Source: an uncultured virus (IMG/VR IMGVR_UViG_3300028414_000637) (lineage: Duplodnaviria > Heunggongvirae > Uroviricota > Caudoviricetes). From it: a DNA stretch of 64,000 bases. Location of the stretch: IMG/VR virus record IMGVR_UViG_3300028414_000637; one strand, written 5' to 3'. The notes below the pieces were generated by a model. The model made no database searches. It was not told where the DNA came from and worked only from the letters and a program-made list of their open reading frames with translations. Both the position numbers and the translations under genes were made by a program. Below, in pieces: positions 1 to 64,000 of this stretch; positions within the stretch are counted from its first letter, which is position 1, and each line of letters starts with the position of its first letter.

Positions 1-548
1 GAAAACGCACATATGATGTTTGGTGGACAAAAGCACCTCCTAGAGAAATGTGGTTACCAGTTGTTGTACCATTAAACAAGTATATTGATACGTTATTTGG
101 ATCCAAGGAGTGGAATATACATGCGGTTGACTGTATTACCACTGCACCTAAATCAAGTAAAATTTATGCACACATAGATACGCCTTATCGATTTGAAAAA
201 TATGCCAAAGTAGATGCTACATTGGGTGTACAAATAATTATACCTCTTAATGATTTCACTTTAGAGAATGGCGGCACTGCGTATCTTCCTGGTTCGCATT
301 TGGAAAAGATATATTATAAAGATATTCAGGACAACCAAGAGCATTACAATGATAGATTAGTTAATGAAGGTCACCAATTTTTAGCAAAAGCAGGTGATGT
401 GCTAATGTATGATGGTAGAACATTGCATAGTACAATGCCTAATAAATCTAATTTATATAGAAGTGCATTGCTTATAAACGCACTACGCAATGATGTACTT
501 GAGGATGCTAATTTGTTAGATAATAACACGGATAGACTTAAAACTTGA
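1..548 (+). CDS. Phytanoyl-CoA dioxygenase-like 2OG-Fe(II) oxygenase (5' truncated by window)
   Basis: Frame is open from the window start; HxD motif (HIDTPY), PL.DFT.ENG.T..LPGSH, AGDVL, distal His (TLHS) and Arg. Confidence 0.85.
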   Translation, partial: KRTYDVWWTKAPPREMWLPVVVPLNKYIDTLFGSKEWNIHAVDCITTAPKSSKIYAHIDTPYRFEKYAKVDATLGVQIIIPLNDFTLENGGTAYLPGSHLEKIYYKDIQDNQEHYNDRLVNEGHQFLAKAGDVLMYDGRTLHSTMPNKSNLYRSALLINALRNDVLEDANLLDNNTDRLKT

Positions 549-619
549 CAAAAAACACTATTTGTAGTTAAATAGAAACTGAGATTAAATGATTCGAATT
601 ATCACGGAGCGAAAATTAA

Positions 620-1894
620 ATGGCATTGGCGAAAAAGAAAAAAGCAATAAAGAGAGCCCCATCCAAACGAGGAGCAAAACTAGAATCACCGAAATGGGAT
701 GGTTGGGAAACTTTGTCCGGAGCAGAATATCATCGTAAGAAAGAACATGCCCGTAGTTTCTACTATGAAAATTATCAACCAAAAGATTTATATGCATACA
801 TATTTTCATGGATGGGAAAGAACGGATATACAAACGAAGAAATAAAGTTAGCAAAGATCCCACCAGAATCGTCATTGAGTGTAACATGTGCAATATGTTC
901 AAGGTTACTACTGGATGGTATGCCTGACTTTAATCAAAAGGAAGATGATTACTGGCAAACTCTTCCGGGCACTGGCGGACACATAACTCCAATTAGTGAA
1001 TTTATTCGCAAACAAGTTACTACTGCAATCGCACGTGGAAAAGAAATGCGTGAGGCAAAAGAAGAAGTAGAAAAAGAAGAACAAAAGAAAAATAAATATC
1101 GTCCTTCTATACAAGAACTTCTACGTTTAAAAGCATTGTCTATGACAGATGAATTAGAAGACTTTATTGATGAATTTGATATGGATACAAACTCATTGAA
1201 AAATTTCAAGCCTATTAATATTTTGCGTAAGCAGGAAGCAAAAGCCAATCACGCTAAAGTTATTAGGGAGTTGTACGTTGCAAATTTTAATGAGTATGAT
1301 GAACTAATTAATCCTCCTAAGACAAAAGGAATGTCTGAAAAGGAACTTGATTGGCACGAACAACTTATTGAAGGCTATTCTCATTTAGAAAAGTCTGAAA
1401 TTAAAGCAATGTACGAAATGTATAAGAGTATTGTACAGGCTTGTGATATGGTAATTGCTAATGCAAAATTTGACCGAAAGCCTCGTAAAAAGAAACCTGT
1501 TAGTTCTGAAAAACTTGTATCTAAAATGAAGTTTATGAAAGAACATGTTGATACTGGATTAGTTAGTATTAATCCTATTGAGATAGTTGGGAGTAATATA
1601 CTAGTTCTTTATAATACAAAATCACGTAAGCTAGGTATATATCATACGAGTAATGTAGATCCAATGAACCAAAAACGTGAAGGAAGCGGCCTTAGTGTTA
1701 AAGGTACTACCATGATACGATTTAACGAGGAAACTAGTGTACAGAAGACCCTACGTAAGCCTCAAGAGCAATTAAAGATATTTAAAGATATCAATAAACG
1801 TTCTCTTAACAAGCAATTTGAAGCAATTAAGAGTGTCCCTACAAAGATGAATGGCAGAATTAATGAACATACCCTGCTTCTCAAGGTATTTTGA
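620..1894 (+). CDS. Hypothetical phage protein (424 aa)
   Basis: Long ORF, GGAG SD, sigma70-like TTGACA upstream; no motif recognised. Confidence 0.7.
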   Translation: MALAKKKKAIKRAPSKRGAKLESPKWDGWETLSGAEYHRKKEHARSFYYENYQPKDLYAYIFSWMGKNGYTNEEIKLAKIPPESSLSVTCAICSRLLLDGMPDFNQKEDDYWQTLPGTGGHITPISEFIRKQVTTAIARGKEMREAKEEVEKEEQKKNKYRPSIQELLRLKALSMTDELEDFIDEFDMDTNSLKNFKPINILRKQEAKANHAKVIRELYVANFNEYDELINPPKTKGMSEKELDWHEQLIEGYSHLEKSEIKAMYEMYKSIVQACDMVIANAKFDRKPRKKKPVSSEKLVSKMKFMKEHVDTGLVSINPIEIVGSNILVLYNTKSRKLGIYHTSNVDPMNQKREGSGLSVKGTTMIRFNEETSVQKTLRKPQEQLKIFKDINKRSLNKQFEAIKSVPTKMNGRINEHTLLLKVF

Positions 1895-1900
1895 TAAATA
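1893..1900 (+). promoter_or_regulatory. Late-type promoter GATAAATA (first of about 16 copies: 2519, 5374, 8216, 11220, 11823, 13640, 17999, 25392, 39611, 45306, 48149, 48584, 49708, 51905, 54278, 59285)
   Basis: Octamer recurs shortly upstream of start codons of structural genes; one base from the T4 late promoter TATAAATA. Confidence 0.8.
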
Positions 1901-1964
1901 GTATGTAGATGCTGACGAGCATACTAAATTAACATTACTAATTTATATCCCGGGAGAGATAGAT

Positions 1965-2453
1965 ATGGCAAACAACAAAAAACGATATTACTTCGCGGAA
2001 GTAACTGTACCCGATGCGGTTATTACTGCTCAAGGTGGCGCAGAAGTAGATGGTGGCAAAATGATTAAGAACTTACTTGATGAATATATTGCCGCAGATG
2101 GTACAAAATATGCCAAAGCATTAAGAGATTTTATTTTTGAAAATACTAGATTATATGGTTGGCACCCAGAAGACGCTAATAAATTTGCATACGGTCTGAC
2201 ATTTATTAATTCAAGACACTACGATAACTATCAGGCGTATACAACTCCTTTTAGACAATGGATGGAAGATACACATAATGTATCATATACATATGAAGTT
2301 AAAACTGATGTACCTTATGAAATTGCAGATTCAGGAGTTTCAGGTGCAGGTGAACCAGTTAAGGATGAAGACGGGTTCAATCATACATATGCAGAAGCTA
2401 CAAGGAATGAAATATTAGAAAATATCCCAACAGACCGAGGTTATTCTACATAA
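1965..2453 (+). CDS. Hypothetical late protein
   Basis: Own GATAAATA promoter, GGAG SD and terminator. Confidence 0.7.
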   Translation: MANNKKRYYFAEVTVPDAVITAQGGAEVDGGKMIKNLLDEYIAADGTKYAKALRDFIFENTRLYGWHPEDANKFAYGLTFINSRHYDNYQAYTTPFRQWMEDTHNVSYTYEVKTDVPYEIADSGVSGAGEPVKDEDGFNHTYAEATRNEILENIPTDRGYST

Positions 2454-2477
2454 TATTATACAAATTGTAAATAAAAG

Positions 2478-2503
2478 AGCCCATTCGTTAATGGGCTTTT
2501 TTT
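2478..2503 (+). terminator. Rho-independent terminator
   Basis: AGCCCATT-cgtt-AATGGGCT followed by a T-run. Confidence 0.8.
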
Positions 2504-2550
2504 ATATCTCCAGTAAATGATAAATACTGTATATAGTTGGAGTATAGTCA

Positions 2551-3300
2551 ATGGCTAAGAACACAAAAGTTAGAAACGATGTAATTAAGGAAGTACGATT
2601 ATTGCTAGGTGACGGCATGGTCGATATCGAACTTGATCCTGACCACTATGATTTAGCAGTAGATGTTGCTTTATCAAAAATAAGACAACGTTCTGAAAAT
2701 GCAGTAGAAGAAGATTTCTATGCTATGGAATTGAAAAAAGATGTAGACGAATACACGTTGCCGGCAGAAATTGTTGAAGTTAAGAAGATACATCATCGTT
2801 CATTTGGTCACGGTATATCGGGCGGTGTAGATATGGATCCGTTTGAACTAGCATATGCCAACTCTTATTTTTTCTTAAACAATCATATAGGTGGGCTTGC
2901 TACGTTTGAAGCATTTGCTCAATATCGTGAATCTTTAAATAGAGTTGCCGCAACTGATATTCAATATATTTGGAATCCAACAACTAATAAAATAAAACTA
3001 TTACGTAGAATGAGAGCCGACGAAATGGTTCTTATGCATGTCCATTTAGAAAGACCAGAAGAACAACTTCTAGTAGACCCATATCTTAAATCTTGGATGA
3101 GAGATTATACATTAGCATATTGTAAAAAAATGTTAGGCGAAGCACGAAGTAAATTTTCTTCATTACCTGGCGCCCAAGGTGGAGTATCACTTAATGGTGC
3201 AGAAATGAAAAATGAGGCAGATGTTTTAATTGACAAGTTGGAACAAGACCTATCAACTTACATAGATGGTTCTTCTCCGCTTGGATTTGTAATTGGATAA
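2551..3300 (+). CDS. Neck protein (T4 gp13-like)
   Basis: LG...V.IEL...; W...Y.LA..K..LG..RSKF..LPG..GG..LNG pattern typical of gp13. Confidence 0.8.
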   Translation: MAKNTKVRNDVIKEVRLLLGDGMVDIELDPDHYDLAVDVALSKIRQRSENAVEEDFYAMELKKDVDEYTLPAEIVEVKKIHHRSFGHGISGGVDMDPFELAYANSYFFLNNHIGGLATFEAFAQYRESLNRVAATDIQYIWNPTTNKIKLLRRMRADEMVLMHVHLERPEEQLLVDPYLKSWMRDYTLAYCKKMLGEARSKFSSLPGAQGGVSLNGAEMKNEADVLIDKLEQDLSTYIDGSSPLGFVIG

Positions 3301-4417
3301 TATACCCAAAACTGCTTGTTCCTTACTGTGGTCTCATGCGAGATTAAAGGTAGATGGTACTGTATTGCCTTGTTGCTTTGTAGAAGAAAGCAATATCCCA
3401 AACATAGACGAAGCCCCAAAATTAAAAGATGGGTTGCACAACGCATTTAATTCTAAATTCTTCAATGATATAAGAAGTAAAATGTTGAAAGGTGAAAAAC
3501 TTTCAATGTGCGACAAGTGTTGGCGTGCAGAAGATAATAATACACAATCATTCAGGCAACAATTTAATCAGTACGATAAATTCATAGGACAAGAGCCAAA
3601 GATAAGATATATAGAGACTGCGTTATCGACACATTGTAATTTATCTTGTAGAATGTGCAATGATACTTTTAGTAGTAAATGGAAATTAATAAAAAATCCA
3701 GGTATGTCGGTTGATGTATCTGTAGATTCATTTGATTTAGAACATTATAATACTGACTTGTCTAAACTAGATTTTGTTAAATTTATTGGCGGCGAACCAT
3801 TATTGGATAAGAAGCATTCAAACTTTTTAAATCAAATCATAAACAAATCAGATGCTCCTAGTAACGTAAGATTGTTTTATAACACTAATGGTACAATAAT
3901 ACCAAAGCAGGAAATATTTGATGCTTGGTCTAAAATAAAAGAAGTAGAAGTAGTCTTTAGCATTGATGCAATAGGTGAAGCAAACGAAGTGCTTAGACCA
4001 CCGCACACCTGGGATACTATTCAGAGCGCCATAAATCACTTTACAGAGCATAAATCAGATAATATGACGTTAGGTATGCATACTGTGATAAACGTCTTTA
4101 ACATACACCTATTAAAGGATATAGTAGAGTTTTCATACAGTCATTTTGGAAAGATGCCTGATGTTGATATGTTGGACTACCCGGATCATATGTCATTAAA
4201 AAATTTAGAAAGTAGTTTAAAGATTAAACTATCTAATGTACTTAAACATGCATTTGATGGACAAGAAGAATTACAATTATTAATAGAATTTATAAATCAA
4301 CCAACTACACATTCATACACTCTCGACCAAATTATAGATAAAGAAAAAGAAAATGATATCTTAGTAAATACTAAGATAGATAAGATAGGATTAAGAGAAG
4401 TATGGAATTCATTTTAA
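3293..4417 (+). CDS. Radical SAM protein with N-terminal SPASM/twitch-like domain
   Basis: CNLSCRMC (CxxxCxxC), GGEPLL, YNTNGT, FSIDAIG; N-terminal C..(DG.V.PCC)..C..C. Confidence 0.9.
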   Translation: MDNIPKTACSLLWSHARLKVDGTVLPCCFVEESNIPNIDEAPKLKDGLHNAFNSKFFNDIRSKMLKGEKLSMCDKCWRAEDNNTQSFRQQFNQYDKFIGQEPKIRYIETALSTHCNLSCRMCNDTFSSKWKLIKNPGMSVDVSVDSFDLEHYNTDLSKLDFVKFIGGEPLLDKKHSNFLNQIINKSDAPSNVRLFYNTNGTIIPKQEIFDAWSKIKEVEVVFSIDAIGEANEVLRPPHTWDTIQSAINHFTEHKSDNMTLGMHTVINVFNIHLLKDIVEFSYSHFGKMPDVDMLDYPDHMSLKNLESSLKIKLSNVLKHAFDGQEELQLLIEFINQPTTHSYTLDQIIDKEKENDILVNTKIDKIGLREVWNSF

Positions 4418-4725
4418 AAGCTATAATATCTGGTATAATTGTTGCATCAGTAAGTATGATGGCTAATCGTAGCGTTACTATGGCGGCTTTATTGATGGGC
4501 ATACCATTCACTGCATTTCTGGCAATGATTTTTATGTGGTTCGGAGGCGTTGATACTGCAACGTTTTCAAAATTTTCTATACAAACTATATATTTTGTCT
4601 TGACAAGTCTCTCGTTTTTTGTTATATTTGGGTTACTGGTTCAAACTTATGGCTTTTGGTTTTCAGCATCAATAGGCGCAATAGTTACCATAATACTGTA
4701 TAACATAATACTGAGGATTATATGA
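4402..4725 (+). CDS. Small 4-TM membrane protein (DUF3147-like)
   Basis: Four hydrophobic segments; 'FILKAIISG' start. Confidence 0.6.
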   Translation: MEFILKAIISGIIVASVSMMANRSVTMAALLMGIPFTAFLAMIFMWFGGVDTATFSKFSIQTIYFVLTSLSFFVIFGLLVQTYGFWFSASIGAIVTIILYNIILRII

Positions 4726-5339
4726 AGAAAATAATAGGCATTTGTGGGTTAATAGGACATGGAAAAGATACAGTAGCAGGTAATTTAATTGAACAAGGGT
4801 TTCAACGTATTAGTTTTGCAGGTGTGCTAAAAGATGCATGTGCAAATATATTTGGTTGGGATAGAATTCTATTAGAAGGCAATACACCAGAGAGTAGAGT
4901 ATTCAGAGAACAAGTAGATGAATGGTGGGCAAAAAGATTAGGTATTCCTAACTTTACACCTAGATGGGCTTTACAACATGTAGGCACTGATGTATTCAGA
5001 ACACATTTTCACCCAGATATTTGGGTAGCGGCTTGTGAAAGACAAGTCGAATTGACAGATAAAAATGTAGTCATTTCTGATTGCAGATTTTATAATGAGT
5101 TAGATGTAATTAAACGTTTAGGCGGTAAAACTACAGTAGTATGGCGTAAAGAAAAACCCCAATGGTGGGATTACGCTGTTAGGTCTAACACAAAAAATCA
5201 AATAGATTTAATGACTAGATATCCAGATGTACATAAAAGTGAGTATAGTTGGGCAGGCTGGGACTTTGACATAGAGTTTGACAACTCAAAAGACTTGGAA
5301 CATCTATATAGCCAAGTTTCAGATGTATTGTCTACGTAG
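4722..5339 (+). CDS. Deoxynucleoside monophosphate kinase (T4 gp1-like)
   Basis: IIGICGLIGHGKDT P-loop, FA..LK, TPR..LQ..GT, VVISDCRF.NE. Confidence 0.9.
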   Translation: MKKIIGICGLIGHGKDTVAGNLIEQGFQRISFAGVLKDACANIFGWDRILLEGNTPESRVFREQVDEWWAKRLGIPNFTPRWALQHVGTDVFRTHFHPDIWVAACERQVELTDKNVVISDCRFYNELDVIKRLGGKTTVVWRKEKPQWWDYAVRSNTKNQIDLMTRYPDVHKSEYSWAGWDFDIEFDNSKDLEHLYSQVSDVLST

Positions 5340-5449
5340 TTAATTCAAAAACACCCACTTTTTTGCATTTTTCGATAAATACTTGTAGCAATAAAAGAAT
5401 TTTGCTATAAAGCAATTTATATAATTAAGTATAATTAAGGAGAAACAGA

Positions 5450-8131
5450 ATGCCTACATTAGTATCACCGGGCGTGTCAGTTGTTGTTAGTGATGAGTCG
5501 CAATATGCGGCCGCTACACAAGGTACACTTCCACTACTAGTCGTTGCTACGGCAACAAACAAAACAGACGCATCTGGTTCAGCAATCGCATCTGGAACAC
5601 TACAGGCTAACGCCGGTGTTGCATATCTGGTTTCTTCACAACGAGAATTAGTTGAAACTTTCGGCGAACCAGTGTTCTACGAAGTTGGTGGTTCAGTTGT
5701 GCAAGGATCAGAGACAAGTGAATATGGCCTATTAGCGGCGTATCAATACTTAGGAGTTTCAAATAACGCCTATGTAATACGTGCGGACGTAGACATGTCA
5801 CAACTAGAAGCGACTTCAACAGAACCAGCTGGCGCAATAACAAACGGAACATATTGGCATGACACAGCATCATCTGATTTCGGTATTTTTCAATACGACG
5901 GTACAACATGGAATTCAGTTGCACCAAAAATATTGACAGATGCACCTGGAACAGGTAATGTTGAGGCTATCAATGCAGACGGTTTTGCGGCACCATCAAA
6001 TACTTTTGGTTCAGCAGGCGACATCGCAGTAGTTACGTCAACAGTTAAAATTACAATTTGGGAAAAAGTCGGCGTATCTTGGGTAGTTGCAGGCGATGTA
6101 GGCGGATCAGATTTTCAATGGTCCCTATTTGCTCCAACACACCAGTCAGATAACGTAACGCCAGTTGCAAATGGTAATATTTATATTAGAAAAACAAAAC
6201 AAGGCGGAGGTATGGATTTATCTGCGGCTGTTTACAGTTCAACATCTGGTCTATGGACTACAGTTCAAGCACCATTATATACATCAGATGATATAGCAGG
6301 CACAACATTAATTGATGCAGGCGATATATATGCACGACATAACGATACAAAAGGTTTTGTCGAGTTACGTAGAAATACAGGTAAAACTGCGACAACAATT
6401 ACATCTGGAGCAATTCCAGATACAGCATCAATCACTGCAAACTTCACAGTAGAAGGAACGCAATTCAATGAAACAGCAACAACATTAGACGCACTTGTAA
6501 TTAAAATGCAAAATAGTGCGGCTTTGAATACAGCTAATGTTTCAGTTGAAAAAGTAGGTGCAGACAAAGTTAGATGGACCAAATCAGACGGATTAGAATT
6601 AAATATTGTATTCACTTCTGGCTTCGGTGCTATGGGCTTTACAGAATCAACTTTAGTAGATTCAGCTTGGTCTGATTTATCATACGAAGCATCAAACTCA
6701 ACACCAAAAGGCGCAGTAGCAGAAGGCACTTTATGGTTTGACGCAGACCTAAAAATAGAGATTCTTAAAAACGCATATGTCGGTGGTGTTCAGAAATGGC
6801 AACAACATGCATGGTCCGAAGACACTAACGGTGTTATGGGCAATGAATTACAACTACGTTCAGGCATGCCAACAAAACGTAAAGATGGTACAACAAATCT
6901 TTACACTGGTGATGTATGGGTTGATAGTGATGCTATGCCTTATCCACATATCTATCGTTGGAGTGGATCAGAATGGGTCAAGCTAGACAATGCTGACCAA
7001 TCATCTAGCAATGGTGTGATATTCTCACATTATTCAGACCTCCCTCCACGTGATGAAGACGGCAACGTAATGTCTCGTACAGTACATGCTAAGACTACTA
7101 ATCCAGAATTAGCACCAGAAGGTATGTACATGGTAAACATGGATTACTCTACTTACAATGTTAAAAGATATACTAACGGTAAGTGGGAATGGGCATCAGG
7201 TATTAACCTAGATGGTTCAGGCAAATTCGGTAAACCAGCACAACGTCATATGGTTGTAGAAGCTATGCAGGCGGCAGTTGCAGGTAACGATGGTATTCGT
7301 TCAGAAGGCGTTTACTTTAACTTGATTGCATCTCCTGGATACCCAGAGTTAATGGACGAAATGATTGCTCTAAACAAAGATAAGAAAGAAGTTGCTTTCG
7401 TTATTGGTGATACACCAATGGACTTGAAATCAGATTCTACATCTTTGAAAACATGGGCAACAGACAATGTTCCAGCAGAATCGTATGCGGCAGTTTATTA
7501 CCCACATGGTCTTTCAACAGACTTATCAGGTAATGATGTTGTTATTCCATCATCAGCAATCGCACTACGTACTATTGCATTCTCAGACCAAGTATCATTC
7601 CCATGGTTTGCTCCAGCGGGCTTGACACGTGGTGTTGTAACGAATGCAAGTAAAGTAGGTTATGTAAACGATGAAAACGAATTTGCACAAGTTCGTTTAA
7701 GCAATGGGCAACGTGACGTACTATACACTTCACGTGTTAATCCAATCGCAGACCTTCCAAACCAAGGTCTAGTAGTTTATGGGCAGAAAACAACACAGGC
7801 ATTTGCATCAGCACTTGACCGTGTTAACGTTGCAAGACTTATTAACTACATGCGTTTTCAATTGGATCAACTTTCACGTGGTTTCTTATTCGAACAGAAT
7901 GATAAAATCACACGTGATAACATGCGTGATGCAGTAGAACGTTTCTGTGGTGAATTAGTTACTAATAGAGGTTTATATGACTTCTTAGTAGTATGTGATG
8001 AATCAAACAATACACCGGCTCGTATCGATAAGAATGAGTTATGGGTAGATGTTGCAATTCAACCAGTGAAAGCTGTAGAATTCATCTATATCCCACTACG
8101 TATCAGAAATACAGGCGAATCTCTAGCATAA
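5450..8131 (+). CDS. Tail sheath protein (gp18-like) with large internal insertion
   Basis: LVSPGV N-terminus; PWFAPAG..RG, NPI, G..V.GQKT, LDR.NV.RL, FE.ND, VVCDE.NN, P.K..EFI C-terminus. Confidence 0.95.
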   Translation: MPTLVSPGVSVVVSDESQYAAATQGTLPLLVVATATNKTDASGSAIASGTLQANAGVAYLVSSQRELVETFGEPVFYEVGGSVVQGSETSEYGLLAAYQYLGVSNNAYVIRADVDMSQLEATSTEPAGAITNGTYWHDTASSDFGIFQYDGTTWNSVAPKILTDAPGTGNVEAINADGFAAPSNTFGSAGDIAVVTSTVKITIWEKVGVSWVVAGDVGGSDFQWSLFAPTHQSDNVTPVANGNIYIRKTKQGGGMDLSAAVYSSTSGLWTTVQAPLYTSDDIAGTTLIDAGDIYARHNDTKGFVELRRNTGKTATTITSGAIPDTASITANFTVEGTQFNETATTLDALVIKMQNSAALNTANVSVEKVGADKVRWTKSDGLELNIVFTSGFGAMGFTESTLVDSAWSDLSYEASNSTPKGAVAEGTLWFDADLKIEILKNAYVGGVQKWQQHAWSEDTNGVMGNELQLRSGMPTKRKDGTTNLYTGDVWVDSDAMPYPHIYRWSGSEWVKLDNADQSSSNGVIFSHYSDLPPRDEDGNVMSRTVHAKTTNPELAPEGMYMVNMDYSTYNVKRYTNGKWEWASGINLDGSGKFGKPAQRHMVVEAMQAAVAGNDGIRSEGVYFNLIASPGYPELMDEMIALNKDKKEVAFVIGDTPMDLKSDSTSLKTWATDNVPAESYAAVYYPHGLSTDLSGNDVVIPSSAIALRTIAFSDQVSFPWFAPAGLTRGVVTNASKVGYVNDENEFAQVRLSNGQRDVLYTSRVNPIADLPNQGLVVYGQKTTQAFASALDRVNVARLINYMRFQLDQLSRGFLFEQNDKITRDNMRDAVERFCGELVTNRGLYDFLVVCDESNNTPARIDKNELWVDVAIQPVKAVEFIYIPLRIRNTGESLA

Positions 8132-8157
8132 GCTGAGATAAACCAATAAAAATCATG

Positions 8158-8184
8158 AAAACCCGGCAGTTATGTCGGGTTTTT
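8158..8184 (+). terminator. Rho-independent terminator after sheath gene
   Basis: ACCCGGCA/TGTCGGGT stem followed by a T-run. Confidence 0.75.
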
Positions 8185-8268
8185 ATTAACTACAACTTTA
8201 ATTATATTCATATTAGATAAATACTCTTATATAAAGTAAAGTTTCGAAACTTTTTAGGAGACAAAAAC

Positions 8269-8868
8269 ATGGCAAGAACATTAAATACTTTCGGTGTACC
8301 TACAGACAGTGGCGATGGCGTAACTGGCTCAGGTATTCTACAGCCTAAATTAAACTATCGTTTCCGTGTTCAAGTAGCAGGCTTCGGTGGTGTAACTACG
8401 AATACAACCGAATTCACAAGACAGGTTATGAACGTAACTCGTCCAAAGATTACACACGAATCAATTCCTGTAGATTCATATAACTCTCGTATGTACATGA
8501 TGGGTAAACACACATGGGAACCTATCACAATTACTCTACGTGATGATATTGCAAACAATTTAACTAAACTAGTAGGTAGACAAGTACAGTCACAGTTGAA
8601 CCACAGAAATCAATCTGGTCCAGCGGCAGGTACTAACTACAAGTTTTCTACATTAATTGAAATACTTGACGGTAACTCAGGCAATCCAAACGAACAATGG
8701 CAACTAGAAGGTTGTTTTGTTCAGAATGCAGATTATTCTCAGTCAGATTACTCAGTTTCAGATCCAGTAACTATCGCACTTACATTACAGTACGATAATG
8801 CTGTGTTCACTGATACTGAAATTATGCCTGATACGACATTTACAAATAATTCAAGCATTCTTGGTTAA
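8269..8868 (+). CDS. Tail tube protein (gp19-like)
   Basis: Follows sheath; RFRV, RP, GK..W..ITITLRDD, W.L.GC, LTLQYD. Confidence 0.85.
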   Translation: MARTLNTFGVPTDSGDGVTGSGILQPKLNYRFRVQVAGFGGVTTNTTEFTRQVMNVTRPKITHESIPVDSYNSRMYMMGKHTWEPITITLRDDIANNLTKLVGRQVQSQLNHRNQSGPAAGTNYKFSTLIEILDGNSGNPNEQWQLEGCFVQNADYSQSDYSVSDPVTIALTLQYDNAVFTDTEIMPDTTFTNNSSILG

Positions 8869-8885
8869 TCTTGAGGTAGGCTATT

Positions 8886-10448
8886 ATGGCTACAGATAGA
8901 CAAGGCGGTAAAAATAAACCAGGCAATATTGTAGTCCAGGATAGCAGTAACGCCAGAAAAAGATTTGGGTTCGACGGTGTCGGACCCATTACATCCGCTC
9001 CAAAATTGGGAGACATGTGGTATGTTGAATTCCACCAAGTCAACCGAGGAGTAGGACAGACACTTCCAAACAACAAATTCGTAAAATCAGTAGGTGGGAT
9101 TAACATTTCTACTTCTACTGTACCAATAGATAGGTACGGTAAAAGAGTACATATTCCCACACGTGTAGATTTTGGTGAAGTGGCAATTAGCATGTATGAT
9201 ACTATCAATGGTGATGGTTTTCATTTAATGAATAATATCTATAATAGATTTTTTAAGAATGGCGCTATACCAACTGATAGTGCAAATATAGAAAATAGTA
9301 TTAAAGATATTAATCAAGGTAGAAAATTTCCAGATAGTGGAAAAGCATATCATCAGAACTTTGAAAAAGTTGTTATATTTCATTTTTTCGGAAACCTAGA
9401 CAGAGAGACTGGCGGAACTGGTAAAATACAAAAGATTACGTTAGTCAATCCAATTGTAACATCTATTAATTTTTCAGCAAGTGACTATGCAGATAGTAAC
9501 TTAAAAATGATTGATTTTAATTTGCAACCAGAAAATATCACATTCGAAACAGTTGCAGATGAGATAACATTCCCTACATGGATGACAGACGGTCAGCCAT
9601 ATATATTAGAGTCTTTATTTTCTCAATCAGGCACAAGTGATATTTTACAACATGACCAATGGAATGATAAACTTAATGATTTATTAACACAAATGAAAAA
9701 AGATCCAAGTGATGTAAATAGTGCAACAAACCCAGCACCTGATGACACACCTTGGAAGATTAATACAAATCAACTTGCTAATCAAACAGCAGAACAAGCC
9801 GCACTAATTAATAAACAAAAATTAGACGAATTAACAAGATTAAATAATGCAGTAGAGCAATCTAAGTCTGTTAACATGAATGAATTCAATGGTCAGGATA
9901 TTGATCCAGTACAATTTTCAAATGTTCTACAAGCACAGAATGATATTGCACAAGCAAAATTCGAAGAAGCAAAATCAAGACACCAGTTTGTTGAAGCAGT
10001 TTCAACAGAAGCTAGATTTAGCGACCCATTTACTCCAGAAACAAAATATCCACAAGTAGCAGATTTTGCCAATATTGGCAATACATATGATGGTGGTACC
10101 GGATCATACGGCTCAAGCAATTTCGGTGGCGCAATAAAAAATGAATTAGTAAATGCGTTTTTTAACGGAAGAAGTATTAATTGGGGCAATATTAAAAACT
10201 CAGCGGCTCAAGGAATAATAGGAAACTCTGGTATAGGCTCTTTACAGAATCTAAGTAAAACTAGTCAGAGTAAATATGGGATATTGGGCGATTTAGTTAG
10301 AGACGGTATTAATAATTCAAGTAGGACCAGCGGCGGACAAGTCCAAACAACCACAGTTCCTTCTAATAATATTAATGCTACAACTACTGCTCTTAATAAT
10401 TCACAATCTTCTATAAATGTATTGAAGAATTTAACGAGAGGTCAGTAA
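8886..10448 (+). CDS. Tail-tube-like baseplate/tube initiator (gp48/gp54-like N-domain) with long C-terminal extension
   Basis: N-terminal ~210 aa has a tube-fold pattern (VKSV, Y.K...PT.VDF.EV.I.MYD); position after the tube gene. Confidence 0.55.
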   Translation: MATDRQGGKNKPGNIVVQDSSNARKRFGFDGVGPITSAPKLGDMWYVEFHQVNRGVGQTLPNNKFVKSVGGINISTSTVPIDRYGKRVHIPTRVDFGEVAISMYDTINGDGFHLMNNIYNRFFKNGAIPTDSANIENSIKDINQGRKFPDSGKAYHQNFEKVVIFHFFGNLDRETGGTGKIQKITLVNPIVTSINFSASDYADSNLKMIDFNLQPENITFETVADEITFPTWMTDGQPYILESLFSQSGTSDILQHDQWNDKLNDLLTQMKKDPSDVNSATNPAPDDTPWKINTNQLANQTAEQAALINKQKLDELTRLNNAVEQSKSVNMNEFNGQDIDPVQFSNVLQAQNDIAQAKFEEAKSRHQFVEAVSTEARFSDPFTPETKYPQVADFANIGNTYDGGTGSYGSSNFGGAIKNELVNAFFNGRSINWGNIKNSAAQGIIGNSGIGSLQNLSKTSQSKYGILGDLVRDGINNSSRTSGGQVQTTTVPSNNINATTTALNNSQSSINVLKNLTRGQ

Positions 10449-10449
10449 G

Positions 10450-10719
10450 ATGGCATTTGACATAGATGTACTAAAAGCAAAATTCCGAAAGAAAGGCTTC
10501 ACAGAAGCCAAGGCAGATTCGTTTGCTAGAGAAATAACTAACGTAGCTAGAAGTTATGGAGTTAGTCCTTATGCACTAGTTGATGAAATTGGCCCTAACT
10601 TTGACTTAAATGATTTAGGCGCATTCGTAATTAATAGTTCTTTGAGATTTGGGTACCAGACTGGTAAAATAAAACCATCTAAACCTAACACACTGGTTCA
10701 AAGAGCAATTATTAAATGA
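10450..10719 (+). CDS. Hypothetical virion-associated protein
   Basis: Coupled ORF in the tail operon. Confidence 0.6.
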   Translation: MAFDIDVLKAKFRKKGFTEAKADSFAREITNVARSYGVSPYALVDEIGPNFDLNDLGAFVINSSLRFGYQTGKIKPSKPNTLVQRAIIK

Positions 10720-11204
10720 AGCAAAAGTATCATCAAGGAAAATATACAATAAGAAACCCACAGAAATATTCTGGTAAGGGAGAACCTACCTTTAGAAGCA
10801 GTTGGGAGCAAACTTTTATGAATTTCTGTGATGATAATCCAAGTGTTGTTGCGTGGGCAAGTGAACCTTGCAAAATAACCTATCAAAATCCAATGACTGG
10901 AAAAGTTACTGGGTATGTTCCTGACTTTATTATCGTATATATGGATAAAAAAGGAAATAAGAATGCAGAGTTAGTCGAAATTAAACCTGCAACACAATCT
11001 AACCCAGAATTAGCAAGAAGAAAAACAGATAAATCGGCAGTTGTAGTTAATTTTGCTAAATGGGATGCCGCAACTCAATGGGCAAAGAAACGAGGCATGC
11101 GTTTTCGTGTTTTGAATGAAGGTGATATATATCAAAATACTAAAAAACCAAAACCAGTAAAGGCTAAAGTTAAAAAACCTAAACCTATTAAAAGAAAAAA
11201 GTAA
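10716..11204 (+). CDS. Head completion nuclease (T4 gp4-like, TnsA-type PD-(D/E)XK)
   Basis: G.Y...NPQKY.G, RSSWE..FM.FCD, WASE, Y.PDF, EIKP, N.AKW.AA. Confidence 0.9.
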   Translation: MKQKYHQGKYTIRNPQKYSGKGEPTFRSSWEQTFMNFCDDNPSVVAWASEPCKITYQNPMTGKVTGYVPDFIIVYMDKKGNKNAELVEIKPATQSNPELARRKTDKSAVVVNFAKWDAATQWAKKRGMRFRVLNEGDIYQNTKKPKPVKAKVKKPKPIKRKK

Positions 11205-11258
11205 TAGTTAAAATAGATTGATAAATACTATTAACTACTGATATAATAGGAGCAACAA

Positions 11259-11831
11259 ATGACAAAGAAATTAGAAGAAACATTTAATATCTCTAGTAGT
11301 GATGAAATTGAAAAAATTATCGCAAATGAAGATGATATTGATGAAGGTGTGCCTACTATAGAAGAATCTACTGAAATATCCAAAATAATTAATACTGAAA
11401 TGAAGAATGCAGAGAAAATTGATGCTTCTTTGCCTATGGTATCAGATTTAAATGAACACGATAGAGAAATGGATGATATTCATGGCAAGGCTATGCAGAC
11501 ATTTGAAGATTTATTGCAATTAGGCATGAATGTGGAAGTACACGCTGGTGCAAAGATATTAGAAACTGCAAATCAGCTATTAAAAACAGCAAAAGAGGCT
11601 AAAGATAGCAAAGTAGACAGAAAATTAAAAATGATTAATTTGCAATTACAAAAAGCAAAGCTAGACCATCAGAAAGATAGAGATTTACTTAAAGATGATG
11701 ACGAAATTGAAGCTGAAGGCTCTTTAAATATGGATAGAAACGAATTATTAAAAAGAATTGCTTCTGCACAAGCAGTTGCCGATGAAGCAACCGGTAAAAA
11801 ATCAGAAAAAAATAACAAAAATGATAAATAA
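11259..11831 (+). CDS. Putative terminase small subunit
   Basis: Helical coiled-coil protein with late promoter, upstream of the large terminase; positional and pattern inference only. Confidence 0.45.
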   Translation: MTKKLEETFNISSSDEIEKIIANEDDIDEGVPTIEESTEISKIINTEMKNAEKIDASLPMVSDLNEHDREMDDIHGKAMQTFEDLLQLGMNVEVHAGAKILETANQLLKTAKEAKDSKVDRKLKMINLQLQKAKLDHQKDRDLLKDDDEIEAEGSLNMDRNELLKRIASAQAVADEATGKKSEKNNKNDK

Positions 11832-11853
11832 GAGTAGTACGTTGGAGAGCAAC

Positions 11854-12420
11854 ATGAAAAAATTTAAAGAATTTTTAATAGAGTCAGAAAAAGAACATAA
11901 ACACACATTGCGTTTTTGCTGTGAGTTAGATGCGAATGCAGAAGATAGAATTGAAAAGTTTCTAGGCAAATATGACCTTAGAAGCATATCAAAAACATCT
12001 ACTACTCCAATCGCAAAGAACCCAATGTTTTTTAAAGAAGTAGAAAATTCAGAAGTATCTAAAATTGACATTGTTACTGGTTATCCGGTATCAGCCGACA
12101 TCTTACGTCAGCAACTTTCAGATTTATTAGGTATGCATCTAACACATGTTGCAGTACATCCAGAAGGATGGGAACCAAAAGAGGAAGTAGAAGCAGAAGA
12201 TAAAGAAGCATTACTTACTTCCGAAGAAGAATCAAAATCAGACAATGGTGAAAACTATGGTCGTACTTTTGTAGACGATTTTCTAAAGTCATTAACACCA
12301 AAAGAAAATGACACAGTAGAAAATGAATTAAGTCCGAAAGAAGTACGAGACCAAGCACCAGAACAAATGGATACAGAAGAAAAGTCTAGTCCATCTGTTA
12401 TCTCAGGAGATAAAAAATGA
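11854..12420 (+). CDS. Putative head-internal protein (start revised to 11854)
   Basis: GATAAATA at 11823, GGAG SD, N-terminus MKKFKEFLIE resembles the T4 internal-protein capsid targeting sequence. Confidence 0.6.
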   Translation: MKKFKEFLIESEKEHKHTLRFCCELDANAEDRIEKFLGKYDLRSISKTSTTPIAKNPMFFKEVENSEVSKIDIVTGYPVSADILRQQLSDLLGMHLTHVAVHPEGWEPKEEVEAEDKEALLTSEEESKSDNGENYGRTFVDDFLKSLTPKENDTVENELSPKEVRDQAPEQMDTEEKSSPSVISGDKK

Positions 12421-13589
12421 GCAAACATTATAATTTAACTGTTACTGATGATAACGGAAAATCAGTTACTACATCAAACACAAGTACAGAACATTCAGAA
12501 GAAGTTTTACGTATGATGCAATTAGCAGGTATGCAAGATTCGTCATGTGGGTGCGATGAGTCAATCGAAGAAAACGAATATCAACCAACACCAGCTAACG
12601 ATAAGTTAGATTTAGATGACTACTCAAAGAAATCTCCAGAAAGCATTTCAAAACAATCCAAAAAGTTACAACCTTCAAGAGGTGATAACCCATTAGAGTA
12701 TTCACTAGACGAAAGTGAAATTTATGAATCACTAATGGCTGAAATAGAAAAAGTAGAAGAAAAGAAAGCAAAGCCTGACTTTGCTGATATCGATGGTGAT
12801 GGTGACAAAAAAGAAACAATGAAAAAAGCGGCTAAAGATAAAAAAGAAAAAGCCGATGAATCAATCAATGAAGCAAAATGTGATTGTGATTGTGGAAAAG
12901 ACCCATGTGAAGAATGTGGTAAGTCTCATCATAAAGTAAATGAATCAGAACTAGAAGGCGAGTTTAAATCACCAGAAGGTGGCCCACTATCATACAAGAG
13001 AGTAGGCGAATATACATATATTGTTAAAGACGAAAATGGCGAAGAACACAAAGCAGAAGTGGGTGCCATGGGTGATGAACAAGATAACTATTCAGGTGAT
13101 GAAATAGAGCAAACTATGGACCAAGAAGGATTAGAGATGCTAGTTCGTCAAGCAAAAATGGGTGCTCCAACTAATGAATCAGAACCAATGGGTGAATCCA
13201 CTGACAATGAATTTGCTTGTATTAATACTGATACAGGTGCTTTTGGATATTGTGGCAAAGACGAACTTCACAAGTTTACACACATGATGCCAGCAAGTGA
13301 ATTTACATATTTTGAACCACAAGATAATAACTTCCAAGGCATGGATGATGAAATGGCTGACCAAGAAGGCTGGTCAAAAATTAAAAAAGAAGAAAGCCCA
13401 GAATTAGCAAGACTAAGAAAACTTGCAGGTACTGAGAAAGTTGACGAATTGGCACCATTAGCAGTGTTGGCACCAGTAGCGAAAGCAGTAGGTGGTGCAT
13501 TGCTTAAGAAAGGCATCAAAGGCATGGCGGCACGTGCTGGAGCAAGTGCAGTGGCAAGCAAGGCACTTTCTAATAAAAATCCTCAATAA
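12417..13589 (+). CDS. Acidic modular head-core/internal protein
   Basis: Repeated (I/V/L/T)(N/D)E sites, L..LAG motifs, DIDGDGD loop, Cys/His cluster, cationic amphipathic C-terminus. Confidence 0.55.
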   Translation: MSKHYNLTVTDDNGKSVTTSNTSTEHSEEVLRMMQLAGMQDSSCGCDESIEENEYQPTPANDKLDLDDYSKKSPESISKQSKKLQPSRGDNPLEYSLDESEIYESLMAEIEKVEEKKAKPDFADIDGDGDKKETMKKAAKDKKEKADESINEAKCDCDCGKDPCEECGKSHHKVNESELEGEFKSPEGGPLSYKRVGEYTYIVKDENGEEHKAEVGAMGDEQDNYSGDEIEQTMDQEGLEMLVRQAKMGAPTNESEPMGESTDNEFACINTDTGAFGYCGKDELHKFTHMMPASEFTYFEPQDNNFQGMDDEMADQEGWSKIKKEESPELARLRKLAGTEKVDELAPLAVLAPVAKAVGGALLKKGIKGMAARAGASAVASKALSNKNPQ

Positions 13590-13692
13590 TAAGTATTTGT
13601 AATACGCTTTATATAAGTGTATTACTTTTCCACCTTTATGATAAATATATACAATAAAGATTAACTGATATATTTTTTTAGGAGATGGTATA

Positions 13693-14544
13693 ATGGCAAA
13701 ATATCGTGGGGTTACTTGGCAAAACGCAGGTGCTGGCCCAAAAGTAATAGTTAGACGTTCTATTTGGTTAGCAGAACTAGAAGATTTCGGTTCAATTACA
13801 GATGATGCGGTTGATTTGCCAACATCGGGAGCGGTACACAGAGCATCATTTGGGGGATCTAAATCAGGTACAAGAGAATTCGTAGATTTATCTACAGTAA
13901 ATGATTTGGTAGTAGTCGATACACAAGACCATGGACTAATAACAGATACAGCGGTTACGACTGCATGGCCAACTCAAACATCAACTGGAACGCCAACACA
14001 GGCACGTACTCATTATCTACGTGTTACAGGTGCTAGTTATAATACTAATATATCATCTTACATAAATGACCATGTTGATATGGATAGTGACCACCCTGAT
14101 TGGACTTCAACTGGTATGACTACTGACGTTACACTTGTTAAAGTAGTACATGCTCCATCAAGTACAACACTGGAATTAGGCGATACAATACCGTCTAATA
14201 CGTTTACCTTGTCGGGCAACAGTGCATATCATACTTGGGGATTGGATGATTCTGCATACTCAAGCATTCATGCACCAAATGGATATCATATATCAGGATT
14301 TACAAAAGATGCTCAGTCAAGTTATACAAGATGGAACATTGATTATGACGGTTCGCAATTCGGTGCAAGAGCAACAGTACTTGACCAATTGTTTGAAGGA
14401 CAAGTAATTTCAAATTATGAAAATACTGCATGGCTTACTTTTTACGATGCTGATGGCTATAAATATGAGTTTTCTCATCATAGAAGAAGTACAAATGGTT
14501 ACTCTGACCAGTTCGAATATAACGGCACAACACAAGTATATTAA
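13693..14544 (+). CDS. Putative virion fibre/decoration protein
   Basis: Own late promoter and terminator; D(F/H)G.ITD repeats; Thr/Ser-rich beta-type C-terminal domain. Confidence 0.5.
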   Translation: MAKYRGVTWQNAGAGPKVIVRRSIWLAELEDFGSITDDAVDLPTSGAVHRASFGGSKSGTREFVDLSTVNDLVVVDTQDHGLITDTAVTTAWPTQTSTGTPTQARTHYLRVTGASYNTNISSYINDHVDMDSDHPDWTSTGMTTDVTLVKVVHAPSSTTLELGDTIPSNTFTLSGNSAYHTWGLDDSAYSSIHAPNGYHISGFTKDAQSSYTRWNIDYDGSQFGARATVLDQLFEGQVISNYENTAWLTFYDADGYKYEFSHHRRSTNGYSDQFEYNGTTQVY

Positions 14545-14567
14545 TAATTTTCAACTTATCTAAAATT

Positions 14568-14594
14568 AAAAGGGAGTTAGGCTCCCTTTTTTTT
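14568..14594 (+). terminator. Rho-independent terminator
   Basis: AAAAGGGAG/CTCCCTTTT stem followed by a T-run. Confidence 0.8.
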
Positions 14595-14636
14595 ATGCAT
14601 AAATAGTATTATATTAGAAGTTAATTAGGATAATAC

Positions 14637-15671
14637 ATGATATGGACAGAATGGGATAAACTAACAGAGATTATTGTTGGTTCCACTTATGATACAAAGT
14701 CTTTAGAACAATTCAATGATACACAATTTGTTGATAGTATGTCAAAGATACTAGAAGAAACAGAACAAGATTTTCAAAAATTATCAGATATATTTAAATC
14801 AGCAAGTGTTAAAGTTCATAGACCAAAGAATATACCTTTGCAGGCTGAAAGCACAAGACAATGGAAATCAGAGTTTCCATATCCTGCTATATGTCCTCGT
14901 GACCATCATATAGTTTATGGAGATACTATTATCAATACTATAGGTGGTGATTGTAATAGATATACTGAAAGTGATTACTTCTTAGATATAATGTTAGAAA
15001 AACATAAACAAGGAAGAAACTATGTTGCAATGCCTAGACCTTTATTGCAGTCTCAGTATCAGCATTATGAGACAATGGAACCTCAGATAATGTATCATGC
15101 CGCAAATATTATAAAATGCGGTGATACTTTAATTCATTCAAGACCGTATCATGATCCAGAAGGCAGAGATTTTGGGGCAAGAGGAACAAGAACAGGGTTA
15201 GATTGGGTAAAAAGAAATATAGGTTGTGAAACTAAATGGATAGAAATCCCTGAGTGCGGTCATGCTGATGGTATGTTAGCAATTATCAAACCAGGATTAC
15301 TAATGACATGGAAAGAAGAATATATTCCCGAAGAATTAAAACATTGGGATAAGATTATTTTAACACCATGGGATTTACCTGAGTGGTTTCACGAAATGAG
15401 AATACAACACTTCTATAAAGACAAAGTAGAAAATTGGCTATCACATTGGATTGGGTATGTAGATGAAACAGTATTTGATTTGAATGTAGTAAGTATTGAC
15501 GAAAATACATTGATTACAAATGGGCATGATACAAGAATTGAAAAAGAATTAAAGAAATACGGAGTTGAAATGATACCTTTTGATTTTAGACATAAATATT
15601 TCTGGGACAGTGGCTTACATTGTGTCACTTTAGATTTGAGTAGACAAGGAGAAAGACAAAGCTATGTATAA
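14637..15671 (+). CDS. Amidinotransferase (glycine/inosamine-phosphate amidinotransferase family)
   Basis: EWD.L.EIIVG, CPRD, GHADG, SGLHCVTLDL.R catalytic motifs. Confidence 0.88.
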   Translation: MIWTEWDKLTEIIVGSTYDTKSLEQFNDTQFVDSMSKILEETEQDFQKLSDIFKSASVKVHRPKNIPLQAESTRQWKSEFPYPAICPRDHHIVYGDTIINTIGGDCNRYTESDYFLDIMLEKHKQGRNYVAMPRPLLQSQYQHYETMEPQIMYHAANIIKCGDTLIHSRPYHDPEGRDFGARGTRTGLDWVKRNIGCETKWIEIPECGHADGMLAIIKPGLLMTWKEEYIPEELKHWDKIILTPWDLPEWFHEMRIQHFYKDKVENWLSHWIGYVDETVFDLNVVSIDENTLITNGHDTRIEKELKKYGVEMIPFDFRHKYFWDSGLHCVTLDLSRQGERQSYV

Positions 15672-16437
15672 TGTTGTTATGAGAACACCAGAGTGTTTGA
15701 TTGTTGATGACTTCTTACCAGAAGAAGTACAAGATAAGATTTTAAATCAAGTTCAAGTCGATGAATGGGAACAGACGCAAGGTGATGATAAGTTTTGGCA
15801 CTATACTGATGGTGCAAATTATAAAAATAAAAAACGTTGGCAAGGTGGATATCCTAGAGGCGATAACTCTGATTTGTGGTTTGAATATTTTAATAAATTT
15901 TTAAATGAATATGAACATATCGATGAGTATGTTACAGGAGGCAAATTTGAAGATTATGCAATGCGTTGTCATGCCTATCCTGCTAATTCTAAAAACCCTT
16001 GGCATTGTGATTTTGGCTTTACAACATACACTTATTATTTGCATAAGAAATGGCAAATAAACTGGGATTCTACATTGTGTATTTTGCCTTTAGGGTCTGC
16101 ACAAGAATATTCGCAGTGGTTAGAATTAAAAGAAGGCACTGTGCATCATGATAGTTATAAAGAATTAAATAGTCCATTAGAAATGTTTGAACAACAAAGA
16201 CAATTTAAACCTATTATGGATGTTGGCTTAGGTACATTTGTAAGTCCTAAACCAAATAGATTAATATTAATACAGAAAAATTCAATACATGGTATAACAC
16301 GTGTTGACCCGGATGCAGGTGATAACATAAGAGTAACACTCACCGGAGCAATAGGTGAAGTGGGTTGGAGAGACAGAGTTAAGAGACTTGCTGATACAGA
16401 AATTAAAGCAGACGGTAAAGTAGGAAAAATAGAATAG
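15664..16437 (+). CDS. 2OG-Fe(II) oxygenase (prolyl-hydroxylase-like)
   Basis: IVDDFLP, WHCD (HxD), YYL...W..NW, P.PNRL, HGITRV, R.TLTG. Confidence 0.85.
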   Translation: MYNVVMRTPECLIVDDFLPEEVQDKILNQVQVDEWEQTQGDDKFWHYTDGANYKNKKRWQGGYPRGDNSDLWFEYFNKFLNEYEHIDEYVTGGKFEDYAMRCHAYPANSKNPWHCDFGFTTYTYYLHKKWQINWDSTLCILPLGSAQEYSQWLELKEGTVHHDSYKELNSPLEMFEQQRQFKPIMDVGLGTFVSPKPNRLILIQKNSIHGITRVDPDAGDNIRVTLTGAIGEVGWRDRVKRLADTEIKADGKVGKIE

Positions 16438-16440
16438 CAT

Positions 16441-18000
16441 ATGGCAGATTTAACTAAAAAAGCATATCAAAAAACGAAGTTTAGTAATGCACAACTATTA
16501 GAATTTAGTAGATGTGCTAGTGATCCTTTTTACTTTTTGAATAATTATTTCAAAATACAACACCCAACTAAGGGTAGTATGATATATGATGCATATGGAT
16601 ACCAAAGGGGATTACTTCATTCTTATCATGATTATAGATTTTCTATTTCTATGTTAGGTAGACAGATGGGAAAATCTACTACTGCGGCAGGATATCTATT
16701 ATGGTATGCTATGTTTATGCCAGACCAAACTATTCTAATTGCGGCACACAAATATTCAGGTGCCCAAGAAATTATGCATAGAATTAGACATGCCTATGAA
16801 TTATGTCCCGACCATATTAGAGCAGGTGTTACGAGTTATAACAAAGGCAGTATGGAGTTTGATAATGGTTCACGTATCATAGCACAAGCAACTACAGAAA
16901 ATACAGGTCGTGGTCTTTCAATCTCTTTACTATACTGTGATGAGTTTGCATTCGTTAGACCTAATATTGCAAAAGAGTTTTGGACTTCAATATCTCCTAC
17001 TCTAGCAACAGGTGGTAAAGCTATTATTACCTCAACACCAAACTTAGACGATGACCAATTTGCATTGATATGGAGCGGCGCAAATAAAAATATCGATGAC
17101 CATGGCAATGAAAAAGAAACAGGCATCAACGGATTTAAACCATTCAAGGCTGTCTGGTATGAGCATCCAGATAGAGATGAACAGTGGTCAAAAGAAGAAA
17201 GAACACGTGTAGGTGAAGAACGTTTTTTACGTGAACATGAATGCGAATTTATTGCATTTGATGAAACACTTGTAGATAGTATTAAGTTGTCACATTTAGA
17301 AGGCAAAGAGCCACTTATGAAAACTGGACAAATAAGATGGTATGAAAAAATTAACAAAAATTCTACTTACGTTATTGGTCTTGATCCTGCTATGGGTACT
17401 GGTGGGGATAATTCTGCTATTGAAGTATGGTCTTTGCCTGAACTAGTACAAGTAGCAGAATGGCAAAGCAATCGTACTGATATCAGAGGCCAAGTAAAAA
17501 CTATGCACGATATTCTTACAATACTAAATGACGAAATGAAAGAAATGGGAAATCAACGACCGGAAATTTATTGGTCTGTTGAAAACAATTCACTGGGAGA
17601 AGCGGCTCTTATAGTTATAGAAGAAATGGATGAAGACAAATTCCCAGGAGAATTCTTACATGAGCCTAAGAAAAAAGGAATACAAAAAGCAATTAGAAAA
17701 GGTTTCACTACATCTTACAAAACTAAAATAACAGCATGTATGAAGCTGAAATCTTGGATTGAGAGCGATAAAATGGTACCGCTGAGTAGAAACTTAATTA
17801 GAGAATTTAAAACATTTATTGCAAAAGGTAAAAGTTACGAAGCAAAATCTGGTGAAACAGATGATTTAGTTTCAGCTACTTTACTTTGTATTAGGCAGAT
17901 ACAAGTAATATCAAGATTTGATGAAGAATTTATGGAAACGTTAGGAGAATCTTTAGAAGCCGGAGACGATTTTAACGACCCTCTTCCTGTACTATTTTGA
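16441..18000 (+). CDS. Terminase large subunit (gp17-like)
   Basis: RQMGKST Walker A, YCDEFAF Walker B, ITSTPN, GLDPAMG.G.D, VENN, TDDLV nuclease motifs. Confidence 0.97.
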   Translation: MADLTKKAYQKTKFSNAQLLEFSRCASDPFYFLNNYFKIQHPTKGSMIYDAYGYQRGLLHSYHDYRFSISMLGRQMGKSTTAAGYLLWYAMFMPDQTILIAAHKYSGAQEIMHRIRHAYELCPDHIRAGVTSYNKGSMEFDNGSRIIAQATTENTGRGLSISLLYCDEFAFVRPNIAKEFWTSISPTLATGGKAIITSTPNLDDDQFALIWSGANKNIDDHGNEKETGINGFKPFKAVWYEHPDRDEQWSKEERTRVGEERFLREHECEFIAFDETLVDSIKLSHLEGKEPLMKTGQIRWYEKINKNSTYVIGLDPAMGTGGDNSAIEVWSLPELVQVAEWQSNRTDIRGQVKTMHDILTILNDEMKEMGNQRPEIYWSVENNSLGEAALIVIEEMDEDKFPGEFLHEPKKKGIQKAIRKGFTTSYKTKITACMKLKSWIESDKMVPLSRNLIREFKTFIAKGKSYEAKSGETDDLVSATLLCIRQIQVISRFDEEFMETLGESLEAGDDFNDPLPVLF

Positions 18001-18027
18001 TAAATACATCTATAAGGAAAAAACAAT

Positions 18028-19470
18028 ATGGCTGTAAATATATCAACAATCGCAGAAAAAGTGATGAGAATTATTCAAGGAAATGGTATTTCTTTGAAGA
18101 TGTTCAATGCTGAGAATGGAAAAAGTGTATCTAATCCAGAGGAAGCTAGATTTTTCTATATAGACGAACCAAATATGATGGTGTCTATTGATGAAAGTAC
18201 TAATGAAGTCAAACTTCATTTTGGTGAAGGAGTTGATATAGATAAACCTCTAGCCAAAATATTAATGGATAGCTTGAGACAGTTATCACGTGAATACATG
18301 TTAGATTTTGATATGCGTTCATTTGGTAAACATATTGAACCTAAGAATTATACATATAAATTAGACAAAGACAAGGAGCAGACTATGAGTGACGTAATGA
18401 AAGAGGGCTTATCGCCTTTAGAAGGATCATCACGTACCAGTCGCCAAACACTAGAAAATGTAAGACTAATCGTCAAACACCGCAACGCAGTAAACGAAGA
18501 ATCACGTGGTGCACGTTCTCGTAATATTTCAGCAATATTTGTTGAAAATGCTGAAGGTGAACGTTTCAAGTATCCATTCAAACACTTGAACGGCGCAAGA
18601 GCAATGGCGAGACACGTTTCACATGGTGGTGTACCTAGCGACATGGTGGGTGAGGCTATTGTAGAACTTTCATCAAACCTAGCAAAATTAAAAGAGTTTA
18701 TGAATGTTGTTAATAAGCAATCACTAATCAATGAAAGCAATCGTTCAGTTGTACTTAATGTTAAGCGTAGAATGGAATCAATTAAAGAATCTATTAAGCG
18801 TGTACAAGGTGCAAAAGGATACGCAAGTTTTGTTGAAAAAATGGCAACAACAGAAGCAAAACAAAATGCTGAAATTACAGAAGATACCGTAAACAGCTAT
18901 GTTTCTAAATTTACAAAATCAACATTTGAAGAATCTTTAAGGGATGTTTTGCCGTTAATTCATCGTGTAAATGAAGAAGAAATGGAAGATAACCGTGCTG
19001 ACCAAATTGCACGTGTTAAAGAAATTATTCTAGCAAAAGATAAGAAAACTGGTGAAAAGAAAAACAAAATTACTTTTCCTAGAAAGCCAGGCGCAGAATA
19101 CGATTACGATGCAATTAAGAAACAATATGCAGAACCTCGTACTCCACAAGAAGCAGAAGAACAAAAGAAACTTAAGTTAGCATTATCAATCGATGATTTA
19201 GCAGACAGAGTAGACGTTGACACTACTGATGACAATAAGCGTAAAAATAAAGGCCACGACAGAGCGGCTGAATTGTCAATGTTCTTAATGGATATGGGTA
19301 ACTCGATTCGTTCAGGCAAAGGTCTTACAAAAGAAAAGATTCAAATTACTGGATACTTGAGAAAACTAGCAACACAGAACGAAGCAGTAGAAACTGCAGG
19401 TACTCCTGTGAATGAACAGTTTGATAGAATGCTTTCAGAAGCATTTTCTAAGTTCGAAATTCCAGCATAA
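18028..19470 (+). CDS. Hypothetical late protein, probable head-associated
   Basis: Late promoter at 17999; several xNE/xTE sites; LRKLA motif near C-terminus. Confidence 0.6.
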   Translation: MAVNISTIAEKVMRIIQGNGISLKMFNAENGKSVSNPEEARFFYIDEPNMMVSIDESTNEVKLHFGEGVDIDKPLAKILMDSLRQLSREYMLDFDMRSFGKHIEPKNYTYKLDKDKEQTMSDVMKEGLSPLEGSSRTSRQTLENVRLIVKHRNAVNEESRGARSRNISAIFVENAEGERFKYPFKHLNGARAMARHVSHGGVPSDMVGEAIVELSSNLAKLKEFMNVVNKQSLINESNRSVVLNVKRRMESIKESIKRVQGAKGYASFVEKMATTEAKQNAEITEDTVNSYVSKFTKSTFEESLRDVLPLIHRVNEEEMEDNRADQIARVKEIILAKDKKTGEKKNKITFPRKPGAEYDYDAIKKQYAEPRTPQEAEEQKKLKLALSIDDLADRVDVDTTDDNKRKNKGHDRAAELSMFLMDMGNSIRSGKGLTKEKIQITGYLRKLATQNEAVETAGTPVNEQFDRMLSEAFSKFEIPA

Positions 19471-19494
19471 CATACCAAAAAAACCAATAAAATC

Positions 19495-19522
19495 AGGGAT
19501 CCTATTAGGGTCCCTTTTTTTT
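19495..19522 (+). terminator. Rho-independent terminator
   Basis: AGGGATCCT/AGGGTCCCT stem followed by a T-run. Confidence 0.75.
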
Positions 19523-19670
19523 GTGGAAAAAAATACAAAAAACACGTATTTAACGCTTGACTTTGCTCCCGAAGATAAGTATAATAGTAAACATGTTTGA
19601 GAGTAAACTGTTTACACTTAGGCTAATAAAACAAAACAAACTAATACAGGCTAATATAGGAGAATAAAAT

Positions 19671-20690
19671 ATGGCTACTTTAGCAGAAATCCGTGCAAAA
19701 CTTCTTGCACAAGATAACAAATCGGCAGATAATGCCAACGCAAATAGAGGCACAGATGCCATCTATCCTTTCTGGAATATGGACACTGATTCTACATCAG
19801 TTATTCGTTTTCTTCCGGATTCAGACAATTCAAATACTTTTTTCTGGCGTGAGAGACAAATCATCAAGATGCCTTTTCCAGGTGTCAAAGGGGGTGACGA
19901 ATCGAAACCAGTAACAGTACAAGTTCCTTGTATTGAAATGTGGGGTGATACATGTCCCGTACATGCAGAAATTCGTCCTTGGTTCAAAGACCCTTCTATG
20001 GAAGATATTGGACGTAAGTATTGGAAGAAACGTTCTTACATCTTCCAAGGATTTGTTGTTCAAGATCCAATGAACGAAGCAACTCCAGAAAATCCAATTC
20101 GTAGATTCGTAATTGGGCCACAAATCTTCAAACTATTGAAGGCGGCTCTAATGGATCCAGATATGGAAAATCTTCCAACTGACTATGATGCAGGTACAGA
20201 CTTCCGTCTTACTAAAACGCAAAAAGGTCAGTATGCAGACTATTCAACTTCAAATTGGGCACGTAAAGAGCGTTCTCTAAATGAAGAAGAACGTCAGGCG
20301 GTTGAAACTCATGGTCTATATGACTTGGGTGATTTTATGCCGAAGCGTCCTAGTGATGAAGAAGTTCGTATCATTATGGAAATGTTCGAAGCATCAGTTG
20401 ATGGGCATCTTTATGACCCAGAAAAATGGGGTTCTTACTATAAACCATATGGATTGGATGTAGGTAATACTAAGCCAGCATCATCGGCACCAACTGCATC
20501 AGCAGTAACACCGAAGGTTGCGGAGGCTCCAGTAGCACAAACTTCAACTCCAGCTGAAACACCGGCTCCTGTACAAGCAGAAGCAACACCTCAACCAGCA
20601 ATGGCAGAGGCGAGTGCGCCAGCAAGTGGTGGTCAGGGAACTGATGCCGCTGATATCCTGAAAATGATTAGAAGTCGTAAATCTGATTAA
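19671..20690 (+). CDS. Single-stranded DNA-binding protein (gp32-like)
   Basis: IRFLPD, C.....CPV, YWKKRSY, G.DF.L.K, Y.DYS.S; Ala/Pro linker tail; TTGACT-17-TATAAT promoter upstream. Confidence 0.9.
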   Translation: MATLAEIRAKLLAQDNKSADNANANRGTDAIYPFWNMDTDSTSVIRFLPDSDNSNTFFWRERQIIKMPFPGVKGGDESKPVTVQVPCIEMWGDTCPVHAEIRPWFKDPSMEDIGRKYWKKRSYIFQGFVVQDPMNEATPENPIRRFVIGPQIFKLLKAALMDPDMENLPTDYDAGTDFRLTKTQKGQYADYSTSNWARKERSLNEEERQAVETHGLYDLGDFMPKRPSDEEVRIIMEMFEASVDGHLYDPEKWGSYYKPYGLDVGNTKPASSAPTASAVTPKVAEAPVAQTSTPAETPAPVQAEATPQPAMAEASAPASGGQGTDAADILKMIRSRKSD

Positions 20691-20747
20691 TCATTAACAA
20701 CTAGTGAGGGAGACTTTGTGTCTCCCTCCATATCAAAGGAGTAGAAT

Positions 20748-21839
20748 ATGCCAAGAGCATTTGACGTAAGTAAATTTAGAAAAAGTATCACAAAAGCAGT
20801 TCCAGGCGTTAGTTCTGGTTTTCGTGACCCTGATACTTGGATCTCAACAGGTAACTACTGTCTAAACAAGTTAATCAGTGGAGACTTTTATAAAGGTATT
20901 CCACTAGGAAAAGTAACAGTATTTGCAGGCGAAAGCGGTGCAGGTAAATCATATGTTGCGGCAGGCAACATTGTCAAGGCGGCACAAGACCAAGGTATCT
21001 TTGTAGTTCTGATAGACTCAGAAAATGCATTAGATGAGAAATGGCTACATGCATTGCAAGTAGATACTGCCGAAGACAAACTGTTGAAATTAAATGTGGC
21101 AATGATTGACGATGTTGCTAAAATTATTAATGACTTTATGAAAGATTACAAGGCGGAGTATGCTGATGCAGAAGACTCAGAACGTCCTAAAGTAATGTTT
21201 GTTATTGATAGTTTAGGAATGATGTTGACACCAACTGACGTTGACCAGTTTCAAAAAGGTGATATGAAAGGTGACATGGGTCGTAAACCTAAAGCACTAG
21301 CATCACTAGTTCGTAACTCAGTTAATATGTTTGGTGATTACAATGTAGGACTAGTATGTACTAATCACACATATGCATCACAAGATATGTTTGACCCGGA
21401 TGATAAGATTTCAGGTGGACAAGGGTTTATCTATGCATCAAGTATTGTTGTTGCAATGAAAAAACTTAAACTAAAAGTTGACGCAGACGGTAATAAAACA
21501 TCACAAGTACACGGTATTCGAGCGGCTTGTAAAGTAATGAAAACACGTTATGCAAAACCATTTGAAAGCGTACAAGTAGAAATTCCATACGAAACAGGTA
21601 TGAGTCCTTACAGTGGTCTTTTGGATTTCTTTGAAGCAAAAGGTGTACTAGTCAAGCAAGGCAATCGTTTGAAATATATGACTAAAGCAGGCGAAGAAAT
21701 GATTGAGTTCCGTAAAAACTGGACTGATGAAAAACTTAACGTAGTAATGGAAGAATGGAATGATAGAAATTTTGATGATGAATCAGAAGAACTAGAAGCT
21801 CCAGAATTAGATAACATCGAAGTAAACGAGGAAGCATAA
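20748..21839 (+). CDS. uvsX: RecA-like recombinase UvsX
   Basis: GESGAGKS, IDSENA, VIDSLG, NHTY, SGG.G..YASS. Confidence 0.92.
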   Translation: MPRAFDVSKFRKSITKAVPGVSSGFRDPDTWISTGNYCLNKLISGDFYKGIPLGKVTVFAGESGAGKSYVAAGNIVKAAQDQGIFVVLIDSENALDEKWLHALQVDTAEDKLLKLNVAMIDDVAKIINDFMKDYKAEYADAEDSERPKVMFVIDSLGMMLTPTDVDQFQKGDMKGDMGRKPKALASLVRNSVNMFGDYNVGLVCTNHTYASQDMFDPDDKISGGQGFIYASSIVVAMKKLKLKVDADGNKTSQVHGIRAACKVMKTRYAKPFESVQVEIPYETGMSPYSGLLDFFEAKGVLVKQGNRLKYMTKAGEEMIEFRKNWTDEKLNVVMEEWNDRNFDDESEELEAPELDNIEVNEEA

Positions 21840-22303
21840 TGGCTAAATATTTTTCGACCAAGTGCTATGGGCATAACATTGGACTAAGTGCAGTGTTTAG
21901 ACAGCCCCATGCAGATTCACATTGTAGTTTATTACATGGATATAGTTTATCATTCAAATTTACATTTGGATGTAATGAACTAGATGAACGTAATTGGGTA
22001 GTAGATTTTGGTGGATTAAAACCACTAAAGAAATGGCTAGAGGATAGTTTCGACCATAAAGTAGTTTGTGATAGAAATGACCCTCTGTTGTATAAGTTGA
22101 CTGAATTAGAATCATCTGGTCTAGCAGAACTTACACTATTAGATGGTGTAGGGGTCGAAAAATTTTCAGAACACGCTTGGCGTTTTGCGGATAAACTCGT
22201 AAGAGAATCTTCAAATGGTAGGTGTTTTTGTGTAAGAGTAGAATGTGCGGAACATGGCGCAAATTCGGCAATTTATGAGGCATACATGCCTCATCGTTTA
22301 TGA
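21839..22303 (+). CDS. queD: 6-carboxytetrahydropterin synthase (QueD/PTPS family)
   Basis: HC..LHGY, WVVDFGGLK, FDH, EH..NSA.Y. Confidence 0.88.
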   Translation: MAKYFSTKCYGHNIGLSAVFRQPHADSHCSLLHGYSLSFKFTFGCNELDERNWVVDFGGLKPLKKWLEDSFDHKVVCDRNDPLLYKLTELESSGLAELTLLDGVGVEKFSEHAWRFADKLVRESSNGRCFCVRVECAEHGANSAIYEAYMPHRL

Positions 22304-22310
22304 GGACCAA

Positions 22311-22535
22311 ATGGCGGCAGTAGAGTTAGAAACAGTATTTGAGTTATGGGAAAAAGTTTTACCTTTTATCCCAGCAAAAGATAAATTAGAAGCGGCAGAA
22401 ACATTTATTAAAGTGTGCGATGATAGTGGAATCGAACAAAATGAGATAGATGAATTTGCTGAAGGAGACAAGATACTTGAAACGGCGGTAGACAGGTATT
22501 TCGAAGAATTTGAAGATGAAGAGGAAGACTGGTAA
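22311..22535 (+). CDS. Small acidic hypothetical protein (start revised)
   Basis: GAGGA SD before ATG 22311. Confidence 0.6.
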   Translation: MAAVELETVFELWEKVLPFIPAKDKLEAAETFIKVCDDSGIEQNEIDEFAEGDKILETAVDRYFEEFEDEEEDW

Positions 22536-23005
22536 TGGAAAATTGGTATAGTAAGGTAGTTAAGGATTGGGCTAAAATTCCTGATTGCGTTGATTACTTC
22601 ACCAATGAATTATCGGATGCACGTTCAGAAGTAAGAATTTATGGCAATGTGGAGAAAAATGCTACACATTTGCCATCTTACGTTGAATTGCGTTTTGCTC
22701 AATTACAAGAACTTGAAGCAATCCTAGAACATCTAAATATACAGTTACGTAAAAAACGTAGTGAATATTTACGAAAATATTTAGAGAACTACAACAAGGC
22801 ACTTAGTTCCCGTGATGCAGAAAAGTATGCAGATGGCGAAGCTGAGGTTGTTGCTATTAGTGAACTAATAAATCAAGTAGCATACACCCGTAATCAGTAT
22901 TTAGGTATAACAAAAGGTTTTGAGATTAAACACTTTCAGTTAACCAATATAATTAAGTTACGAGTAGCAGGAATGGAAGATGCAGAAATAAACAACAGAC
23001 ATTAA
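22535..23005 (+). CDS. uvsY: Recombination mediator UvsY-like
   Basis: Helical ~156 aa near uvsX; Y...L...D..KY.D.., F.L.NI.KLR.AG pattern. Confidence 0.75.
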   Translation: MENWYSKVVKDWAKIPDCVDYFTNELSDARSEVRIYGNVEKNATHLPSYVELRFAQLQELEAILEHLNIQLRKKRSEYLRKYLENYNKALSSRDAEKYADGEAEVVAISELINQVAYTRNQYLGITKGFEIKHFQLTNIIKLRVAGMEDAEINNRH

Positions 23006-23052
23006 TGAACACCGGTAATGAGTAAATACATTACCAGTTAGAGAGATAAAAC

Positions 23053-25365
23053 ATGAGCGAAATTAAAGTAATCAAAAGAGACGGCATCCCAGAGCCACTA
23101 GACTTAGAAAAAATGCACAAAGTTGTGATGTTTGCATGTGAAGGCATTGCAGGTGTAAGTGCAAGTGAAGTAGAATTAAAATCACATATTCAATTTTTTG
23201 ATGGTATTACTAGTGTAGAAATACAAGAAACATTGATTAAAGCCGCGGCAGATTTAATATCAGAAGAAACTCCAAACTATCAATGGGTAGCGGGTAATCT
23301 TGTGAACTATCATTTGAGAAAAATGGTATATAACAGTTTTGAACCATGGCATATTCGTGATATTATTAAATTAAATACAGAAAAAGGTTTCTATGATCCA
23401 TCACTACTTGAAGATTATTCAGAAGAAGATTGGGAAGAAATTAATAGTTTTATCAAACACGAAAGAGATTTCAATATTGCATATGTTGGTATGGAACAGT
23501 TTCGTGGCAAATACTTAGTTCAAAATAGGGTAACTGGGCACCATTTTGAAACACCGCAGATTACATACGCTCTAATTTCTGCATCTTTATTTGGTAACTA
23601 TCCAAAAGAAACAAGAATGAAATATGTCAGAGAATACTATGATTCAATTAGTAATTTTGATATCTCTCTGCCTACTCCTGTTATGGCTGGCGTACGTACG
23701 CCACAGCGACAGTTTTCATCCTGTGTTCTGATTGAAACAGACGATTCACTAGATTCTATAAATGCTACCTCTAGTGCAGTGGTCAAGTATGTTTCTCAGA
23801 AAGCAGGCATAGGTATTGGTGCCGGTAGCATCCGTGCTATAAATTCACCAATACGAAATGGAGATGCAAGTCATACAGGAGTTATTCCTTTTTATAAATT
23901 ATTTCAAGCAAGTGTAAAATCATGTTCGCAAGGCGGCGTCCGTGGCGGAGCGGCAACTTTATATTATCCGTTATGGCATTACGAAGTAGAAGACTTATTA
24001 GTATTAAAGAATAACAAAGGCACAGAAGATAATAGAGTACGTCATATGGATTATGGTGTACAATTTAATAAATTAATGTATGAACGTCTAATGAGTGGAG
24101 GAGATATTACATTATTCTCTCCATCTGATGTTCCTGGTCTATATGAAGCATTCTTTGATGACCAAGATAAATTTCGTGAATTGTATGAAAAAGCAGAACG
24201 TTCTACTAAAATTCGTAAAAGAACAGTTCCTGCATTAGACTTATTTTCAGCATTTATGAATGAACGTAAAAATACAGGTCGTATATATTTGATGAATGTA
24301 GACCATGCAAATGAGCATAGTTCATTCATTTCAGATATGGCACCTATACGACAGTCAAACTTATGTTGCGAAATTAATCTACCAACGAAGCCTTTAAAAC
24401 ATTTACATGATGAAGAAGGTGAAATTGCTCTTTGTACTCTTAGTGCGATTAATTGGGGAAATATTAAAACACCAGAAGACTTTGCTAAACCTTGTGAGTT
24501 AGCAGTGCGTGGCTTGGATGCTCTATTAGATTATCAAAGATATCCTGTACTTGCGGCTGAAATTTCAACTAATAATAGAAGACCTCTTGGTGTTGGTATT
24601 ATTAATTTTGCATACTGGTTAGCTAAGAATGATACAAACTATTCTGACCCTGATTTAAAACTTGTTGATGAATGGGCAGAAGCGTGGTCGTATCATCTTA
24701 TCAAAGCATCTAATACTTTAGCACAAGAATACAATGCATGTCCGTTATCATCACAAACTAAGTACGGAAACGGAATTTTGCCAATTGATACATATAAACC
24801 TGAGGTTGATGAATTAGTAAAAAGAAAATATACACAAGACTGGAAAGGTCTAAGAAAAGATTTAAAAAAACACGGCATTCGTAACTCAACACTGATGGCA
24901 CTTATGCCTGCTGAAACGTCTGCACAAATATCAAATTCAACTAATGGTATAGAACCACCGAGAAGTATGGTTAGTGTTAAGCAGTCCAAACATGGTGTGT
25001 TAAAGCAAGTTGTACCCGGTATTCACAAGTTAAAAAACAAGTATGAGTTGTTATGGGACCAAGAGTCGCCAGAGGGATATCTAAAAATTATGGCTGTATT
25101 ACAAAAATATATTGACCAAGGTATATCAGTTAATACTTCATACAACCCTATATTCTTTGAAGATGAAAAGATACCAATGTCAGTGATGTTGCAACATCTT
25201 ATTATGTTCTACAAATACGGTGGTAAACAACTTTATTACTTTAATACATTTGATGGACAAGGGGAAATTGATGTAAGTAAAGATATTCCAGAGGATTTGA
25301 AGTCAAGGGAAGAGTTTAACAGCGACATAGAGTATGAAGAATATTGTGATAGTTGTGCTATCTAA
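23053..25365 (+). CDS. nrdA: Ribonucleoside-diphosphate reductase class Ia alpha subunit
   Basis: ATP cone (VIKRDG), PTP.MAG, QFSSC, SNLCCEI, MP.ETS, LYY, C-terminal CxxC. Confidence 0.97.
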   Translation: MSEIKVIKRDGIPEPLDLEKMHKVVMFACEGIAGVSASEVELKSHIQFFDGITSVEIQETLIKAAADLISEETPNYQWVAGNLVNYHLRKMVYNSFEPWHIRDIIKLNTEKGFYDPSLLEDYSEEDWEEINSFIKHERDFNIAYVGMEQFRGKYLVQNRVTGHHFETPQITYALISASLFGNYPKETRMKYVREYYDSISNFDISLPTPVMAGVRTPQRQFSSCVLIETDDSLDSINATSSAVVKYVSQKAGIGIGAGSIRAINSPIRNGDASHTGVIPFYKLFQASVKSCSQGGVRGGAATLYYPLWHYEVEDLLVLKNNKGTEDNRVRHMDYGVQFNKLMYERLMSGGDITLFSPSDVPGLYEAFFDDQDKFRELYEKAERSTKIRKRTVPALDLFSAFMNERKNTGRIYLMNVDHANEHSSFISDMAPIRQSNLCCEINLPTKPLKHLHDEEGEIALCTLSAINWGNIKTPEDFAKPCELAVRGLDALLDYQRYPVLAAEISTNNRRPLGVGIINFAYWLAKNDTNYSDPDLKLVDEWAEAWSYHLIKASNTLAQEYNACPLSSQTKYGNGILPIDTYKPEVDELVKRKYTQDWKGLRKDLKKHGIRNSTLMALMPAETSAQISNSTNGIEPPRSMVSVKQSKHGVLKQVVPGIHKLKNKYELLWDQESPEGYLKIMAVLQKYIDQGISVNTSYNPIFFEDEKIPMSVMLQHLIMFYKYGGKQLYYFNTFDGQGEIDVSKDIPEDLKSREEFNSDIEYEEYCDSCAI

Positions 25366-25431
25366 ATATCAAATGACAAAGTAACAAAAAAGATAAATAT
25401 CACATTAGAACTAGAAAGTAGAGAGATATAA

Positions 25432-26562
25432 ATGTCAGTATTCAATTCAGATAATAAAGCAGACCATACGAAAGCATTGGCTTTCTTAGACCCATCAGGC
25501 GGAGTAGCAATTCAACGTTTTGATATGTTAAAATACAAACAGTTTGATAAACTTACTGACAAGCAACTAGGTTTCTTTTGGCGTCCAGAAGAAGTAGATG
25601 TAACTAAAGATTCAAATGATTTTAAAAATCTTACAGACCATGAGCGTCATATCTTTACATCAAATCTAAAGCGTCAAATTCTACTAGATAGTGTACAAGG
25701 TCGTGCACCAGTAGAAGCATTTGGCCCACTAGTATCTATTCCAGAACTAGAAGCATGGATCCAAACTTGGACATTTTCAGAAACAATTCACTCACGTTCA
25801 TATACACACATTATTAGAAATGTTTATTCAGACCCATCAAAAGTATTTGATGAAATGATGGATATCAATGAAATCATGGATTGTGCAGATGATATTTCTA
25901 AAAACTATGATGAACTAATTGAAATGACAGGTTTCTATAACTTGTTGGGCGAAGGCACACATACAGTCAATGGTAAGAAAGTACCAATCAGTGAATATGA
26001 AATTAAAAAATCTCTATATAAAACACTTATGAGTGTTAATATTTTAGAAGGTGTTCGTTTCTATGTCTCATTTGCTTGTTCATGGGCATTTGCAGAACTT
26101 AAAAAGATGGAAGGCAATGCTAAGATTATTAAGCTAATTGCACGTGATGAAAATCTACACTTGGCATCTACACAAACACTTCTAAAACTTCTACCAAAAG
26201 ATGATCCAGACTTCATTCAGATTGCTAAAGAGACAGAAGAAGAATGTATCCAAATGTTTGTAGATGCAGTAGAACAAGAAAAAGAATGGGCACAGTATCT
26301 ATTTAAAGATGGTTCAATGATTGGTTTGAATGCAAAATTACTTGATGACTATATTGAGTGGATTTGTTGCAAACGTATGACAGCCGTTGGACTAAAATGT
26401 CCATACAAAACGTCACAAGCAAACCCATTACCTTGGACACAAAAATGGATTGCTGGCGCAGATGTACAAGTTGCACCTCAAGAAACAGAAATTTCATCTT
26501 ATGTTATTGGTGGTGTAAAACAAGACGTTGATAAAGAAACATTTGGCGGAATGTCTCTATGA
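25432..26562 (+). CDS. nrdB: Ribonucleoside-diphosphate reductase class Ia beta subunit
   Basis: FFWRPEE, LDSVQGR, ETIHSRSY, LEGVRFY, RDENLH, APQE.E..SY. Confidence 0.97.
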   Translation: MSVFNSDNKADHTKALAFLDPSGGVAIQRFDMLKYKQFDKLTDKQLGFFWRPEEVDVTKDSNDFKNLTDHERHIFTSNLKRQILLDSVQGRAPVEAFGPLVSIPELEAWIQTWTFSETIHSRSYTHIIRNVYSDPSKVFDEMMDINEIMDCADDISKNYDELIEMTGFYNLLGEGTHTVNGKKVPISEYEIKKSLYKTLMSVNILEGVRFYVSFACSWAFAELKKMEGNAKIIKLIARDENLHLASTQTLLKLLPKDDPDFIQIAKETEEECIQMFVDAVEQEKEWAQYLFKDGSMIGLNAKLLDDYIEWICCKRMTAVGLKCPYKTSQANPLPWTQKWIAGADVQVAPQETEISSYVIGGVKQDVDKETFGGMSL

Positions 26563-26813
26563 TTGATGCAACTGCAATGGGTACTGTAGTTTATGATGTT
26601 CAAGACCATATAGCACTAGAACCAAATAATAATGCACATTATTGTTTAATACCTAAACAAGTAGACCAAAATCTTATCTTAAAGCTACACAAGATAATGA
26701 TGGATATTGGTAATCATAATATCAGATTAGAGAATTGTGATACCTATGAAATAACAATGCGATTTATAGATAAACATCCAATAGTAGAAATGTTTATCAA
26801 CAAAGAGGACTAA
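26559..26813 (+). CDS. Hypothetical protein
   Basis: Translationally coupled ORF. Confidence 0.55.
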   Translation: MIDATAMGTVVYDVQDHIALEPNNNAHYCLIPKQVDQNLILKLHKIMMDIGNHNIRLENCDTYEITMRFIDKHPIVEMFINKED

Positions 26814-27464
26814 ATGACTGAATTTACGGAAGAATGGATTAGGCTTAATAACTTTAAGTTTTCTATGCAAAATGAGGTAGCAAGACTACCAGAAACTGAA
26901 TTAGACAGAAAAATAATTGATAGACAATTAATACCATTTATACAGAACTCATATCCAGATAAGAAAGATATCAATATCTTAGATATTGGCTGTAATGAAG
27001 GTTATGCTATGGAAAAATTTTCCGAGTTGGGATACACTAACGTTCAGGGAATTACTATTGAAAAAGAAGAATGGGACAAATGTAAAGCAAAAGACTTAAA
27101 AGTACATCTTATGGATTACAATTTTAATCAAGTAATGAACAACTATTTTCATGTGGTATGGATGCGTCAATCATTGCAGTTTTCTCATATGCCATTTTTT
27201 ACGCTTTTAGAACTCAATAGAATGATGAAAATCAATGGTTGGGCTTATATTGAAGTTCCGCATTCAACAAACGAACACAAATATTATGCTACATTACATC
27301 CGGATAACTACAGATTGTTTATGATTCGTGCAGGATTTGAAATAGTACAATATGACTATTATGAATTAAATTCAGATGGCAAAAGTGAGAGGCATGTTTT
27401 CTTTGCTTTAAACAAGCGTAGAAACATCCAACTAGCTAACGCAGATACAATTTCAGACAAATAA
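26814..27464 (+). CDS. Class I SAM-dependent methyltransferase
   Basis: ILDIGCNEG motif I; L.E.NR..K.NG. Confidence 0.85.
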   Translation: MTEFTEEWIRLNNFKFSMQNEVARLPETELDRKIIDRQLIPFIQNSYPDKKDINILDIGCNEGYAMEKFSELGYTNVQGITIEKEEWDKCKAKDLKVHLMDYNFNQVMNNYFHVVWMRQSLQFSHMPFFTLLELNRMMKINGWAYIEVPHSTNEHKYYATLHPDNYRLFMIRAGFEIVQYDYYELNSDGKSERHVFFALNKRRNIQLANADTISDK

Positions 27465-27566
27465 TTTTATAAAAAGCTAATAAAACTGCGGCTTTTTTGC
27501 CTATTTTTTTCCTTGACATACTATGCAACTTATGATATTCTAATCCATAAGAAAAGGAGGTACTTT

Positions 27567-27869
27567 ATGTTTAATTGGTTAAACCGTAAAGATACACTAA
27601 CACCTAAAGGAGAAATGATGAAAACATCAAAACAAGAGAAAATAATCAATGCATTAAAAGACGGAGAAGCATTGACAGAAGCTACTATGAAAAATAGGTA
27701 TGGAGTTGCAAATCCGAGAGCAACTATCAGTGCTTTGAGAATGAAAGGTTACGCCGTATATGCTAATAAAAGCAAACATGGTAAAACTGTATACAGACTA
27801 GGAGCTCCCCTAAGAAGGGTTGTAGCCGCTGGTTACAGAGCCTTAGCAGACGAAAAAGTGTTTGGGTAA
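27567..27869 (+). CDS. Small winged-helix DNA-binding protein
   Basis: L..G..LT....RYGV.N.RATIS.LR..GY pattern; strong SD; sigma70-like promoter at 27513. Confidence 0.65.
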   Translation: MFNWLNRKDTLTPKGEMMKTSKQEKIINALKDGEALTEATMKNRYGVANPRATISALRMKGYAVYANKSKHGKTVYRLGAPLRRVVAAGYRALADEKVFG

Positions 27870-27929
27870 AACATAATATAATGCCCTGGCCTCTAAAGCC
27901 AGGGCCAAACAATCAACCAAAGATGATTT

Positions 27930-28121
27930 ATGACGAGAAAAATCAAAGTGAAATTCACTGATGATAAAGAATTTATAGAAGAAAAAGAAGGTTTAGGACT
28001 TAAAAAACTATTCAAATCAATCAAAGCGCCCGATGGCCTTACTCATTTAAGAGTAGAATATACTAACAGAAAAGGCACAAAAATTGACAGATGGGCAAAA
28101 ATACCTAAAAATAAAGACTAA
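27930..28121 (+). CDS. Small basic hypothetical protein
   Basis: ORF track. Confidence 0.55.
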   Translation: MTRKIKVKFTDDKEFIEEKEGLGLKKLFKSIKAPDGLTHLRVEYTNRKGTKIDRWAKIPKNKD

Positions 28122-28135
28122 AATACCCAAAAACT

Positions 28136-28161
28136 TGACAGAATCACGAATCATGCTATAA
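28136..28161 (+). promoter_or_regulatory. Strong early sigma70-like promoter
   Basis: TTGACA...TGCTATAAT with extended -10; CGAATC in the spacer. Confidence 0.75.
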
Positions 28162-28195
28162 TGTTTACATAATCAATAGAAAGAGGGTAAACAAT

Positions 28196-28621
28196 ATGGC
28201 TTATATTTCAACTAACGAAGTAAAAGAAGTTCGTAAAGCACTCAAAGAGAAGTTCGGTAAAAACATCAAGTTCTCAGTAACACGTGACCATTATACAGGC
28301 ATTAGCGTTTCAATTATGGAAGGCGTAATGGACTTTTATGGTGATAAGGACATGGGTCATACTGACCGTTATAACAACGATAAGTTTTATCCGTTCACTG
28401 GTCATGCACAGATTAATCATTATCACACACATATGTATGGGAAATATGAATCGTTATTTGACGATATCAAAGAAATTTGTCATACTGCTCCTGCTAAAGC
28501 CGAAGGCGGACGAGCATATTATGACAACTCAGATGCAATGATTGATTATTTTGATACCGCATTTTATGTAAACATCAATGTCGGTAAATGGGATAAACCT
28601 TATATTAAAAAGGCGGCATAA
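28196..28621 (+). CDS. Early protein, LPD29-like
   Basis: R.ALK..F...KFSV and YYDNSD.M.DYFD..FY pattern. Confidence 0.55.
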   Translation: MAYISTNEVKEVRKALKEKFGKNIKFSVTRDHYTGISVSIMEGVMDFYGDKDMGHTDRYNNDKFYPFTGHAQINHYHTHMYGKYESLFDDIKEICHTAPAKAEGGRAYYDNSDAMIDYFDTAFYVNINVGKWDKPYIKKAA

Positions 28622-28623
28622 TA

Positions 28624-28791
28624 TTGTATACTGTAAAAATTAAAGGCACTAATAAAGTTGTGGCATATTGCTCCGAGTGGAAAGACGCAAAAGCATATTT
28701 TCACTCTCAAAAACTTGATGGTGTAGAATATGTAATCGAAACAGCAGTGAATGAAGAAACTGTACAGATTGTAGACAAGTTTGAGGAATAA
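28624..28791 (+). CDS. Small hypothetical protein (55 aa, TTG start, not in ORF track)
   Basis: Fills the gap between neighbouring ORFs exactly. Confidence 0.45.
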   Translation: MYTVKIKGTNKVVAYCSEWKDAKAYFHSQKLDGVEYVIETAVNEETVQIVDKFEE

Positions 28792-28794
28792 AGA

Positions 28795-29052
28795 ATGAAT
28801 TTGAAAAACAACACACTGGAAGATGCTATTTCTAAAAATATACCGGTATATTTGGTATATAAGGAAGATACAAAAGAAATATTAGAGTGGTGGCCATTTG
28901 GTGAAGCATTGGCAAAATCTAGTGCTGGAATGCGTAATAGTATGCATGGACCGGAAAGTCATAATTATGCAACTTGGGACAAGTATGTACTAATACGTGA
29001 TAAGCATAATAAACATCTTAAACAACTGGAAGAGATTGAACGGAGGTTATGA
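28795..29052 (+). CDS. Hypothetical protein
   Basis: ORF track, GAGG SD. Confidence 0.55.
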   Translation: MNLKNNTLEDAISKNIPVYLVYKEDTKEILEWWPFGEALAKSSAGMRNSMHGPESHNYATWDKYVLIRDKHNKHLKQLEEIERRL

Positions 29053-29053
29053 T

Positions 29054-29662
29054 ATGGCTAAAGCCCAAAGGAATGATTATTCTGTACCACGACCGGTATG
29101 TCAAACAGAAGGATGTGAAGATTTAGCACATAATACGGCATCAGCAGACAAGCCTGTTTGGCGAAAATACTGCGGAAAGTGTCACAATTTAAGACGAAAG
29201 AATTTTCAAAATTTATCATCGAATTTAACAAAGCGCCAATATCCGACATGTACAATTAAGAATTGTAGAAAAAAAGCAACATTGTTAGGAACAAATCACG
29301 AAGGAGAACTTAAGTTTTCTGAATACTGTGAACAGCATGGCGGCACCCCTTATCATTTACAATGGCGAAAACCTTACTGTGAAAATATAGATGGTCGTTT
29401 GGGATTTAAATGCACCACCAATATATATTATGACCCGCCATTGCCTAAATCAATAGAATGGTTAAGAGATTATGGATTCCCTCAACCGATGTTACAAGTA
29501 GACCATATGGACGGCAATCCATATAATGAACCAACTGATGGTTCTAATTTTCAGACATTATGTGCATGTTGTCATACATATAAAACATGGAAATCTGGAG
29601 ACTCCCAGACAGCCGGCCGTAAACAACTTAAAGAAGCCGCAAATAATAATGAAATTAAATAG
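29054..29662 (+). CDS. HNH endonuclease-like protein with Zn-binding repeats
   Basis: LQVDHMDGN...N.QTLC.CCH..K HNH motif; two C...C...C..H repeats. Confidence 0.75.
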   Translation: MAKAQRNDYSVPRPVCQTEGCEDLAHNTASADKPVWRKYCGKCHNLRRKNFQNLSSNLTKRQYPTCTIKNCRKKATLLGTNHEGELKFSEYCEQHGGTPYHLQWRKPYCENIDGRLGFKCTTNIYYDPPLPKSIEWLRDYGFPQPMLQVDHMDGNPYNEPTDGSNFQTLCACCHTYKTWKSGDSQTAGRKQLKEAANNNEIK

Positions 29663-29742
29663 GTACAAAAACTTGACAATATAGCGAATCGTGTTATAGT
29701 ATATACATAATGAAAATTAAAACACAACATAGGAGTGAATAC

Positions 29743-30750
29743 ATGAGTGAGAACATGCAAGTAGCACAAATCGAAAAAGGTACATATAGAAATGAATCAG
29801 TAGAAGGTGCGTTTCCGGTTGTTTCAAGTCTGAAACAAGCTAAAGACGGGTCTTGGTTTATTACTGTTAATGCTGAGGAAAGTAAATTTAATAATCCTAA
29901 GATTAGGGTTAAAGTTGACCCAGAAAATGTAAAAGTTTCTGAAGGTTCTGTTGCGTCTGTTAATGAAACAGATGAAGAGGCGATGAATCGGATTGCTGAA
30001 CGTTTCTCTATTTTAGATGAAATGACCGAGGCAACAATCGATGGTGTTGTTAGAGGTATGGTAGTTTCAGGACCTCCTGGTGTTGGTAAAACATTTGGTG
30101 TTGAGCAAGTACTTGAAAAGGATTCAATCTTTGACATGATGGCTGATAAGCCTCTTAGACATACTTTTGTAAAAGGTACAATGTCTGCGATTGGTCTTTA
30201 CTCTACACTTTACAAATACTCTGATCCAAAGAGTATCGTAGTACTAGACGATTGTGATAGTATTCTTTTTAATGAGGATGCACTAAACATTCTTAAGGCC
30301 GCACTTGATAGCGGTAAGAAGAGGAAGATTTCTTGGAACTCTGACTCACATTTCTTAAGAAGGGAAGGTGTTCCTGATACTTTCGAATTCAAAGGTTCAG
30401 TTATCTTTATCACTAACTTGAAATTTGATAAAGTTAAAGGTAACAAAATCAAAGACCACTTGGAAGCAATTCTTTCAAGGTGTCACTATCTTGATTTGAC
30501 TATGGACACTGCAAGAGATAAAATCTTGAGAATTAAACAGATTGCGAGAGACGGTGGTCTATTTGATACTAAAGGTTTGAGCAAGGAACAGGAAGTTGAA
30601 ATTATTGACTTCATGGTTGAAAATCAAAAGAAATTGAGAGAAGTTTCTTTGAGAATGGCTCAGAAAATTGCAGACCTTAGAAATATGTCTAAGTCAGGAG
30701 ACAGATGGAAGAGTTTAGCTGAGACCACTTGTATGAAACGAGCGGCATAA
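29743..30750 (+). CDS. AAA-type ATPase
   Basis: GPPGVGKT Walker A, VVLDDCD Walker B, IFITN sensor, SR Arg finger; strong early promoter at 29673. Confidence 0.85.
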   Translation: MSENMQVAQIEKGTYRNESVEGAFPVVSSLKQAKDGSWFITVNAEESKFNNPKIRVKVDPENVKVSEGSVASVNETDEEAMNRIAERFSILDEMTEATIDGVVRGMVVSGPPGVGKTFGVEQVLEKDSIFDMMADKPLRHTFVKGTMSAIGLYSTLYKYSDPKSIVVLDDCDSILFNEDALNILKAALDSGKKRKISWNSDSHFLRREGVPDTFEFKGSVIFITNLKFDKVKGNKIKDHLEAILSRCHYLDLTMDTARDKILRIKQIARDGGLFDTKGLSKEQEVEIIDFMVENQKKLREVSLRMAQKIADLRNMSKSGDRWKSLAETTCMKRAA

Positions 30751-30788
30751 AGCTACAACAGTTAACTAAGAGCCATCTTAGTTATACC

Positions 30789-30833
30789 GAGACGGTACTA
30801 GGTTTCTCTCACTCGCCTAGTATCGTCTTTTTT
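30789..30833 (+). terminator. Rho-independent terminator
   Basis: GACGGTACTAGG/CCTAGTATCGTC stem followed by a T-run. Confidence 0.75.
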
Positions 30834-30882
30834 CATTTATACTATTGCATTTTCTTTCGAAACATGCTATAATCAAATCATA

Positions 30883-31209
30883 ATGAATGTAGAAGAAACA
30901 AAAAATAAGATTATAGAAAATCTCAAAGGTGTGCATGACCCTGAAATGGGGTGTGATGTATATAATCTAGGACTGATATATGATGTAGTAGTAGGAACAG
31001 GTTACTGCGATATCACTATGAGTTTGACAAGTGCATTCTGTCCAGCGGCAGATATCATTGTACAAGATGTGAAGGATGCGGCAACGGCGGTAGATGGTAT
31101 TAATGACTGTAAAGTAGAAGTCACATTTAATCCAGCTTGGACGCCAGAAAGATTAACAGAAGATGGCCATGCATATTTAAATTATATGTATTCGGATTAT
31201 ATGGATTAA
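30883..31209 (+). CDS. DUF59/SufT/PaaD-like Fe-S assembly protein
   Basis: L..V.DPE, ..LGLIY, M.LT...CP.A, F.P.WT. Confidence 0.88.
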   Translation: MNVEETKNKIIENLKGVHDPEMGCDVYNLGLIYDVVVGTGYCDITMSLTSAFCPAADIIVQDVKDAATAVDGINDCKVEVTFNPAWTPERLTEDGHAYLNYMYSDYMD

Positions 31210-31212
31210 TAG

Positions 31213-32658
31213 ATGAAAGAATGTATCATTAAAATCAAGGATGAAGTAAACATTAAATTAGAAGGACTCGACCCGGCTACTCGTAGGAAGTGTTCTGACA
31301 AGTTAAAGTTTTTCTTGCCACATGCGTATCATATGCCAGCATTTAAATTAGGACGTTGGGATGGTACAGTGAGGTTCTGCGATGTTGGTGGTAGAACATT
31401 TTTAAATTTACTTGATGATGTATTGCCAGTTATAATGGACAATGGGTATGAAGTAAAAATTGAAGATAACAGAGAAACGCACTCTTTGGAATTCACAAAA
31501 GTATCGGAAGATTATTGGGGTGATACTGTATGGCCAACTGGACATGTAGCAGAGGGCGAAAACATCATTTTAAGAGACTATCAGGTAGATATTGTCAATA
31601 AGTTCATAGAGTATCCACAATGCTTACAAGAGGTCGCCACAGGCGCAGGAAAGACTATTATAACAGCCACTTTATCTAAGATAGTAGAAATTTATGGTCG
31701 TAGTATTGTGATTGTACCAAATAAGGATTTGGTAAGGCAAACATTTGAAGATTATGAAAACTGTGGATTGGACGTGGGTGTGTATTTTGGTGATAAGAAA
31801 GATATAGGAAAAACGCACACAATCTGTACTTGGCAAAGTTTGAATTCGCTATTGAAAAAATCTAAAAAAGGTGAAGCGAATATACAGGAATTTATTGAAG
31901 ACGTAATCTGTGTTATGGTCGATGAGGTTCATCAGGCAAAGGCAGATGTACTCAAAGAATTACTAACTGGTGTATTTTCGAATGTTCCTATTCGTTGGGG
32001 CTTGACTGGAACTATACCAAAGAGTGATTGGGAATCAGCTTCATTGAGAAGTTCATTGGGACAAGTTATCAATAAACTAGCGGCCAAAGAGTTACAAGAC
32101 CAAGGGGTACTTGCTAAGTGTCATGTTAATATTGTACAAACGTGCGAAACAGCAGAGTATGGTGACTATCAAAGCGAACTAAAGTTTTTATTAGAAGATA
32201 AAAAACGTATGCAGTATGTGGCAAATATGATTAAGGATATATCTAAATCAGGCAATACATTAGTTTTAACTGGTAGAATTAGTAACGGAAATATGTTACA
32301 AGAACTATTAGATGGTTCTGAATTCGTTCAGGGATCAATGAAAGTAGTTGATAGAAAAGATGCATATGATGAAATTAATCAAGCAACAAATTCAATAACT
32401 ATTGCGACTTACGGTGTCGCCGCGGTGGGAATTAATATTCCAAGAATATTCAATCTGGTATTGCTTGAACCAGGCAAAAGTTTTGTACGTGTAATACAGT
32501 CTATAGGACGAGGCGTGCGTATTGCAAAAGATAAAGACTTTGTGAATGTTTGGGATGTAACAAGTAGATGTAAATTCAGTAGACGCCATTTAACAGAACG
32601 TAAAAAATATTATAAGGATGCAGAGTATCCTTTTACAATAGATAAGGTAAATTATTAA
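31213..32658 (+). CDS. uvsW: SF2 helicase UvsW-like
   Basis: WDG.V, LRDYQ, ATGAGKT, DEVH, GLTGT, G.NIP, QSIGRG.R. Confidence 0.9.
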   Translation: MKECIIKIKDEVNIKLEGLDPATRRKCSDKLKFFLPHAYHMPAFKLGRWDGTVRFCDVGGRTFLNLLDDVLPVIMDNGYEVKIEDNRETHSLEFTKVSEDYWGDTVWPTGHVAEGENIILRDYQVDIVNKFIEYPQCLQEVATGAGKTIITATLSKIVEIYGRSIVIVPNKDLVRQTFEDYENCGLDVGVYFGDKKDIGKTHTICTWQSLNSLLKKSKKGEANIQEFIEDVICVMVDEVHQAKADVLKELLTGVFSNVPIRWGLTGTIPKSDWESASLRSSLGQVINKLAAKELQDQGVLAKCHVNIVQTCETAEYGDYQSELKFLLEDKKRMQYVANMIKDISKSGNTLVLTGRISNGNMLQELLDGSEFVQGSMKVVDRKDAYDEINQATNSITIATYGVAAVGINIPRIFNLVLLEPGKSFVRVIQSIGRGVRIAKDKDFVNVWDVTSRCKFSRRHLTERKKYYKDAEYPFTIDKVNY

Positions 32659-33161
32659 TGAAAATTTTAACACCAGAAAATCACTGTTATGAAATGAACA
32701 GTCTACCAGAAAATGAAATTGAAGACATAAGATATTGCGTAATGGATGTAACAGATAAGAATGAACCAGACTTCTTTTTTATTCCATTAGTGTTTATTGA
32801 AACATTTAACGCACCTAGTATTAACTTAAGTATCGGCCCTTGGACAATAGAAATGCCAATAGATTGGAATATTTTAATTGGAGATCCTGACTTAGGACAA
32901 TTAGAATTTATTCCATTGACAAGTATTAATGAAAGATCCTTTCAAACTATCTTGACAAATCCTCTCGCAGGCTTTACAATGGGGTGGGAAGACATTAAAG
33001 TTAACAACGTATTTGCAGATGTAAAATGGTTTTTTCCAAAACTAAAATATGGACATATATTAGTTATACCATTAGAGCATGGTCCTAAACCAAAGTGTGC
33101 ATATTTCGTTAAAGACTTAAATAGAATTCCAGACGTATTAAACAGTTATGATTTTTTCTAA
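32658..33161 (+). CDS. Hypothetical protein, possibly a degenerate Hint-like fold
   Basis: Coupled to uvsW; beta-rich pattern. Confidence 0.55.
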   Translation: MKILTPENHCYEMNSLPENEIEDIRYCVMDVTDKNEPDFFFIPLVFIETFNAPSINLSIGPWTIEMPIDWNILIGDPDLGQLEFIPLTSINERSFQTILTNPLAGFTMGWEDIKVNNVFADVKWFFPKLKYGHILVIPLEHGPKPKCAYFVKDLNRIPDVLNSYDFF

Positions 33162-33170
33162 GGAGTAAAA

Positions 33171-33653
33171 ATGGCAGACAAAATACCACTAAAGGATATG
33201 CTCAGTGCGATGGATCGCAGAGACTTTGATTGGTATTCCAACCTTGCGGATGAACAAAAGAAGACGTTTTCAAGCTGGTTGTTTCTTAGATATGCAAGTA
33301 GTGCCAAAGGAAAAGACAAAGATGAAGTGTTACTTAATACAAATGAATTTGTAAATAAGAATTACACAGATTTATATAAGCATGAAGATTTGATGTGGAA
33401 GTTATTTTGTTTAACATCAACTGGCAAAAAACAATTTCATGAATATATCAAACCACCAAATTCTCGTATTAAGAAAGATACAGTTACCCAGTTTATAGCA
33501 CAAACATACCCTCATATGAAAGGCGATGAAATTGAATTGTTTAGACAGTTGAATTCTGATGATGATATAAAACAAATGGCAAGAGATACTGGAATGAGCG
33601 ATAAAGAGTTTGAAGACATTTTTGGTAAAACTAAAAAAAGGAAAAAGAAATGA
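33171..33653 (+). CDS. Clamp loader small subunit (gp62-like)
   Basis: F..W...RY.S, NE..N, K.FH.YIK pattern. Confidence 0.6.
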   Translation: MADKIPLKDMLSAMDRRDFDWYSNLADEQKKTFSSWLFLRYASSAKGKDKDEVLLNTNEFVNKNYTDLYKHEDLMWKLFCLTSTGKKQFHEYIKPPNSRIKKDTVTQFIAQTYPHMKGDEIELFRQLNSDDDIKQMARDTGMSDKEFEDIFGKTKKRKKK

Positions 33654-33820
33654 CAAATGATGAATTAGTAAACACAATTAGAGTATTACAAAAAGAAATT
33701 GGCATACTGCAAGAAAGAATTCAACCAACAGCGACCGGACATCTACATACTACTATTGGTGTATTAGAAGATAGAGTAGAAGAACTTGTAAATGCAGTGA
33801 AAGGCGTGAGCGATGAGTGA
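33650..33820 (+). CDS. Small hypothetical protein (56 aa, not in ORF track)
   Basis: MTNDELVNTIRVLQKEI...TGHLHTTIGVLEDRVEEL; overlaps neighbours' start and stop codons. Confidence 0.5.
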   Translation: MTNDELVNTIRVLQKEIGILQERIQPTATGHLHTTIGVLEDRVEELVNAVKGVSDE

Positions 33821-34301
33821 AGAAGTAACTGAAATTAAAGTAGGCGGCTCATATGATATTAATGCTTATTTTAAGAAAAGTCTAACAGAGATTGAAATGT
33901 TTAGACATGAAAGTGGAAAAGCACTTAACACAGAAATATTGTGGCGTAATGGTACATTTAGAATTACTATAACAAACGAAGAAGAATGCGAATACTTACA
34001 ATCGTCTTTAGGCGAAGATGGTGAGATATGGGATTTCGAAGATTATGAAAATATCGAAATGATTGACTCATTTGATGGTTGTGCAGAAGACTTTGTTTTT
34101 TATGGAAGTGGCGATAACGCATGGTCTGATGAAGATAAAGAAAAACTAGAAGAAGACTATGATGCTCAATTGGAAAGCGAAGAATGGCAATCCCGATATG
34201 AGTTTTTAGAAGAAAAAGGTTATGAGTCACAGGGTTGCAATTGGCAAATCCATGGCGGTGTGCAAGCCGTTGAAGCAGACGGAGAAGCCAATAGCTATTA
34301 A
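33813..34301 (+). CDS. Acidic hypothetical protein
   Basis: ORF track. Confidence 0.6.
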   Translation: MSEEVTEIKVGGSYDINAYFKKSLTEIEMFRHESGKALNTEILWRNGTFRITITNEEECEYLQSSLGEDGEIWDFEDYENIEMIDSFDGCAEDFVFYGSGDNAWSDEDKEKLEEDYDAQLESEEWQSRYEFLEEKGYESQGCNWQIHGGVQAVEADGEANSY

Positions 34302-34308
34302 ACCGAAC

Positions 34309-34385
34309 GGACCCGTAGTTCAGCTGGATAGAATGCCTGTCTACGAAACAGGAGGTCAGAGGTTCGAATCCTCTCGGGTCCGCCA
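34309..34385 (+). tRNA. tRNA-Arg (anticodon ACG)
   Basis: GGACCCG/CGGGTCC acceptor stem, CCTGT-CTACGAA-ACAGG anticodon arm, GGTTCGAATCC T-arm, encoded CCA. Confidence 0.95.
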
Positions 34386-34401
34386 GAAAGAGTAATGATA
34401 G

Positions 34402-35076
34402 ATGTTTGAATGTAAATTTTGTAATAGAAGTTTTAAGAGGGAGAAAACTCTTATCGCTCATATGTGCGAACAAAAAAGAAGATTTACAAATAAGGATTCT
34501 AAGTATGTTAGATTAGGATTTTTAGCTTATAACAGATTTTACGAAATATCACAGGCTGTGGGTAGCAAGAAAAGAACATATGAATCTTTTGCAAAGAGTA
34601 GTTACTATACTGCATTTACAAAATTTGGTAAATATATTATAGACGTAAATGCAATAGACCCAGAAAAGTTTATAGATTTTGTTATAACAAGTGGAGTCAA
34701 GTTAGATAAATGGTGCTCTGATGCAGTGTATGAGACATACATTAGAGAACTAAATAAGAAAGAGACTGCCGAACGTGCAGTTGAAAGAGGCATTTTATTG
34801 ATGCAACAATGGGGAATGGAAAATGATAGACCGTATAATGTATTCTTTAGGGAGATTAGTAAGCCACGTGCTATACACTGGATCAAATCAGGACGCATTA
34901 GCCCTTGGATTATTTTTAATTCTGCTTCTGGTTCTGAACTTTTAAATAGTTTTAATGACCATGAGTTGAATTTGATTAATGAATATCTTGAACCTACATT
35001 TTGGTCAAGAAAATTTCAAGTTAGGAACGAAGATGTTCTTTTTGTAAAACAAGTTTTGGAGACAGCAAAAATATGA
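34402..35076 (+). CDS. Hypothetical protein with N-terminal zinc finger
   Basis: F.CKFC...F.....L..H.C. Confidence 0.7.
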   Translation: MFECKFCNRSFKREKTLIAHMCEQKRRFTNKDSKYVRLGFLAYNRFYEISQAVGSKKRTYESFAKSSYYTAFTKFGKYIIDVNAIDPEKFIDFVITSGVKLDKWCSDAVYETYIRELNKKETAERAVERGILLMQQWGMENDRPYNVFFREISKPRAIHWIKSGRISPWIIFNSASGSELLNSFNDHELNLINEYLEPTFWSRKFQVRNEDVLFVKQVLETAKI

Positions 35077-35237
35077 ACCCAAAAGATGAATTACTATTTA
35101 AAAAAATAGATAGTTTGAAAGATACCTTAGACCAAACTAATAGGACACTAAAGGTCTTGCAGTCGCAAGTGATGGATCTATTAGAACAAAACAAACGTTA
35201 TGAAAAGCGTTTAAAGTTTTTAGAAGGGAAACGGTAA
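35073..35237 (+). CDS. Small coiled-coil protein (54 aa, not in ORF track)
   Basis: Heptad pattern; ATGA and TAATG overlaps with neighbours. Confidence 0.5.
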   Translation: MNPKDELLFKKIDSLKDTLDQTNRTLKVLQSQVMDLLEQNKRYEKRLKFLEGKR

Positions 35238-35434
35238 TGGCAACTAAAAAAGTATCACATGCAACATCAAGAGTGGTAGAAATACAAGAAGACCCTGACA
35301 CAAAAGAATGTTATTTTGTATTACCACAAGATGTTATCAAAAGTTTAGGCTGGAGCGATGAAGATGAGTTGGAATGGATAGAAAATTCTGATGGCAGTTG
35401 GTCGTTAAGAAAAGTCGAGGAAAAAAATGAATGA
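35237..35434 (+). CDS. AbrB/MazE/SpoVT-like small protein
   Basis: LP..V...LGW...D.L.W......W.L.K. Confidence 0.7.
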   Translation: MATKKVSHATSRVVEIQEDPDTKECYFVLPQDVIKSLGWSDEDELEWIENSDGSWSLRKVEEKNE

Positions 35435-35939
35435 TAAAAAATATATTTATGAAAGTCCAGATGGAGGCAAAACTGTGACTAGAAGAATTAGTGGAAGTAT
35501 GGAAAAAGAATTACTGGAAGAATTTGACGAAATACAAACTTGGAAAAAAGAAGAATTAGAAAGACAAAGAGTCGATGAAGATTTTATATTAAGCGATTCT
35601 ACTTTTGATTTGACAGTTACATCGACTTCTCCAACTACTGTCACGTTGCCAGATTATACATATAGTAGTTCACCTTCTAGTTTGACACTAGGCGGAAGTG
35701 GGTACACGTTTGAAGATGTAGATCCAGATTTGCATGTGACAGTTAATGGCAAAGAAAGAAAAATGAGCGAAGTCATTGAACAAGTAGATGATATTTCAAA
35801 AAGATTAAAAGTTTTACAAAAGCCTGATGAAAAGACTTTAGAAAAATATAAAGTACTTGCAGATATATATGAGCAATATAAAATCGCAGATGCATTTTTG
35901 AATTCACCAGGACCGGAGGATGAAGATGAAGAAGATTAA
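35427..35939 (+). CDS. Hypothetical protein
   Basis: IYESPDGGKTV.RR N-terminus; Ser/Thr-rich middle. Confidence 0.6.
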   Translation: MNDKKYIYESPDGGKTVTRRISGSMEKELLEEFDEIQTWKKEELERQRVDEDFILSDSTFDLTVTSTSPTTVTLPDYTYSSSPSSLTLGGSGYTFEDVDPDLHVTVNGKERKMSEVIEQVDDISKRLKVLQKPDEKTLEKYKVLADIYEQYKIADAFLNSPGPEDEDEED

Positions 35940-36426
35940 TTATGATTGGTCTAAAGTAGAAAAAGGCATTCAACACATTGCAATGCAAATGTATGAAAGT
36001 GAATGGAGACCTGATTATATTGTTGGTATAACACGTGGTGGGTTAGTACCAGCGGTTATGTTATCTCATATGACTAACATTCCAATGCATACACTTTCAA
36101 TACAACTTGGTGCAGATGGACTTGAAGAAAATACAGAAAGTAATTGCTGGATGGCAGAAGATGCCTTTGGTTACAAAGATAAGCAAAAAAACATATTAGT
36201 TATTGACGATATCAATCGTGGCGGTGATGCTCTTGCATGGCTCATGAATGATTGGAAAGCTGGTTGCTTACCTAACGATACGTTAACTTGGGAAAACATT
36301 TGGCACGATAATGTTAAGTTTGCATCACTTATTATGGATCCAAATTCTATTGTAGATACTGATTATTATTATGAAGAACTATACTCAGAAGATGACAATT
36401 GGATAACATTTCCTTGGGAAACATGA
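35920..36426 (+). CDS. Type I phosphoribosyltransferase (purine PRT-like)
   Basis: PDYIVGITRGGLVPA..LSH, ILVIDDI..GG, WI.FPWE. Confidence 0.9.
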   Translation: MKMKKINYDWSKVEKGIQHIAMQMYESEWRPDYIVGITRGGLVPAVMLSHMTNIPMHTLSIQLGADGLEENTESNCWMAEDAFGYKDKQKNILVIDDINRGGDALAWLMNDWKAGCLPNDTLTWENIWHDNVKFASLIMDPNSIVDTDYYYEELYSEDDNWITFPWET

Positions 36427-37208
36427 AACACCATATACCAAAAAAATTAAATCAACAAACACACTTATTAGAATATTTCGCTGGAACTTATGGTGATTAC
36501 TTATCTGGTATAATTTCTTACTCTGTTAAAGGTTATTATGATAACTATGCCACTATGGATGAACATGATAGATATTGGGAAACAGATAAAGCAATAGTAA
36601 GAAGAAATAGATATGCGTTAGGCCTAAGAGGAAACGGATATGAACATGTTGAAAACTATACAGACTATATGCTATCGCATAAAATATGGTTAGATTTTCA
36701 ACCTCATTTTGATTCACTTTCACCAACTAAGGTATTGTTTAATACACATCCTAGATTGATACTAGATTCACCTTATGATAACCCTGAAATCTATAGAACA
36801 ATAACGAATAAATTTAATAGTACACATACCAAGTTTCTGTCTATTTCTTTAGATTTTAATTCTATGTTTAAAGTTGCATGTAATGAATATTATACTAGTA
36901 GGATGCACGAAGAAGACGATGATGCTCTCAGGGCGTTTTATGGCGTCTTCAAGGCGCAAGTAGACAAGCAAAAGGGTGCGTTAATATGTATCCCAAAAGA
37001 TAAACTTTTCGTAGTAAATGATATTGATAATTTATCACCTAAAGATATATCTATATACGGTGATGTTGATAGAGAAAGATTTATACATTACCAAGATTTA
37101 TATAATCTGCATAAAATGGATTTATTGAATTGGTATACTCAACGTTTACTAAAGAAGACACGTATTAGCAGACCAGATTTTATAAAGAGTCTGGAAGATT
37201 ATATATAA
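36423..37208 (+). CDS. Hypothetical protein
   Basis: Y..G..GD motif shared with 43139..43900. Confidence 0.55.
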   Translation: MKHHIPKKLNQQTHLLEYFAGTYGDYLSGIISYSVKGYYDNYATMDEHDRYWETDKAIVRRNRYALGLRGNGYEHVENYTDYMLSHKIWLDFQPHFDSLSPTKVLFNTHPRLILDSPYDNPEIYRTITNKFNSTHTKFLSISLDFNSMFKVACNEYYTSRMHEEDDDALRAFYGVFKAQVDKQKGALICIPKDKLFVVNDIDNLSPKDISIYGDVDRERFIHYQDLYNLHKMDLLNWYTQRLLKKTRISRPDFIKSLEDYI

Positions 37209-38211
37209 AATCTTTAAGTATTTTTCTATCTACATACGGTCTTATGTTATGATTTTGATGGTCTGATATCTTATAATCGATTTCTGTAACACACAAATTT
37301 TCAAAATCAAACTGTTTTACATAATCTGTAAACCCACTGTAATCGGTATCATATTTTCCATATAGGTAATCTACTTTTATATTAGGATATCCGCCTAGAT
37401 ATCTATATGGGTCTAGTGTCTTATTATTAATATCTAACTTTTTAAACCCCCAACATTTTACTAAATGCATCATTGCAACATCTAACATTATTAAGTTTTG
37501 GTCCTTAAGATGTTCTGGTCTATTATGCCATTTCATATATGATTTAATCCAAGGAGAATGCTCCCATGAATATGTTGTTTGTCCGCCTGTAGTTAGTACA
37601 TTTGTTACAATATCACTTAATTCATATGCTATACTTACGGCACTACCGGCATGTTTTGAATCTGCATATATTATAACATGTCTGTATTTCTTTTTGATAA
37701 ACTCTCTTATTTGATTACACATTTTTTCTTGTGTATTATTTTTATCACTACATCCTAACACCATTGCACTAGGGTATAAAGATTCAGGAAACCGTAATGG
37801 ATCCTCATTTACAATTAATAAATCTGTATCGAGGTTATATATTTTATCACTCACATTTGTTAATGAACTTGTAAGTCTGCCATCATGTCCGGCATAGCTT
37901 GTTAGATTGATAATAAGTTTATCGAAGTCTTTGTCTGTTTTCTTCCAGCACATTGTAAAGTCTTCACTCACATTTTCGTACTTATCATCATCATATCTAT
38001 ATACTTTTTTAGAGTTTGAATGCCAACTTCCTGTTAGCGCCTTTTCAAGCCATAGTTCTTCTACCTCTTTTCTATATATTTTGGTATAAATATCACTACT
38101 TTCTATATTGCGTAAATTTAGATATTTTATATACAATATCTTTTCATGCAAGAAGTGAAGGTCTATTTCATTATTTAAATCGATATCTAAATCTAATAAC
38201 TTAATTTTCAT
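37180..38211 (-). CDS. Hypothetical protein, weakly alpha/beta-hydrolase-like
   Basis: 343-aa ORF with minus-strand GATAAATA at 38238-38245; IYADSKHAG nucleophile-elbow-like segment. Confidence 0.55.
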   Translation of the reverse strand: MKIKLLDLDIDLNNEIDLHFLHEKILYIKYLNLRNIESSDIYTKIYRKEVEELWLEKALTGSWHSNSKKVYRYDDDKYENVSEDFTMCWKKTDKDFDKLIINLTSYAGHDGRLTSSLTNVSDKIYNLDTDLLIVNEDPLRFPESLYPSAMVLGCSDKNNTQEKMCNQIREFIKKKYRHVIIYADSKHAGSAVSIAYELSDIVTNVLTTGGQTTYSWEHSPWIKSYMKWHNRPEHLKDQNLIMLDVAMMHLVKCWGFKKLDINNKTLDPYRYLGGYPNIKVDYLYGKYDTDYSGFTDYVKQFDFENLCVTEIDYKISDHQNHNIRPYVDRKILKDFIYNLPDSL

Positions 38212-38296
38212 TGTAAACTTTCATAATATTATATACGTATTTATCTATTGACAAATCGTATATAATCGTATATAATCAGATATATATCTAGGAGAA

Positions 38297-38617
38297 ATGC
38301 CTATGGCAGAATATGGCGAACTTATGCGACATTCTAATGTCAAGAAACGACTTGAAAGACTTAGAAAATTGCAGAATAAAGTAAAGAACTTAAGAAGGTT
38401 CCATAGTGATTTTGAAAACAAAGAGTTTTTAGAATGGACTGCTATGTCTCATGATGATATAAATTATGATAAATTATTAGTTGAAGGTGCTGGACACGTG
38501 ACACAATTAGTAGATTGGTGCAATACGCATTGCAAGGATTTTTATGTTGCTTATCAAGGAAAATTGTATTTTAAAAATGATACTGATGCGGCATACTTTA
38601 CAATGGTATGGAAATAG
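38297..38617 (+). CDS. Hypothetical protein
   Basis: AGGAG SD; sigma70-like promoter at 38248. Confidence 0.6.
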   Translation: MPMAEYGELMRHSNVKKRLERLRKLQNKVKNLRRFHSDFENKEFLEWTAMSHDDINYDKLLVEGAGHVTQLVDWCNTHCKDFYVAYQGKLYFKNDTDAAYFTMVWK

Positions 38618-38631
38618 TGTATACTAAAAAT

Positions 38632-39222
38632 ATGAATAAGGTAGAAACAGATATAGATATTGATGTAATTGACCGTGACACAGTCCTTACACATTTTCGA
38701 CACATAACGGCTAGTATCAAAAAAGGTGATAACTGGACAAAGCATAATAGTGGTGTATATCTACAACCTATTCCATATGATCCTATTTCTGGGTTATCTA
38801 GTTTAGAATATAAAGAAGCTGAAAAACGTGGATATTTTAAGTTAGATTTTCTTAACAATAGTTTGTATGATGGTATACGTGATGAAGCACACCTTGACAG
38901 TCTTATTGATAAGGAGCCTTTGTGGGATTTGTTACAACATGCGGATGTTGTTAAGAACTTAGCACACGTTCATAATCATATAGATGTTTTAAAAGTGATG
39001 AAGCCTCAAACTATAATGGAACTAGCAGAAGTTCTAGCTGTAATTAGACCCGCTAAGAGGCACTTGCTCAACGAAAGTAAGTCCAAGATTTCTGAATTAG
39101 TTTGGCAAAAGCCAGAAGATGGTACTTACTATTTTAAAAAAGCACATGCGATTGCATATGCAGTAAGTATTGTGGTTCAGCTTAATCTATTTTGCGAACA
39201 AGTTGAACAGAACGCCTCTTAA
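38632..39222 (+). CDS. Miniature DNA polymerase III alpha (DnaE/C-family)-like nucleotidyltransferase
   Basis: TDIDID, KHNSGVY, GYFKLDFL, P....L...LA.IRP, YYFKKAHAIAY in DnaE order. Confidence 0.8.
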   Translation: MNKVETDIDIDVIDRDTVLTHFRHITASIKKGDNWTKHNSGVYLQPIPYDPISGLSSLEYKEAEKRGYFKLDFLNNSLYDGIRDEAHLDSLIDKEPLWDLLQHADVVKNLAHVHNHIDVLKVMKPQTIMELAEVLAVIRPAKRHLLNESKSKISELVWQKPEDGTYYFKKAHAIAYAVSIVVQLNLFCEQVEQNAS

Positions 39223-39571
39223 TACGTTTCTGTATAATATTTGACAAGCTAGTTTCTGGTCCCCACAAAACAGTAACGTCTTTTGAATTACAATTTAAAA
39301 TCCAATTCTTGTAAGTTGCAATTTGAGTGCCTAAAAATAAATTAATCGGCATAAGTCTATTTGACTCCCACCACCATTGTTCTCCTAATTCTACGAACTT
39401 CTTTCTTAATTCAGGTGTTGGTATCGCCTCGAAATTGTACATCGAAGTTATGACCTGGTCTGAATTTATAATTATTCCAAGATACTCTTTATATTCTTTT
39501 TTATTTCCATATCGTACATATGAGAAAAAAGGATAATTTTCTTGCATCCATTGTTGTTTTTCATTGTCCAT
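39182..39571 (-). CDS. Hypothetical protein convergent with mini-DnaE
   Basis: ~130-aa ORF; YPF, EY.GII.N, LGE.WWWESNR..PIN.FL. Confidence 0.65.
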   Translation of the reverse strand: MDNEKQQWMQENYPFFSYVRYGNKKEYKEYLGIIINSDQVITSMYNFEAIPTPELRKKFVELGEQWWWESNRLMPINLFLGTQIATYKNWILNCNSKDVTVLWGPETSLSNIIQKRIKRRSVQLVRKID

Positions 39572-39623
39572 CACATATATTTAGCAAAGTTAGGAAAATG
39601 ACTTCTGGGTGATAAATACATAC

Positions 39624-40424
39624 ATGATGAACTTTAACCTGTTTCAATACGATAGAGATATAGAAATTACTTGTGCAGATGGTAACAACACAGGTAATAT
39701 GACAACTTACCTGAGGAATATGCCAATGTATGATGGACAACACAAACTACATAAGGGTATTGATAATACTCTTAGATTTACGATAAAAGATACCGATAGA
39801 AAATCTATCGACTTAACTAATAAAACTATAATATGGAAAATGTACGATAGAGAATCGAGAGAGAACGTACTATTCAAATACCTTACAGTTACCAATGCTA
39901 CCAAAGGTATGGCATCCTTAGTTATACATACAGCGGATACGATTATGCTACCTCAGGGCTATTATCAATTTGCTATGTACACAGTAGAGAATGGCGTAGA
40001 ACAAATTATATATACCGATACTTACGATAATGCTAAAGGCGTTATTGAAGTAGTGGATGATGTATATCCAGAATTTGTTGACTCACAGGAATCTGAAATA
40101 TTTTTTAATGATGGCTCTTACTTTATTTCAACTGCTTTTGATGGCTCATCCAAAACATCAAAATCAAAATCAATTCATACTATAGCCTTATATTTTGACA
40201 ATTTTTCTGGAACTGTTAATTTACAAGGCGATTTAAGTGAACAACCTAGTTCGGCACAAACAGATTGGTTTAATATCAATCCAAAGCTATTTTCAAATCC
40301 AGATATCACGGTTAATAATGAGACTGGCGTACAAGCATATGTACTTGAAGCAAACGTAAATTGGATAAGAATTCGTTACACTGCGACTAACGGATCCATA
40401 AAAAAAGTTCTATTAAGAAACTAA
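39624..40424 (+). CDS. Putative virion/baseplate Ig-like (BppU-like) protein
   Basis: Late promoter; beta-rich; KG.DN.L.F, L..G.Y.F. Confidence 0.5.
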   Translation: MMNFNLFQYDRDIEITCADGNNTGNMTTYLRNMPMYDGQHKLHKGIDNTLRFTIKDTDRKSIDLTNKTIIWKMYDRESRENVLFKYLTVTNATKGMASLVIHTADTIMLPQGYYQFAMYTVENGVEQIIYTDTYDNAKGVIEVVDDVYPEFVDSQESEIFFNDGSYFISTAFDGSSKTSKSKSIHTIALYFDNFSGTVNLQGDLSEQPSSAQTDWFNINPKLFSNPDITVNNETGVQAYVLEANVNWIRIRYTATNGSIKKVLLRN

Positions 40425-40466
40425 TAATCACTTGACTTTCTGGTCCTAGTTTGTTATTATACTAGT

Positions 40467-41468
40467 ATGGACCTTCAACAAGTAATATTCACACATATCC
40501 CTGGAAAGAACAGACAATCTAGTGGCGGCTGGACTAGTTTCAACTGCCCATGTTGTATCGAGGAAGGCGAATCTCGATTGGATAACAGAATGCGTGGGGG
40601 TATTCGTAGCGACGGTGATTCCATATCATACCACTGTTTTAACTGTGGATTCACTGCAAGCCATCGTCACGGTAGAATACTGAATAAGAAATTTCTAAAA
40701 CTCATGCGTAATATGAATGTTTCTGAAAGCGAGATTAAGCGTTTACAGTTAGAAGCAATCCGTCAGAAAGAATTGTCTGAAGGTCCATACCTATTCACTT
40801 CAAAGACACAAGTTACACGGGTGCCAAGTTTCCCTGACTGCATTCTGCCAGAAGGCTCAGAAGATTTAGAAGTTTTATTAGCAAAAGATAATCCTCCCGA
40901 AGGTGCCATCTATGCAGTTAAATATTTAATTGATAGAGGAGTATACGATGATATAGATAATTGTTATTGGTCTCCTGATAAATTATTTAAGAATAGAGTT
41001 ATATTTCCCTTTTATCAAGGAGATAGAATAGTTGGATATACTGGTCGTGACATAACAGGAAAGTCAACGTCTAAATACATGACAAAAGCACCTAAAAAGT
41101 TTTTGCATAATGTAGACAAGGTAAAATCTAATAATAAATACTTAATCGTATGTGAAGGTATAATTGATGCACTTGCATTAGATTGTATTGCGATTACAAG
41201 TAATGAGGCTTCACAAGACCAAATTGATTATATTAATCAGTTTAAAGGAGAAGTGATTGTTTGTCCTGATAGAGATAAAGCAGGAGAGAAATTAATCAAA
41301 CAAGCACAAGAAAATGGTTGGAGTGTATCTTTCCCTATGTGGGAAGATGATATAAAAGATGCCGCAGATGCAATTCAACGTTATGGAAAACTATATGCCC
41401 TACAAAGTATTATAGATGCACGTATAAGTAACAACACTAAGATAAGTGTGAAAATGAGAATAGGATAA
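40467..41468 (+). CDS. DNA primase (gp61-like)
   Basis: Zn ribbon (NCPCC...YHCFNCG), R..FP, G..GR, TOPRIM CEG.IDA, PDRD.AG, KD..DA. Confidence 0.9.
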   Translation: MDLQQVIFTHIPGKNRQSSGGWTSFNCPCCIEEGESRLDNRMRGGIRSDGDSISYHCFNCGFTASHRHGRILNKKFLKLMRNMNVSESEIKRLQLEAIRQKELSEGPYLFTSKTQVTRVPSFPDCILPEGSEDLEVLLAKDNPPEGAIYAVKYLIDRGVYDDIDNCYWSPDKLFKNRVIFPFYQGDRIVGYTGRDITGKSTSKYMTKAPKKFLHNVDKVKSNNKYLIVCEGIIDALALDCIAITSNEASQDQIDYINQFKGEVIVCPDRDKAGEKLIKQAQENGWSVSFPMWEDDIKDAADAIQRYGKLYALQSIIDARISNNTKISVKMRIG

Positions 41469-41476
41469 ACTAAACT

Positions 41477-42118
41477 ATGAAAAAATTAAAGAGTACAGTA
41501 ATACCAGAACCTAAAGAACAACCGGCACCACCCCCACCCCCTCCGATGCCGACACCTCCTGTCCCACCTAAACAGCCGGGAGAATTCTTAAGAGAAAATG
41601 GTGTACTATTTATGGATAAAGAATTTAATCAAGACAACTGTATGCCTCTTGTGAAAATGATTGTTGAATATAACTTGATGCCAAAAGATAAAGCACCAGA
41701 AGTTATTCACTTGTATATCAATTCACCAGGTGGTTATGTAGATAGTTGTATGCATCTAATCGATACAATTAAACAATCACGTATTCCAGTATATACATAT
41801 GGAATGGGTTCTATTGCAAGTTGTGGTGTTATGCTAATGATGAGTGGTGTTAAAGGACATCGTTATCTTACACAAAATACCGCAGTCATGTCACATGAAT
41901 TTTCAGGTGGCACAAAAGGACAATACCATGATATGGTTGAAAGTCGTAAACACATGGACTGGACTAATGAGAAACTAATGGAACATTACCTTAAGTGTAC
42001 AGGAAAAACTAAAACGTACATTCGTAAACATATGTTAGCACCCAAAACAGACCACTGGTTAACTCCGGAGGAGGCAGTTAAGCATGGTATTGCGGATGAA
42101 GTGATTGCTACTTACTAG
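41477..42118 (+). CDS. clpP: ClpP-family serine protease with poly-Pro N-terminus
   Basis: LYINSPGG, G..ASCG (Ser), MSHE (His), D.WL...EA...G..D. Confidence 0.88.
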   Translation: MKKLKSTVIPEPKEQPAPPPPPPMPTPPVPPKQPGEFLRENGVLFMDKEFNQDNCMPLVKMIVEYNLMPKDKAPEVIHLYINSPGGYVDSCMHLIDTIKQSRIPVYTYGMGSIASCGVMLMMSGVKGHRYLTQNTAVMSHEFSGGTKGQYHDMVESRKHMDWTNEKLMEHYLKCTGKTKTYIRKHMLAPKTDHWLTPEEAVKHGIADEVIATY

Positions 42119-42194
42119 CATATTTCTGTTGACTTTTTATTAGAAAAGTGCTATTCTACTATTATAATAATAACAATTTGTAAAGGTGGTACAC

Positions 42195-43142
42195 ATGAAA
42201 ATTATTGCAGGCAATAGTAATATTGAACTAGCAGAGAAGATAGCTGAACATTGTTTTACTGATATTGTTCCAGCCGAAATTAAAACATTTGCTGATGGTG
42301 AGTGTTCTGTAGAATTTCATGAAAATATTCGAGGCGAAGATGTGTTTATTGTACAAAGCACAAGCACACCAGTTAATGATAATTTAATGGAACTTATGAT
42401 TATGATTGATGCGGCTAAGCGTAGTAGTGCTAGGCGTATCACCGCAGTAATCCCTTATTTTGGTTATGCTAGACAAGATAGAAAGAGTGCTAGTCGCACT
42501 CCTATTACAGCTAAACTTGTTGCAAACTTGTTGACAGAAGCAGGTGCAGATAGAATACTTACAATGGATTTACACGCAGGCCAAATTCAAGGCTTCTTTG
42601 ATATTCCCGTAGATGATTTAACAAGTCGTATTGCATTTGCAAAAGATATTGAACGAAATGTTGACACTACTGAAGGATGTGTATTTGTTTCACCCGATGC
42701 TGGTGGTACTGTACGTGCTAGAAAATTTGCTGATATGTTTCACGGAGACATTGCGATTGTTGACAAGCGTAGACCTAAAGCAGGTGTAAGCGAAGTAATG
42801 AATATTATTGGTGAAGTTAACGGACAACATGCTATTTTAGTAGATGATATTGTTGACAGTGGCGGAACATTGTGCAATGCCGCACAGGCAATTATGGATG
42901 CTGGCGCCCTAAGTGTACGAGCATATATTACACACGGAGTTCTTACAGGAGAAGCATGTGAGAAAGTAGAAGCTAGTGTGTTAGAAGAATTAGTAGTAAC
43001 TGATAGCATTTCTAATCGTTGCCCTAAAACTTGCAAGAAGACACGACAAGCCAGTGTTTCAAAATTATTTGGTGAAGCAATTCGTAGAGTTAGTAATGAA
43101 GAAAGTGTAAGTAGTTTATTTAAATCGAGACTGAATTCGTGA
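42195..43142 (+). CDS. prs: Ribose-phosphate pyrophosphokinase
   Basis: [44 protein letters not shown]. Confidence 0.97.
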
Positions 43143-43900
43143 TACCATTAGTGCCAAACGGATGCACCCATCGTGCAATAACATATCACGGTGGTGCATG
43201 TGGTGACTTTATTAGGCTTCTACTAACAGTAGGAGATCCTAATGTTGATTTGGTAAGAATTACAGATGATAACAAATTTTCAATTTATGTCAATACGAAG
43301 GATATATGGTTTGAGGACTTTTGTCATATTGATGATGTAGGAGCAATCAGACCAATTAAGATGTGCAATCATATTGCTGATTTTTCCAGAACATTTTGCA
43401 ATGAGATACATAAGCCGGGTAGTATAAAACAATATATCAATATGATTGATGTACATTCGTATAAATTAAATATGGTTCCATCTGACAGATGGTCTTTACA
43501 ATCATCTATTACGACATTCCATGATGGATTTTATATAATTGATAAGTTTGGTGGACTAAAGGAATATCAGGCACTATCTAAGTATTATAAAATTAATGAA
43601 ACTTTGTTTATTTGTATTAATACACAAAAGAGTTTGGATATTCTTAATAGTAATAAATTACGTAAAAATAAGTCAGATGTACCATTTAATTTAAGTAAAC
43701 ATGTGAATGAGTCTCATATTATATCTAAAGAAAAACGTAAGGAAGATAAGGTTCTTGAATTAGAATACATATATGATAAAGAAAAGTTAAGAAAATTTCT
43801 TACAGATAATTATGAATGGGAAGATAAGAATTTTGATAGGGTGTACGATTGTTACATGAAAGAGCAGAAAACAGTTGACATTAATACTGAGAGAGAGTAG
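43139..43900 (+). CDS. Hypothetical protein
   Basis: Y.GG.CGDF motif. Confidence 0.55.
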
Positions 43901-43909
43901 AATATACAT

Positions 43910-45307
43910 ATGGCTGATGTAAAAGATTATAGCGTAGATTTACAAAAACTATTTGTTCAATTTATGATAAGCGATCCTGAACTTTATTCACGGGTACGTG
44001 CTATTGTTGAACCTAAATTTTTTGATAGAAATCTAAGAAAAGTTGTTGAAACTTTAGTTGAGCATAGCGAAGAATACTCGACTGTACCAACTCCTGCTAT
44101 AATTAAAGCACAGACAGGGCAAGAAATTGAATTAATAGATAATATTGAACAACACACAGATTGGTTTATTGATGAGTTTGAAACATTTAGTAGACATAAA
44201 GCGATTGAACGTGCAATTATTGATAGTGCAGATTTACTTGAACAAGGTCAATATGGTGAAGTAGAACTTAGAATTAAAGAAGCAGTACAGACTGGTCTTG
44301 CCCGTTCATTGGGTACAGATTATTATGCAGATCCTAGAAGCGTACTTGAAGGTCTCAAAGATAACAATGGGCAAATGACTACTGGTTGGAAGGTGCTTGA
44401 TGACAAATTATATGGTGGCATCAACCGAGGCGAGATAACTATTTTTGCAGGTGGTTCAGGTGCAGGTAAATCTTTGTTCATGCAGAACATGAGTTTGAAT
44501 TGGGCAGAAGCAGGATTGAACTGTGTTTACATAACACTGGAACTTTCGGAAGCATTGTCAAGTATGCGTATGTATGCGATGCAAACAGATAGAAGTACAA
44601 AACGTATCTTTAAAGAATTAGATGATGTAGAACTTCAAGTTAAAACTAAAAGTAAGAAGTCAGGCATGTTAAGAGTTAAGTATATGCCTTCTGGTTCTAC
44701 AATTAATGATGTAAGGTCATACATCAAAGAACTGCAAATACAGACAGGCAAATCTATAGATTGTATGTGTATTGACTACTTAGATTTGTTAATGCCTGCA
44801 ACAAAGAAAGTATCAGCAAGTGATTTGTTTATCAAAGACAAATATGTTACAGAAGAAATTCGTAACTTTGCTATGGAAACTCAAACAGTTATGGTTACTG
44901 CATCACAGTTAAATAGAAGTGCGGTAGAAGAAATCGAATTTGACCATTCTCATATTGCAGGTGGTATATCTAAAATTCAAACAGCGGATAACGTTATTGG
45001 TATTTTTACAAGTCACACAATGCGTGAGCGTGGACAATATCAGTTGCAGTTATTAAAAACTCGTTCATCTAGTGGTGTAGGAAGTAAAGTTAATCTAGTT
45101 TTTGATAGAGATAGCTTAAGAATTTCAGATGATACATCAGAAGATGATGGACAAACATCATCAAGTGCTACAGACTTGATGGAAAATTTACGTAAGAAAA
45201 CTACAGTAAATACACAAGAAACGCAAACAGAAGAAAAAACGGATGTTGCAATGAATCTGAGAGCAATGTTAAAGACCAAGACACGTTCTCCTTTTGATGA
45301 AAACTGA
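43910..45307 (+). CDS. Replicative DnaB-like helicase (gp41-like)
   Basis: TGW..LD..L.GG, GGSGAGKS, TLELSE, IDYLDL, TASQLNR, TAD, KTR. Confidence 0.93.
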   Translation: MADVKDYSVDLQKLFVQFMISDPELYSRVRAIVEPKFFDRNLRKVVETLVEHSEEYSTVPTPAIIKAQTGQEIELIDNIEQHTDWFIDEFETFSRHKAIERAIIDSADLLEQGQYGEVELRIKEAVQTGLARSLGTDYYADPRSVLEGLKDNNGQMTTGWKVLDDKLYGGINRGEITIFAGGSGAGKSLFMQNMSLNWAEAGLNCVYITLELSEALSSMRMYAMQTDRSTKRIFKELDDVELQVKTKSKKSGMLRVKYMPSGSTINDVRSYIKELQIQTGKSIDCMCIDYLDLLMPATKKVSASDLFIKDKYVTEEIRNFAMETQTVMVTASQLNRSAVEEIEFDHSHIAGGISKIQTADNVIGIFTSHTMRERGQYQLQLLKTRSSSGVGSKVNLVFDRDSLRISDDTSEDDGQTSSSATDLMENLRKKTTVNTQETQTEEKTDVAMNLRAMLKTKTRSPFDEN

Positions 45308-45334
45308 TAAATACAGTTAGAACGGAGAAATATC

Positions 45335-45583
45335 ATGGATAAACCTCGTAGAAGCCTATTTGATGAATTAAATTCTTTAGCTTTTGATAAAGAAAAAGAA
45401 CGTTTGGTTGAGCAAAAAGGCGAACATATCATATCTGGTGCTATAAATCTTATTGAATTTATTAGCAGAGAGTTTGATGAGGATACTGCAAATGACTTGA
45501 CCAAGCGTCTAGTTAATAGTATTAGGTCACAAGACCCTAGGAAGTTTAAACGTGGAATAAAAAGTGTCAAGGCTAAAACATAG
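45335..45583 (+). CDS. Hypothetical late protein
   Basis: GATAAATA at 45306; GGAG SD. Confidence 0.6.
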   Translation: MDKPRRSLFDELNSLAFDKEKERLVEQKGEHIISGAINLIEFISREFDEDTANDLTKRLVNSIRSQDPRKFKRGIKSVKAKT

Positions 45584-45802
45584 ATGGATTTTGAAGAACA
45601 GTTAAATCAATTAAGAAAACTTGCAGGTATATACAAACCATACCAACAGCAAGCCACCCAAGAAAACATATCTTATTCGGGTACTGAAAAATCTCAATAT
45701 ATGAAAAAGCATGATGTTAAGCCAGGAACAGATGAATGGTTTAAATTATGGTTTGCTAGACCACATCTAACAGGCGAAAGCCCGTATGGGGATAAGAAAT
45801 GA
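45584..45802 (+). CDS. Small protein with LRKLAG motif
   Basis: LNQLRKLAGI; PGT.EWF.LWF. Confidence 0.6.
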   Translation: MDFEEQLNQLRKLAGIYKPYQQQATQENISYSGTEKSQYMKKHDVKPGTDEWFKLWFARPHLTGESPYGDKK

Positions 45803-47148
45803 AAATAAGAGAGATTACATTAAGCAAAGGCAGAGAACGTAGGTTTAGAGGACCACGCAAACCTCGTCTTAAGCAAGTAGGCTTTCATAATAAAATGAAA
45901 GGTCTGCTAGATTCTGAATTACAGGAAGATAAGAATACGCACTTAGACCACGCAGAAGAACTTGTGTTTATGCATGGTACGTCTGGATTAAAAAGAGTCG
46001 TAGACACTTTCACTAAATTATTAAGTACACTTGATGGACAAGGTGGCGGAGACGCTATCACTACGAAATGGGATGGTTCTCCGGCAGTATTTTGCGGAAC
46101 AGATCCATCAGATGGACAATTCTTTGTAGGCACAAAAGGCGTATTTGCAAAAACACCAAAATTAAATAAATCACAAGCTGACATTGAAAACAATCACCAA
46201 GATACTACTAAGAACGGTGAAGAAGTAAGTAAAGCAGGTTTGAGAAATAAGCTATCGGCATCATTAGAGTACCTAAAAGACTTAGGTATTGAGGGTGTTA
46301 TACAAGGTGACTTATTGTTTACTAAAGGTGATTTGAAAACTGTTAATATAGATGGCAAATCTCATATTGCATTTAAACCAAATACAATCACATACGTTGT
46401 ACCAGCAGATAGCAAAACAGCAAAAGAAATGCAGTCGGCTGAAATAGGAATTGTGTTTCATACAAGTTATGCAGGCGATAGTCTAGCAGACATGAAAGCA
46501 TCATTTGGTTATGATTCAAGTAAACTTAAGTCTTCATCTAAAGTTTGGTTTACTGATGCACGTATTAAAGATGTATCAGGACAGGTACAACTAAAGCAAG
46601 AAAATGTTGCAAAGATTAAACAAGCAATTAAAGAATTATCTTCAATGAAAATTGATGCAGATACTTTCAAAGCAATTAATCAAAAGATAGGGTCTATTGA
46701 CTTAGTACAAGCTATTAAGGCACACGCAAACTTACCAATACGTTCTGGACAAGCATTAGAATCAGATGTAACTAAATTTGTTAAAGAGTTTTTACAGGGT
46801 TTAAATAATAAATTAGATAAAGAAATTAGCGGTTTAGCTACAGGACCTGAAGGCAAAGCAGGACAGGCTAGATTACAAACAAAAGATGCGTTAGCTAATA
46901 TCATAAATACATACGAGACACAAATTGCAGAAATGTATCGTGCATATCTTAAAGTTGAAGCAGTAAAAATGATGTTTCAGCAAAAGATGAAGAACATTAA
47001 AGCAATAGACAGTTTCATTGAACAACCAGACGGTTCATTTAAAGTCACAGATCCAGAAGGATTTGTTATTGTTGACCATGTTGGTAGAGCAATGAAGATT
47101 GTAGATAGATTAGAGTTTAGTGCGGCAAATTTCGCACCAAGGGATTAG
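45799..47148 (+). CDS. Putative ATP-dependent ligase-like nucleotidyltransferase (DUF6267-like)
   Basis: TKWDGS (KxDG), QGDLLF, PEGFVI, MKIV motifs in ligase order. Confidence 0.6.
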   Translation: MKIREITLSKGRERRFRGPRKPRLKQVGFHNKMKGLLDSELQEDKNTHLDHAEELVFMHGTSGLKRVVDTFTKLLSTLDGQGGGDAITTKWDGSPAVFCGTDPSDGQFFVGTKGVFAKTPKLNKSQADIENNHQDTTKNGEEVSKAGLRNKLSASLEYLKDLGIEGVIQGDLLFTKGDLKTVNIDGKSHIAFKPNTITYVVPADSKTAKEMQSAEIGIVFHTSYAGDSLADMKASFGYDSSKLKSSSKVWFTDARIKDVSGQVQLKQENVAKIKQAIKELSSMKIDADTFKAINQKIGSIDLVQAIKAHANLPIRSGQALESDVTKFVKEFLQGLNNKLDKEISGLATGPEGKAGQARLQTKDALANIINTYETQIAEMYRAYLKVEAVKMMFQQKMKNIKAIDSFIEQPDGSFKVTDPEGFVIVDHVGRAMKIVDRLEFSAANFAPRD

Positions 47149-47152
47149 TTAG

Positions 47153-47353
47153 ATGTTAAGTAAGAAATGTAAATTACACTTAGAAGAAGTAGGCGAAACA
47201 CGCTGGGAACATTTTAAACATGCAATGTGGGTTTCGTGGCAACTAGAAAAGGCCGCATATGCGTGTATGATACATGCGTTTGCTCCAAGATGGTTTACAA
47301 CTTATGCTAGTGATAAATGCAGTCAAGTATTGCAATCGAGGAATACAAAATGA
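47153..47353 (+). CDS. Small protein (DUF6356-like)
   Basis: HL.EVGET..EH...A, IHA..P..F...AS. Confidence 0.6.
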   Translation: MLSKKCKLHLEEVGETRWEHFKHAMWVSWQLEKAAYACMIHAFAPRWFTTYASDKCSQVLQSRNTK

Positions 47354-48126
47354 TGGAACAATATAAAGGCAAATTACAATTAGTTAATACGTTCACAGAA
47401 AGTAGACTGTTTAGAACAAAACAAAATCAGAATAAAACAAATGTAGATGATGCGGCAGAGTTAACATTTGCATATATGATGATTTTAAATATGTTTAATA
47501 AAGACTATGAGTTTGCACCATTGGCATCAGAATATGCTGGGAGAACAATCGCATACCGTAATTTCGATTACTTTAGAACAAGCGGTACTGACTTGTATAT
47601 CATGCTTAATCGTATAATAGGTAAAGAAGTTAGTGCAGATGATGAACGTGATGAAATAGCACTAAAGCGTATTAATTTAAAAAGACAAGAAGTTATAAGA
47701 TATCTAGGTCATATATCAGCAAGTAAATCAGAACCTGGATTTGAACAAAGAATGCTGTTAAGATTTCAGCGTGATTTGAATATACAAGATGGAATGCTTA
47801 AATCTATGAGAAGACTTGTAGGTGATTGGGATAATCTAAATCAAAATCAGAAAGCATTAGTAACAACCAGAATGATGCAATATCTACGTAGAAAAGCAAT
47901 GCGTAGTGAGTTATTTCCAGCATTACAGAAGTTCCAGAAGCGTGGAAATTATGTTGTAAATGACGAAAAAGACACCAAAAAGAAGATTTGGGACAGTCCA
48001 ATTACTAAGGCCGCGGCGGCTGTAGGCGTAATATACGGTGCAGGCAAGCTAGGAAAAGCAATGGGCAAGACATCTTATCAAACTGGAAGAAATATTGGTG
48101 GGAAATACGGATCCAGAGGTAAATAA
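47350..48126 (+). CDS. Hypothetical, probable head-internal protein
   Basis: FTE|SRLFR near N-terminus; cationic Gly-rich C-terminus. Confidence 0.55.
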   Translation: MMEQYKGKLQLVNTFTESRLFRTKQNQNKTNVDDAAELTFAYMMILNMFNKDYEFAPLASEYAGRTIAYRNFDYFRTSGTDLYIMLNRIIGKEVSADDERDEIALKRINLKRQEVIRYLGHISASKSEPGFEQRMLLRFQRDLNIQDGMLKSMRRLVGDWDNLNQNQKALVTTRMMQYLRRKAMRSELFPALQKFQKRGNYVVNDEKDTKKKIWDSPITKAAAAVGVIYGAGKLGKAMGKTSYQTGRNIGGKYGSRGK

Positions 48127-48216
48127 AACCCACTTTTTTGCAAAAAAAGATAAATAAAAGCATAGGGCACTACAATTTTATAATGCCCGAGGAAATAGTT
48201 ATTTAGGAGAACTAAA

Positions 48217-48480
48217 ATGGCAAAAGTACATGAAACATATTCAGCAGGTCAATTCCTTACTGGTAACTTAAATCACTTCACAGTGACTAAGACTGGTATG
48301 GCGGCAGGCGACATGAAAGCAATTATCGAAGGCACAGGAACACGTGCTACAGTAGTACTAGTTGGTGCTATCGATGGTAACGATGTAAGAATCGCAGTAG
48401 AAAACAACGGCGCATGGGATGCCGCTGGTTTAGACGCGGCTCTAGGTGCTGATTTCTCAGTAGCCGACTTCGATTACTAA
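48217..48480 (+). CDS. Small, probably abundant virion protein
   Basis: Own late promoter, AGGAG SD, strongly biased codons, terminator; paralog of 48631. Confidence 0.65.
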   Translation: MAKVHETYSAGQFLTGNLNHFTVTKTGMAAGDMKAIIEGTGTRATVVLVGAIDGNDVRIAVENNGAWDAAGLDAALGADFSVADFDY

Positions 48481-48532
48481 GTTATTACCCCCCTGGACTT
48501 TAAGTCCAACCCACACTTTACGTGTAATTAAA

Positions 48533-48560
48533 AGGCCCTCTTTAAGAGGGTCTTTTTTTT
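48533..48560 (+). terminator. Rho-independent terminator
   Basis: GGCCCTCT/AGAGGGTC stem followed by a T-run. Confidence 0.8.
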
Positions 48561-48630
48561 GCCTTTGATTTACCTTATAAAATGATAAATACATATAACA
48601 AGAATATAAATTTATATTTGGAGAAAAAAT

Positions 48631-49023
48631 ATGGCAAGAATACATGGAGCCGCAAGTGCTGGTGAAAACTTATCAGGCAATATCAACTTTTACACATTGT
48701 ATGTAAAAGGATTAGACATTACATCAACCGGTGATGTTTCGGACCAGTCACAGCAAAATTTTGATGACATAGTTAACTTAGTTTCATTAGTTGCACAACC
48801 TATCATTATGAATAACCCTTTATCAGTGTCACTAGATGGACTAGCTCCATCGTTAACGGGCGCTGGTATGCTATTTAAGTTTGCAGTAGAGCATGGTAAA
48901 GTATTTGAAAGAAATGGCGATACCACTTCTATATTAAAAGAACTTACTGAGGGCATTACCATTGACGGTGTTTCTTTGCAAGAAGGCGTTAATATAGAAT
49001 ATGTAATGTCAGACATTCTATAA
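48631..49023 (+). CDS. Small virion protein, paralog of 48217
   Basis: MARIHGAASAGENLSGNINFYT vs MAKVHETYSAGQFLTGNLNHFT. Confidence 0.65.
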   Translation: MARIHGAASAGENLSGNINFYTLYVKGLDITSTGDVSDQSQQNFDDIVNLVSLVAQPIIMNNPLSVSLDGLAPSLTGAGMLFKFAVEHGKVFERNGDTTSILKELTEGITIDGVSLQEGVNIEYVMSDIL

Positions 49024-49688
49024 TGGAATGGGCATCATTAATTGACGACAGAGTACAAACAACAACTTGGGATATGGATCAGGTTGTTGATAAAAGCGTT
49101 GTCGAAGAAATAATGGACGAAGTTCATAGGCGTTCAGCTTCAAAACAAAATGTAGTAAGATACGAAATCAATATATTTGATTGGTCAGATACAGAATTTA
49201 GAAATCATTTCAATAATTTTTGTCAACGTGACCCAAGAACACCAAATGCACAATATAACACACAAGTATTAGCACCGTACCTTTTAGTATTTACTAGAAG
49301 AAAAGATGCACCTTGGAATAGAGAAGGTGATCCTTCTCATACTATTGATTTACAGACACAAGTGTACAATAGACATATGATAACTGCAATGGAAATAGGA
49401 ATTGCATCTACTAATATTATGCTTTCAGCGAAAACTAAAGGATTGGACAGTGGATTTTGTAATTGTATGGATTGGGAATACGAGCATTTGGATAAGATTA
49501 AAGAAAAATTAAACATAGACGATATGAAAGACCTCTATGTTGCTGTTGGACTAGGAGTTGGTTCTACTAGTACTAGAAAAACATATAATCCTCATACAAA
49601 AGAAATGAATATGTCATATACTGATGTTGGAAATATGTGGAAAAATGAACCTAAACCAGAAAAGCAAAAATACATTAAATTCGCATAA
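49023..49688 (+). CDS. Nitroreductase-family protein
   Basis: R..T..W, SKQN, AP.LLVF, EIGIA...MLSA...GLDSGFC. Confidence 0.8.
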   Translation: MEWASLIDDRVQTTTWDMDQVVDKSVVEEIMDEVHRRSASKQNVVRYEINIFDWSDTEFRNHFNNFCQRDPRTPNAQYNTQVLAPYLLVFTRRKDAPWNREGDPSHTIDLQTQVYNRHMITAMEIGIASTNIMLSAKTKGLDSGFCNCMDWEYEHLDKIKEKLNIDDMKDLYVAVGLGVGSTSTRKTYNPHTKEMNMSYTDVGNMWKNEPKPEKQKYIKFA

Positions 49689-49757
49689 AAAATTTCTGAA
49701 TTAAAATGATAAATACAATCAACGGGATAACACTTTCCCTAGATTTGGAGTTTTATT

Positions 49758-50015
49758 ATGGCAGGAATTGATAGCAAGTTGGCGCAGTTAGAAGCAGAAA
49801 GTTTAGAAACTCATGTAGCTGTTGCCCATGAAAGATTCAAAAACCTTGACACAAGTATTGTTAGATTAGAAGGTCTTATTGAGAAAAATGCCTCTGAAAC
49901 TAAAGAAGGTATTTCTGAACTTAAAAAGATTATTATCTGGGCAAGTTCTACATTATTTGCTACAATGTTGTTAGCGTTATTAACATCTGTATTTGGCAGT
50001 GCGGTAGGTATATAA
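49758..50015 (+). CDS. Coiled-coil protein with C-terminal TM helix (possible lysis-related membrane protein)
   Basis: LE.HV....ER coiled coil plus hydrophobic C-terminus; late promoter. Confidence 0.5.
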   Translation: MAGIDSKLAQLEAESLETHVAVAHERFKNLDTSIVRLEGLIEKNASETKEGISELKKIIIWASSTLFATMLLALLTSVFGSAVGI

Positions 50016-50293
50016 TGCAAGTATTTGAAGTTCTCCAACCAGTAGAAGAAGCCAAACTAGTTTATGCTAGAAAAGGCAGACAAATTGTACGTAAGTACAG
50101 ATGTTCATCTGGTAGATTAAAAGGTAAAACTGTATCAACTCCGACGGCTTGTTTTAAGCCAGTTGATATTAAAAAGAGATTTACTCTTGCTAGGACAAAA
50201 GCAAAACTAGGATCAAGGTTGAAACGAAAAGCGGCTATGACAAGAAGAATGAATCCTGCAAGTAGACGTTTAAAAACGTTGAATAAAAGGTAA
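50015..50293 (+). CDS. Basic putative prohead-core protein
   Basis: Acidic leader MQVFEVLQPVEE followed by a very Arg/Lys-rich body. Confidence 0.5.
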   Translation: MQVFEVLQPVEEAKLVYARKGRQIVRKYRCSSGRLKGKTVSTPTACFKPVDIKKRFTLARTKAKLGSRLKRKAAMTRRMNPASRRLKTLNKR

Positions 50294-50304
50294 GAGGTAC
50301 TATT

Positions 50305-51033
50305 ATGAATTTAAAAGAAGAAATACAAAAATCAATGAGAACTGAAAGCATCGATGACAAAATTGCAGATATTGCCGATTTGGTTGGAGAGAAAGAAGAA
50401 GTAGTTCGTGACAGATTGAAGACTTTAGATTTTAAACAGTATATAGAACTTGTCAAGGCTGTTAGAAACACAGAAATGGAAACAGCAAGAGAAATTTTAG
50501 GTCTTGGAGTGAATGAAGAATTTGTAGATAATGCAAAGTACGGAATTGTACGCTACCCAGATACGGCAATTTCATATATTAAGAATGATGGCAATGGCTG
50601 GGAACACATCTACGACAAGTCATATGGGTTTAAAGGTCCTGTAGATAAAGAAGACTTGAAATATGCTAAGAAAATTGAGAAAGAAAAGATTCCATCACGT
50701 ATGTTTAAAGAACAGTATTCAGCTGGTGGAACCCAGTCTCCTGGCGAAATGAGAGCATCAAAGGCCGCATCAGCGGGCGCTACAGCACAGGCACCAACAG
50801 CGGCAGATAAAACTAAAAAAGCACAAGCGATGCAACGATTAGGAAAAGATAATTTAGGCGGAGCAACTGCACAACAGGCGGCAGATGCAGTCACGCAGGC
50901 AGGACAAGGAAAAGCACTAACGCCAATACAGCGTAAAGCAATGGCACAACAAGCATCATCGGTTGATGCTTTAGCGGCGGATCCTAGAACTGCAACACAA
51001 TTTAGAAATCTATTAAATAAACTGAACAAGTAA
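50305..51033 (+). CDS. Modular putative head-core protein
   Basis: Glu-flanked internal cassette; Ala/Gln-rich tail. Confidence 0.5.
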   Translation: MNLKEEIQKSMRTESIDDKIADIADLVGEKEEVVRDRLKTLDFKQYIELVKAVRNTEMETAREILGLGVNEEFVDNAKYGIVRYPDTAISYIKNDGNGWEHIYDKSYGFKGPVDKEDLKYAKKIEKEKIPSRMFKEQYSAGGTQSPGEMRASKAASAGATAQAPTAADKTKKAQAMQRLGKDNLGGATAQQAADAVTQAGQGKALTPIQRKAMAQQASSVDALAADPRTATQFRNLLNKLNK

Positions 51034-51048
51034 TTTTAGGGGTATTGA

Positions 51049-51243
51049 ATGAGATTAACAGAAGTTTTAGGTGGATTATACGTAATGATTAATGAGGAAG
51101 AGAGCGATTTAATTGCTAAATATTTCTCAGAAAATGAATATGTCAATGAAACACAATTATCTGAAAGAGAACAGATAATTGCAGAAAGACTGTCACACAA
51201 AGGTGTTCTTGTGCCTTCATTAAGAGGGTATAGGACTGTATAA
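51049..51243 (+). CDS. Small hypothetical protein
   Basis: MRLTEVL start; L..RE...A..L..KGVL. Confidence 0.55.
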   Translation: MRLTEVLGGLYVMINEEESDLIAKYFSENEYVNETQLSEREQIIAERLSHKGVLVPSLRGYRTV

Positions 51244-51254
51244 CGGAGGAAGTA

Positions 51255-51896
51255 ATGACTGGACCAAGTAGAGCAGATGTAGGTGCAATGGCGAATCTTC
51301 TTAAAGCTATGAATGGCGATAAGAGTGGATTAAAAGCACAAACAGAAGCACAACAATCTCAGGGTGGGAACGAGATAGTGGATGTAAGTCCCGGTATAAA
51401 AACTGCGGACATCAAAGCCATGGAAAATATTATGAGAAATTTCCAAGGTGCTACGGCAAACGTTGCAAAAAAAGTTGCAACTACAATTAATGAATCTAAA
51501 AAAACACCAAAAGGTGTACAAGTAGGTATATATGCTGTTGAAAAAACAGACGATAAGGCCTTTAATATTGTTGATAGTAGAACAAATGACACGCTGTTTG
51601 AAGATTTAAGAGCGTATGAAACAGCATATATTTTAGTACATCATTTGAATGAAGGCAGAAAGATTAACTCACAAGAGATAACAAAAGTTATTTCAACCAA
51701 TGCAGTATTCGAAAAATTCTATTATGATGCATTACAGCATAAAAATACATACAAGTTAGCAAAGAAGCGTAACGATTTTGGTAAGATGGACATAGCAGAG
51801 GCTCGATTTAGTAGAGCGAAAGCAGAAGCCTGGAATGCTAAAAAGCACGTTAATGAGTTGTATGAAGCTATTAAAACACAAAAACCACTAATTTAA
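51255..51896 (+). CDS. Hypothetical protein
   Basis: GGAGG SD; INE site. Confidence 0.6.
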   Translation: MTGPSRADVGAMANLLKAMNGDKSGLKAQTEAQQSQGGNEIVDVSPGIKTADIKAMENIMRNFQGATANVAKKVATTINESKKTPKGVQVGIYAVEKTDDKAFNIVDSRTNDTLFEDLRAYETAYILVHHLNEGRKINSQEITKVISTNAVFEKFYYDALQHKNTYKLAKKRNDFGKMDIAEARFSRAKAEAWNAKKHVNELYEAIKTQKPLI

Positions 51897-51948
51897 TTTA
51901 AAAAGATAAATACATAATATAAACATATTATGTAATGGGGCAATTACC

Positions 51949-52788
51949 ATGAGAAGTACAAACTTTTTTAAGACAGATACAATAATGATATCGTCAAAAC
52001 TAAATGAGTATCTCAAGTCAAACTTCAATTATTCAGTTGAAGGAGACTTGAAATCATTAAGCGAGGCTAAAGATAAGCTGGAATCAAAGAAACGTGAAAT
52101 GCGTTCAGACTATCAAAACCGTGAGTACGTAGAAACTATGATGATGCTAGAAACAGTTAAGTCATTGTTGAAAGCACACAAAGAGCAAACACTTGACGAA
52201 GGTGGAAAACACAAATACGTAAGTGATGCACAACGTAAGGCTGTTCACGCTAAGAAGGCCGAAGAAAACACTAAAACAAAGGAACCAAAAATGGAAAATA
52301 CAGATAAAAAATCTGCCGAGGTTTCTAATGAAAATTTAGAAGAAAGTCTTCTAGCACAGTTGAATAAACTACTAGAAGGTGACGCGGCTGAGGCTGAAAT
52401 TACAATGGCGGCACGTGGTATCGTAGACGAACTACAAGACGTTATCGAAAAATTAGGTAAAATTCAAAACGACCAATTAGGTCCACTATCTGATGAAATG
52501 GCTTATACCCATGGACCAGACCAAGCAGGAACATTTAAATCTTCTGTTGATTCAGCGATTGCTAGTTTATTAGACTCGGCACGAACAGCAAAAGATTCAG
52601 TTAATAATGCTACTCTAGTTCTTTCAGGCGAAGCGGCATCAGATGATTCAATGGCACCAGCTGACAACGAAATGGGCGGCGACATGCAAGATGATATGGA
52701 AAGCGACATTACGGCAGATATAGCCGGTGGCGACGAATCTGCATCGGGTGAAATTGATGAACCATTAGGTCGTGCGAAAAGAGACTAA
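51949..52788 (+). CDS. Putative scaffold/core-like acidic protein
   Basis: Late promoter; helical; acidic tail ending PLGRAKR. Confidence 0.5.
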   Translation: MRSTNFFKTDTIMISSKLNEYLKSNFNYSVEGDLKSLSEAKDKLESKKREMRSDYQNREYVETMMMLETVKSLLKAHKEQTLDEGGKHKYVSDAQRKAVHAKKAEENTKTKEPKMENTDKKSAEVSNENLEESLLAQLNKLLEGDAAEAEITMAARGIVDELQDVIEKLGKIQNDQLGPLSDEMAYTHGPDQAGTFKSSVDSAIASLLDSARTAKDSVNNATLVLSGEAASDDSMAPADNEMGGDMQDDMESDITADIAGGDESASGEIDEPLGRAKRD

Positions 52789-52790
52789 AC

Positions 52791-53117
52791 ATGAAAATTT
52801 CAAGTCTGTTGAACGAAGACGCAAACTACAATGCACAGATGCGTAATGATATAAATGCGTATCTTGTTAGACTAAAAGCAAATGATATTGGCACCGTAGG
52901 TACTGATATGATGGTAGATGAGTTGACAGACATGGGGTATAGTGTTACTCCAGAAAGTTTAGTAGATATATTGTCTAATAGCAAGTATGTTAGTAAAGTA
53001 ACAGTCGATACCATTGATTTAGCCGGAGCCCCATCTGGTGGAAACAATGATAAAGAAAAAGACCGCGAAACAGTTAAAAAACTTGCTGTTAAAACAGCGA
53101 ATAAGAGGATAAAATAA
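52791..53117 (+). CDS. Hypothetical protein with capsid-targeting-like start (MKISSLLNE)
   Basis: ORF track. Confidence 0.55.
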   Translation: MKISSLLNEDANYNAQMRNDINAYLVRLKANDIGTVGTDMMVDELTDMGYSVTPESLVDILSNSKYVSKVTVDTIDLAGAPSGGNNDKEKDRETVKKLAVKTANKRIK

Positions 53118-53560
53118 TGGGCTTAATTATTAAAGGCGAACACAATATTATTTCTAAAAAAGAAATGGCAAATAAGGTTGCTCAGGATTTAGAAGATAAC
53201 GCAAACAAAGGCACAGAAAAATTATCGGACTCACAAAAAGAAGTTCGTAAAGAAATTGCTAGTGCTAAAAGACACCGTGAATTTATGCAAAGAGTTGCAG
53301 ACAAGAAAGCAATATCTACTAGAGAAGAACGTAAGATTGCAGAAGCGGAAGTTATCACAACACCTGAGATTATCACAGAAGCAAGAGCAGAAAAAGAAGC
53401 TATTATGGCTAAAAAGTCTGTGTCACTTGCTGAAAGACCAGATTTTGCATCAATGACTAAGAAAGAAATAGACATGTGGGCAGAAGAAAATTTAGGTTTG
53501 TCACTAGACCGAAGAAAAACTAAAGCAGATTTAATCGCACAAATTAACGAAAATTTGTAA
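53117..53560 (+). CDS. Hypothetical protein with C-terminal Rho-N/SAP-like helix-extended-helix
   Basis: DF..MTK.E...WA....G..LD.RKTK.DLI..I. Confidence 0.55.
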   Translation: MGLIIKGEHNIISKKEMANKVAQDLEDNANKGTEKLSDSQKEVRKEIASAKRHREFMQRVADKKAISTREERKIAEAEVITTPEIITEARAEKEAIMAKKSVSLAERPDFASMTKKEIDMWAEENLGLSLDRRKTKADLIAQINENL

Positions 53561-53602
53561 GTTTCACTTGCATTCTATATGATTCTGTAGTATACTATTA
53601 GT

Positions 53603-54292
53603 ATGCTACTAGAAAAATATAACTATCAACCCTTAGAACGTGTTAATGTGGATGGATCTCGACATTATCAAACACCTACAGGAAAACCATTACCGAGTGT
53701 TACTACAGTGCTGGATGCACTTAAGGACAAAACTGCATTATATGAATGGCGCAAAAGAGTAGGCGATGAAGAAGCAAATCGCATTATGAAACTTGCAACA
53801 GGTATAGGCACACAAGTTCACTTACATATCGAAAAATTTATACTTGAAGAAGATAGACCAAATGGGTCTAATCTTATTCATCAAATGGCAAAAGAATTAT
53901 CAGACATTGTTATTGACAAAGGACTCTCAAACGTAGATGAAGTTTGGGGTACAGAAGTTCCTCTGTACTATCCCGGATTATATGCAGGTACCACTGATTG
54001 TGTTGGTGTATGGAAAGGGAAGCCTGCAATCATTGACTTTAAGACTTCTCGTAAACCAAAAAAACGTGAATGGATTGATGATTATTTTTTACAAGGTGCC
54101 GCATATTCGGCCGCACATAATGAGATACATGGAACAGATATCAAAACTATTGTTATCATGATGATTGGTTGGGATGCAGAAGCAGACAACATGGGCAATT
54201 ATCAAGAATTTGTTGTAGAAGAAAACGAATTTGACAAGTATTCGCTACAATGGGCGAACAAGGTTCAAGAGTATTTTGATAAATACATGTAG
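53603..54292 (+). CDS. PD-(D/E)XK exonuclease (Cas4/MGME1-like phage exonuclease)
   Basis: R.Y..P.G...PSVTT.L, WR.RVG, GT..H, E..L, AGT.D, IIDFKTS, Y.LQ..AY. Confidence 0.88.
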   Translation: MLLEKYNYQPLERVNVDGSRHYQTPTGKPLPSVTTVLDALKDKTALYEWRKRVGDEEANRIMKLATGIGTQVHLHIEKFILEEDRPNGSNLIHQMAKELSDIVIDKGLSNVDEVWGTEVPLYYPGLYAGTTDCVGVWKGKPAIIDFKTSRKPKKREWIDDYFLQGAAYSAAHNEIHGTDIKTIVIMMIGWDAEADNMGNYQEFVVEENEFDKYSLQWANKVQEYFDKYM

Positions 54293-54308
54293 TAATTAGG
54301 AGTTTTAG

Positions 54309-55091
54309 ATGGCTACAACTAACGTTAAAATTTTACTCAGACGTGGACTAAGAAAAGAAATTAGTGCAGATACCCTTGAAACAGGAGAAATGGGCTTTGC
54401 TTATGATACCAATCAGTTATATGTTGGTATTGATTCAGCAATCAATGAATTACAGTTTGATCCATTTACAAATGCACAAGCAGTTGTTCAGTCTTGGTTA
54501 GATAGTGCAGACAACCCAGAACCAGGTTTAACTATTGATGAAGATTTAGTTATTCGTCAGGTTTCAGATGTTGATGCGTTGATAACTGCAATGGACACAT
54601 CAGGTTCATTTAACGTACATGAATACGGACGTGCAAGACGTAACGTAGAAGTTGTAACAGAAAACTCTTTTAATCAAATGTTTGCAGACCAGCATTTACA
54701 ATCGTTAGATGCGGCAACAGGCAGGCGTTCAAGTCTATTTAACAAAGAACTAAAAACAACAGCAGGTACATTTTTAAGATATCTTAAGACAGATTGTACA
54801 TCATTCTTTATTGACTACTCATTAAAACAAACTGACGGCAATGTGACATATGTAAGAGTAGGACAAATTAAAGTAATTAATGGTGTTCCGCAAGGTATCA
54901 ACCAAGTAAAACTTAGCGATGATAACACAGAAATTTGGCAAGATGATGGAGATAACATTGCAGAACCAGATGAATTTTCAAATATTAATTTTGATGCAGT
55001 AATTGACGGCGATGATATCAAGTTTAATTATACACAAAATGCAGGATTTGAAACAGATATAAGTTTTACGGTTAAAAGATGGACAATGTAA
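54309..55091 (+). CDS. Virion protein with Mtd-N-like domain
   Basis: I..RRG......L..GE.G...DT..LY.G N-terminal motif; late promoter. Confidence 0.65.
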   Translation: MATTNVKILLRRGLRKEISADTLETGEMGFAYDTNQLYVGIDSAINELQFDPFTNAQAVVQSWLDSADNPEPGLTIDEDLVIRQVSDVDALITAMDTSGSFNVHEYGRARRNVEVVTENSFNQMFADQHLQSLDAATGRRSSLFNKELKTTAGTFLRYLKTDCTSFFIDYSLKQTDGNVTYVRVGQIKVINGVPQGINQVKLSDDNTEIWQDDGDNIAEPDEFSNINFDAVIDGDDIKFNYTQNAGFETDISFTVKRWTM

Positions 55092-55092
55092 T

Positions 55093-55533
55093 ATGCGTGA
55101 TAAAGCTACTTTGCTTTATGAGTGGCGACAGATAAGACTAGAACTTCAAAAAGACTTCTCTAAAAAGCAACTACAAGAAACTATGGATTGGTTTACAAGC
55201 CTTGATCCAGCAACACATGGCTTCAACTATGATGATATGTACACCTGGCCAGATATCTGGGAATACATCAATGAAGGTTGGTATACGCATAGTGGTAATG
55301 GTCTAGGGTGTTATTATACTGTAGATTTTGCATGTCCAGACAGAGATAACCAACTTTGGTTAGTACATGATATGTTACATGGTGATATGTACTTAGTTGC
55401 ATATTGTGATGGATATATCTTAAATAGAGCAAACGGCCAAGTATGTGAATATGAAAAGCACAAAAAAGACTTGCATATTATGGAAAAGTTTGATAAAAAG
55501 AAGATTAATTCGACTCTTAAGGATCGGAAATAA
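55093..55533 (+). CDS. Hypothetical protein
   Basis: W...R, WP..WE.I..G.Y. Confidence 0.55.
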   Translation: MRDKATLLYEWRQIRLELQKDFSKKQLQETMDWFTSLDPATHGFNYDDMYTWPDIWEYINEGWYTHSGNGLGCYYTVDFACPDRDNQLWLVHDMLHGDMYLVAYCDGYILNRANGQVCEYEKHKKDLHIMEKFDKKKINSTLKDRK

Positions 55534-55571
55534 ATACATATATAATTAACAACATAAATACGAGAAAGCAA

Positions 55572-55877
55572 ATGTTAAAAACAAAACAATATAAAGAAGG
55601 CGATATTGTCACATTAGTAATGACTGGTGGACAAGAATTGCTAGGTAAGTTTGTAAGTGAAAACGGTACAGATTTTGTCGTTAAAAAACCATTGACTTTG
55701 GTCTTTGGACAACAGATTTCGTTTCAGCCATTTACTGTAACAGGTGATAGTGAAGGCGAAGTTGTATTACGTGATGATAAAATAGTTTCTGTTTTGCAAA
55801 CAAACAAAGAAACGACCAAAGCGTATCAATCTGCAACAAGCGGATTAGTTACACCAGACTCAGGATTAATAACGTAA
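55572..55877 (+). CDS. Sm/Hfq-like-fold small protein
   Basis: GDIV.L...GG.E..G beta-strands; Y...TSGL.TP tail. Confidence 0.55.
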   Translation: MLKTKQYKEGDIVTLVMTGGQELLGKFVSENGTDFVVKKPLTLVFGQQISFQPFTVTGDSEGEVVLRDDKIVSVLQTNKETTKAYQSATSGLVTPDSGLIT

Positions 55878-56170
55878 TGCCAAGTGCCGCAAGAACAACA
55901 GATAGTACATCAGCACACTCACCCTGTGGACCAGGTACGTGCGATGCAGGTTCTGAAAATGTAATCATCAATGGATTAAATGCATTTAGAGTGAATGACA
56001 AGGATACACCACACGGTGTACCGCCTTTTTGTACACCACATGTAACTCCTCTTGTTGTAGGTTCGCATAATGTTTTTGTCAATGGGCGTCCATTGGGAAG
56101 AGTAGGCGATTCGTTTTCATGTGGCATTAAAGTTGTTTCTGGGTCAGGAAATGTTATTGTAAATAGTTAG
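55877..56170 (+). CDS. PAAR-repeat spike tip protein (gp5.4-like)
   Basis: AAR..D, GS.NV.ING..A.R..D, GS.NVFVNG.P.GRVGD. Confidence 0.92.
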   Translation: MPSAARTTDSTSAHSPCGPGTCDAGSENVIINGLNAFRVNDKDTPHGVPPFCTPHVTPLVVGSHNVFVNGRPLGRVGDSFSCGIKVVSGSGNVIVNS

Positions 56171-56179
56171 GATAATAAG

Positions 56180-57910
56180 ATGGCTAGTGAAGCAGAAATT
56201 GAAAGACTATATCAAGAATTTGTAAATAGAGGCGGAGGACAATACACGTTTTCAAACGTAAATACCACGCCTGCACAGTATTATAGTACAACATCATCTG
56301 CATCACTTACACCAGGGCAAGAAGCATTATTGATAGCAAGACAAGAACAGTTTAATAGACAGTCTGCATTATCAACTATTGCCAGTGAAGTTGCAGGTAA
56401 CAACTTTACAAATCCATATATTGGAAGAGCAGATAATAGTATCGGCATCATAAACAACTTTGCACTAAACCCAACGTTAGCAAATGTTACAGCGTTAGCA
56501 GGTGCTTTTGGGTCCTTTAGTGCTATAGAGCAAACAGCAATTTTTGCCGGCATATTAGAATTAACAGGTGTTGATGTAGGTAATGTAATTAAAGTATTGG
56601 GTATAGGGGCATTAGGCCTTGCACTATTTAATTCTTTAAAAACACATACGACAGGACAAATGAGTGATTTGCCGAAAACACTATCAGATGCTAGTGCTTT
56701 AGCTGGAATGAATTCTCAGTTTGGCGAACAAAAAGATAGTTGTTCGTTTTTTAATGAAATATTAGGAGTGCTAAGTGGTGGGTTTGATGGCACAATGGAT
56801 TTTATTGATAATGCATTTGATAAATTAGGTGGGTTTTTACAACAATCAGGCATATCAGGAATTATAGACCAAATTACTAGTGCGATAAGTGGTGCAGGAG
56901 GCATTATAGGTGATGTAATTAATGCAGTATCTGGTGTTATAAATTCAGCGACATCGGCACTCAGTGGTATATTAGGGCAGATAGGAAGTATGGTAGGAAA
57001 AGTAACAAATGCGATTGCAGATGTTACAAACCAGATTGCAATGGAAGCCCAAAAGTTATTAGGTTTAGCAAGTGAATTACTTTCAAAAGCATTGGCATTA
57101 TCAATGGCGGCGGCGGCATTAGATCCATGTCAAATGGCAGTAATACTTAATACAGGAAGTAATGAAATGAAAGGTGCAGTTAATAAACTTAATGCACCGA
57201 TGAATGCACTTTCATCTATTCCTACATCTATTGATAGTAGGGCGGATGCTGGTACTGTTATTAAAACAATGGACCAAGCAAAACAAGAAGCATCACAATC
57301 TCCTGGAGTCCCACAATCACCATTTACTGAAACTGCAAAATTACATAAACCATTAGACGCATATTTGCATAATTTATTTGCAGAAGTTACGGGTATATTC
57401 GGAGACACTTTTGATACTATTAAGAATGCAGTAGGAGGAACAGTGCTTTCAGCTACACCTAAAACTGGCTCATTGCCATCGACATCAACTAATACACCAA
57501 AGACAACACCAACAATTATATCAAGTGATGCCTGGAGGCAATGGCAAGGAGCATATTCTAATACATTGTTAGAATTAAAAAGAGATATAAAACATCTAAA
57601 GATGTTTATTAACCAAGCAGTTGCAACAAAAACTTTTTCTACAGAAGAATTAAAGCAACAAGCAATCATACTTTCTGAACAATTAGCACAGGATGAAACA
57701 TCGGTTTCAGTAGAATTAAAATCAGCTAATTCTCAGCTAGTTTATGAATCAGAAGGAAATAAATTTAGAATCGATAGCAAAGAGCAAAACAAACTAGAAC
57801 TTTTGAATTCTAAAGTCGCACCACATACAACTAGACTGATAAATCGTATCAAACGAAATTATGCCAGTGCAGTAGTGCAGTGGAACTCTATAGACCAAAA
57901 TGTTAGGTAA
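56180..57910 (+). CDS. Gly/Ala/Ser-rich putative baseplate or ejected membrane-active protein
   Basis: Follows PAAR; hydrophobic segments and ~11-residue amphipathic periodicity. Confidence 0.5.
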   Translation: MASEAEIERLYQEFVNRGGGQYTFSNVNTTPAQYYSTTSSASLTPGQEALLIARQEQFNRQSALSTIASEVAGNNFTNPYIGRADNSIGIINNFALNPTLANVTALAGAFGSFSAIEQTAIFAGILELTGVDVGNVIKVLGIGALGLALFNSLKTHTTGQMSDLPKTLSDASALAGMNSQFGEQKDSCSFFNEILGVLSGGFDGTMDFIDNAFDKLGGFLQQSGISGIIDQITSAISGAGGIIGDVINAVSGVINSATSALSGILGQIGSMVGKVTNAIADVTNQIAMEAQKLLGLASELLSKALALSMAAAALDPCQMAVILNTGSNEMKGAVNKLNAPMNALSSIPTSIDSRADAGTVIKTMDQAKQEASQSPGVPQSPFTETAKLHKPLDAYLHNLFAEVTGIFGDTFDTIKNAVGGTVLSATPKTGSLPSTSTNTPKTTPTIISSDAWRQWQGAYSNTLLELKRDIKHLKMFINQAVATKTFSTEELKQQAIILSEQLAQDETSVSVELKSANSQLVYESEGNKFRIDSKEQNKLELLNSKVAPHTTRLINRIKRNYASAVVQWNSIDQNVR

Positions 57911-57915
57911 TATTA

Positions 57916-58620
57916 ATGATAGGTATTTTTGGAGATAGTTTTGCACATGAGAATGGCGCCATAGGCTGGCCAACTATATTATCGCAACTAAGCGATGAAC
58001 CACAAGAAAACTTTGCACTATATGGAACTTCATTGTCTTATTCATATAGAAAACTTTTAGATAATATCGATAGATTACAAGAGTATTCTAAAATTATTTT
58101 TATATGTACTGAACCAGGCCGACTGCATTTAATCAATAATAGTACAAACCATGAATTACTTTACAATTCTCGTAATGCTACAGAATCTATGGCTTTAAAT
58201 AATCAATTTAAATTTTCTAAATTTAACATTTCAAATGATGAAAAAGTTAATCTGCAAGTATTACATGCGGCACATACTTTACGTGTTCATTATCCTGATA
58301 CATTTGATTTCGTTGATGATGCAGTAAAACGTGCAGTGAGTTCTTTACACGATAAAACATTGATTTTAAATACTAGGGAATTAGCTAACATCAGTAAATT
58401 AGATATGAAAGATATGATGCCAACTATAGATATATGGGAAGATTCCAGTCTAGGAAGAGTGTGTCATATGAGTCATCAACAAAATAAAGAATTAGCAAGA
58501 TACATAAAAAGATATTTTGATGATGGACTTGATGTGCATAGTACACTTATTGATGCAAAAACACACTATACAGAATCGGCAACTCTGGCTCAAGCAGGCC
58601 TTAGGATGACAGCACCATGA
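57916..58620 (+). CDS. SGNH-like hypothetical protein
   Basis: IFGDSF block I; N.A..G.S; CHMS...N. Confidence 0.5.
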   Translation: MIGIFGDSFAHENGAIGWPTILSQLSDEPQENFALYGTSLSYSYRKLLDNIDRLQEYSKIIFICTEPGRLHLINNSTNHELLYNSRNATESMALNNQFKFSKFNISNDEKVNLQVLHAAHTLRVHYPDTFDFVDDAVKRAVSSLHDKTLILNTRELANISKLDMKDMMPTIDIWEDSSLGRVCHMSHQQNKELARYIKRYFDDGLDVHSTLIDAKTHYTESATLAQAGLRMTAP

Positions 58621-59282
58621 AAAATAAAAAGTTAATCTGGATATTTGGACAAACATCAGACTTTAGTAAAGAAATTATTAGACAGCAACAAATTAGATAT
58701 AATGATGATGTTGAGATATTTGGTAGAGACAATTTTGTATTTGTTGATACTCAAGGTTGTGTAGAAAAAGTATCAAGGATGAAAGTACCAGATTATATAA
58801 TCATAAATCAAAAGTGTGATTTTTTACCAAAGGATGAACCTCCTCACTGGAATCAAGGACTTAAACATATAAACCAACATCAGGACCCATACTCATGGAA
58901 ATGGTCATACCCAGTAACAGTTATTAATACTATATCACACGTTCTTAATGAAGTGCAATCATCAAATAGACGTAGTGGTAAAAAAGATATAAATGTTATA
59001 TTCATTACAAGTTCTATCACTGTAACTGATAAGACTGCCGCATATAAATTTAAGTATAAAGATTATATTAGTATAAGACAGATGCAACAGCAACAATGGA
59101 TGGCATGTAGCAAAGAGAATATGAAAATAGCATGTATGAGTCCGTCATACTTAGATGAAACTAATATAGAAGAATATGCAGGCCGTGTAGTAAATAGTGT
59201 ACATACGACAATAATGGATAATCATATATTAGATTTAAGTAGAAATACTGATGATCCAATGCCATGGATAAAACTCTCTTAA
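58617..59282 (+). CDS. Degenerate Rossmann/SDR-like protein
   Basis: IFG.TS.F...I N-terminus; VIFITSS. Confidence 0.4.
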   Translation: MKNKKLIWIFGQTSDFSKEIIRQQQIRYNDDVEIFGRDNFVFVDTQGCVEKVSRMKVPDYIIINQKCDFLPKDEPPHWNQGLKHINQHQDPYSWKWSYPVTVINTISHVLNEVQSSNRRSGKKDINVIFITSSITVTDKTAAYKFKYKDYISIRQMQQQQWMACSKENMKIACMSPSYLDETNIEEYAGRVVNSVHTTIMDNHILDLSRNTDDPMPWIKLS

Positions 59283-59310
59283 ATGATAAATAGATATAAG
59301 GAGTTTAATT

Positions 59311-60006
59311 ATGCGTATTGAAGAAATTTTAAAACCAATGGAAGAAGGCGTCAATGACCCTCATATTTTTAAAGCAGTATTTTTTGCTGGAGGCCCAGGC
59401 GCAGGTAAAACTTTTGTTGCTAAAAAATTACTAAAAGGTACTGGACTTAAACCTATAAACTCTGATGACATTTTCGAGTTTATGATGGGCAAAGCAGGTA
59501 AAGAATTAACTCCTGACAATATCTATTCAGATGAAGGACAAAGAATTCGTAATCGTGCTAAAGAGATTACTGCGAATAAAGAAGCATCACATATCGCAGG
59601 AAGATTAGGACTTATAATTGATGGTACTGGCAAAGACGTTGCAAAAGTATCAAAAGCACAAGAACAGTTACATCAACTTGGTTATGACACTATGATGTTG
59701 TTTGTAAACACAAGTGAAGAAGTTGCACAGAAACGTAATCAGGATCGCCCAAGAAGTCTTCCTAGAGAACAAGTTAATAAGATGTGGAATTCAGTACAAC
59801 AAAATCTTATGAAGTTTCAGCAACTATTTCGTGCAGGCAACTTCCACATTGTAGATAATTCTGGCGGACTTGAAGATCCAGAAAGAGCAGAAAACTTTTC
59901 AAAAGTTAACAATCAAATTGATAAGTTTCTTATTCAACCACCGTCTAAGCGTCAAGCAAAGCAGTGGATACAAGACGAAAAAACAAAACGCAATACTGGT
60001 CCATAA
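59311..60006 (+). CDS. P-loop kinase, polynucleotide-kinase/zeta-like
   Basis: AGGPGAGKT, INSDD, IIDGT, FV.T..E.A..RN..R.R..P. Confidence 0.8.
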   Translation: MRIEEILKPMEEGVNDPHIFKAVFFAGGPGAGKTFVAKKLLKGTGLKPINSDDIFEFMMGKAGKELTPDNIYSDEGQRIRNRAKEITANKEASHIAGRLGLIIDGTGKDVAKVSKAQEQLHQLGYDTMMLFVNTSEEVAQKRNQDRPRSLPREQVNKMWNSVQQNLMKFQQLFRAGNFHIVDNSGGLEDPERAENFSKVNNQIDKFLIQPPSKRQAKQWIQDEKTKRNTGP

Positions 60007-60066
60007 TAACTATTGACATTCCTCACTAAATATAGTATTATTAGTATATAACTATGTAGGTGAATA

Positions 60067-60921
60067 ATGGATCAAAACATACTAGAAAAATTTCAAAATT
60101 ATCGCAAAAATATTGACTTAGAGTTTATTTCAAAAACTCACGTTCATTATTGTACCCCTTGTTATGGTGGACAAATCACAGAGCCTTTCTTTCGTAGTTG
60201 GACTAAGGCACATATGATGTATACTAGACACGAAATACCTTACTCAGTTACAACTAGTGCAAATGAATCGTTGATATCAAGAGCCCGTTGTCATATGGTT
60301 GCGTACTTTATGGCTAATCCAAAAGCAACACATTTAATGTTTATTGACGCTGATGTTAATTTTGATTGTATTGATATCTTACATATGTTGCAACATGATA
60401 AAGATATTATAGTCGGTGCATATCCAAAAAAAGATTTAGATTGGAGAGGCATAGAACGTAGAATACTAGGTGGCCGTGCGGATACATTAGAAGATTTGAA
60501 ACAAGCAGGCGCCAATTATGCATTGAATTTTGATTGGAACATAGAAGAAGACAATTCACGTAAAATAAAAACTAAAGATGGGTTGGTAAAGTTACGTGAC
60601 GCGGCAACTGGTTTTATGTTGATAAAACGTGAAGTAATTGAAAAAATGATTTCCGCTTATCCTGATTTGTATTTTAATAATGATTTGAATATGGATGAAG
60701 AATTTGCTAAATGGACTTATCTATTTTTTGATTGTATGCATGAACAAGATACAAAGCGGTATCTATCAGAGGACTACGCATTTTGTCGTAGATGGCAAGC
60801 ATTAGGTGGTGAAGTTTGGCTAGACCCACTAATCAATTTAGACCATGTAGGGCACTTTACCTTTTCTGGTAATGTTGGTAAAATATTTCAACAAAATTCT
60901 TCAATCGAAGATGACATATAG
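60067..60921 (+). CDS. GT-A fold glycosyltransferase-like protein
   Basis: TPCYGG, NESLI.RAR, FIDAD (DxD), GAYPKK, TGFMLI.R, SEDY.FC.RW...GG. Confidence 0.75.
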   Translation: MDQNILEKFQNYRKNIDLEFISKTHVHYCTPCYGGQITEPFFRSWTKAHMMYTRHEIPYSVTTSANESLISRARCHMVAYFMANPKATHLMFIDADVNFDCIDILHMLQHDKDIIVGAYPKKDLDWRGIERRILGGRADTLEDLKQAGANYALNFDWNIEEDNSRKIKTKDGLVKLRDAATGFMLIKREVIEKMISAYPDLYFNNDLNMDEEFAKWTYLFFDCMHEQDTKRYLSEDYAFCRRWQALGGEVWLDPLINLDHVGHFTFSGNVGKIFQQNSSIEDDI

Positions 60922-60946
60922 TAAAAGAGGCCTAAGCCCCTTTTAC
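60922..60946. terminator. Probable bidirectional terminator between convergent units
   Basis: GTAAAAGAGG/CCCCTTTTAC imperfect inverted repeat. Confidence 0.5.
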
Positions 60947-60996
60947 TTTTTTGTACCATTGATGAAATCTAATTCTTCTTCTGTGTAAGGCCACAT
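60943..60996 (-). CDS. 17-aa micropeptide MWPYTEEELDFINGTKK
   Basis: Starts 1 nt after the upstream ORF's stop; ends at the terminator. Confidence 0.45.
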   Translation of the reverse strand: MWPYTEEELDFINGTKK

Positions 60997-60997
60997 A

Positions 60998-61135
60998 TCA
61001 AAAACTTCCATACATGTTGTGTTTAAATTCAGAAATCTCATTGGCTTTTTTATAATAGCCTCTACTTCTTAGTTCTCTAATTGCCATACAGTAACTTCTG
61101 TATTCCATTGCTTTTATAAATCTTTTAAACATCAT
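60998..61135 (-). CDS. 45-aa microprotein (MMFKRFIKAMEYRSYCMAIRELRSRGYYKKANEI...)
   Basis: Translated by hand; coupled to neighbour; paralogous motif with 61125..61313. Confidence 0.55.
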   Translation of the reverse strand: MMFKRFIKAMEYRSYCMAIRELRSRGYYKKANEISEFKHNMYGSF

Positions 61136-61313
61136 TTTCTCTTAACATTAATGCTTTAGCTTCTTTGATATACCCTTGACGGTACAACTCACTTGCCGCT
61201 CTTGCACGACCGGCACTCTCACCAAACGCCCATATTGCCATAACCGCTGTTGTAAGAGCCATCTTTATTATTTCACATATTCTGCATGTGCTTCTAATTA
61301 TCATCGTATTCAT
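61125..61313 (-). CDS. 62-aa microprotein
   Basis: TAATG coupling to upstream ORF; GRARAA.EL.RQGY..EA. Confidence 0.6.
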   Translation of the reverse strand: MNTMIIRSTCRICEIIKMALTTAVMAIWAFGESAGRARAASELYRQGYIKEAKALMLRENDV

Positions 61314-61483
61314 TATACCCATCCCTTAAGATTATGATTTACTGTAGTTTCACGCCTTTGTAATACTCGTTGTCTACGCTCTAAGTCAACTAAGTCGTGC
61401 GAACTAGCCAAGTAATCATATTCTATTTGTTCTATTGTTCTTGGTTTTAATTTCTTTAGTAATTTTAAAATAAACTTAAGCAT
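61313..61483 (-). CDS. 56-aa DUF3563-like microprotein
   Basis: Translated by hand: ...EYDYLASSHDLVDLERRQRVL...; GGAAGG SD. Confidence 0.6.
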   Translation of the reverse strand: MLKFILKLLKKLKPRTIEQIEYDYLASSHDLVDLERRQRVLQRRETTVNHNLKGWV

Positions 61484-61676
61484 TAAAATTCCTTCCGATA
61501 TGTCCTAATCCGTGATATCCTTTTGGTCCATCACCTGTTTCTATCATTACTTGATAGGCATACTGCCAATCATTCTTGTATTCTGTTTTGGCCCAAAGCA
61601 TCATGTCCTTTTGCAACTTATTAGAAGTTCTGGACGAAAAGACACTCACAAGGCCGCTGAAAAAGTTCAACGTCAT
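61476..61676 (-). CDS. 66-aa microprotein
   Basis: GGAG SD; WAKTEY..DW.YAY. Confidence 0.6.
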   Translation of the reverse strand: MTLNFFSGLVSVFSSRTSNKLQKDMMLWAKTEYKNDWQYAYQVMIETGDGPKGYHGLGHIGRNFNA

Positions 61677-61708
61677 TTACGTTCTCCGTATAAAATAAAT
61701 TTTCTTTG

Positions 61709-61818
61709 TGCTTGAGGAAAGCAATACCCCGGTCTTTTCCGGCGTCATTCGTTTGTTGTGGCAGTCTGCGCCTGCCCTGGTCTTTCCCAGTGCCAATACA
61801 AGAAAGGACTTCTTGTAT
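61709..61818 (-). ncRNA. Candidate structured 5' leader or ncRNA
   Basis: GC-rich island with several hairpins, including two covarying RAAAGA-loop hairpins. Confidence 0.5.
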
Positions 61819-62004
61819 CACTTTTATTTATATAAATATACACGAATAAATGATGAATTAACAGTGTTTTTTCGACATTCCCGCTATGTCCTAAATGCAA
61901 AGCTACTTGCATACCTCGATAACCTCACTGCATATCAAAATAACTATTGATTTTTTATATTAAATATGTTATTATAACTAAGTAATATTACAAAAGGAGA
62001 CAAT

Positions 62005-62289
62005 ATGCCAAAAGTTTTTTGTTCAAAGTATAATGAAGAATTGCCCGGATTAGAAAAAGCACCATTTCCGGGAGAAGCAGGTAAACGAGTACTTGAGAAT
62101 GTCTCAGAAAAAGCATGGAATGAATGGTTAAATTTTCAAACTATTTTGATAAATGAGAATAGACTAAATTTAATGGATGAAAGTGCTAGGGCATTCTTGT
62201 CAGAGAATAGAGATAAGTTCTTATATGAGCCAGGCGAACTTGCTATGCCTGAGCAATATAGGGATCCTAATATCCCTGACCTAAGATAG
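62005..62289 (+). CDS. yggX: Fe(II)-trafficking / oxidative damage protection protein YggX
   Basis: VFC.K...E..GL...PFPGE.G.R....VS..AW..W...QT.LINE.RL. Confidence 0.9.
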   Translation: MPKVFCSKYNEELPGLEKAPFPGEAGKRVLENVSEKAWNEWLNFQTILINENRLNLMDESARAFLSENRDKFLYEPGELAMPEQYRDPNIPDLR

Positions 62290-62300
62290 AAAGATAGTAA

Positions 62301-62915
62301 ATGGAAATTTCGATACAAAGTGAAAAAGTTCCCGTATGGGAATTAAGTAATGTAACATTACCAAATTTAGACGTACCTGCATTATATAACAATAGTACGG
62401 AAAAATTACTTCCAATGAGTCAAAAACGTGAGCCTATGGACTTAGTTGAAGGCAATGATAATCATCTAAAATTCCAAACAGAATGGCTTAGACATTGTGA
62501 CACTATTCAGACATTTTTAAAGGATGGATCCGCATATAAAGAATGTATTGAATTACAGCCTATGTGGCCTAATGGTTTTGCAAGATTTGATTGGCCTAGA
62601 CATTTAAGCTGTATACAAATAATGCATGACAGAGACGGTTTTAGTATGGGGTCTCATATTGATAACAGGACAGTAGTTGGAGTAGTTATTGTAAATTTAC
62701 AAGATAATCCTATTGGTTCTGGTACATCATTTCATAGGTATACGGATCCTCATAATGTCGAAGACAGTTGGTATCAAGGACCTACTAAAAAAGGCACAGG
62801 CGTATTCTTTCTCAATAATTGGAATACCTGGCATAGTGTAAATAATAGCGGTGGTGGTGATAGACTAATTGCATATAACATTATACCATTATCGAATATG
62901 TTTCAACTTAACTAG
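62301..62915 (+). CDS. 2OG-Fe(II) oxygenase-like protein
   Basis: D..GF....HIDN, NL.DN, GT.F, WHSV, R. Confidence 0.7.
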   Translation: MEISIQSEKVPVWELSNVTLPNLDVPALYNNSTEKLLPMSQKREPMDLVEGNDNHLKFQTEWLRHCDTIQTFLKDGSAYKECIELQPMWPNGFARFDWPRHLSCIQIMHDRDGFSMGSHIDNRTVVGVVIVNLQDNPIGSGTSFHRYTDPHNVEDSWYQGPTKKGTGVFFLNNWNTWHSVNNSGGGDRLIAYNIIPLSNMFQLN

Positions 62916-62920
62916 GTGAA

Positions 62921-63325
62921 TTGATGAAAAAGTTAGTATGGAAAGTACATCTTGTAGCAGACCACGTTAATGCAGGAGGAACTGTTAGTGGAGGAAGGCT
63001 ATTTGATATGGCTGATGTATCGGCATACACTATGATTAATGAAACATTTTTAACAGAAAGACCGGACATTGCGGTAGTTACAAATAGTGCGGATGTTAAG
63101 TTTGTTGCTCCTGCATATGCATATGGCTTTATAGAATCCTATGCTGAAATTATAGAAGTAACACCTGCAAGAATAAATGTATCAATTACGATGCAATACC
63201 GAGACAATAGAAGTTTAGATTGGTATGACTGTTTTGTGGGAACTTTTAGTTTTACATGTTTAGATAAAGCGACTCGCAAAGTTTATAAAATGTCAAAAGA
63301 GGAAATGAATGAAATTAAAAGCTAA
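62921..63325 (+). CDS. Hotdog-fold acyl-CoA thioesterase-like protein
   Basis: N..GTV.GG.L...AD, VVT....V.F..P. Confidence 0.8.
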   Translation: MMKKLVWKVHLVADHVNAGGTVSGGRLFDMADVSAYTMINETFLTERPDIAVVTNSADVKFVAPAYAYGFIESYAEIIEVTPARINVSITMQYRDNRSLDWYDCFVGTFSFTCLDKATRKVYKMSKEEMNEIKS

Positions 63326-64000
63326 AGTTTTAGTTACCGGCGGAGCAGGATTTATAGGAACAGAGTTGGTAACCCAACTGTTGTCTAATGGGTATTCGGT
63401 TACAATACTAGATAAAAAAGATAAGCCCGAGAATATAGATAGTAGGGTAAAATATATTCAAGGAGATTTACAAAATGCGGCACGTTGTGTTATGGCATGT
63501 GCGGGACAAGAGTTTATAATTCATTTAGCCGCAAAGCCTCGTATACCAGAGAGTTTCCTCAATCCAGATGAATACTTTGATAATAATGTAACAGGTACAC
63601 GTAATATTCTAACAGCCGCAAGTGCAGTTAGAGTACGTAAATTTGTGTTTGCAGGCAGTAGTTCAGTATATGGAAATAATCAAACACCCCATAAACCTTA
63701 TCACAAACCAGACCCACTCAACTACTATGCTATGACTAAGTTGTTTGGCGAACATCTATGTAAACAATACAAGAATATGTTCGATTTAAATTATAATATT
63801 CTACGTTTTTTCACAGTGTATTCAGAGAACCAACCTAATTCTAATACAGGCGGACTGATGATAGGTAAATTTGGTAGACTTGCTAACGAAGGAGAGCCGT
63901 TAACGGTTCATGGCGACGGAGAATATAAGAGAGATTATATACATGTTTCTGATGTAGCAAAGGCCTGCATAGCGAGTATTGAATCAAAAGTAAGAAATGA
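63309..64000 (+). CDS. NAD-dependent epimerase/dehydratase (3' truncated by window)
   Basis: VLVTGGAGFIG, IHLAA, N..GT.N.L, SSSVYG, Y...K, LR.F.VY, G.G...RDY.HV.D. Confidence 0.92.
   Translation, partial: MKLKAKVLVTGGAGFIGTELVTQLLSNGYSVTILDKKDKPENIDSRVKYIQGDLQNAARCVMACAGQEFIIHLAAKPRIPESFLNPDEYFDNNVTGTRNILTAASAVRVRKFVFAGSSSVYGNNQTPHKPYHKPDPLNYYAMTKLFGEHLCKQYKNMFDLNYNILRFFTVYSENQPNSNTGGLMIGKFGRLANEGEPLTVHGDGEYKRDYIHVSDVAKACIASIESKVRN

Follow-up and report, generated by a model that had tools for sequence, protein, structure and literature searches.

A minus-strand operon of five microprotein genes, at positions 60943-61676 of a 64,000-nucleotide stretch of DNA from an uncultured virus (IMG/VR record IMGVR_UViG_3300028414_000637; the whole stretch is referred to below as the window), is best explained as a late-transcribed, translationally coupled unit located behind a conserved, multi-hairpin 5' leader, and the five-gene set that it exemplifies is a widespread viral cassette. 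Rfam, Pfam, PHROGs, NCBIfam and PADLOC contain neither the leader nor three of the protein families, yet a 20-mer within the leader has exact matches in at least 119 viral contigs and in at least 119 from metagenomes, and in seawater RNA the operon ranks with the better covered stretches of this phage. At the least, phage genes of 15-17 codons can stay conserved across deep divergence while being overlooked by annotation.

The window is phage DNA, with genes for tail sheath (PHROG E 1e-235), large terminase and ribonucleotide reductase (RNR), and lies within a virus record of 101,626 bases for which CheckV gives a completeness of 28%. GC content across the window ranges from 0.32 to 0.40 and nearly all ORFs of at least 90 aa are on the plus strand, the five-gene operon being one of only two minus-strand units (the second is a gene at 38244), with the rest coded on the plus strand. 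The best identity of the large terminase, 55%, was to PA5oct-like giant Pseudomonas phages. A blastn comparison of 60000-63000 with 50,697 isolate phage records returned no match, and both the first gene of the operon and the leader are absent from those isolate phages; the cassette belongs to uncultured marine giant myoviruses.

Gene content of the operon and its relatives

The operon is situated between two plus-strand genes and comprises ORFs of 66, 56, 62, 45 and 17 aa (o1 to o5), for which the junctions o1/o2, o2/o3, o3/o4 and o4/o5 are -8, -1 (TAATG), -11 and +1 nt, respectively, the last being a spacer and the others overlaps. A first-pass annotation of the same DNA, made from the letters alone, had described five coupled minus-strand microprotein ORFs here, with both the sizes and the couplings right, and had named conserved gene order by tBLASTn and codon-level conservation among the means of checking them. 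A purine-rich stretch is present a few bases upstream of all five starts; the Shine-Dalgarno region of o1, as read from the sequence, is CGGAGAAC (61681..61688, minus strand), and the GGAGA before this first gene is conserved across the aligned leaders of relatives. Related loci were retrieved from IMG/VR, seven being found with o2 and twelve with o1, and tblastn showed that each of these 19 loci has the five peptides in an unchanged order; six loci are identical copies, while the others share 33-63% identity. A profile search with o1 gave 35 loci, 27 of them unique; counts of gene order and junctions were made on 26 unique loci, among which gene gaps are mostly -1 or -4 nt.

Selection was examined by pairwise Nei-Gojobori counts on codon alignments of relatives. 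Over the five ORFs pN ranged from 0.07 to 0.45, against a saturated pS of approximately 0.7, the median values of pN and pS being 0.40 and 0.71 for o1 (median pN/pS 0.55), 0.43 and 0.75 for o2, 0.40 and 0.70 for o3, 0.21 and 0.72 for o4 (pN/pS 0.28), and 0.25 and 0.70 for o5. Median pN/pS accordingly spans 0.28-0.56 across the five ORFs with pS near saturation and, since synonymous sites are close to saturated, the true ratios are expected to be below what these values suggest. Comparison of o5 with its four nearest relatives revealed 2.5-5 non-synonymous changes on approximately 37 sites and 3.5-6 synonymous changes on approximately 7.5 sites. Synonymous change therefore far exceeds non-synonymous change in each ORF, that of 17 aa included, and these counts indicate that all five ORFs are protein-coding genes under purifying selection.

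The o1 protein (66 aa; 61476..61676, minus strand) represents a family, A, with the core motif WAKTEYKNDWQYAY and the wider motif TEY..DW..AY, whose profile retrieved 243 unnamed proteins at E<=1e-3. An AF2 prediction for o1 shows three helices, including one at residues 3-16, and is of modest confidence (mean pLDDT 64.1). A search for longer fused forms of family A found none, which is weak evidence. When bacterial genomes were searched with a narrow family A pattern, EY[KR]NDW[QE]Y, the one match was a 9-residue chance occurrence in a genome without a family A gene; the absence of family A from bacteria is only weakly shown by this search, the pattern being narrower than the family itself (TEYG.DW...).

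The second protein, o2 (56 aa; 61313..61483, minus strand), scored 31.4 bits against Pfam DUF3563 (PF12086; E 1.9e-7), or 30.3 bits in a search of the whole record, which is above the gathering cut-off of 26.9 bits and bears out the earlier description of one member as DUF3563-like; the protein in the second slot of the related locus L016 scored 28.4 bits on DUF3563. The tail of o2, NLKGWV, lies over the translation start region of o3. The latter (62 aa; 61125..61313, minus strand) is a long form of a further family, C, in which a CxxC motif and a hydrophobic helix are followed by GRARAASEL.RQGY..EAKALML. An alternative start for o3, an upstream ATG at 61322, would give a protein of 65 aa, but the 62-aa start is more likely because the upstream ATG is only 1-2 nt past the AAGG of the Shine-Dalgarno stretch. 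The family C profile matched at least 1610 proteins at E<=1e-3 and, among the 120 matches listed, no Pfam family was present except in two fusions to DUF1127. Family C proteins occur as a short form of approximately 40 aa and as the long form, which has the added CxxC and hydrophobic segment; three of 52 members show a weak match to a DCC1-like thiol-disulfide oxidoreductase (best E 2e-4). The fourth protein, o4 (45 aa, or 44 aa from the second ATG; 60998..61135, minus strand; YRSYCMAIRELR...EISEFK), has orthologs in L031, L036, L038 and L040. Alignment by hhalign of the o4-type profile with an independent profile of 52 o3-type proteins gave a probability of 86% and E 5e-6, indicating that o4 is a divergent and basic paralog of family C's short form, and that the motif previously noted as common to two of the ORFs reflects homology of o3 and o4. 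The operon closes with o5 (60943..60996, minus strand), an acidic peptide of 17 aa, MWPYT(D/E)EE..., which is present in 15 of the 26 unique loci.

No match in Pfam was found for o1, o3, o4 or o5. PHROGs contained no family for the five small proteins of the window that were scanned, and PADLOC and NCBIfam contained none for four window proteins and three from relatives. Pfam searches with all members of profiles A6 and A7 revealed no family common to more than three members, and comparison of sequence profiles with the PDB gave nothing meaningful (two matches at E 0.04-0.11 for A6, none for A7 and one at E 0.69 for A8). The ESM Atlas yielded only viral hypothetical clusters, at 0.85, which is below lead level, and plasmid searches with o2 and o3 returned no match. 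Prediction of an o1, o2 and o3 complex with alignments scored 0.00 in two runs, with controls not folded, an outcome that argues in neither direction about binding. As judged from these database comparisons, the families of o1 and o3 and the MWPYT peptide lie outside catalogued families.

Among relatives the cassette begins with A, followed by DUF3563 or DUF1127 and then C, with the MWPYT peptide last; optional modules after C are a second DUF1127, a C tail (YEP..HY.RGK), a short C paralog, and a hydrophobic peptide of 33-37 aa, which is inserted in L034, L037, L039 and L042 and is membrane-helix-like by eye. The second slot is occupied by the DUF3563 type in 10 of 26 loci, by the DUF1127 type in eight and by neither in eight. 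The DUF1127 connection drawn in the first-pass annotation stands for the relatives, in which a true DUF1127 protein (42.7 bits on PF06568 in L018, against a cut-off of 23.3) takes the slot of DUF3563, and fails for the window, where none of the five proteins matched DUF1127 (PF06568) at E<=1; moreover, the DUF3563-type and DUF1127-type profiles have no detectable homology (hhalign 1.2%). Homology between family C and DUF1127 was likewise not detectable, and C-DUF1127 fusions account for two of the 120 family C matches listed. The NLKGWV tail is found at the end of upstream genes from three different families whenever a C gene comes next, and is read here as a probable imprint of the C gene translation start region, carried along in module shuffling. 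The genes neighbouring the cassette differ among relatives.

The leader RNA and transcription of the operon

The sequence upstream of o1 is non-coding and common to relatives at the nucleotide level. Folding, a covariance model and covariation define a structured 5' leader RNA of approximately 140 nt (61677..61819, minus strand), containing the hairpins P1 (61795-61819), H1 (61777-61790), H2 (61760-61776), H4 (61726-61745) and H5 (61709-61723), all on the minus strand, of which H5 has the CU-rich loop UUCCUCA and is included in the invariant 20-mer (61709..61728, minus strand) to which exact matches were sought in viral and metagenome contigs. Among the 70 unique viral loci that carry the 20-mer, 58 continue into an o1-type gene with a start 37-53 nt downstream; the others comprise two followed by the DUF3563 type, one by the DUF1127 type, three with no ORF, one that is cut, and five others (three C-like, one hydrophobic peptide and one chance match inside a long gene). 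Metagenome loci with the 20-mer (79 unique) are similarly distributed, with 57 fitting the o1 pattern, nine having no ORF or being too short, and 13 others, among which at least four o1 variants, two C-like genes, one DUF3563-like gene and one hydrophobic peptide were recognised by eye. In L128 and L180 the leader is followed first by the gene for the hydrophobic peptide. Across these loci, the leader goes with this cassette alone.

The window leader alone folds into the same hairpins, with an MFE of -40.2 kcal/mol and a z-score of -2.77. When RNAalifold was applied to a plain MAFFT alignment of 62 leaders, H5 alone was recovered (4 pairs); to obtain the other helices, a structure with five helices was drawn manually for 26 sequences that share an architecture, and a covariance model, R1, was built from it. 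This model gave 74 matches in 82 sources, its sole match in the window being at 61705-61806 (49.5 bits, E 6e-11). Over the 74 matches 96.4% of pairing cells were paired, compared with 78.3% after shuffling and 27-43% when the partners were slid, while both-sided changes were found in 20 of 26 pairs, with 257 double-change cells versus 56 in shuffled alignments, a value reached by 0 of 500 shuffles; this alignment was itself made to fit the model, and its sequences had been selected by the exact 20-mer, such that H5 is invariant by construction. A check independent of the model is provided by H4, immediately 5' of the 20-mer, which exists in 20 distinct versions among 77 loci, all of them pairing. 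This covariation shows that the leader is a structured RNA with covarying hairpins, as had been supposed from the window sequence.

The leader hairpins are alike, with loops that end in AGA, have a closing C and are each preceded by GAC(A/G). The number of such AGAC-loop hairpins varies from 0 to 4 per leader (129 unique leaders), with three in the window, and two different 5' domains are found among leaders, a subgroup having a pseudoknot-like 5' element (by eye). Inspection by eye found no covariation for a loop-loop pairing of H1 with H2, nor for a helix closing the H1/H2 region, and both were rejected. Rfam 15 has no match to the leader, whether searched at gathering thresholds across the entire window, at E<=10 across 60800-62100, or at E<=0.1 across 16 related loci.

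Upstream of the leader is a promoter-like TATAAATA (61825..61832, minus strand), which contains an ATAAATA motif of T4-late type and is kept at the equivalent position in relatives. As a whole the octamer is not over-represented, with five found versus 10.8 expected; its core, ATAAATA, usually in the form GATAAATAC, is the commonest 7-mer of intergenic regions (12/33), is located 18-75 nt ahead of many plus-strand genes, including that for the tail sheath, and also precedes the only other minus-strand gene (38244). By analogy with T4, we take the ATAAATA motif to be a late-type promoter. A consensus scan revealed no convincing sigma-70 promoter.

Transcription was examined in seawater RNA. Nineteen RNA-seq runs with separate study codes contained 77-89% of sampled words of 60850-62000, and exact RNA contigs covered 61065-61803 (X1), 61087-61809 (X2), 61085-61803 (X14), and 61094-61738 and 61709-61814 (X6). 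The depth of contigs was 19-172 over the operon and 5-34 over the flanking genes in four runs, i.e. 3-10 times that of the flanks, and single contigs span the leader through o3, which suggests co-transcription. The operon unit is transcribed in the sea, as observed in metatranscriptome contigs, which are blind to strand and to true RNA ends and derive from libraries that DNA can contaminate. The contigs of X1, X2, X6 and X14 end at 61803-61814, 11-22 nt downstream of the promoter motif, and depth falls to 0 at 61852-61965 in X6 and X14; the gap in coverage over the promoter and the shared end point of the contigs fit a transcript that begins just past the motif. Joints linking 61589 to 61709 were observed in three RNA runs, with only 27 nt on one side and two conserved stretches linked, and were discounted as strain assembly chimeras.

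Downstream of o5, between the convergent genes, a terminator-like hairpin with a 6-bp stem, the loop UUAG and a following UUU was read from the sequence (60923..60941, minus strand). The hairpin was missed by a consensus scan that required 5 T, and RNA contigs run through it; its role in termination is putative. The stem is also found inside a weak Prevotella-2 alignment.

Possible functions of the cassette

The function favoured here, albeit tentatively and with less than even confidence, is that of a late-expressed RNA-protein regulatory module, analogous to the DUF1127/cuckoo-RNA loci of Alphaproteobacteria. It is favoured because the leader is tied to the cassette, because the leader presents a variable array of like hairpins, and because CcaF1, the best-studied member of the slot families, binds RNA. 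In such a module the basic small proteins o2, o3 and o4 would be RNA-binding or RNA-associated factors, and the leader would serve as a platform bound by the cassette microproteins. The invariant hairpin with the CU-rich loop closes the leader approximately 25 nt ahead of the ribosome-binding site. Binding would set translation of the operon, the AGGAGA of that site being complementary to UUUCCU, a pairing that is without support from covariation because it was read from invariant sequence. Binding might also act on other transcripts late in infection, in which case the module would be the functional counterpart in phage of ccaF1-CcsR loci. The variable number of hairpins seems to fit a protein-binding array better than a fixed aptamer. 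Against the module, the window proteins are not DUF1127, the DUF3563-type and DUF1127-type profiles have no detectable relationship, the leader is without an Rfam match, only one leader hairpin has a CU-rich loop, and the DUF1127 protein YjiS of Salmonella is reported not to be an RNA binder (PMC11707872). RNA binding, action on host physiology, a LysR link and control by the leader, each of which formed part of the first-pass annotation, are inferences throughout.

A rather unlikely alternative is that the microproteins form a membrane-associated assembly acting late at the host envelope, in lysis timing, phage exclusion or membrane energetics, with the leader merely tuning expression. The N-terminal stretches of o1, o2 and o4 are hydrophobic or amphipathic (cf. 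the 3-16 helix in the o1 model), the long form o3 has a hydrophobic segment past its CxxC, and the membrane-helix-like peptide of 33-37 aa is present in L034, L037, L039 and L042 and stands first after the leader in L128 and L180, the membrane character of cassette proteins being judged throughout by inspection. The late-type promoter motif would suit such a role, as would the association with the inner membrane of YjiS, a DUF1127 protein (PMC11707872). However, the window cassette is without the hydrophobic peptide, the core proteins are basic and Arg-rich, and an envelope function gives no account of why so elaborate a leader stays with the cassette.

Alternatively, the leader, in whole or in part, could be cut off as a trans-acting small RNA or sponge, with the CU-rich loop pairing with ribosome-binding sites or the hairpin array titrating a host RNA-binding protein, and with the microproteins as its chaperones or processing factors, as CcaF1 is for CcsR RNAs. 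The invariant CU-rich loop of H5 and the variable copy number of the hairpins are both compatible with this, and CcsR RNAs are described as processed from the UTRs of DUF1127 genes (PMC8034643). The separate 106-nt contig at 61709-61814 in X6, and a relative's 95-nt contig in X2 with a depth of 87, could represent the released RNA, but contigs are blind to processing and short metagenome contigs usually stem from strain branching. Since there is no terminator between the leader and o1, and a gene with a good ribosome-binding site always follows the leader directly, release of the leader is considered unlikely.

It is distinctly unlikely that the operon encodes small basic virion proteins made in bulk late in infection, whether DNA-condensing or ejected internal proteins, with the acidic peptide as a partner. 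The late-type promoter motif, the high RNA depth relative to neighbours and the Lys/Arg-rich composition (by eye) of o2, o3 and o4 are in keeping with virion proteins, and in L037, L039, L042 and L034 the next gene matches Pfam G1RFP (23.1 bits versus a cut-off of 22.6, tested on L037), which would place the cassette among packaging genes. Set against these points are the lack of any matching PHROG family, the cellular nature of the small-protein families DUF3563 and DUF1127, and a free swapping of modules that is unlike structural genes. A ligand-sensing riboswitch controlling small metal- or redox-handling proteins is very unlikely, for although the 20-mer is conserved in the extreme, a leader subgroup has the pseudoknot-like 5' element (by eye), o3 has a CxxC with weak DCC1-like matches in 3/52 family C members, and an Fe(2+)-trafficking gene (108.7 bits) lies next door, the leader has no fixed aptamer architecture (0-4 repeat hairpins and two different 5' domains), no Rfam riboswitch matched, and the neighbouring genes vary among relatives.

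Should the RNA-protein regulatory module prove to be correct, the little-understood theme of DUF1127 and cuckoo RNAs would extend from Alphaproteobacteria to giant phages of the ocean, and one RNA with five peptides would offer a compact, testable system for microprotein function. A further-reading form of the same idea, which must be regarded as doubtful, sees in the cassette a viral ribonucleoprotein system that is complete in itself and of an undescribed kind. Its RNA would belong to a new structured class, with an AGAC-loop hairpin array that ends in the invariant CU-loop hairpin, and its binding partners would be the translationally coupled microproteins of the cassette (three uncatalogued families and an exchangeable DUF3563/DUF1127 slot); at a late stage of infecting a dominant marine host, the system would be released and would reprogram translation or RNA decay of the host or the phage.

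Comparison with known systems

The late promoters of T4 have the octamer TATAAATA. The same octamer is located upstream of the operon, and an ATAAATA core precedes structural genes of this phage, in which, unlike T4, the usual form is GATAAATAC. The position is also that of T4-type promoters, a -10 element of the TATAAATA type being found at 61825-61832, shortly before the transcript start suggested by contigs that end at 61803-61814. RNAs of the CsrB/RsmZ type titrate proteins by means of arrays of similar hairpins. The leader resembles these in that its short hairpins are similar, vary in number and have a loop motif that is conserved, but differs in that its loops end in AGA closed by C, GGA is not conserved, and the array forms the 5' leader of a messenger; among 16 related loci, Rfam gave a single Csr-type match, which was weak, unrelated and elsewhere in L131.

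Within the library searched, DUF3563 was named in no paper and no paper joined DUF1127 with viral metagenomes. Judged from titles and the openings of abstracts, papers on DUF1127 and phage deal with no phage-borne DUF1127 gene, and the phage mentions in PMC11707872 concern P22 transduction and the phage-shock protein. A search of the same library on structured RNA, marine phage, small proteins and late promoters gave nothing related. With respect to Pfam DUF3563 (PF12086), o2 shares a score above gathering and a length of approximately 50-60 aa, and is distinguished by its place in a phage operon and by the NLKGWV tail over the start region of the next gene. The DUF1127 proteins, namely CcaF1 of Rhodobacter, YjiS of Salmonella and three Agrobacterium proteins, are linked to the cassette by occupancy of the same slot in relatives and by the fusions to C, whereas none is encoded in the window. 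The functions reported for these proteins diverge: CcaF1 is an RNA binder whose transcript also carries hairpin sRNAs, located in the 3' UTR (the 5' UTR in S. meliloti; PMC8034643), whereas Salmonella YjiS is reported to be sited at the membrane, with no RNA binding (PMC11707872).

The closest comparison is with the CIN1 loci of Alphaproteobacteria (ccaF1 and SMc02051, with the cuckoo, CcsR and NfeR RNAs). The cassette differs from these in being viral as opposed to cellular, in having DUF3563 in place of DUF1127 in the window, and in containing three more protein families (A, C and MWPYT) that are not described from bacterial loci. The leader, moreover, matches no Rfam model, those of cuckoo-type families included; hairpin loops carrying CCUCCUCCC, which mark CIN1/cuckoo RNAs, were not found in the window leader, where most loops are instead purine-rich and end in AGA, H5 alone being CU-rich. 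Conversely, CIN1 loci have the gene for a small Arg-rich protein and an RNA of repeated hairpins on one transcript, as single RNA contigs suggest for the cassette, and the S. meliloti RNA is in the 5' UTR (PMC8034643), as is the leader described here. One leader hairpin does have a CU-rich, anti-Shine-Dalgarno-like loop, and relatives of the window carry true DUF1127 within the cassette (8/26 loci).

Apparent common start region and natural fusions of family C

Three unrelated gene families located upstream of family C, the family to which the long-form o3 and short-form o4 microproteins of the cassette belong, end in the same C-terminal tail, NLKGWV, or its variants NLRGWV and NLQGWV. A tail of this type is present wherever a family C gene comes next, including at 61313-61330 (-) in the window, in the related loci L036, L035 and L047, and in database protein P0266. 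The tail looks like a common translation start region that has been recombined along with the C module. Additionally, the short family C module is naturally fused to a DUF1127 domain, one of the two exchangeable occupants of the second cassette slot, in database proteins P0225 and P0255, and the existence of these natural fusions hints that family C and DUF1127 act together.

Between the short family C gene and the gene for the MWPYT peptide (o5 in the window), loci L025, L026, L029 and L004 have a stretch of ~110 nt that lacks an ATG-started ORF. Since database proteins P0155, P0162 and P0165 extend through this stretch and have a hydrophobic segment, it may encode a hidden membrane peptide with a non-ATG start codon.

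Probable promoter motif and leader RNA

A GATAAATAC-type motif is located 18-75 nt upstream of many window genes, examples on the plus strand being at 5375, 8217, 11221, 13641, 18000, 25393, 48585, 51906, 54279 and 59286. It is also present at 38244 (-), upstream of the sole other minus-strand gene in the window (37180-38211 (-)), which encodes a 343 aa protein without a Pfam match. The motif is probably the late-type promoter of this phage. Upstream of the promoter motif of the cassette, the window has a small hairpin and, after it, an A-run (~61865-61895 (-)), both conserved at the equivalent position in close relatives L004, L025, L026 and L029.

The 5' part of the leader in one subgroup (L063, L065, L074, L076, L077, L079, L093, L099, L102, L121-L125 and L127) comprises an H-type pseudoknot-like element, in which the loop of a 4-bp stem would pair with a stretch 3' of an A-rich run; compensatory changes were identified by eye in L079, L093, L099, L123 and L127. 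Other leaders have in its place a plain hairpin, which is long.

Probable artefacts

RNA contigs from three runs join the 3' end of the leader directly to the conserved o1 core (window 61589>61709 and 61164>61709), with one side of the joint spanning just 27 nt; these joints are most likely chimeras of co-occurring strains. Proteins of the o1 type, 56 aa long, form a cluster at 90% identity in which one member has 573 aa and bears the name 'aerobic carbon-monoxide dehydrogenase large subunit'; its presence there is probably an artefact of clustering or gene calling.

Genes flanking the cassette

Host-like accessory genes flank the cassette, both in the window and in relatives. In the window, at 62005-62289 (+) and 62921-63325 (+), they encode an Fe(2+)-trafficking protein, which scores 108.7 bits, and a protein with a thioesterase fold. 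In relatives (L036:3511-3930; L040:3522-4085), the products are a member of the plastocyanin/azurin family and a 2OG-Fe(II) oxygenase. A conserved protein of ~330 aa, without a Pfam match, is encoded downstream of the cassette in three distant relatives (L032:2303-3280, L035:3326-4324 and L052:3262-4263). A protein of ~95-103 aa, also downstream of the cassette (L037:3409-3720, with counterparts in L034, L039, L042, L050 and L051), scores narrowly above the cut-off for the Pfam family G1RFP ('gene 1 ring forming protein'), at 23.1 versus 22.6 bits.

Follow-up and report, generated by a model that had tools for sequence, protein, structure and literature searches.

The DNA stretch of 64,000 nucleotides analysed here, called the window in the following, comes from an uncultured virus and carries on its minus strand a region of hairpins that forms the 5' leader of an operon of five microprotein ORFs. 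This leader belongs to a real RNA family, widespread in marine jumbo phages and without a match in Rfam. It is structured and conserved, it occurs in a single copy per genome, it is linked to its operon, and it is present in RNA libraries. We infer that it acts in cis, that it binds a protein, and that this protein is encoded in the operon itself. The leader would then be a cis-regulatory, protein-binding element in which a recurring type of hairpin, called G-NANAGA-C below, provides the sites for an operon microprotein, a reading to which we assign a probability of roughly 0.4.

Architecture of the leader

All leader elements are on the minus strand, and their coordinates therefore descend along the RNA. 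The region is preceded by a TATAAATA box (61825..61832), recognised in the sequence as a T4-late-type or extended -10-type promoter element, from which the transcript would start at ~61815-61820. The first structure is the 5'-terminal hairpin H0 (61795..61819), with 9-10 bp, in which AUACAAGAA (61818-61810) and UUCUUGUAU (61804-61796) enclose a GUCCU loop. It is followed by H1 (61777..61790), CUGG-GAAAGA-CCAG, the first G-NANAGA-C hairpin, and by H2 (61760..61776), GGCAG-GCGCAGA-CUGCC. H0 is seen in the sequence and with RNAfold, H1 also in the covariation of the family, and H2 with RNAfold and with RNAalifold on 89 leaders. Next comes a CA-rich single-stranded linker (61746..61759), apparent from the sequence, that ends in AAUG, and the ACG after it begins H4 (61726..61745). 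The counterpart of the linker in the relatives reads UUACAAGYGAUUGACG. H4, AC-G-CCGG-AAAAGA-CCGG-G-GU, is the second G-NANAGA-C hairpin; two outer pairs and an R-G mismatch extend its stem, as seen in the sequence, with RNAfold and in the stem covariation.

The 3' end of the leader is formed by an invariant block, GGUAUUGCUUUCCUCAAGCA (61709..61728), which contains the hairpin H5, UGCUU-UCCUC-AAGCA (61723-61709). The block occurs only once in the window and in its genome, and it is found exactly in at least 119 viral stretches. The sequence then continues with an A/U-rich spacer (61674..61708), in which the SD GGAG (61687-61684) starts 21 nt 3' of H5 and is followed by the ATG of ORF1 (61676-61674). 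No terminator was found after H5 in the window.

The five hairpins H0, H1, H2, H4 and H5 are all present in the RNAfold minimum-energy structure. The leader folds with -42.6 kcal/mol, compared with -30.1 ± 3.5 kcal/mol for 200 dinucleotide shuffles (z -3.61), none of which was as good. An earlier note on this DNA had drawn the hairpins from the sequence alone, and every one of them was recovered at its place on the minus strand. It had also described H1 and H4 as two 20-nt hairpins of the same architecture. This holds for the 4-bp stem with its RAAAGA loop and for the whole of H4, but probably not for the outer part of H1, which in that description extended as GC-A / G-GC to 61793-61774, since the outer pairs G61793 C61792/G61775 C61774 draw on bases in the 5' arm of the covarying H2. 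The suggestion of anti-SD loops likewise stands in part: H5 has a pyrimidine loop that is kept in relatives despite changes in its stem, whereas the GUCCU loop of H0 is not kept (it is GUUCUA in locus L054).

The region was further said to be a GC-rich island, and it is one. The GC content is 0.52 at 61700-61799 and 0.23-0.43 within ~600 bases on either side, except for a coding stretch at 61150-61249 that also reaches 0.50.

Masking of the SD by H5 was considered as well. Thermodynamic folding of the window gives a P(unpaired) of 0.75 for the SD and a pairing mass with H5 of 0.0, which leaves this option unsupported here. The family means are 0.38 for P(unpaired) and 0.20 for the SD-H5 pairing mass, and strong masking is predicted only in some relatives (0.93 in L058).

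Conservation and covariation in the family

The upstream regions of the ORF1 relatives have hairpins in common and, above all, the 20-nt block, which in the family has the form GGUAUUGCUNUCCUYAAGCA. The at least 119 IMG/VR stretches mentioned above are exact matches to the pattern GGTATTGCTNTCCTYAAGCA. Removal of 11 loci without upstream hairpins (coding or chance matches) and of loci with less than 135 nt of upstream sequence leaves the 89 distinct leaders used throughout. In the listed homologous loci the block is located 20-33 nt upstream of the start codon, nearly always before an ORF of the WAKTEY family, to which ORF1 belongs. The GTDB genomes contain 11 exact matches to the pattern, four with the whole leader and seven without it, and by our own arithmetic about nine matches would be expected by chance in the 596 Gb searched. 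All four whole-leader matches come from marine MAG contigs, including one of 335 kb.

The single copy is a constant feature. One match to the block was found in the window's own 101.6-kb record at up to two mismatches, one in a complete genome of 342.6 kb bearing terminal repeats at up to three, and one each in three further records of 187-237 kb, also at up to three. Searches with blastn of the leader, of a relative's leader and of a 1.3-kb region against 50,697 GenBank phage records gave no match, so that the element is so far known only from uncultured sequences.

The layout of the family consists of a promoter-like NATAAATA box, a 5' module, H1, H2, a CA-rich linker ending in UGACG, zero to three extra hairpins, H4 and H5. 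The 5' module varies by clade; the window has the short-hairpin form, and further forms are a long hairpin and an H-type pseudoknot. The 5'-terminal hairpin of loci L005 and L008 shows a compensatory change from AAGAA/UUCUU to AAAAA/UUUUU, and stem 2 of the pseudoknot exists in the compensatory versions CUCA/UGAG, CACC/GGUG, AUCA/UGAU, UUCA/UGAA and UCCA/UGGA. The mean length of this stem is 4.18, compared with 3.72 when the partners are permuted, and none of 500 permutations equals it. We propose to define a G-NANAGA-C leader family by the 20-nt block in its family form or a compensated variant, at least one G-NANAGA-C hairpin, and a position before a WAKTEY-type operon. The window has the exact block, two such hairpins and ORF1.

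G-NANAGA-C hairpins, with a 6-nt loop closed by G-C and a stem of at least 3 bp, number 142 in the 89 leaders, while 200 shuffles contain 4.3 (maximum 14). There are one to four of them per leader, with 33 distinct complementary arm pairs. Among the 60 distinct hairpins, A2, A4, G5 and A6 of the loop are invariant without exception. The paired cells amount to 90.0% versus 58.2% in shuffles, and the covariation score is 0.793 versus 0.167, a value that none of 500 shuffles equals; slid controls on the same hairpins give at most 50% paired cells and a score of at most 0.205. It should be pointed out that the three loop-proximal pairs are required by the selection of the hairpins, and that the free evidence is therefore in pairs 2-17 and 3-16 and in the spread of pair types. 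Pair 3-16 is formed in 58 of the 60 hairpins, with five pair types. The compensatory changes include G-U pairs, namely two GU and one UG at 2-17, three GU at 3-16, six UG at 4-15 and one UG at 5-14. The H4 modules listed from relatives have the same layout as that of the window, with a stem of 4 or 5 bp, a G-G or A-G mismatch, and then C-G and A-U pairs.

The H2 helix is recovered by RNAalifold on a plain MAFFT alignment of the 89 leaders that was not fitted to the structure, and its four pairs show double-sided changes in 29, 1, 23 and 24 of the 89 sequences. H2 is also the only helix recovered when the columns are compared all against all for long-range pairs, an analysis in which G-U noise is dominant. 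The earlier note had made its reading depend on covariation in homologues, and this is found both in H2 and in the G-NANAGA-C hairpins. Since H5 is invariant by construction in the pattern-selected set, its variants were taken from loci collected via the ORF1 protein. Its stem there can be AUGCU/AGCAU, GGAUG/CAUCC or GAU/AUC, and a pyrimidine-rich loop with CC is retained, the loops being UCCUC, CCCUC, CUUUCCCAAAAA, AACCUCAA, AACCAUAA and UUCCUAAA.

These data bear directly on the possibility that the element functions at the DNA level, as a recombination or shuffling site or as a replication element, with the hairpins being incidental. A precedent would be the PeSL cassettes, conserved promoter-plus-hairpin units thought to drive gene shuffling in T4-type phages. 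The phage element is instead present in one copy per genome, in constant orientation and with the same operon downstream, the G-U pairs among its compensatory changes favour RNA, and RNA contigs cover the leader (see below). A function at the DNA level is thus extremely unlikely. The related option of a mobile repeated cassette was rejected on the same single copy and on the downstream ORF, which belongs to one family and not to diverse genes.

Two further options were discarded. The leader accounts for two of the three G-NANAGA-C hairpins in the 101.6-kb fragment, where 2.3 would be expected; outside the leader they are thus at chance level, and there is no sign of a wider regulon. A likeness of GACG...GGAAAGACC to the A2058 region of 23S rRNA is short, could be due to chance and is missing in the GAUAGA and CAAAGA loop variants.

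With respect to described RNAs, Rfam 15 at gathering thresholds finds only a tRNA in the whole window. A cmscan of 61400-62100 at E≤10 gives eight weak matches, the best being RF_site1 with 21.3 bits versus the 40 needed, and none of them is cuckoo/ar14 or a riboswitch. For 12 related loci, cmscan with a limit of E≤1 gives five matches, none of which is in the leader. The Rfam search proposed in the earlier note was thus carried out, and the leader is new to that database. A full-text literature search with the H5 block in both alphabets gave no match, and the 12-nt hairpin strings were found only in unrelated contexts. The leader motif may figure among the 10,006 candidate structured RNAs of an IMG/VR catalogue, of which part of the text was available (PMC10690425). 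In kind, the leader is like known cis-regulatory and CIN1-type arrangements, and it is a member of no described family.

The operon and its transcription

The source record of the window is a 101.6-kb IMG/VR virus record with a CheckV completeness of 28%. It represents an incomplete marine jumbo myophage genome and encodes a tail sheath, a terminase, UvsX, a DnaB-like helicase and a ribonucleotide reductase. The nearest relatives of its terminase are found in the jumbo myophages PA5oct (55% identity), Atu_ph07 and Vibrio phage 2.275.O, and the contigs bearing related loci reach 342.6 kb. The leader sits in a divergent intergenic region, between a yggX-like gene on the plus strand (62005-62289; Pfam Iron_traffic) and the row of ORFs on the minus strand.

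ORF1 (61476..61676, minus strand) encodes a 66-aa microprotein of the WAKTEY family. It overlaps by 8 nt with ORF2 (61313..61483, minus), which encodes a 56-aa DUF3563 protein with the C-terminus NLKGWV (Pfam PF12086, E 1.9e-7, 31.4 bits versus a cut-off of 26.9). ORF3 (61125..61322, minus; 65 aa) is a 'GESAGRARAA...QGY..EAK' microprotein with homologues after ORF2 in most related loci, and ORF4 (60998..61135, minus; 45 aa) is a basic 'AMEYRSYCMAIRELR' microprotein, identified by the ORF call and the related loci. The weakest gene call is ORF5 (60943..61041, minus; 32 aa), marked by the string WPYTEEELDFI; similar C-terminal ORFs are present in loci L207 and L214. ORF1, ORF3, ORF4 and ORF5 have no match in Pfam, NCBIfam or PHROG.

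The WAKTEY family has the motif WAKTEYxxDWxYAY. In the shorter form [AR][KR]xEYxx[DE]W, it is present in 77 of the 95 distinct first-ORF products behind the block; the others are truncated at the end of the locus, belong to chance loci, or start with a DUF3563-like, DUF1127-like or 'GRARAA' ORF. Across 46 aligned members, A29, E32, Y33 and W37 never vary. A search of 1.84 billion cluster representatives with the profile gave 187 matches at E≤0.001, with lengths of 38-165 aa among the best 150 of these 187. The ten clusters that were examined are metagenome-only and are at best named 'hypothetical protein'. The ORF1 protein of the window itself is present on 208 contigs, and 292 viral stretches encode the linked WAKTEY microprotein. 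The AlphaFold model of ORF1, with two helices and a hydrophobic N-terminus, has a pLDDT of 68 and is uninformative.

A comparison of operon composition covered 57 distinct loci. In 39 of them the second ORF is DUF1127-like, as counted by motif, with Pfam DUF1127 confirmed in all three cases tested; it is DUF3563-like, as in the window, in 13 and neither in 5. A Pfam check of DUF3563 in the relatives placed one further locus above the cut-off and one just below. A 'GESAGRARAA' ORF comes next in most loci, often followed by an 'AMEYRSYC' ORF. Of the 57 ORF1 loci, 55 carry one or more leader hairpins. The remaining two (L160/L161 and L190/L192) have a short, different 5' UTR and no leader, which means that the operon can do without it. 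Full-text literature searches did not find DUF3563, nor any mention of DUF1127 when the latter was combined with phage terms.

Evidence for transcription comes from six marine metatranscriptome runs, which contain 84-91% of the sampled words of 60900-62300. RNA contigs from four runs of four studies cover 61065-61803, 61087-61809, up to 61770, and 61709-61814, and thus the leader and ORF1-3. The contigs on the yggX side start at 61858, 61902, 61890 and 61997, and 61815-61857 is bare in all four runs. It is important to note that assembled RNA contigs reveal neither the strand nor the true ends, and that carry-over of DNA is possible, so that this gap is only a weak hint that transcription begins a few bases past the TATAAATA box. 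The central claim of the earlier note, a structured leader with two paralogous hairpins before microprotein genes, is borne out by the conservation, the compensatory changes and the RNA contigs. Transcription of the region, on which that claim had been made to depend, is supported by contigs that are silent about the strand.

The promoter element may be of the T4-type late kind, in which such a box precedes the transcript start by about 6-8 nt. In 43 of the 57 related loci, a [TAG]ATAAATA box is found in the 200 nt that precede ORF1, longer leaders escaping this range. The RNA contigs stop 11-22 nt 3' of the TATAAATA box in the window and are unable to map the start. The box is rare in the 101.6-kb fragment, with six occurrences on the plus and three on the minus strand. 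The operon is probably transcribed late. TATAAATA can also be read on the plus strand at 61831, and the two divergent units may therefore share one AT-rich promoter region.

The leader could also be a passive element. In this scenario, the 5' hairpin and the stems would shield the late mRNA from 5'-end-dependent RNases, the CA-rich strands would provide a ribosome standby site or enhancer, and no specific ligand would be involved. Every clade is indeed structured at the inferred 5' end, with the type of structure varying between hairpin, long hairpin and pseudoknot, and the SD of ORF1 is predicted to be open in the window (P(unpaired) 0.75). The contig depth, a poor measure, is also higher on the leader and operon side than on the yggX side in four of four runs (30.5, 42, 27.9 and 19.4 versus 4.95, 4.6, 10.9 and 6.07). 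However, a stabiliser needs neither an invariant 20-nt block nor a strict loop, and the four fixed loop positions of the 60 hairpins make a purely passive role doubtful.

Possible functions and known systems

We now consider how a cis-acting, protein-binding leader, the reading we favour, could work. The RNA would start just downstream of the TATAAATA box, and its untranslated 5' leader of ~140 nt stands before four or five microprotein genes, in an operon present once per genome. The leader folds into H0 at the 5' end, the two G-NANAGA-C copies H1 and H4, the covarying H2 and the near-invariant H5 at the 3' end, and H5 presents a pyrimidine-rich, anti-SD-like loop ~20 nt upstream of the ribosome-binding site. 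The reiterated G-NANAGA-C hairpins are putative protein-binding sites, and the likeliest binder would be a small basic protein of the operon itself, either DUF3563 here and DUF1127 in the relatives, or ORF3 or ORF4. Occupancy of the sites would, together with H5, set the translation and/or the stability of the operon mRNA, with H5, beside the ribosome-binding site, as the effector part. The outcome would be an autoregulation like that of the ribosomal-protein and T4 gp32 leaders.

This reading is favoured because the number of sites is variable, the loop is strict whereas the stems vary freely, the only copy of the element is tightly linked to its operon, and the RNA-binding protein CcaF1 (see below) offers a precedent. 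That precedent is indirect for the window, since its ORF2 is a DUF3563 and not a DUF1127 protein. Other points against this reading are that ORF1, the most constant partner of the leader, gives no hint of RNA binding, that two ORF1 loci lack the leader, and that the genome fragment shows no wider set of such hairpins. The function of the leader was left open in the earlier note between protein-binding sites, a riboswitch-like element and an sRNA, the interpretation of which is for this reason supported in part.

A different mode of action would be a small-molecule or ion sensor of the riboswitch type, with H5 as the expression platform. The long, conserved and structured 5' UTR upstream of small proteins would be compatible with this. 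However, there is no match to an Rfam riboswitch, the glutamine and Downstream-peptide classes included, no terminator and no consistent SD-sequestering fold (the mean SD-H5 mass is 0.20, and that of the window 0.0). Moreover, the architecture is modular: one to four interchangeable hairpins and three or four 5' modules leave no single conserved multi-helix junction or pocket, and they are more in keeping with repeated binding sites than with one pocket for a ligand. We thus regard a riboswitch as very unlikely.

It is also conceivable that the leader acts in trans, as a 5'-UTR-derived sRNA and a phage counterpart of cuckoo/CcsR. It would be cut from the operon mRNA, and either the H5 loop would pair with SD or G-rich sites of host or phage mRNAs, or the hairpins would act as a sponge for a host RNA-binding protein. 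The H5 block is conserved over 20 nt, beyond the need of a local hairpin, as would be expected with a conserved partner, and 39 of the 57 related operons have a DUF1127-like gene. According to the available part of PMC8034643, the hairpin sRNAs of the CIN1 loci, with their anti-SD loops, lie in the UTRs of DUF1127 genes, from which RNase E releases them. Against an sRNA, there is no match to ar14 or any other sRNA family of Rfam, the leader lacks the CCUCCUCCC motif, and no terminator follows H5. The RNA contigs continue from the leader into the ORFs, although processing would be compatible with them. A search of the 101.6-kb fragment for a trans target of H5 within the phage itself found no extended complement, the best match elsewhere covering 12 of the 15 bases. 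Taken together, a trans-acting sRNA appears unlikely.

An extended version of the same idea is a jumbo-phage module of the cuckoo-RNA/DUF1127 type, in which the processed leader would act in trans late in infection, with the hairpins titrating a host RNA-binding factor and H5 pairing with ribosome-binding sites, in concert with the microproteins. This is quite improbable; if true, the element would be more than a leader, namely a phage riboregulatory device for host takeover.

For the cis-acting, protein-binding leader, the implications are the following. It would be an undescribed and widespread RNA family, given the at least 119 viral stretches with the exact block, and its hairpin motif would be tied to small proteins whose functions are only now emerging; DUF1127 functions in PhoR control and in the binding of RNA. 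Jumbo-phage biology would gain a further case of riboregulation. What the microproteins bind could then be tested directly, as the candidate partners are encoded next to the RNA.

Finally, we compare the leader with known systems. The boxB sites of lambda-type phages, bound by N, have a short G-C-rich stem and a purine-rich, GAAAA-like and GNRA-like pentaloop and are repeated in the leader. The short G-C-rich stems, purine-rich loops and repetition in a phage leader are shared here, as a resemblance only. The loop of the present family is instead a NANAGA hexaloop closed by G-C, and neither an N-like arginine-rich protein nor a nut-site context or downstream terminators were identified.

Ribosomal-protein leaders and the T4 gp32 and gp43 operators are autoregulatory leaders that bind proteins. 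They have in common with the present element a conserved, structured 5' UTR directly before the genes, and the reiterated hairpins may correspond to their binding sites. The difference is that the operon here encodes microproteins and that the binder is only a candidate. For IMG/VR phages, the available part of PMC10690425 also describes RNAs ahead of GP20 and GP32 as candidates for cis-regulation.

In Sinorhizobium meliloti, a DUF1127 gene is controlled by uORF-dependent attenuation in its leader, in which C-rich codons pair with the ribosome-binding site (PMC12218461, available in part). As far as that text goes, the likeness is that of a small DUF1127-type gene under an mRNA leader with a C-rich element that can pair with a ribosome-binding site. 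The phage leader differs in having no conserved uORF or terminator-like structure, and pairing of H5 with the SD is not predicted in the window.

The closest analogue is the CIN1 locus with its cuckoo RNAs and DUF1127 gene. In the CIN1 loci of Alphaproteobacteria, the cuckoo/CcsR/NfeR sRNAs (Rfam ar14, RSs0680) are co-transcribed with the DUF1127 gene ccaF1, as hairpin sRNAs with anti-SD loops in its 5' or 3' UTR, and CcaF1 binds RNA and influences the RNase E-dependent maturation of cuckoo/CcsR (PMC8034643, in the part available). Membership in the cuckoo family itself was rejected on the lack of a covariance-model match and on the loops; in the window, a DUF3563 gene takes the place of DUF1127. 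With the same restriction as to the source, the phage loops are NANAGA and not CCUCCUCCC, and only H5 is pyrimidine-rich (UCCUC); the window's leader, with the loops GUCCU, GAAAGA, GCGCAGA, AAAAGA and UCCUC, does not contain the motif. In addition, the first gene of the phage operon encodes the unrelated WAKTEY microprotein, with DUF3563 as ORF2 in the window, the element sits in a jumbo phage, and the leader shows no sign of processing into sRNAs. What the two arrangements share, as far as the CIN1 source describes it, is an array of short hairpins with a very small DUF1127-type gene, a location in the UTR, and at least one pyrimidine-rich, anti-SD-like loop, and in 39 of the 57 phage relatives ORF2 is itself DUF1127-like.

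Intergenic region and possible divergent promoters

Between the microprotein operon and the divergent yggX-like gene (plus strand, 62005–62289), the sequence UAUUUAUAUAAAUA at 61825–61838 contains TATAAATA in both orientations, at 61832–61825 on the minus strand and at 61831–61838 on the plus strand. Judging from this arrangement, the two copies may be back-to-back promoters, one for the operon and the other for the yggX-like gene.

Upstream of the TATAAATA box there is a second conserved stretch at 61858–61935, considered here on both strands, with two inverted repeats, GCAAGUAGCUUUGC and GGACAUAGCGGGAAUGUC in the minus-strand reading. Among the related viral loci, L004–L008 and L054 retain this stretch; in other clades its place is taken by another sequence, likewise conserved. 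Since the metatranscriptome contigs on the yggX side start at 61858–61902, the stretch may be the 5′ UTR or an operator of the yggX-like gene.

ORF2 families and the end of the operon

The second ORF of the operon, ORF2 (61313–61483 in the window), encodes a DUF3563 protein, and its counterpart in most relatives is DUF1127-like. A C-terminal NL[KR]GW[VI] tail is common to the DUF3563-like ORF2, to many of the DUF1127-like ones and to some ORF1 proteins. When every family was scored at every locus, DUF1127-like and DUF3563-like ORFs were found together at none of the 57 tallied loci, and at loci with a listed ORF order they lie mostly at position 2, the two exceptions (L163 and L220) both being DUF1127-like ORFs at position 3. 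The common tail, the lack of co-occurrence and the mostly identical position suggest, at the level of sequence and gene order, that the two proteins are interchangeable or related.

In some relatives (L168, and also L170 and L173) the operon is closed by a 74-aa ORF matching ATP synthase subunit c, as in L168 at 1305–1526 (Pfam ATP-synt_C, E 8.3e-13).

Leader RNA and its 5′ modules

The sole Rfam match in the window at the gathering threshold is a tRNA gene at 34309–34382 (+, 67.2 bits).

One 1245-nt RNA contig (run X20), mapped as a joint 61164/61709, matches the window only at 61709–61738, that is, over 30 nt of the 3′ hairpins H4–H5, and then diverges. Most simply, the contig comes from a related phage with only the conserved block in common rather than from a deletion variant.

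In many relatives (e.g. L019, L030, L055, L079, L083) the 5′-terminal hairpin H0 is replaced by an H-type pseudoknot, GAGC-gaCCUCA-GCUC-A6-UGAGUGG, the stem 2 of which shows compensatory changes. The motif GCAAU occurs in the 5′ part of 18 of the 89 distinct leaders (e.g. L022, L044, L056, L066, L099, L122, L133), mostly as the loop of a 5′ hairpin with a stem sequence that differs among them. Because GCAAU is complementary to AUUGC within the invariant H5 block, a long-range loop contact that competes with the H5 stem may form in these leaders. In the window, by contrast, the H0 loop is GUCCU.
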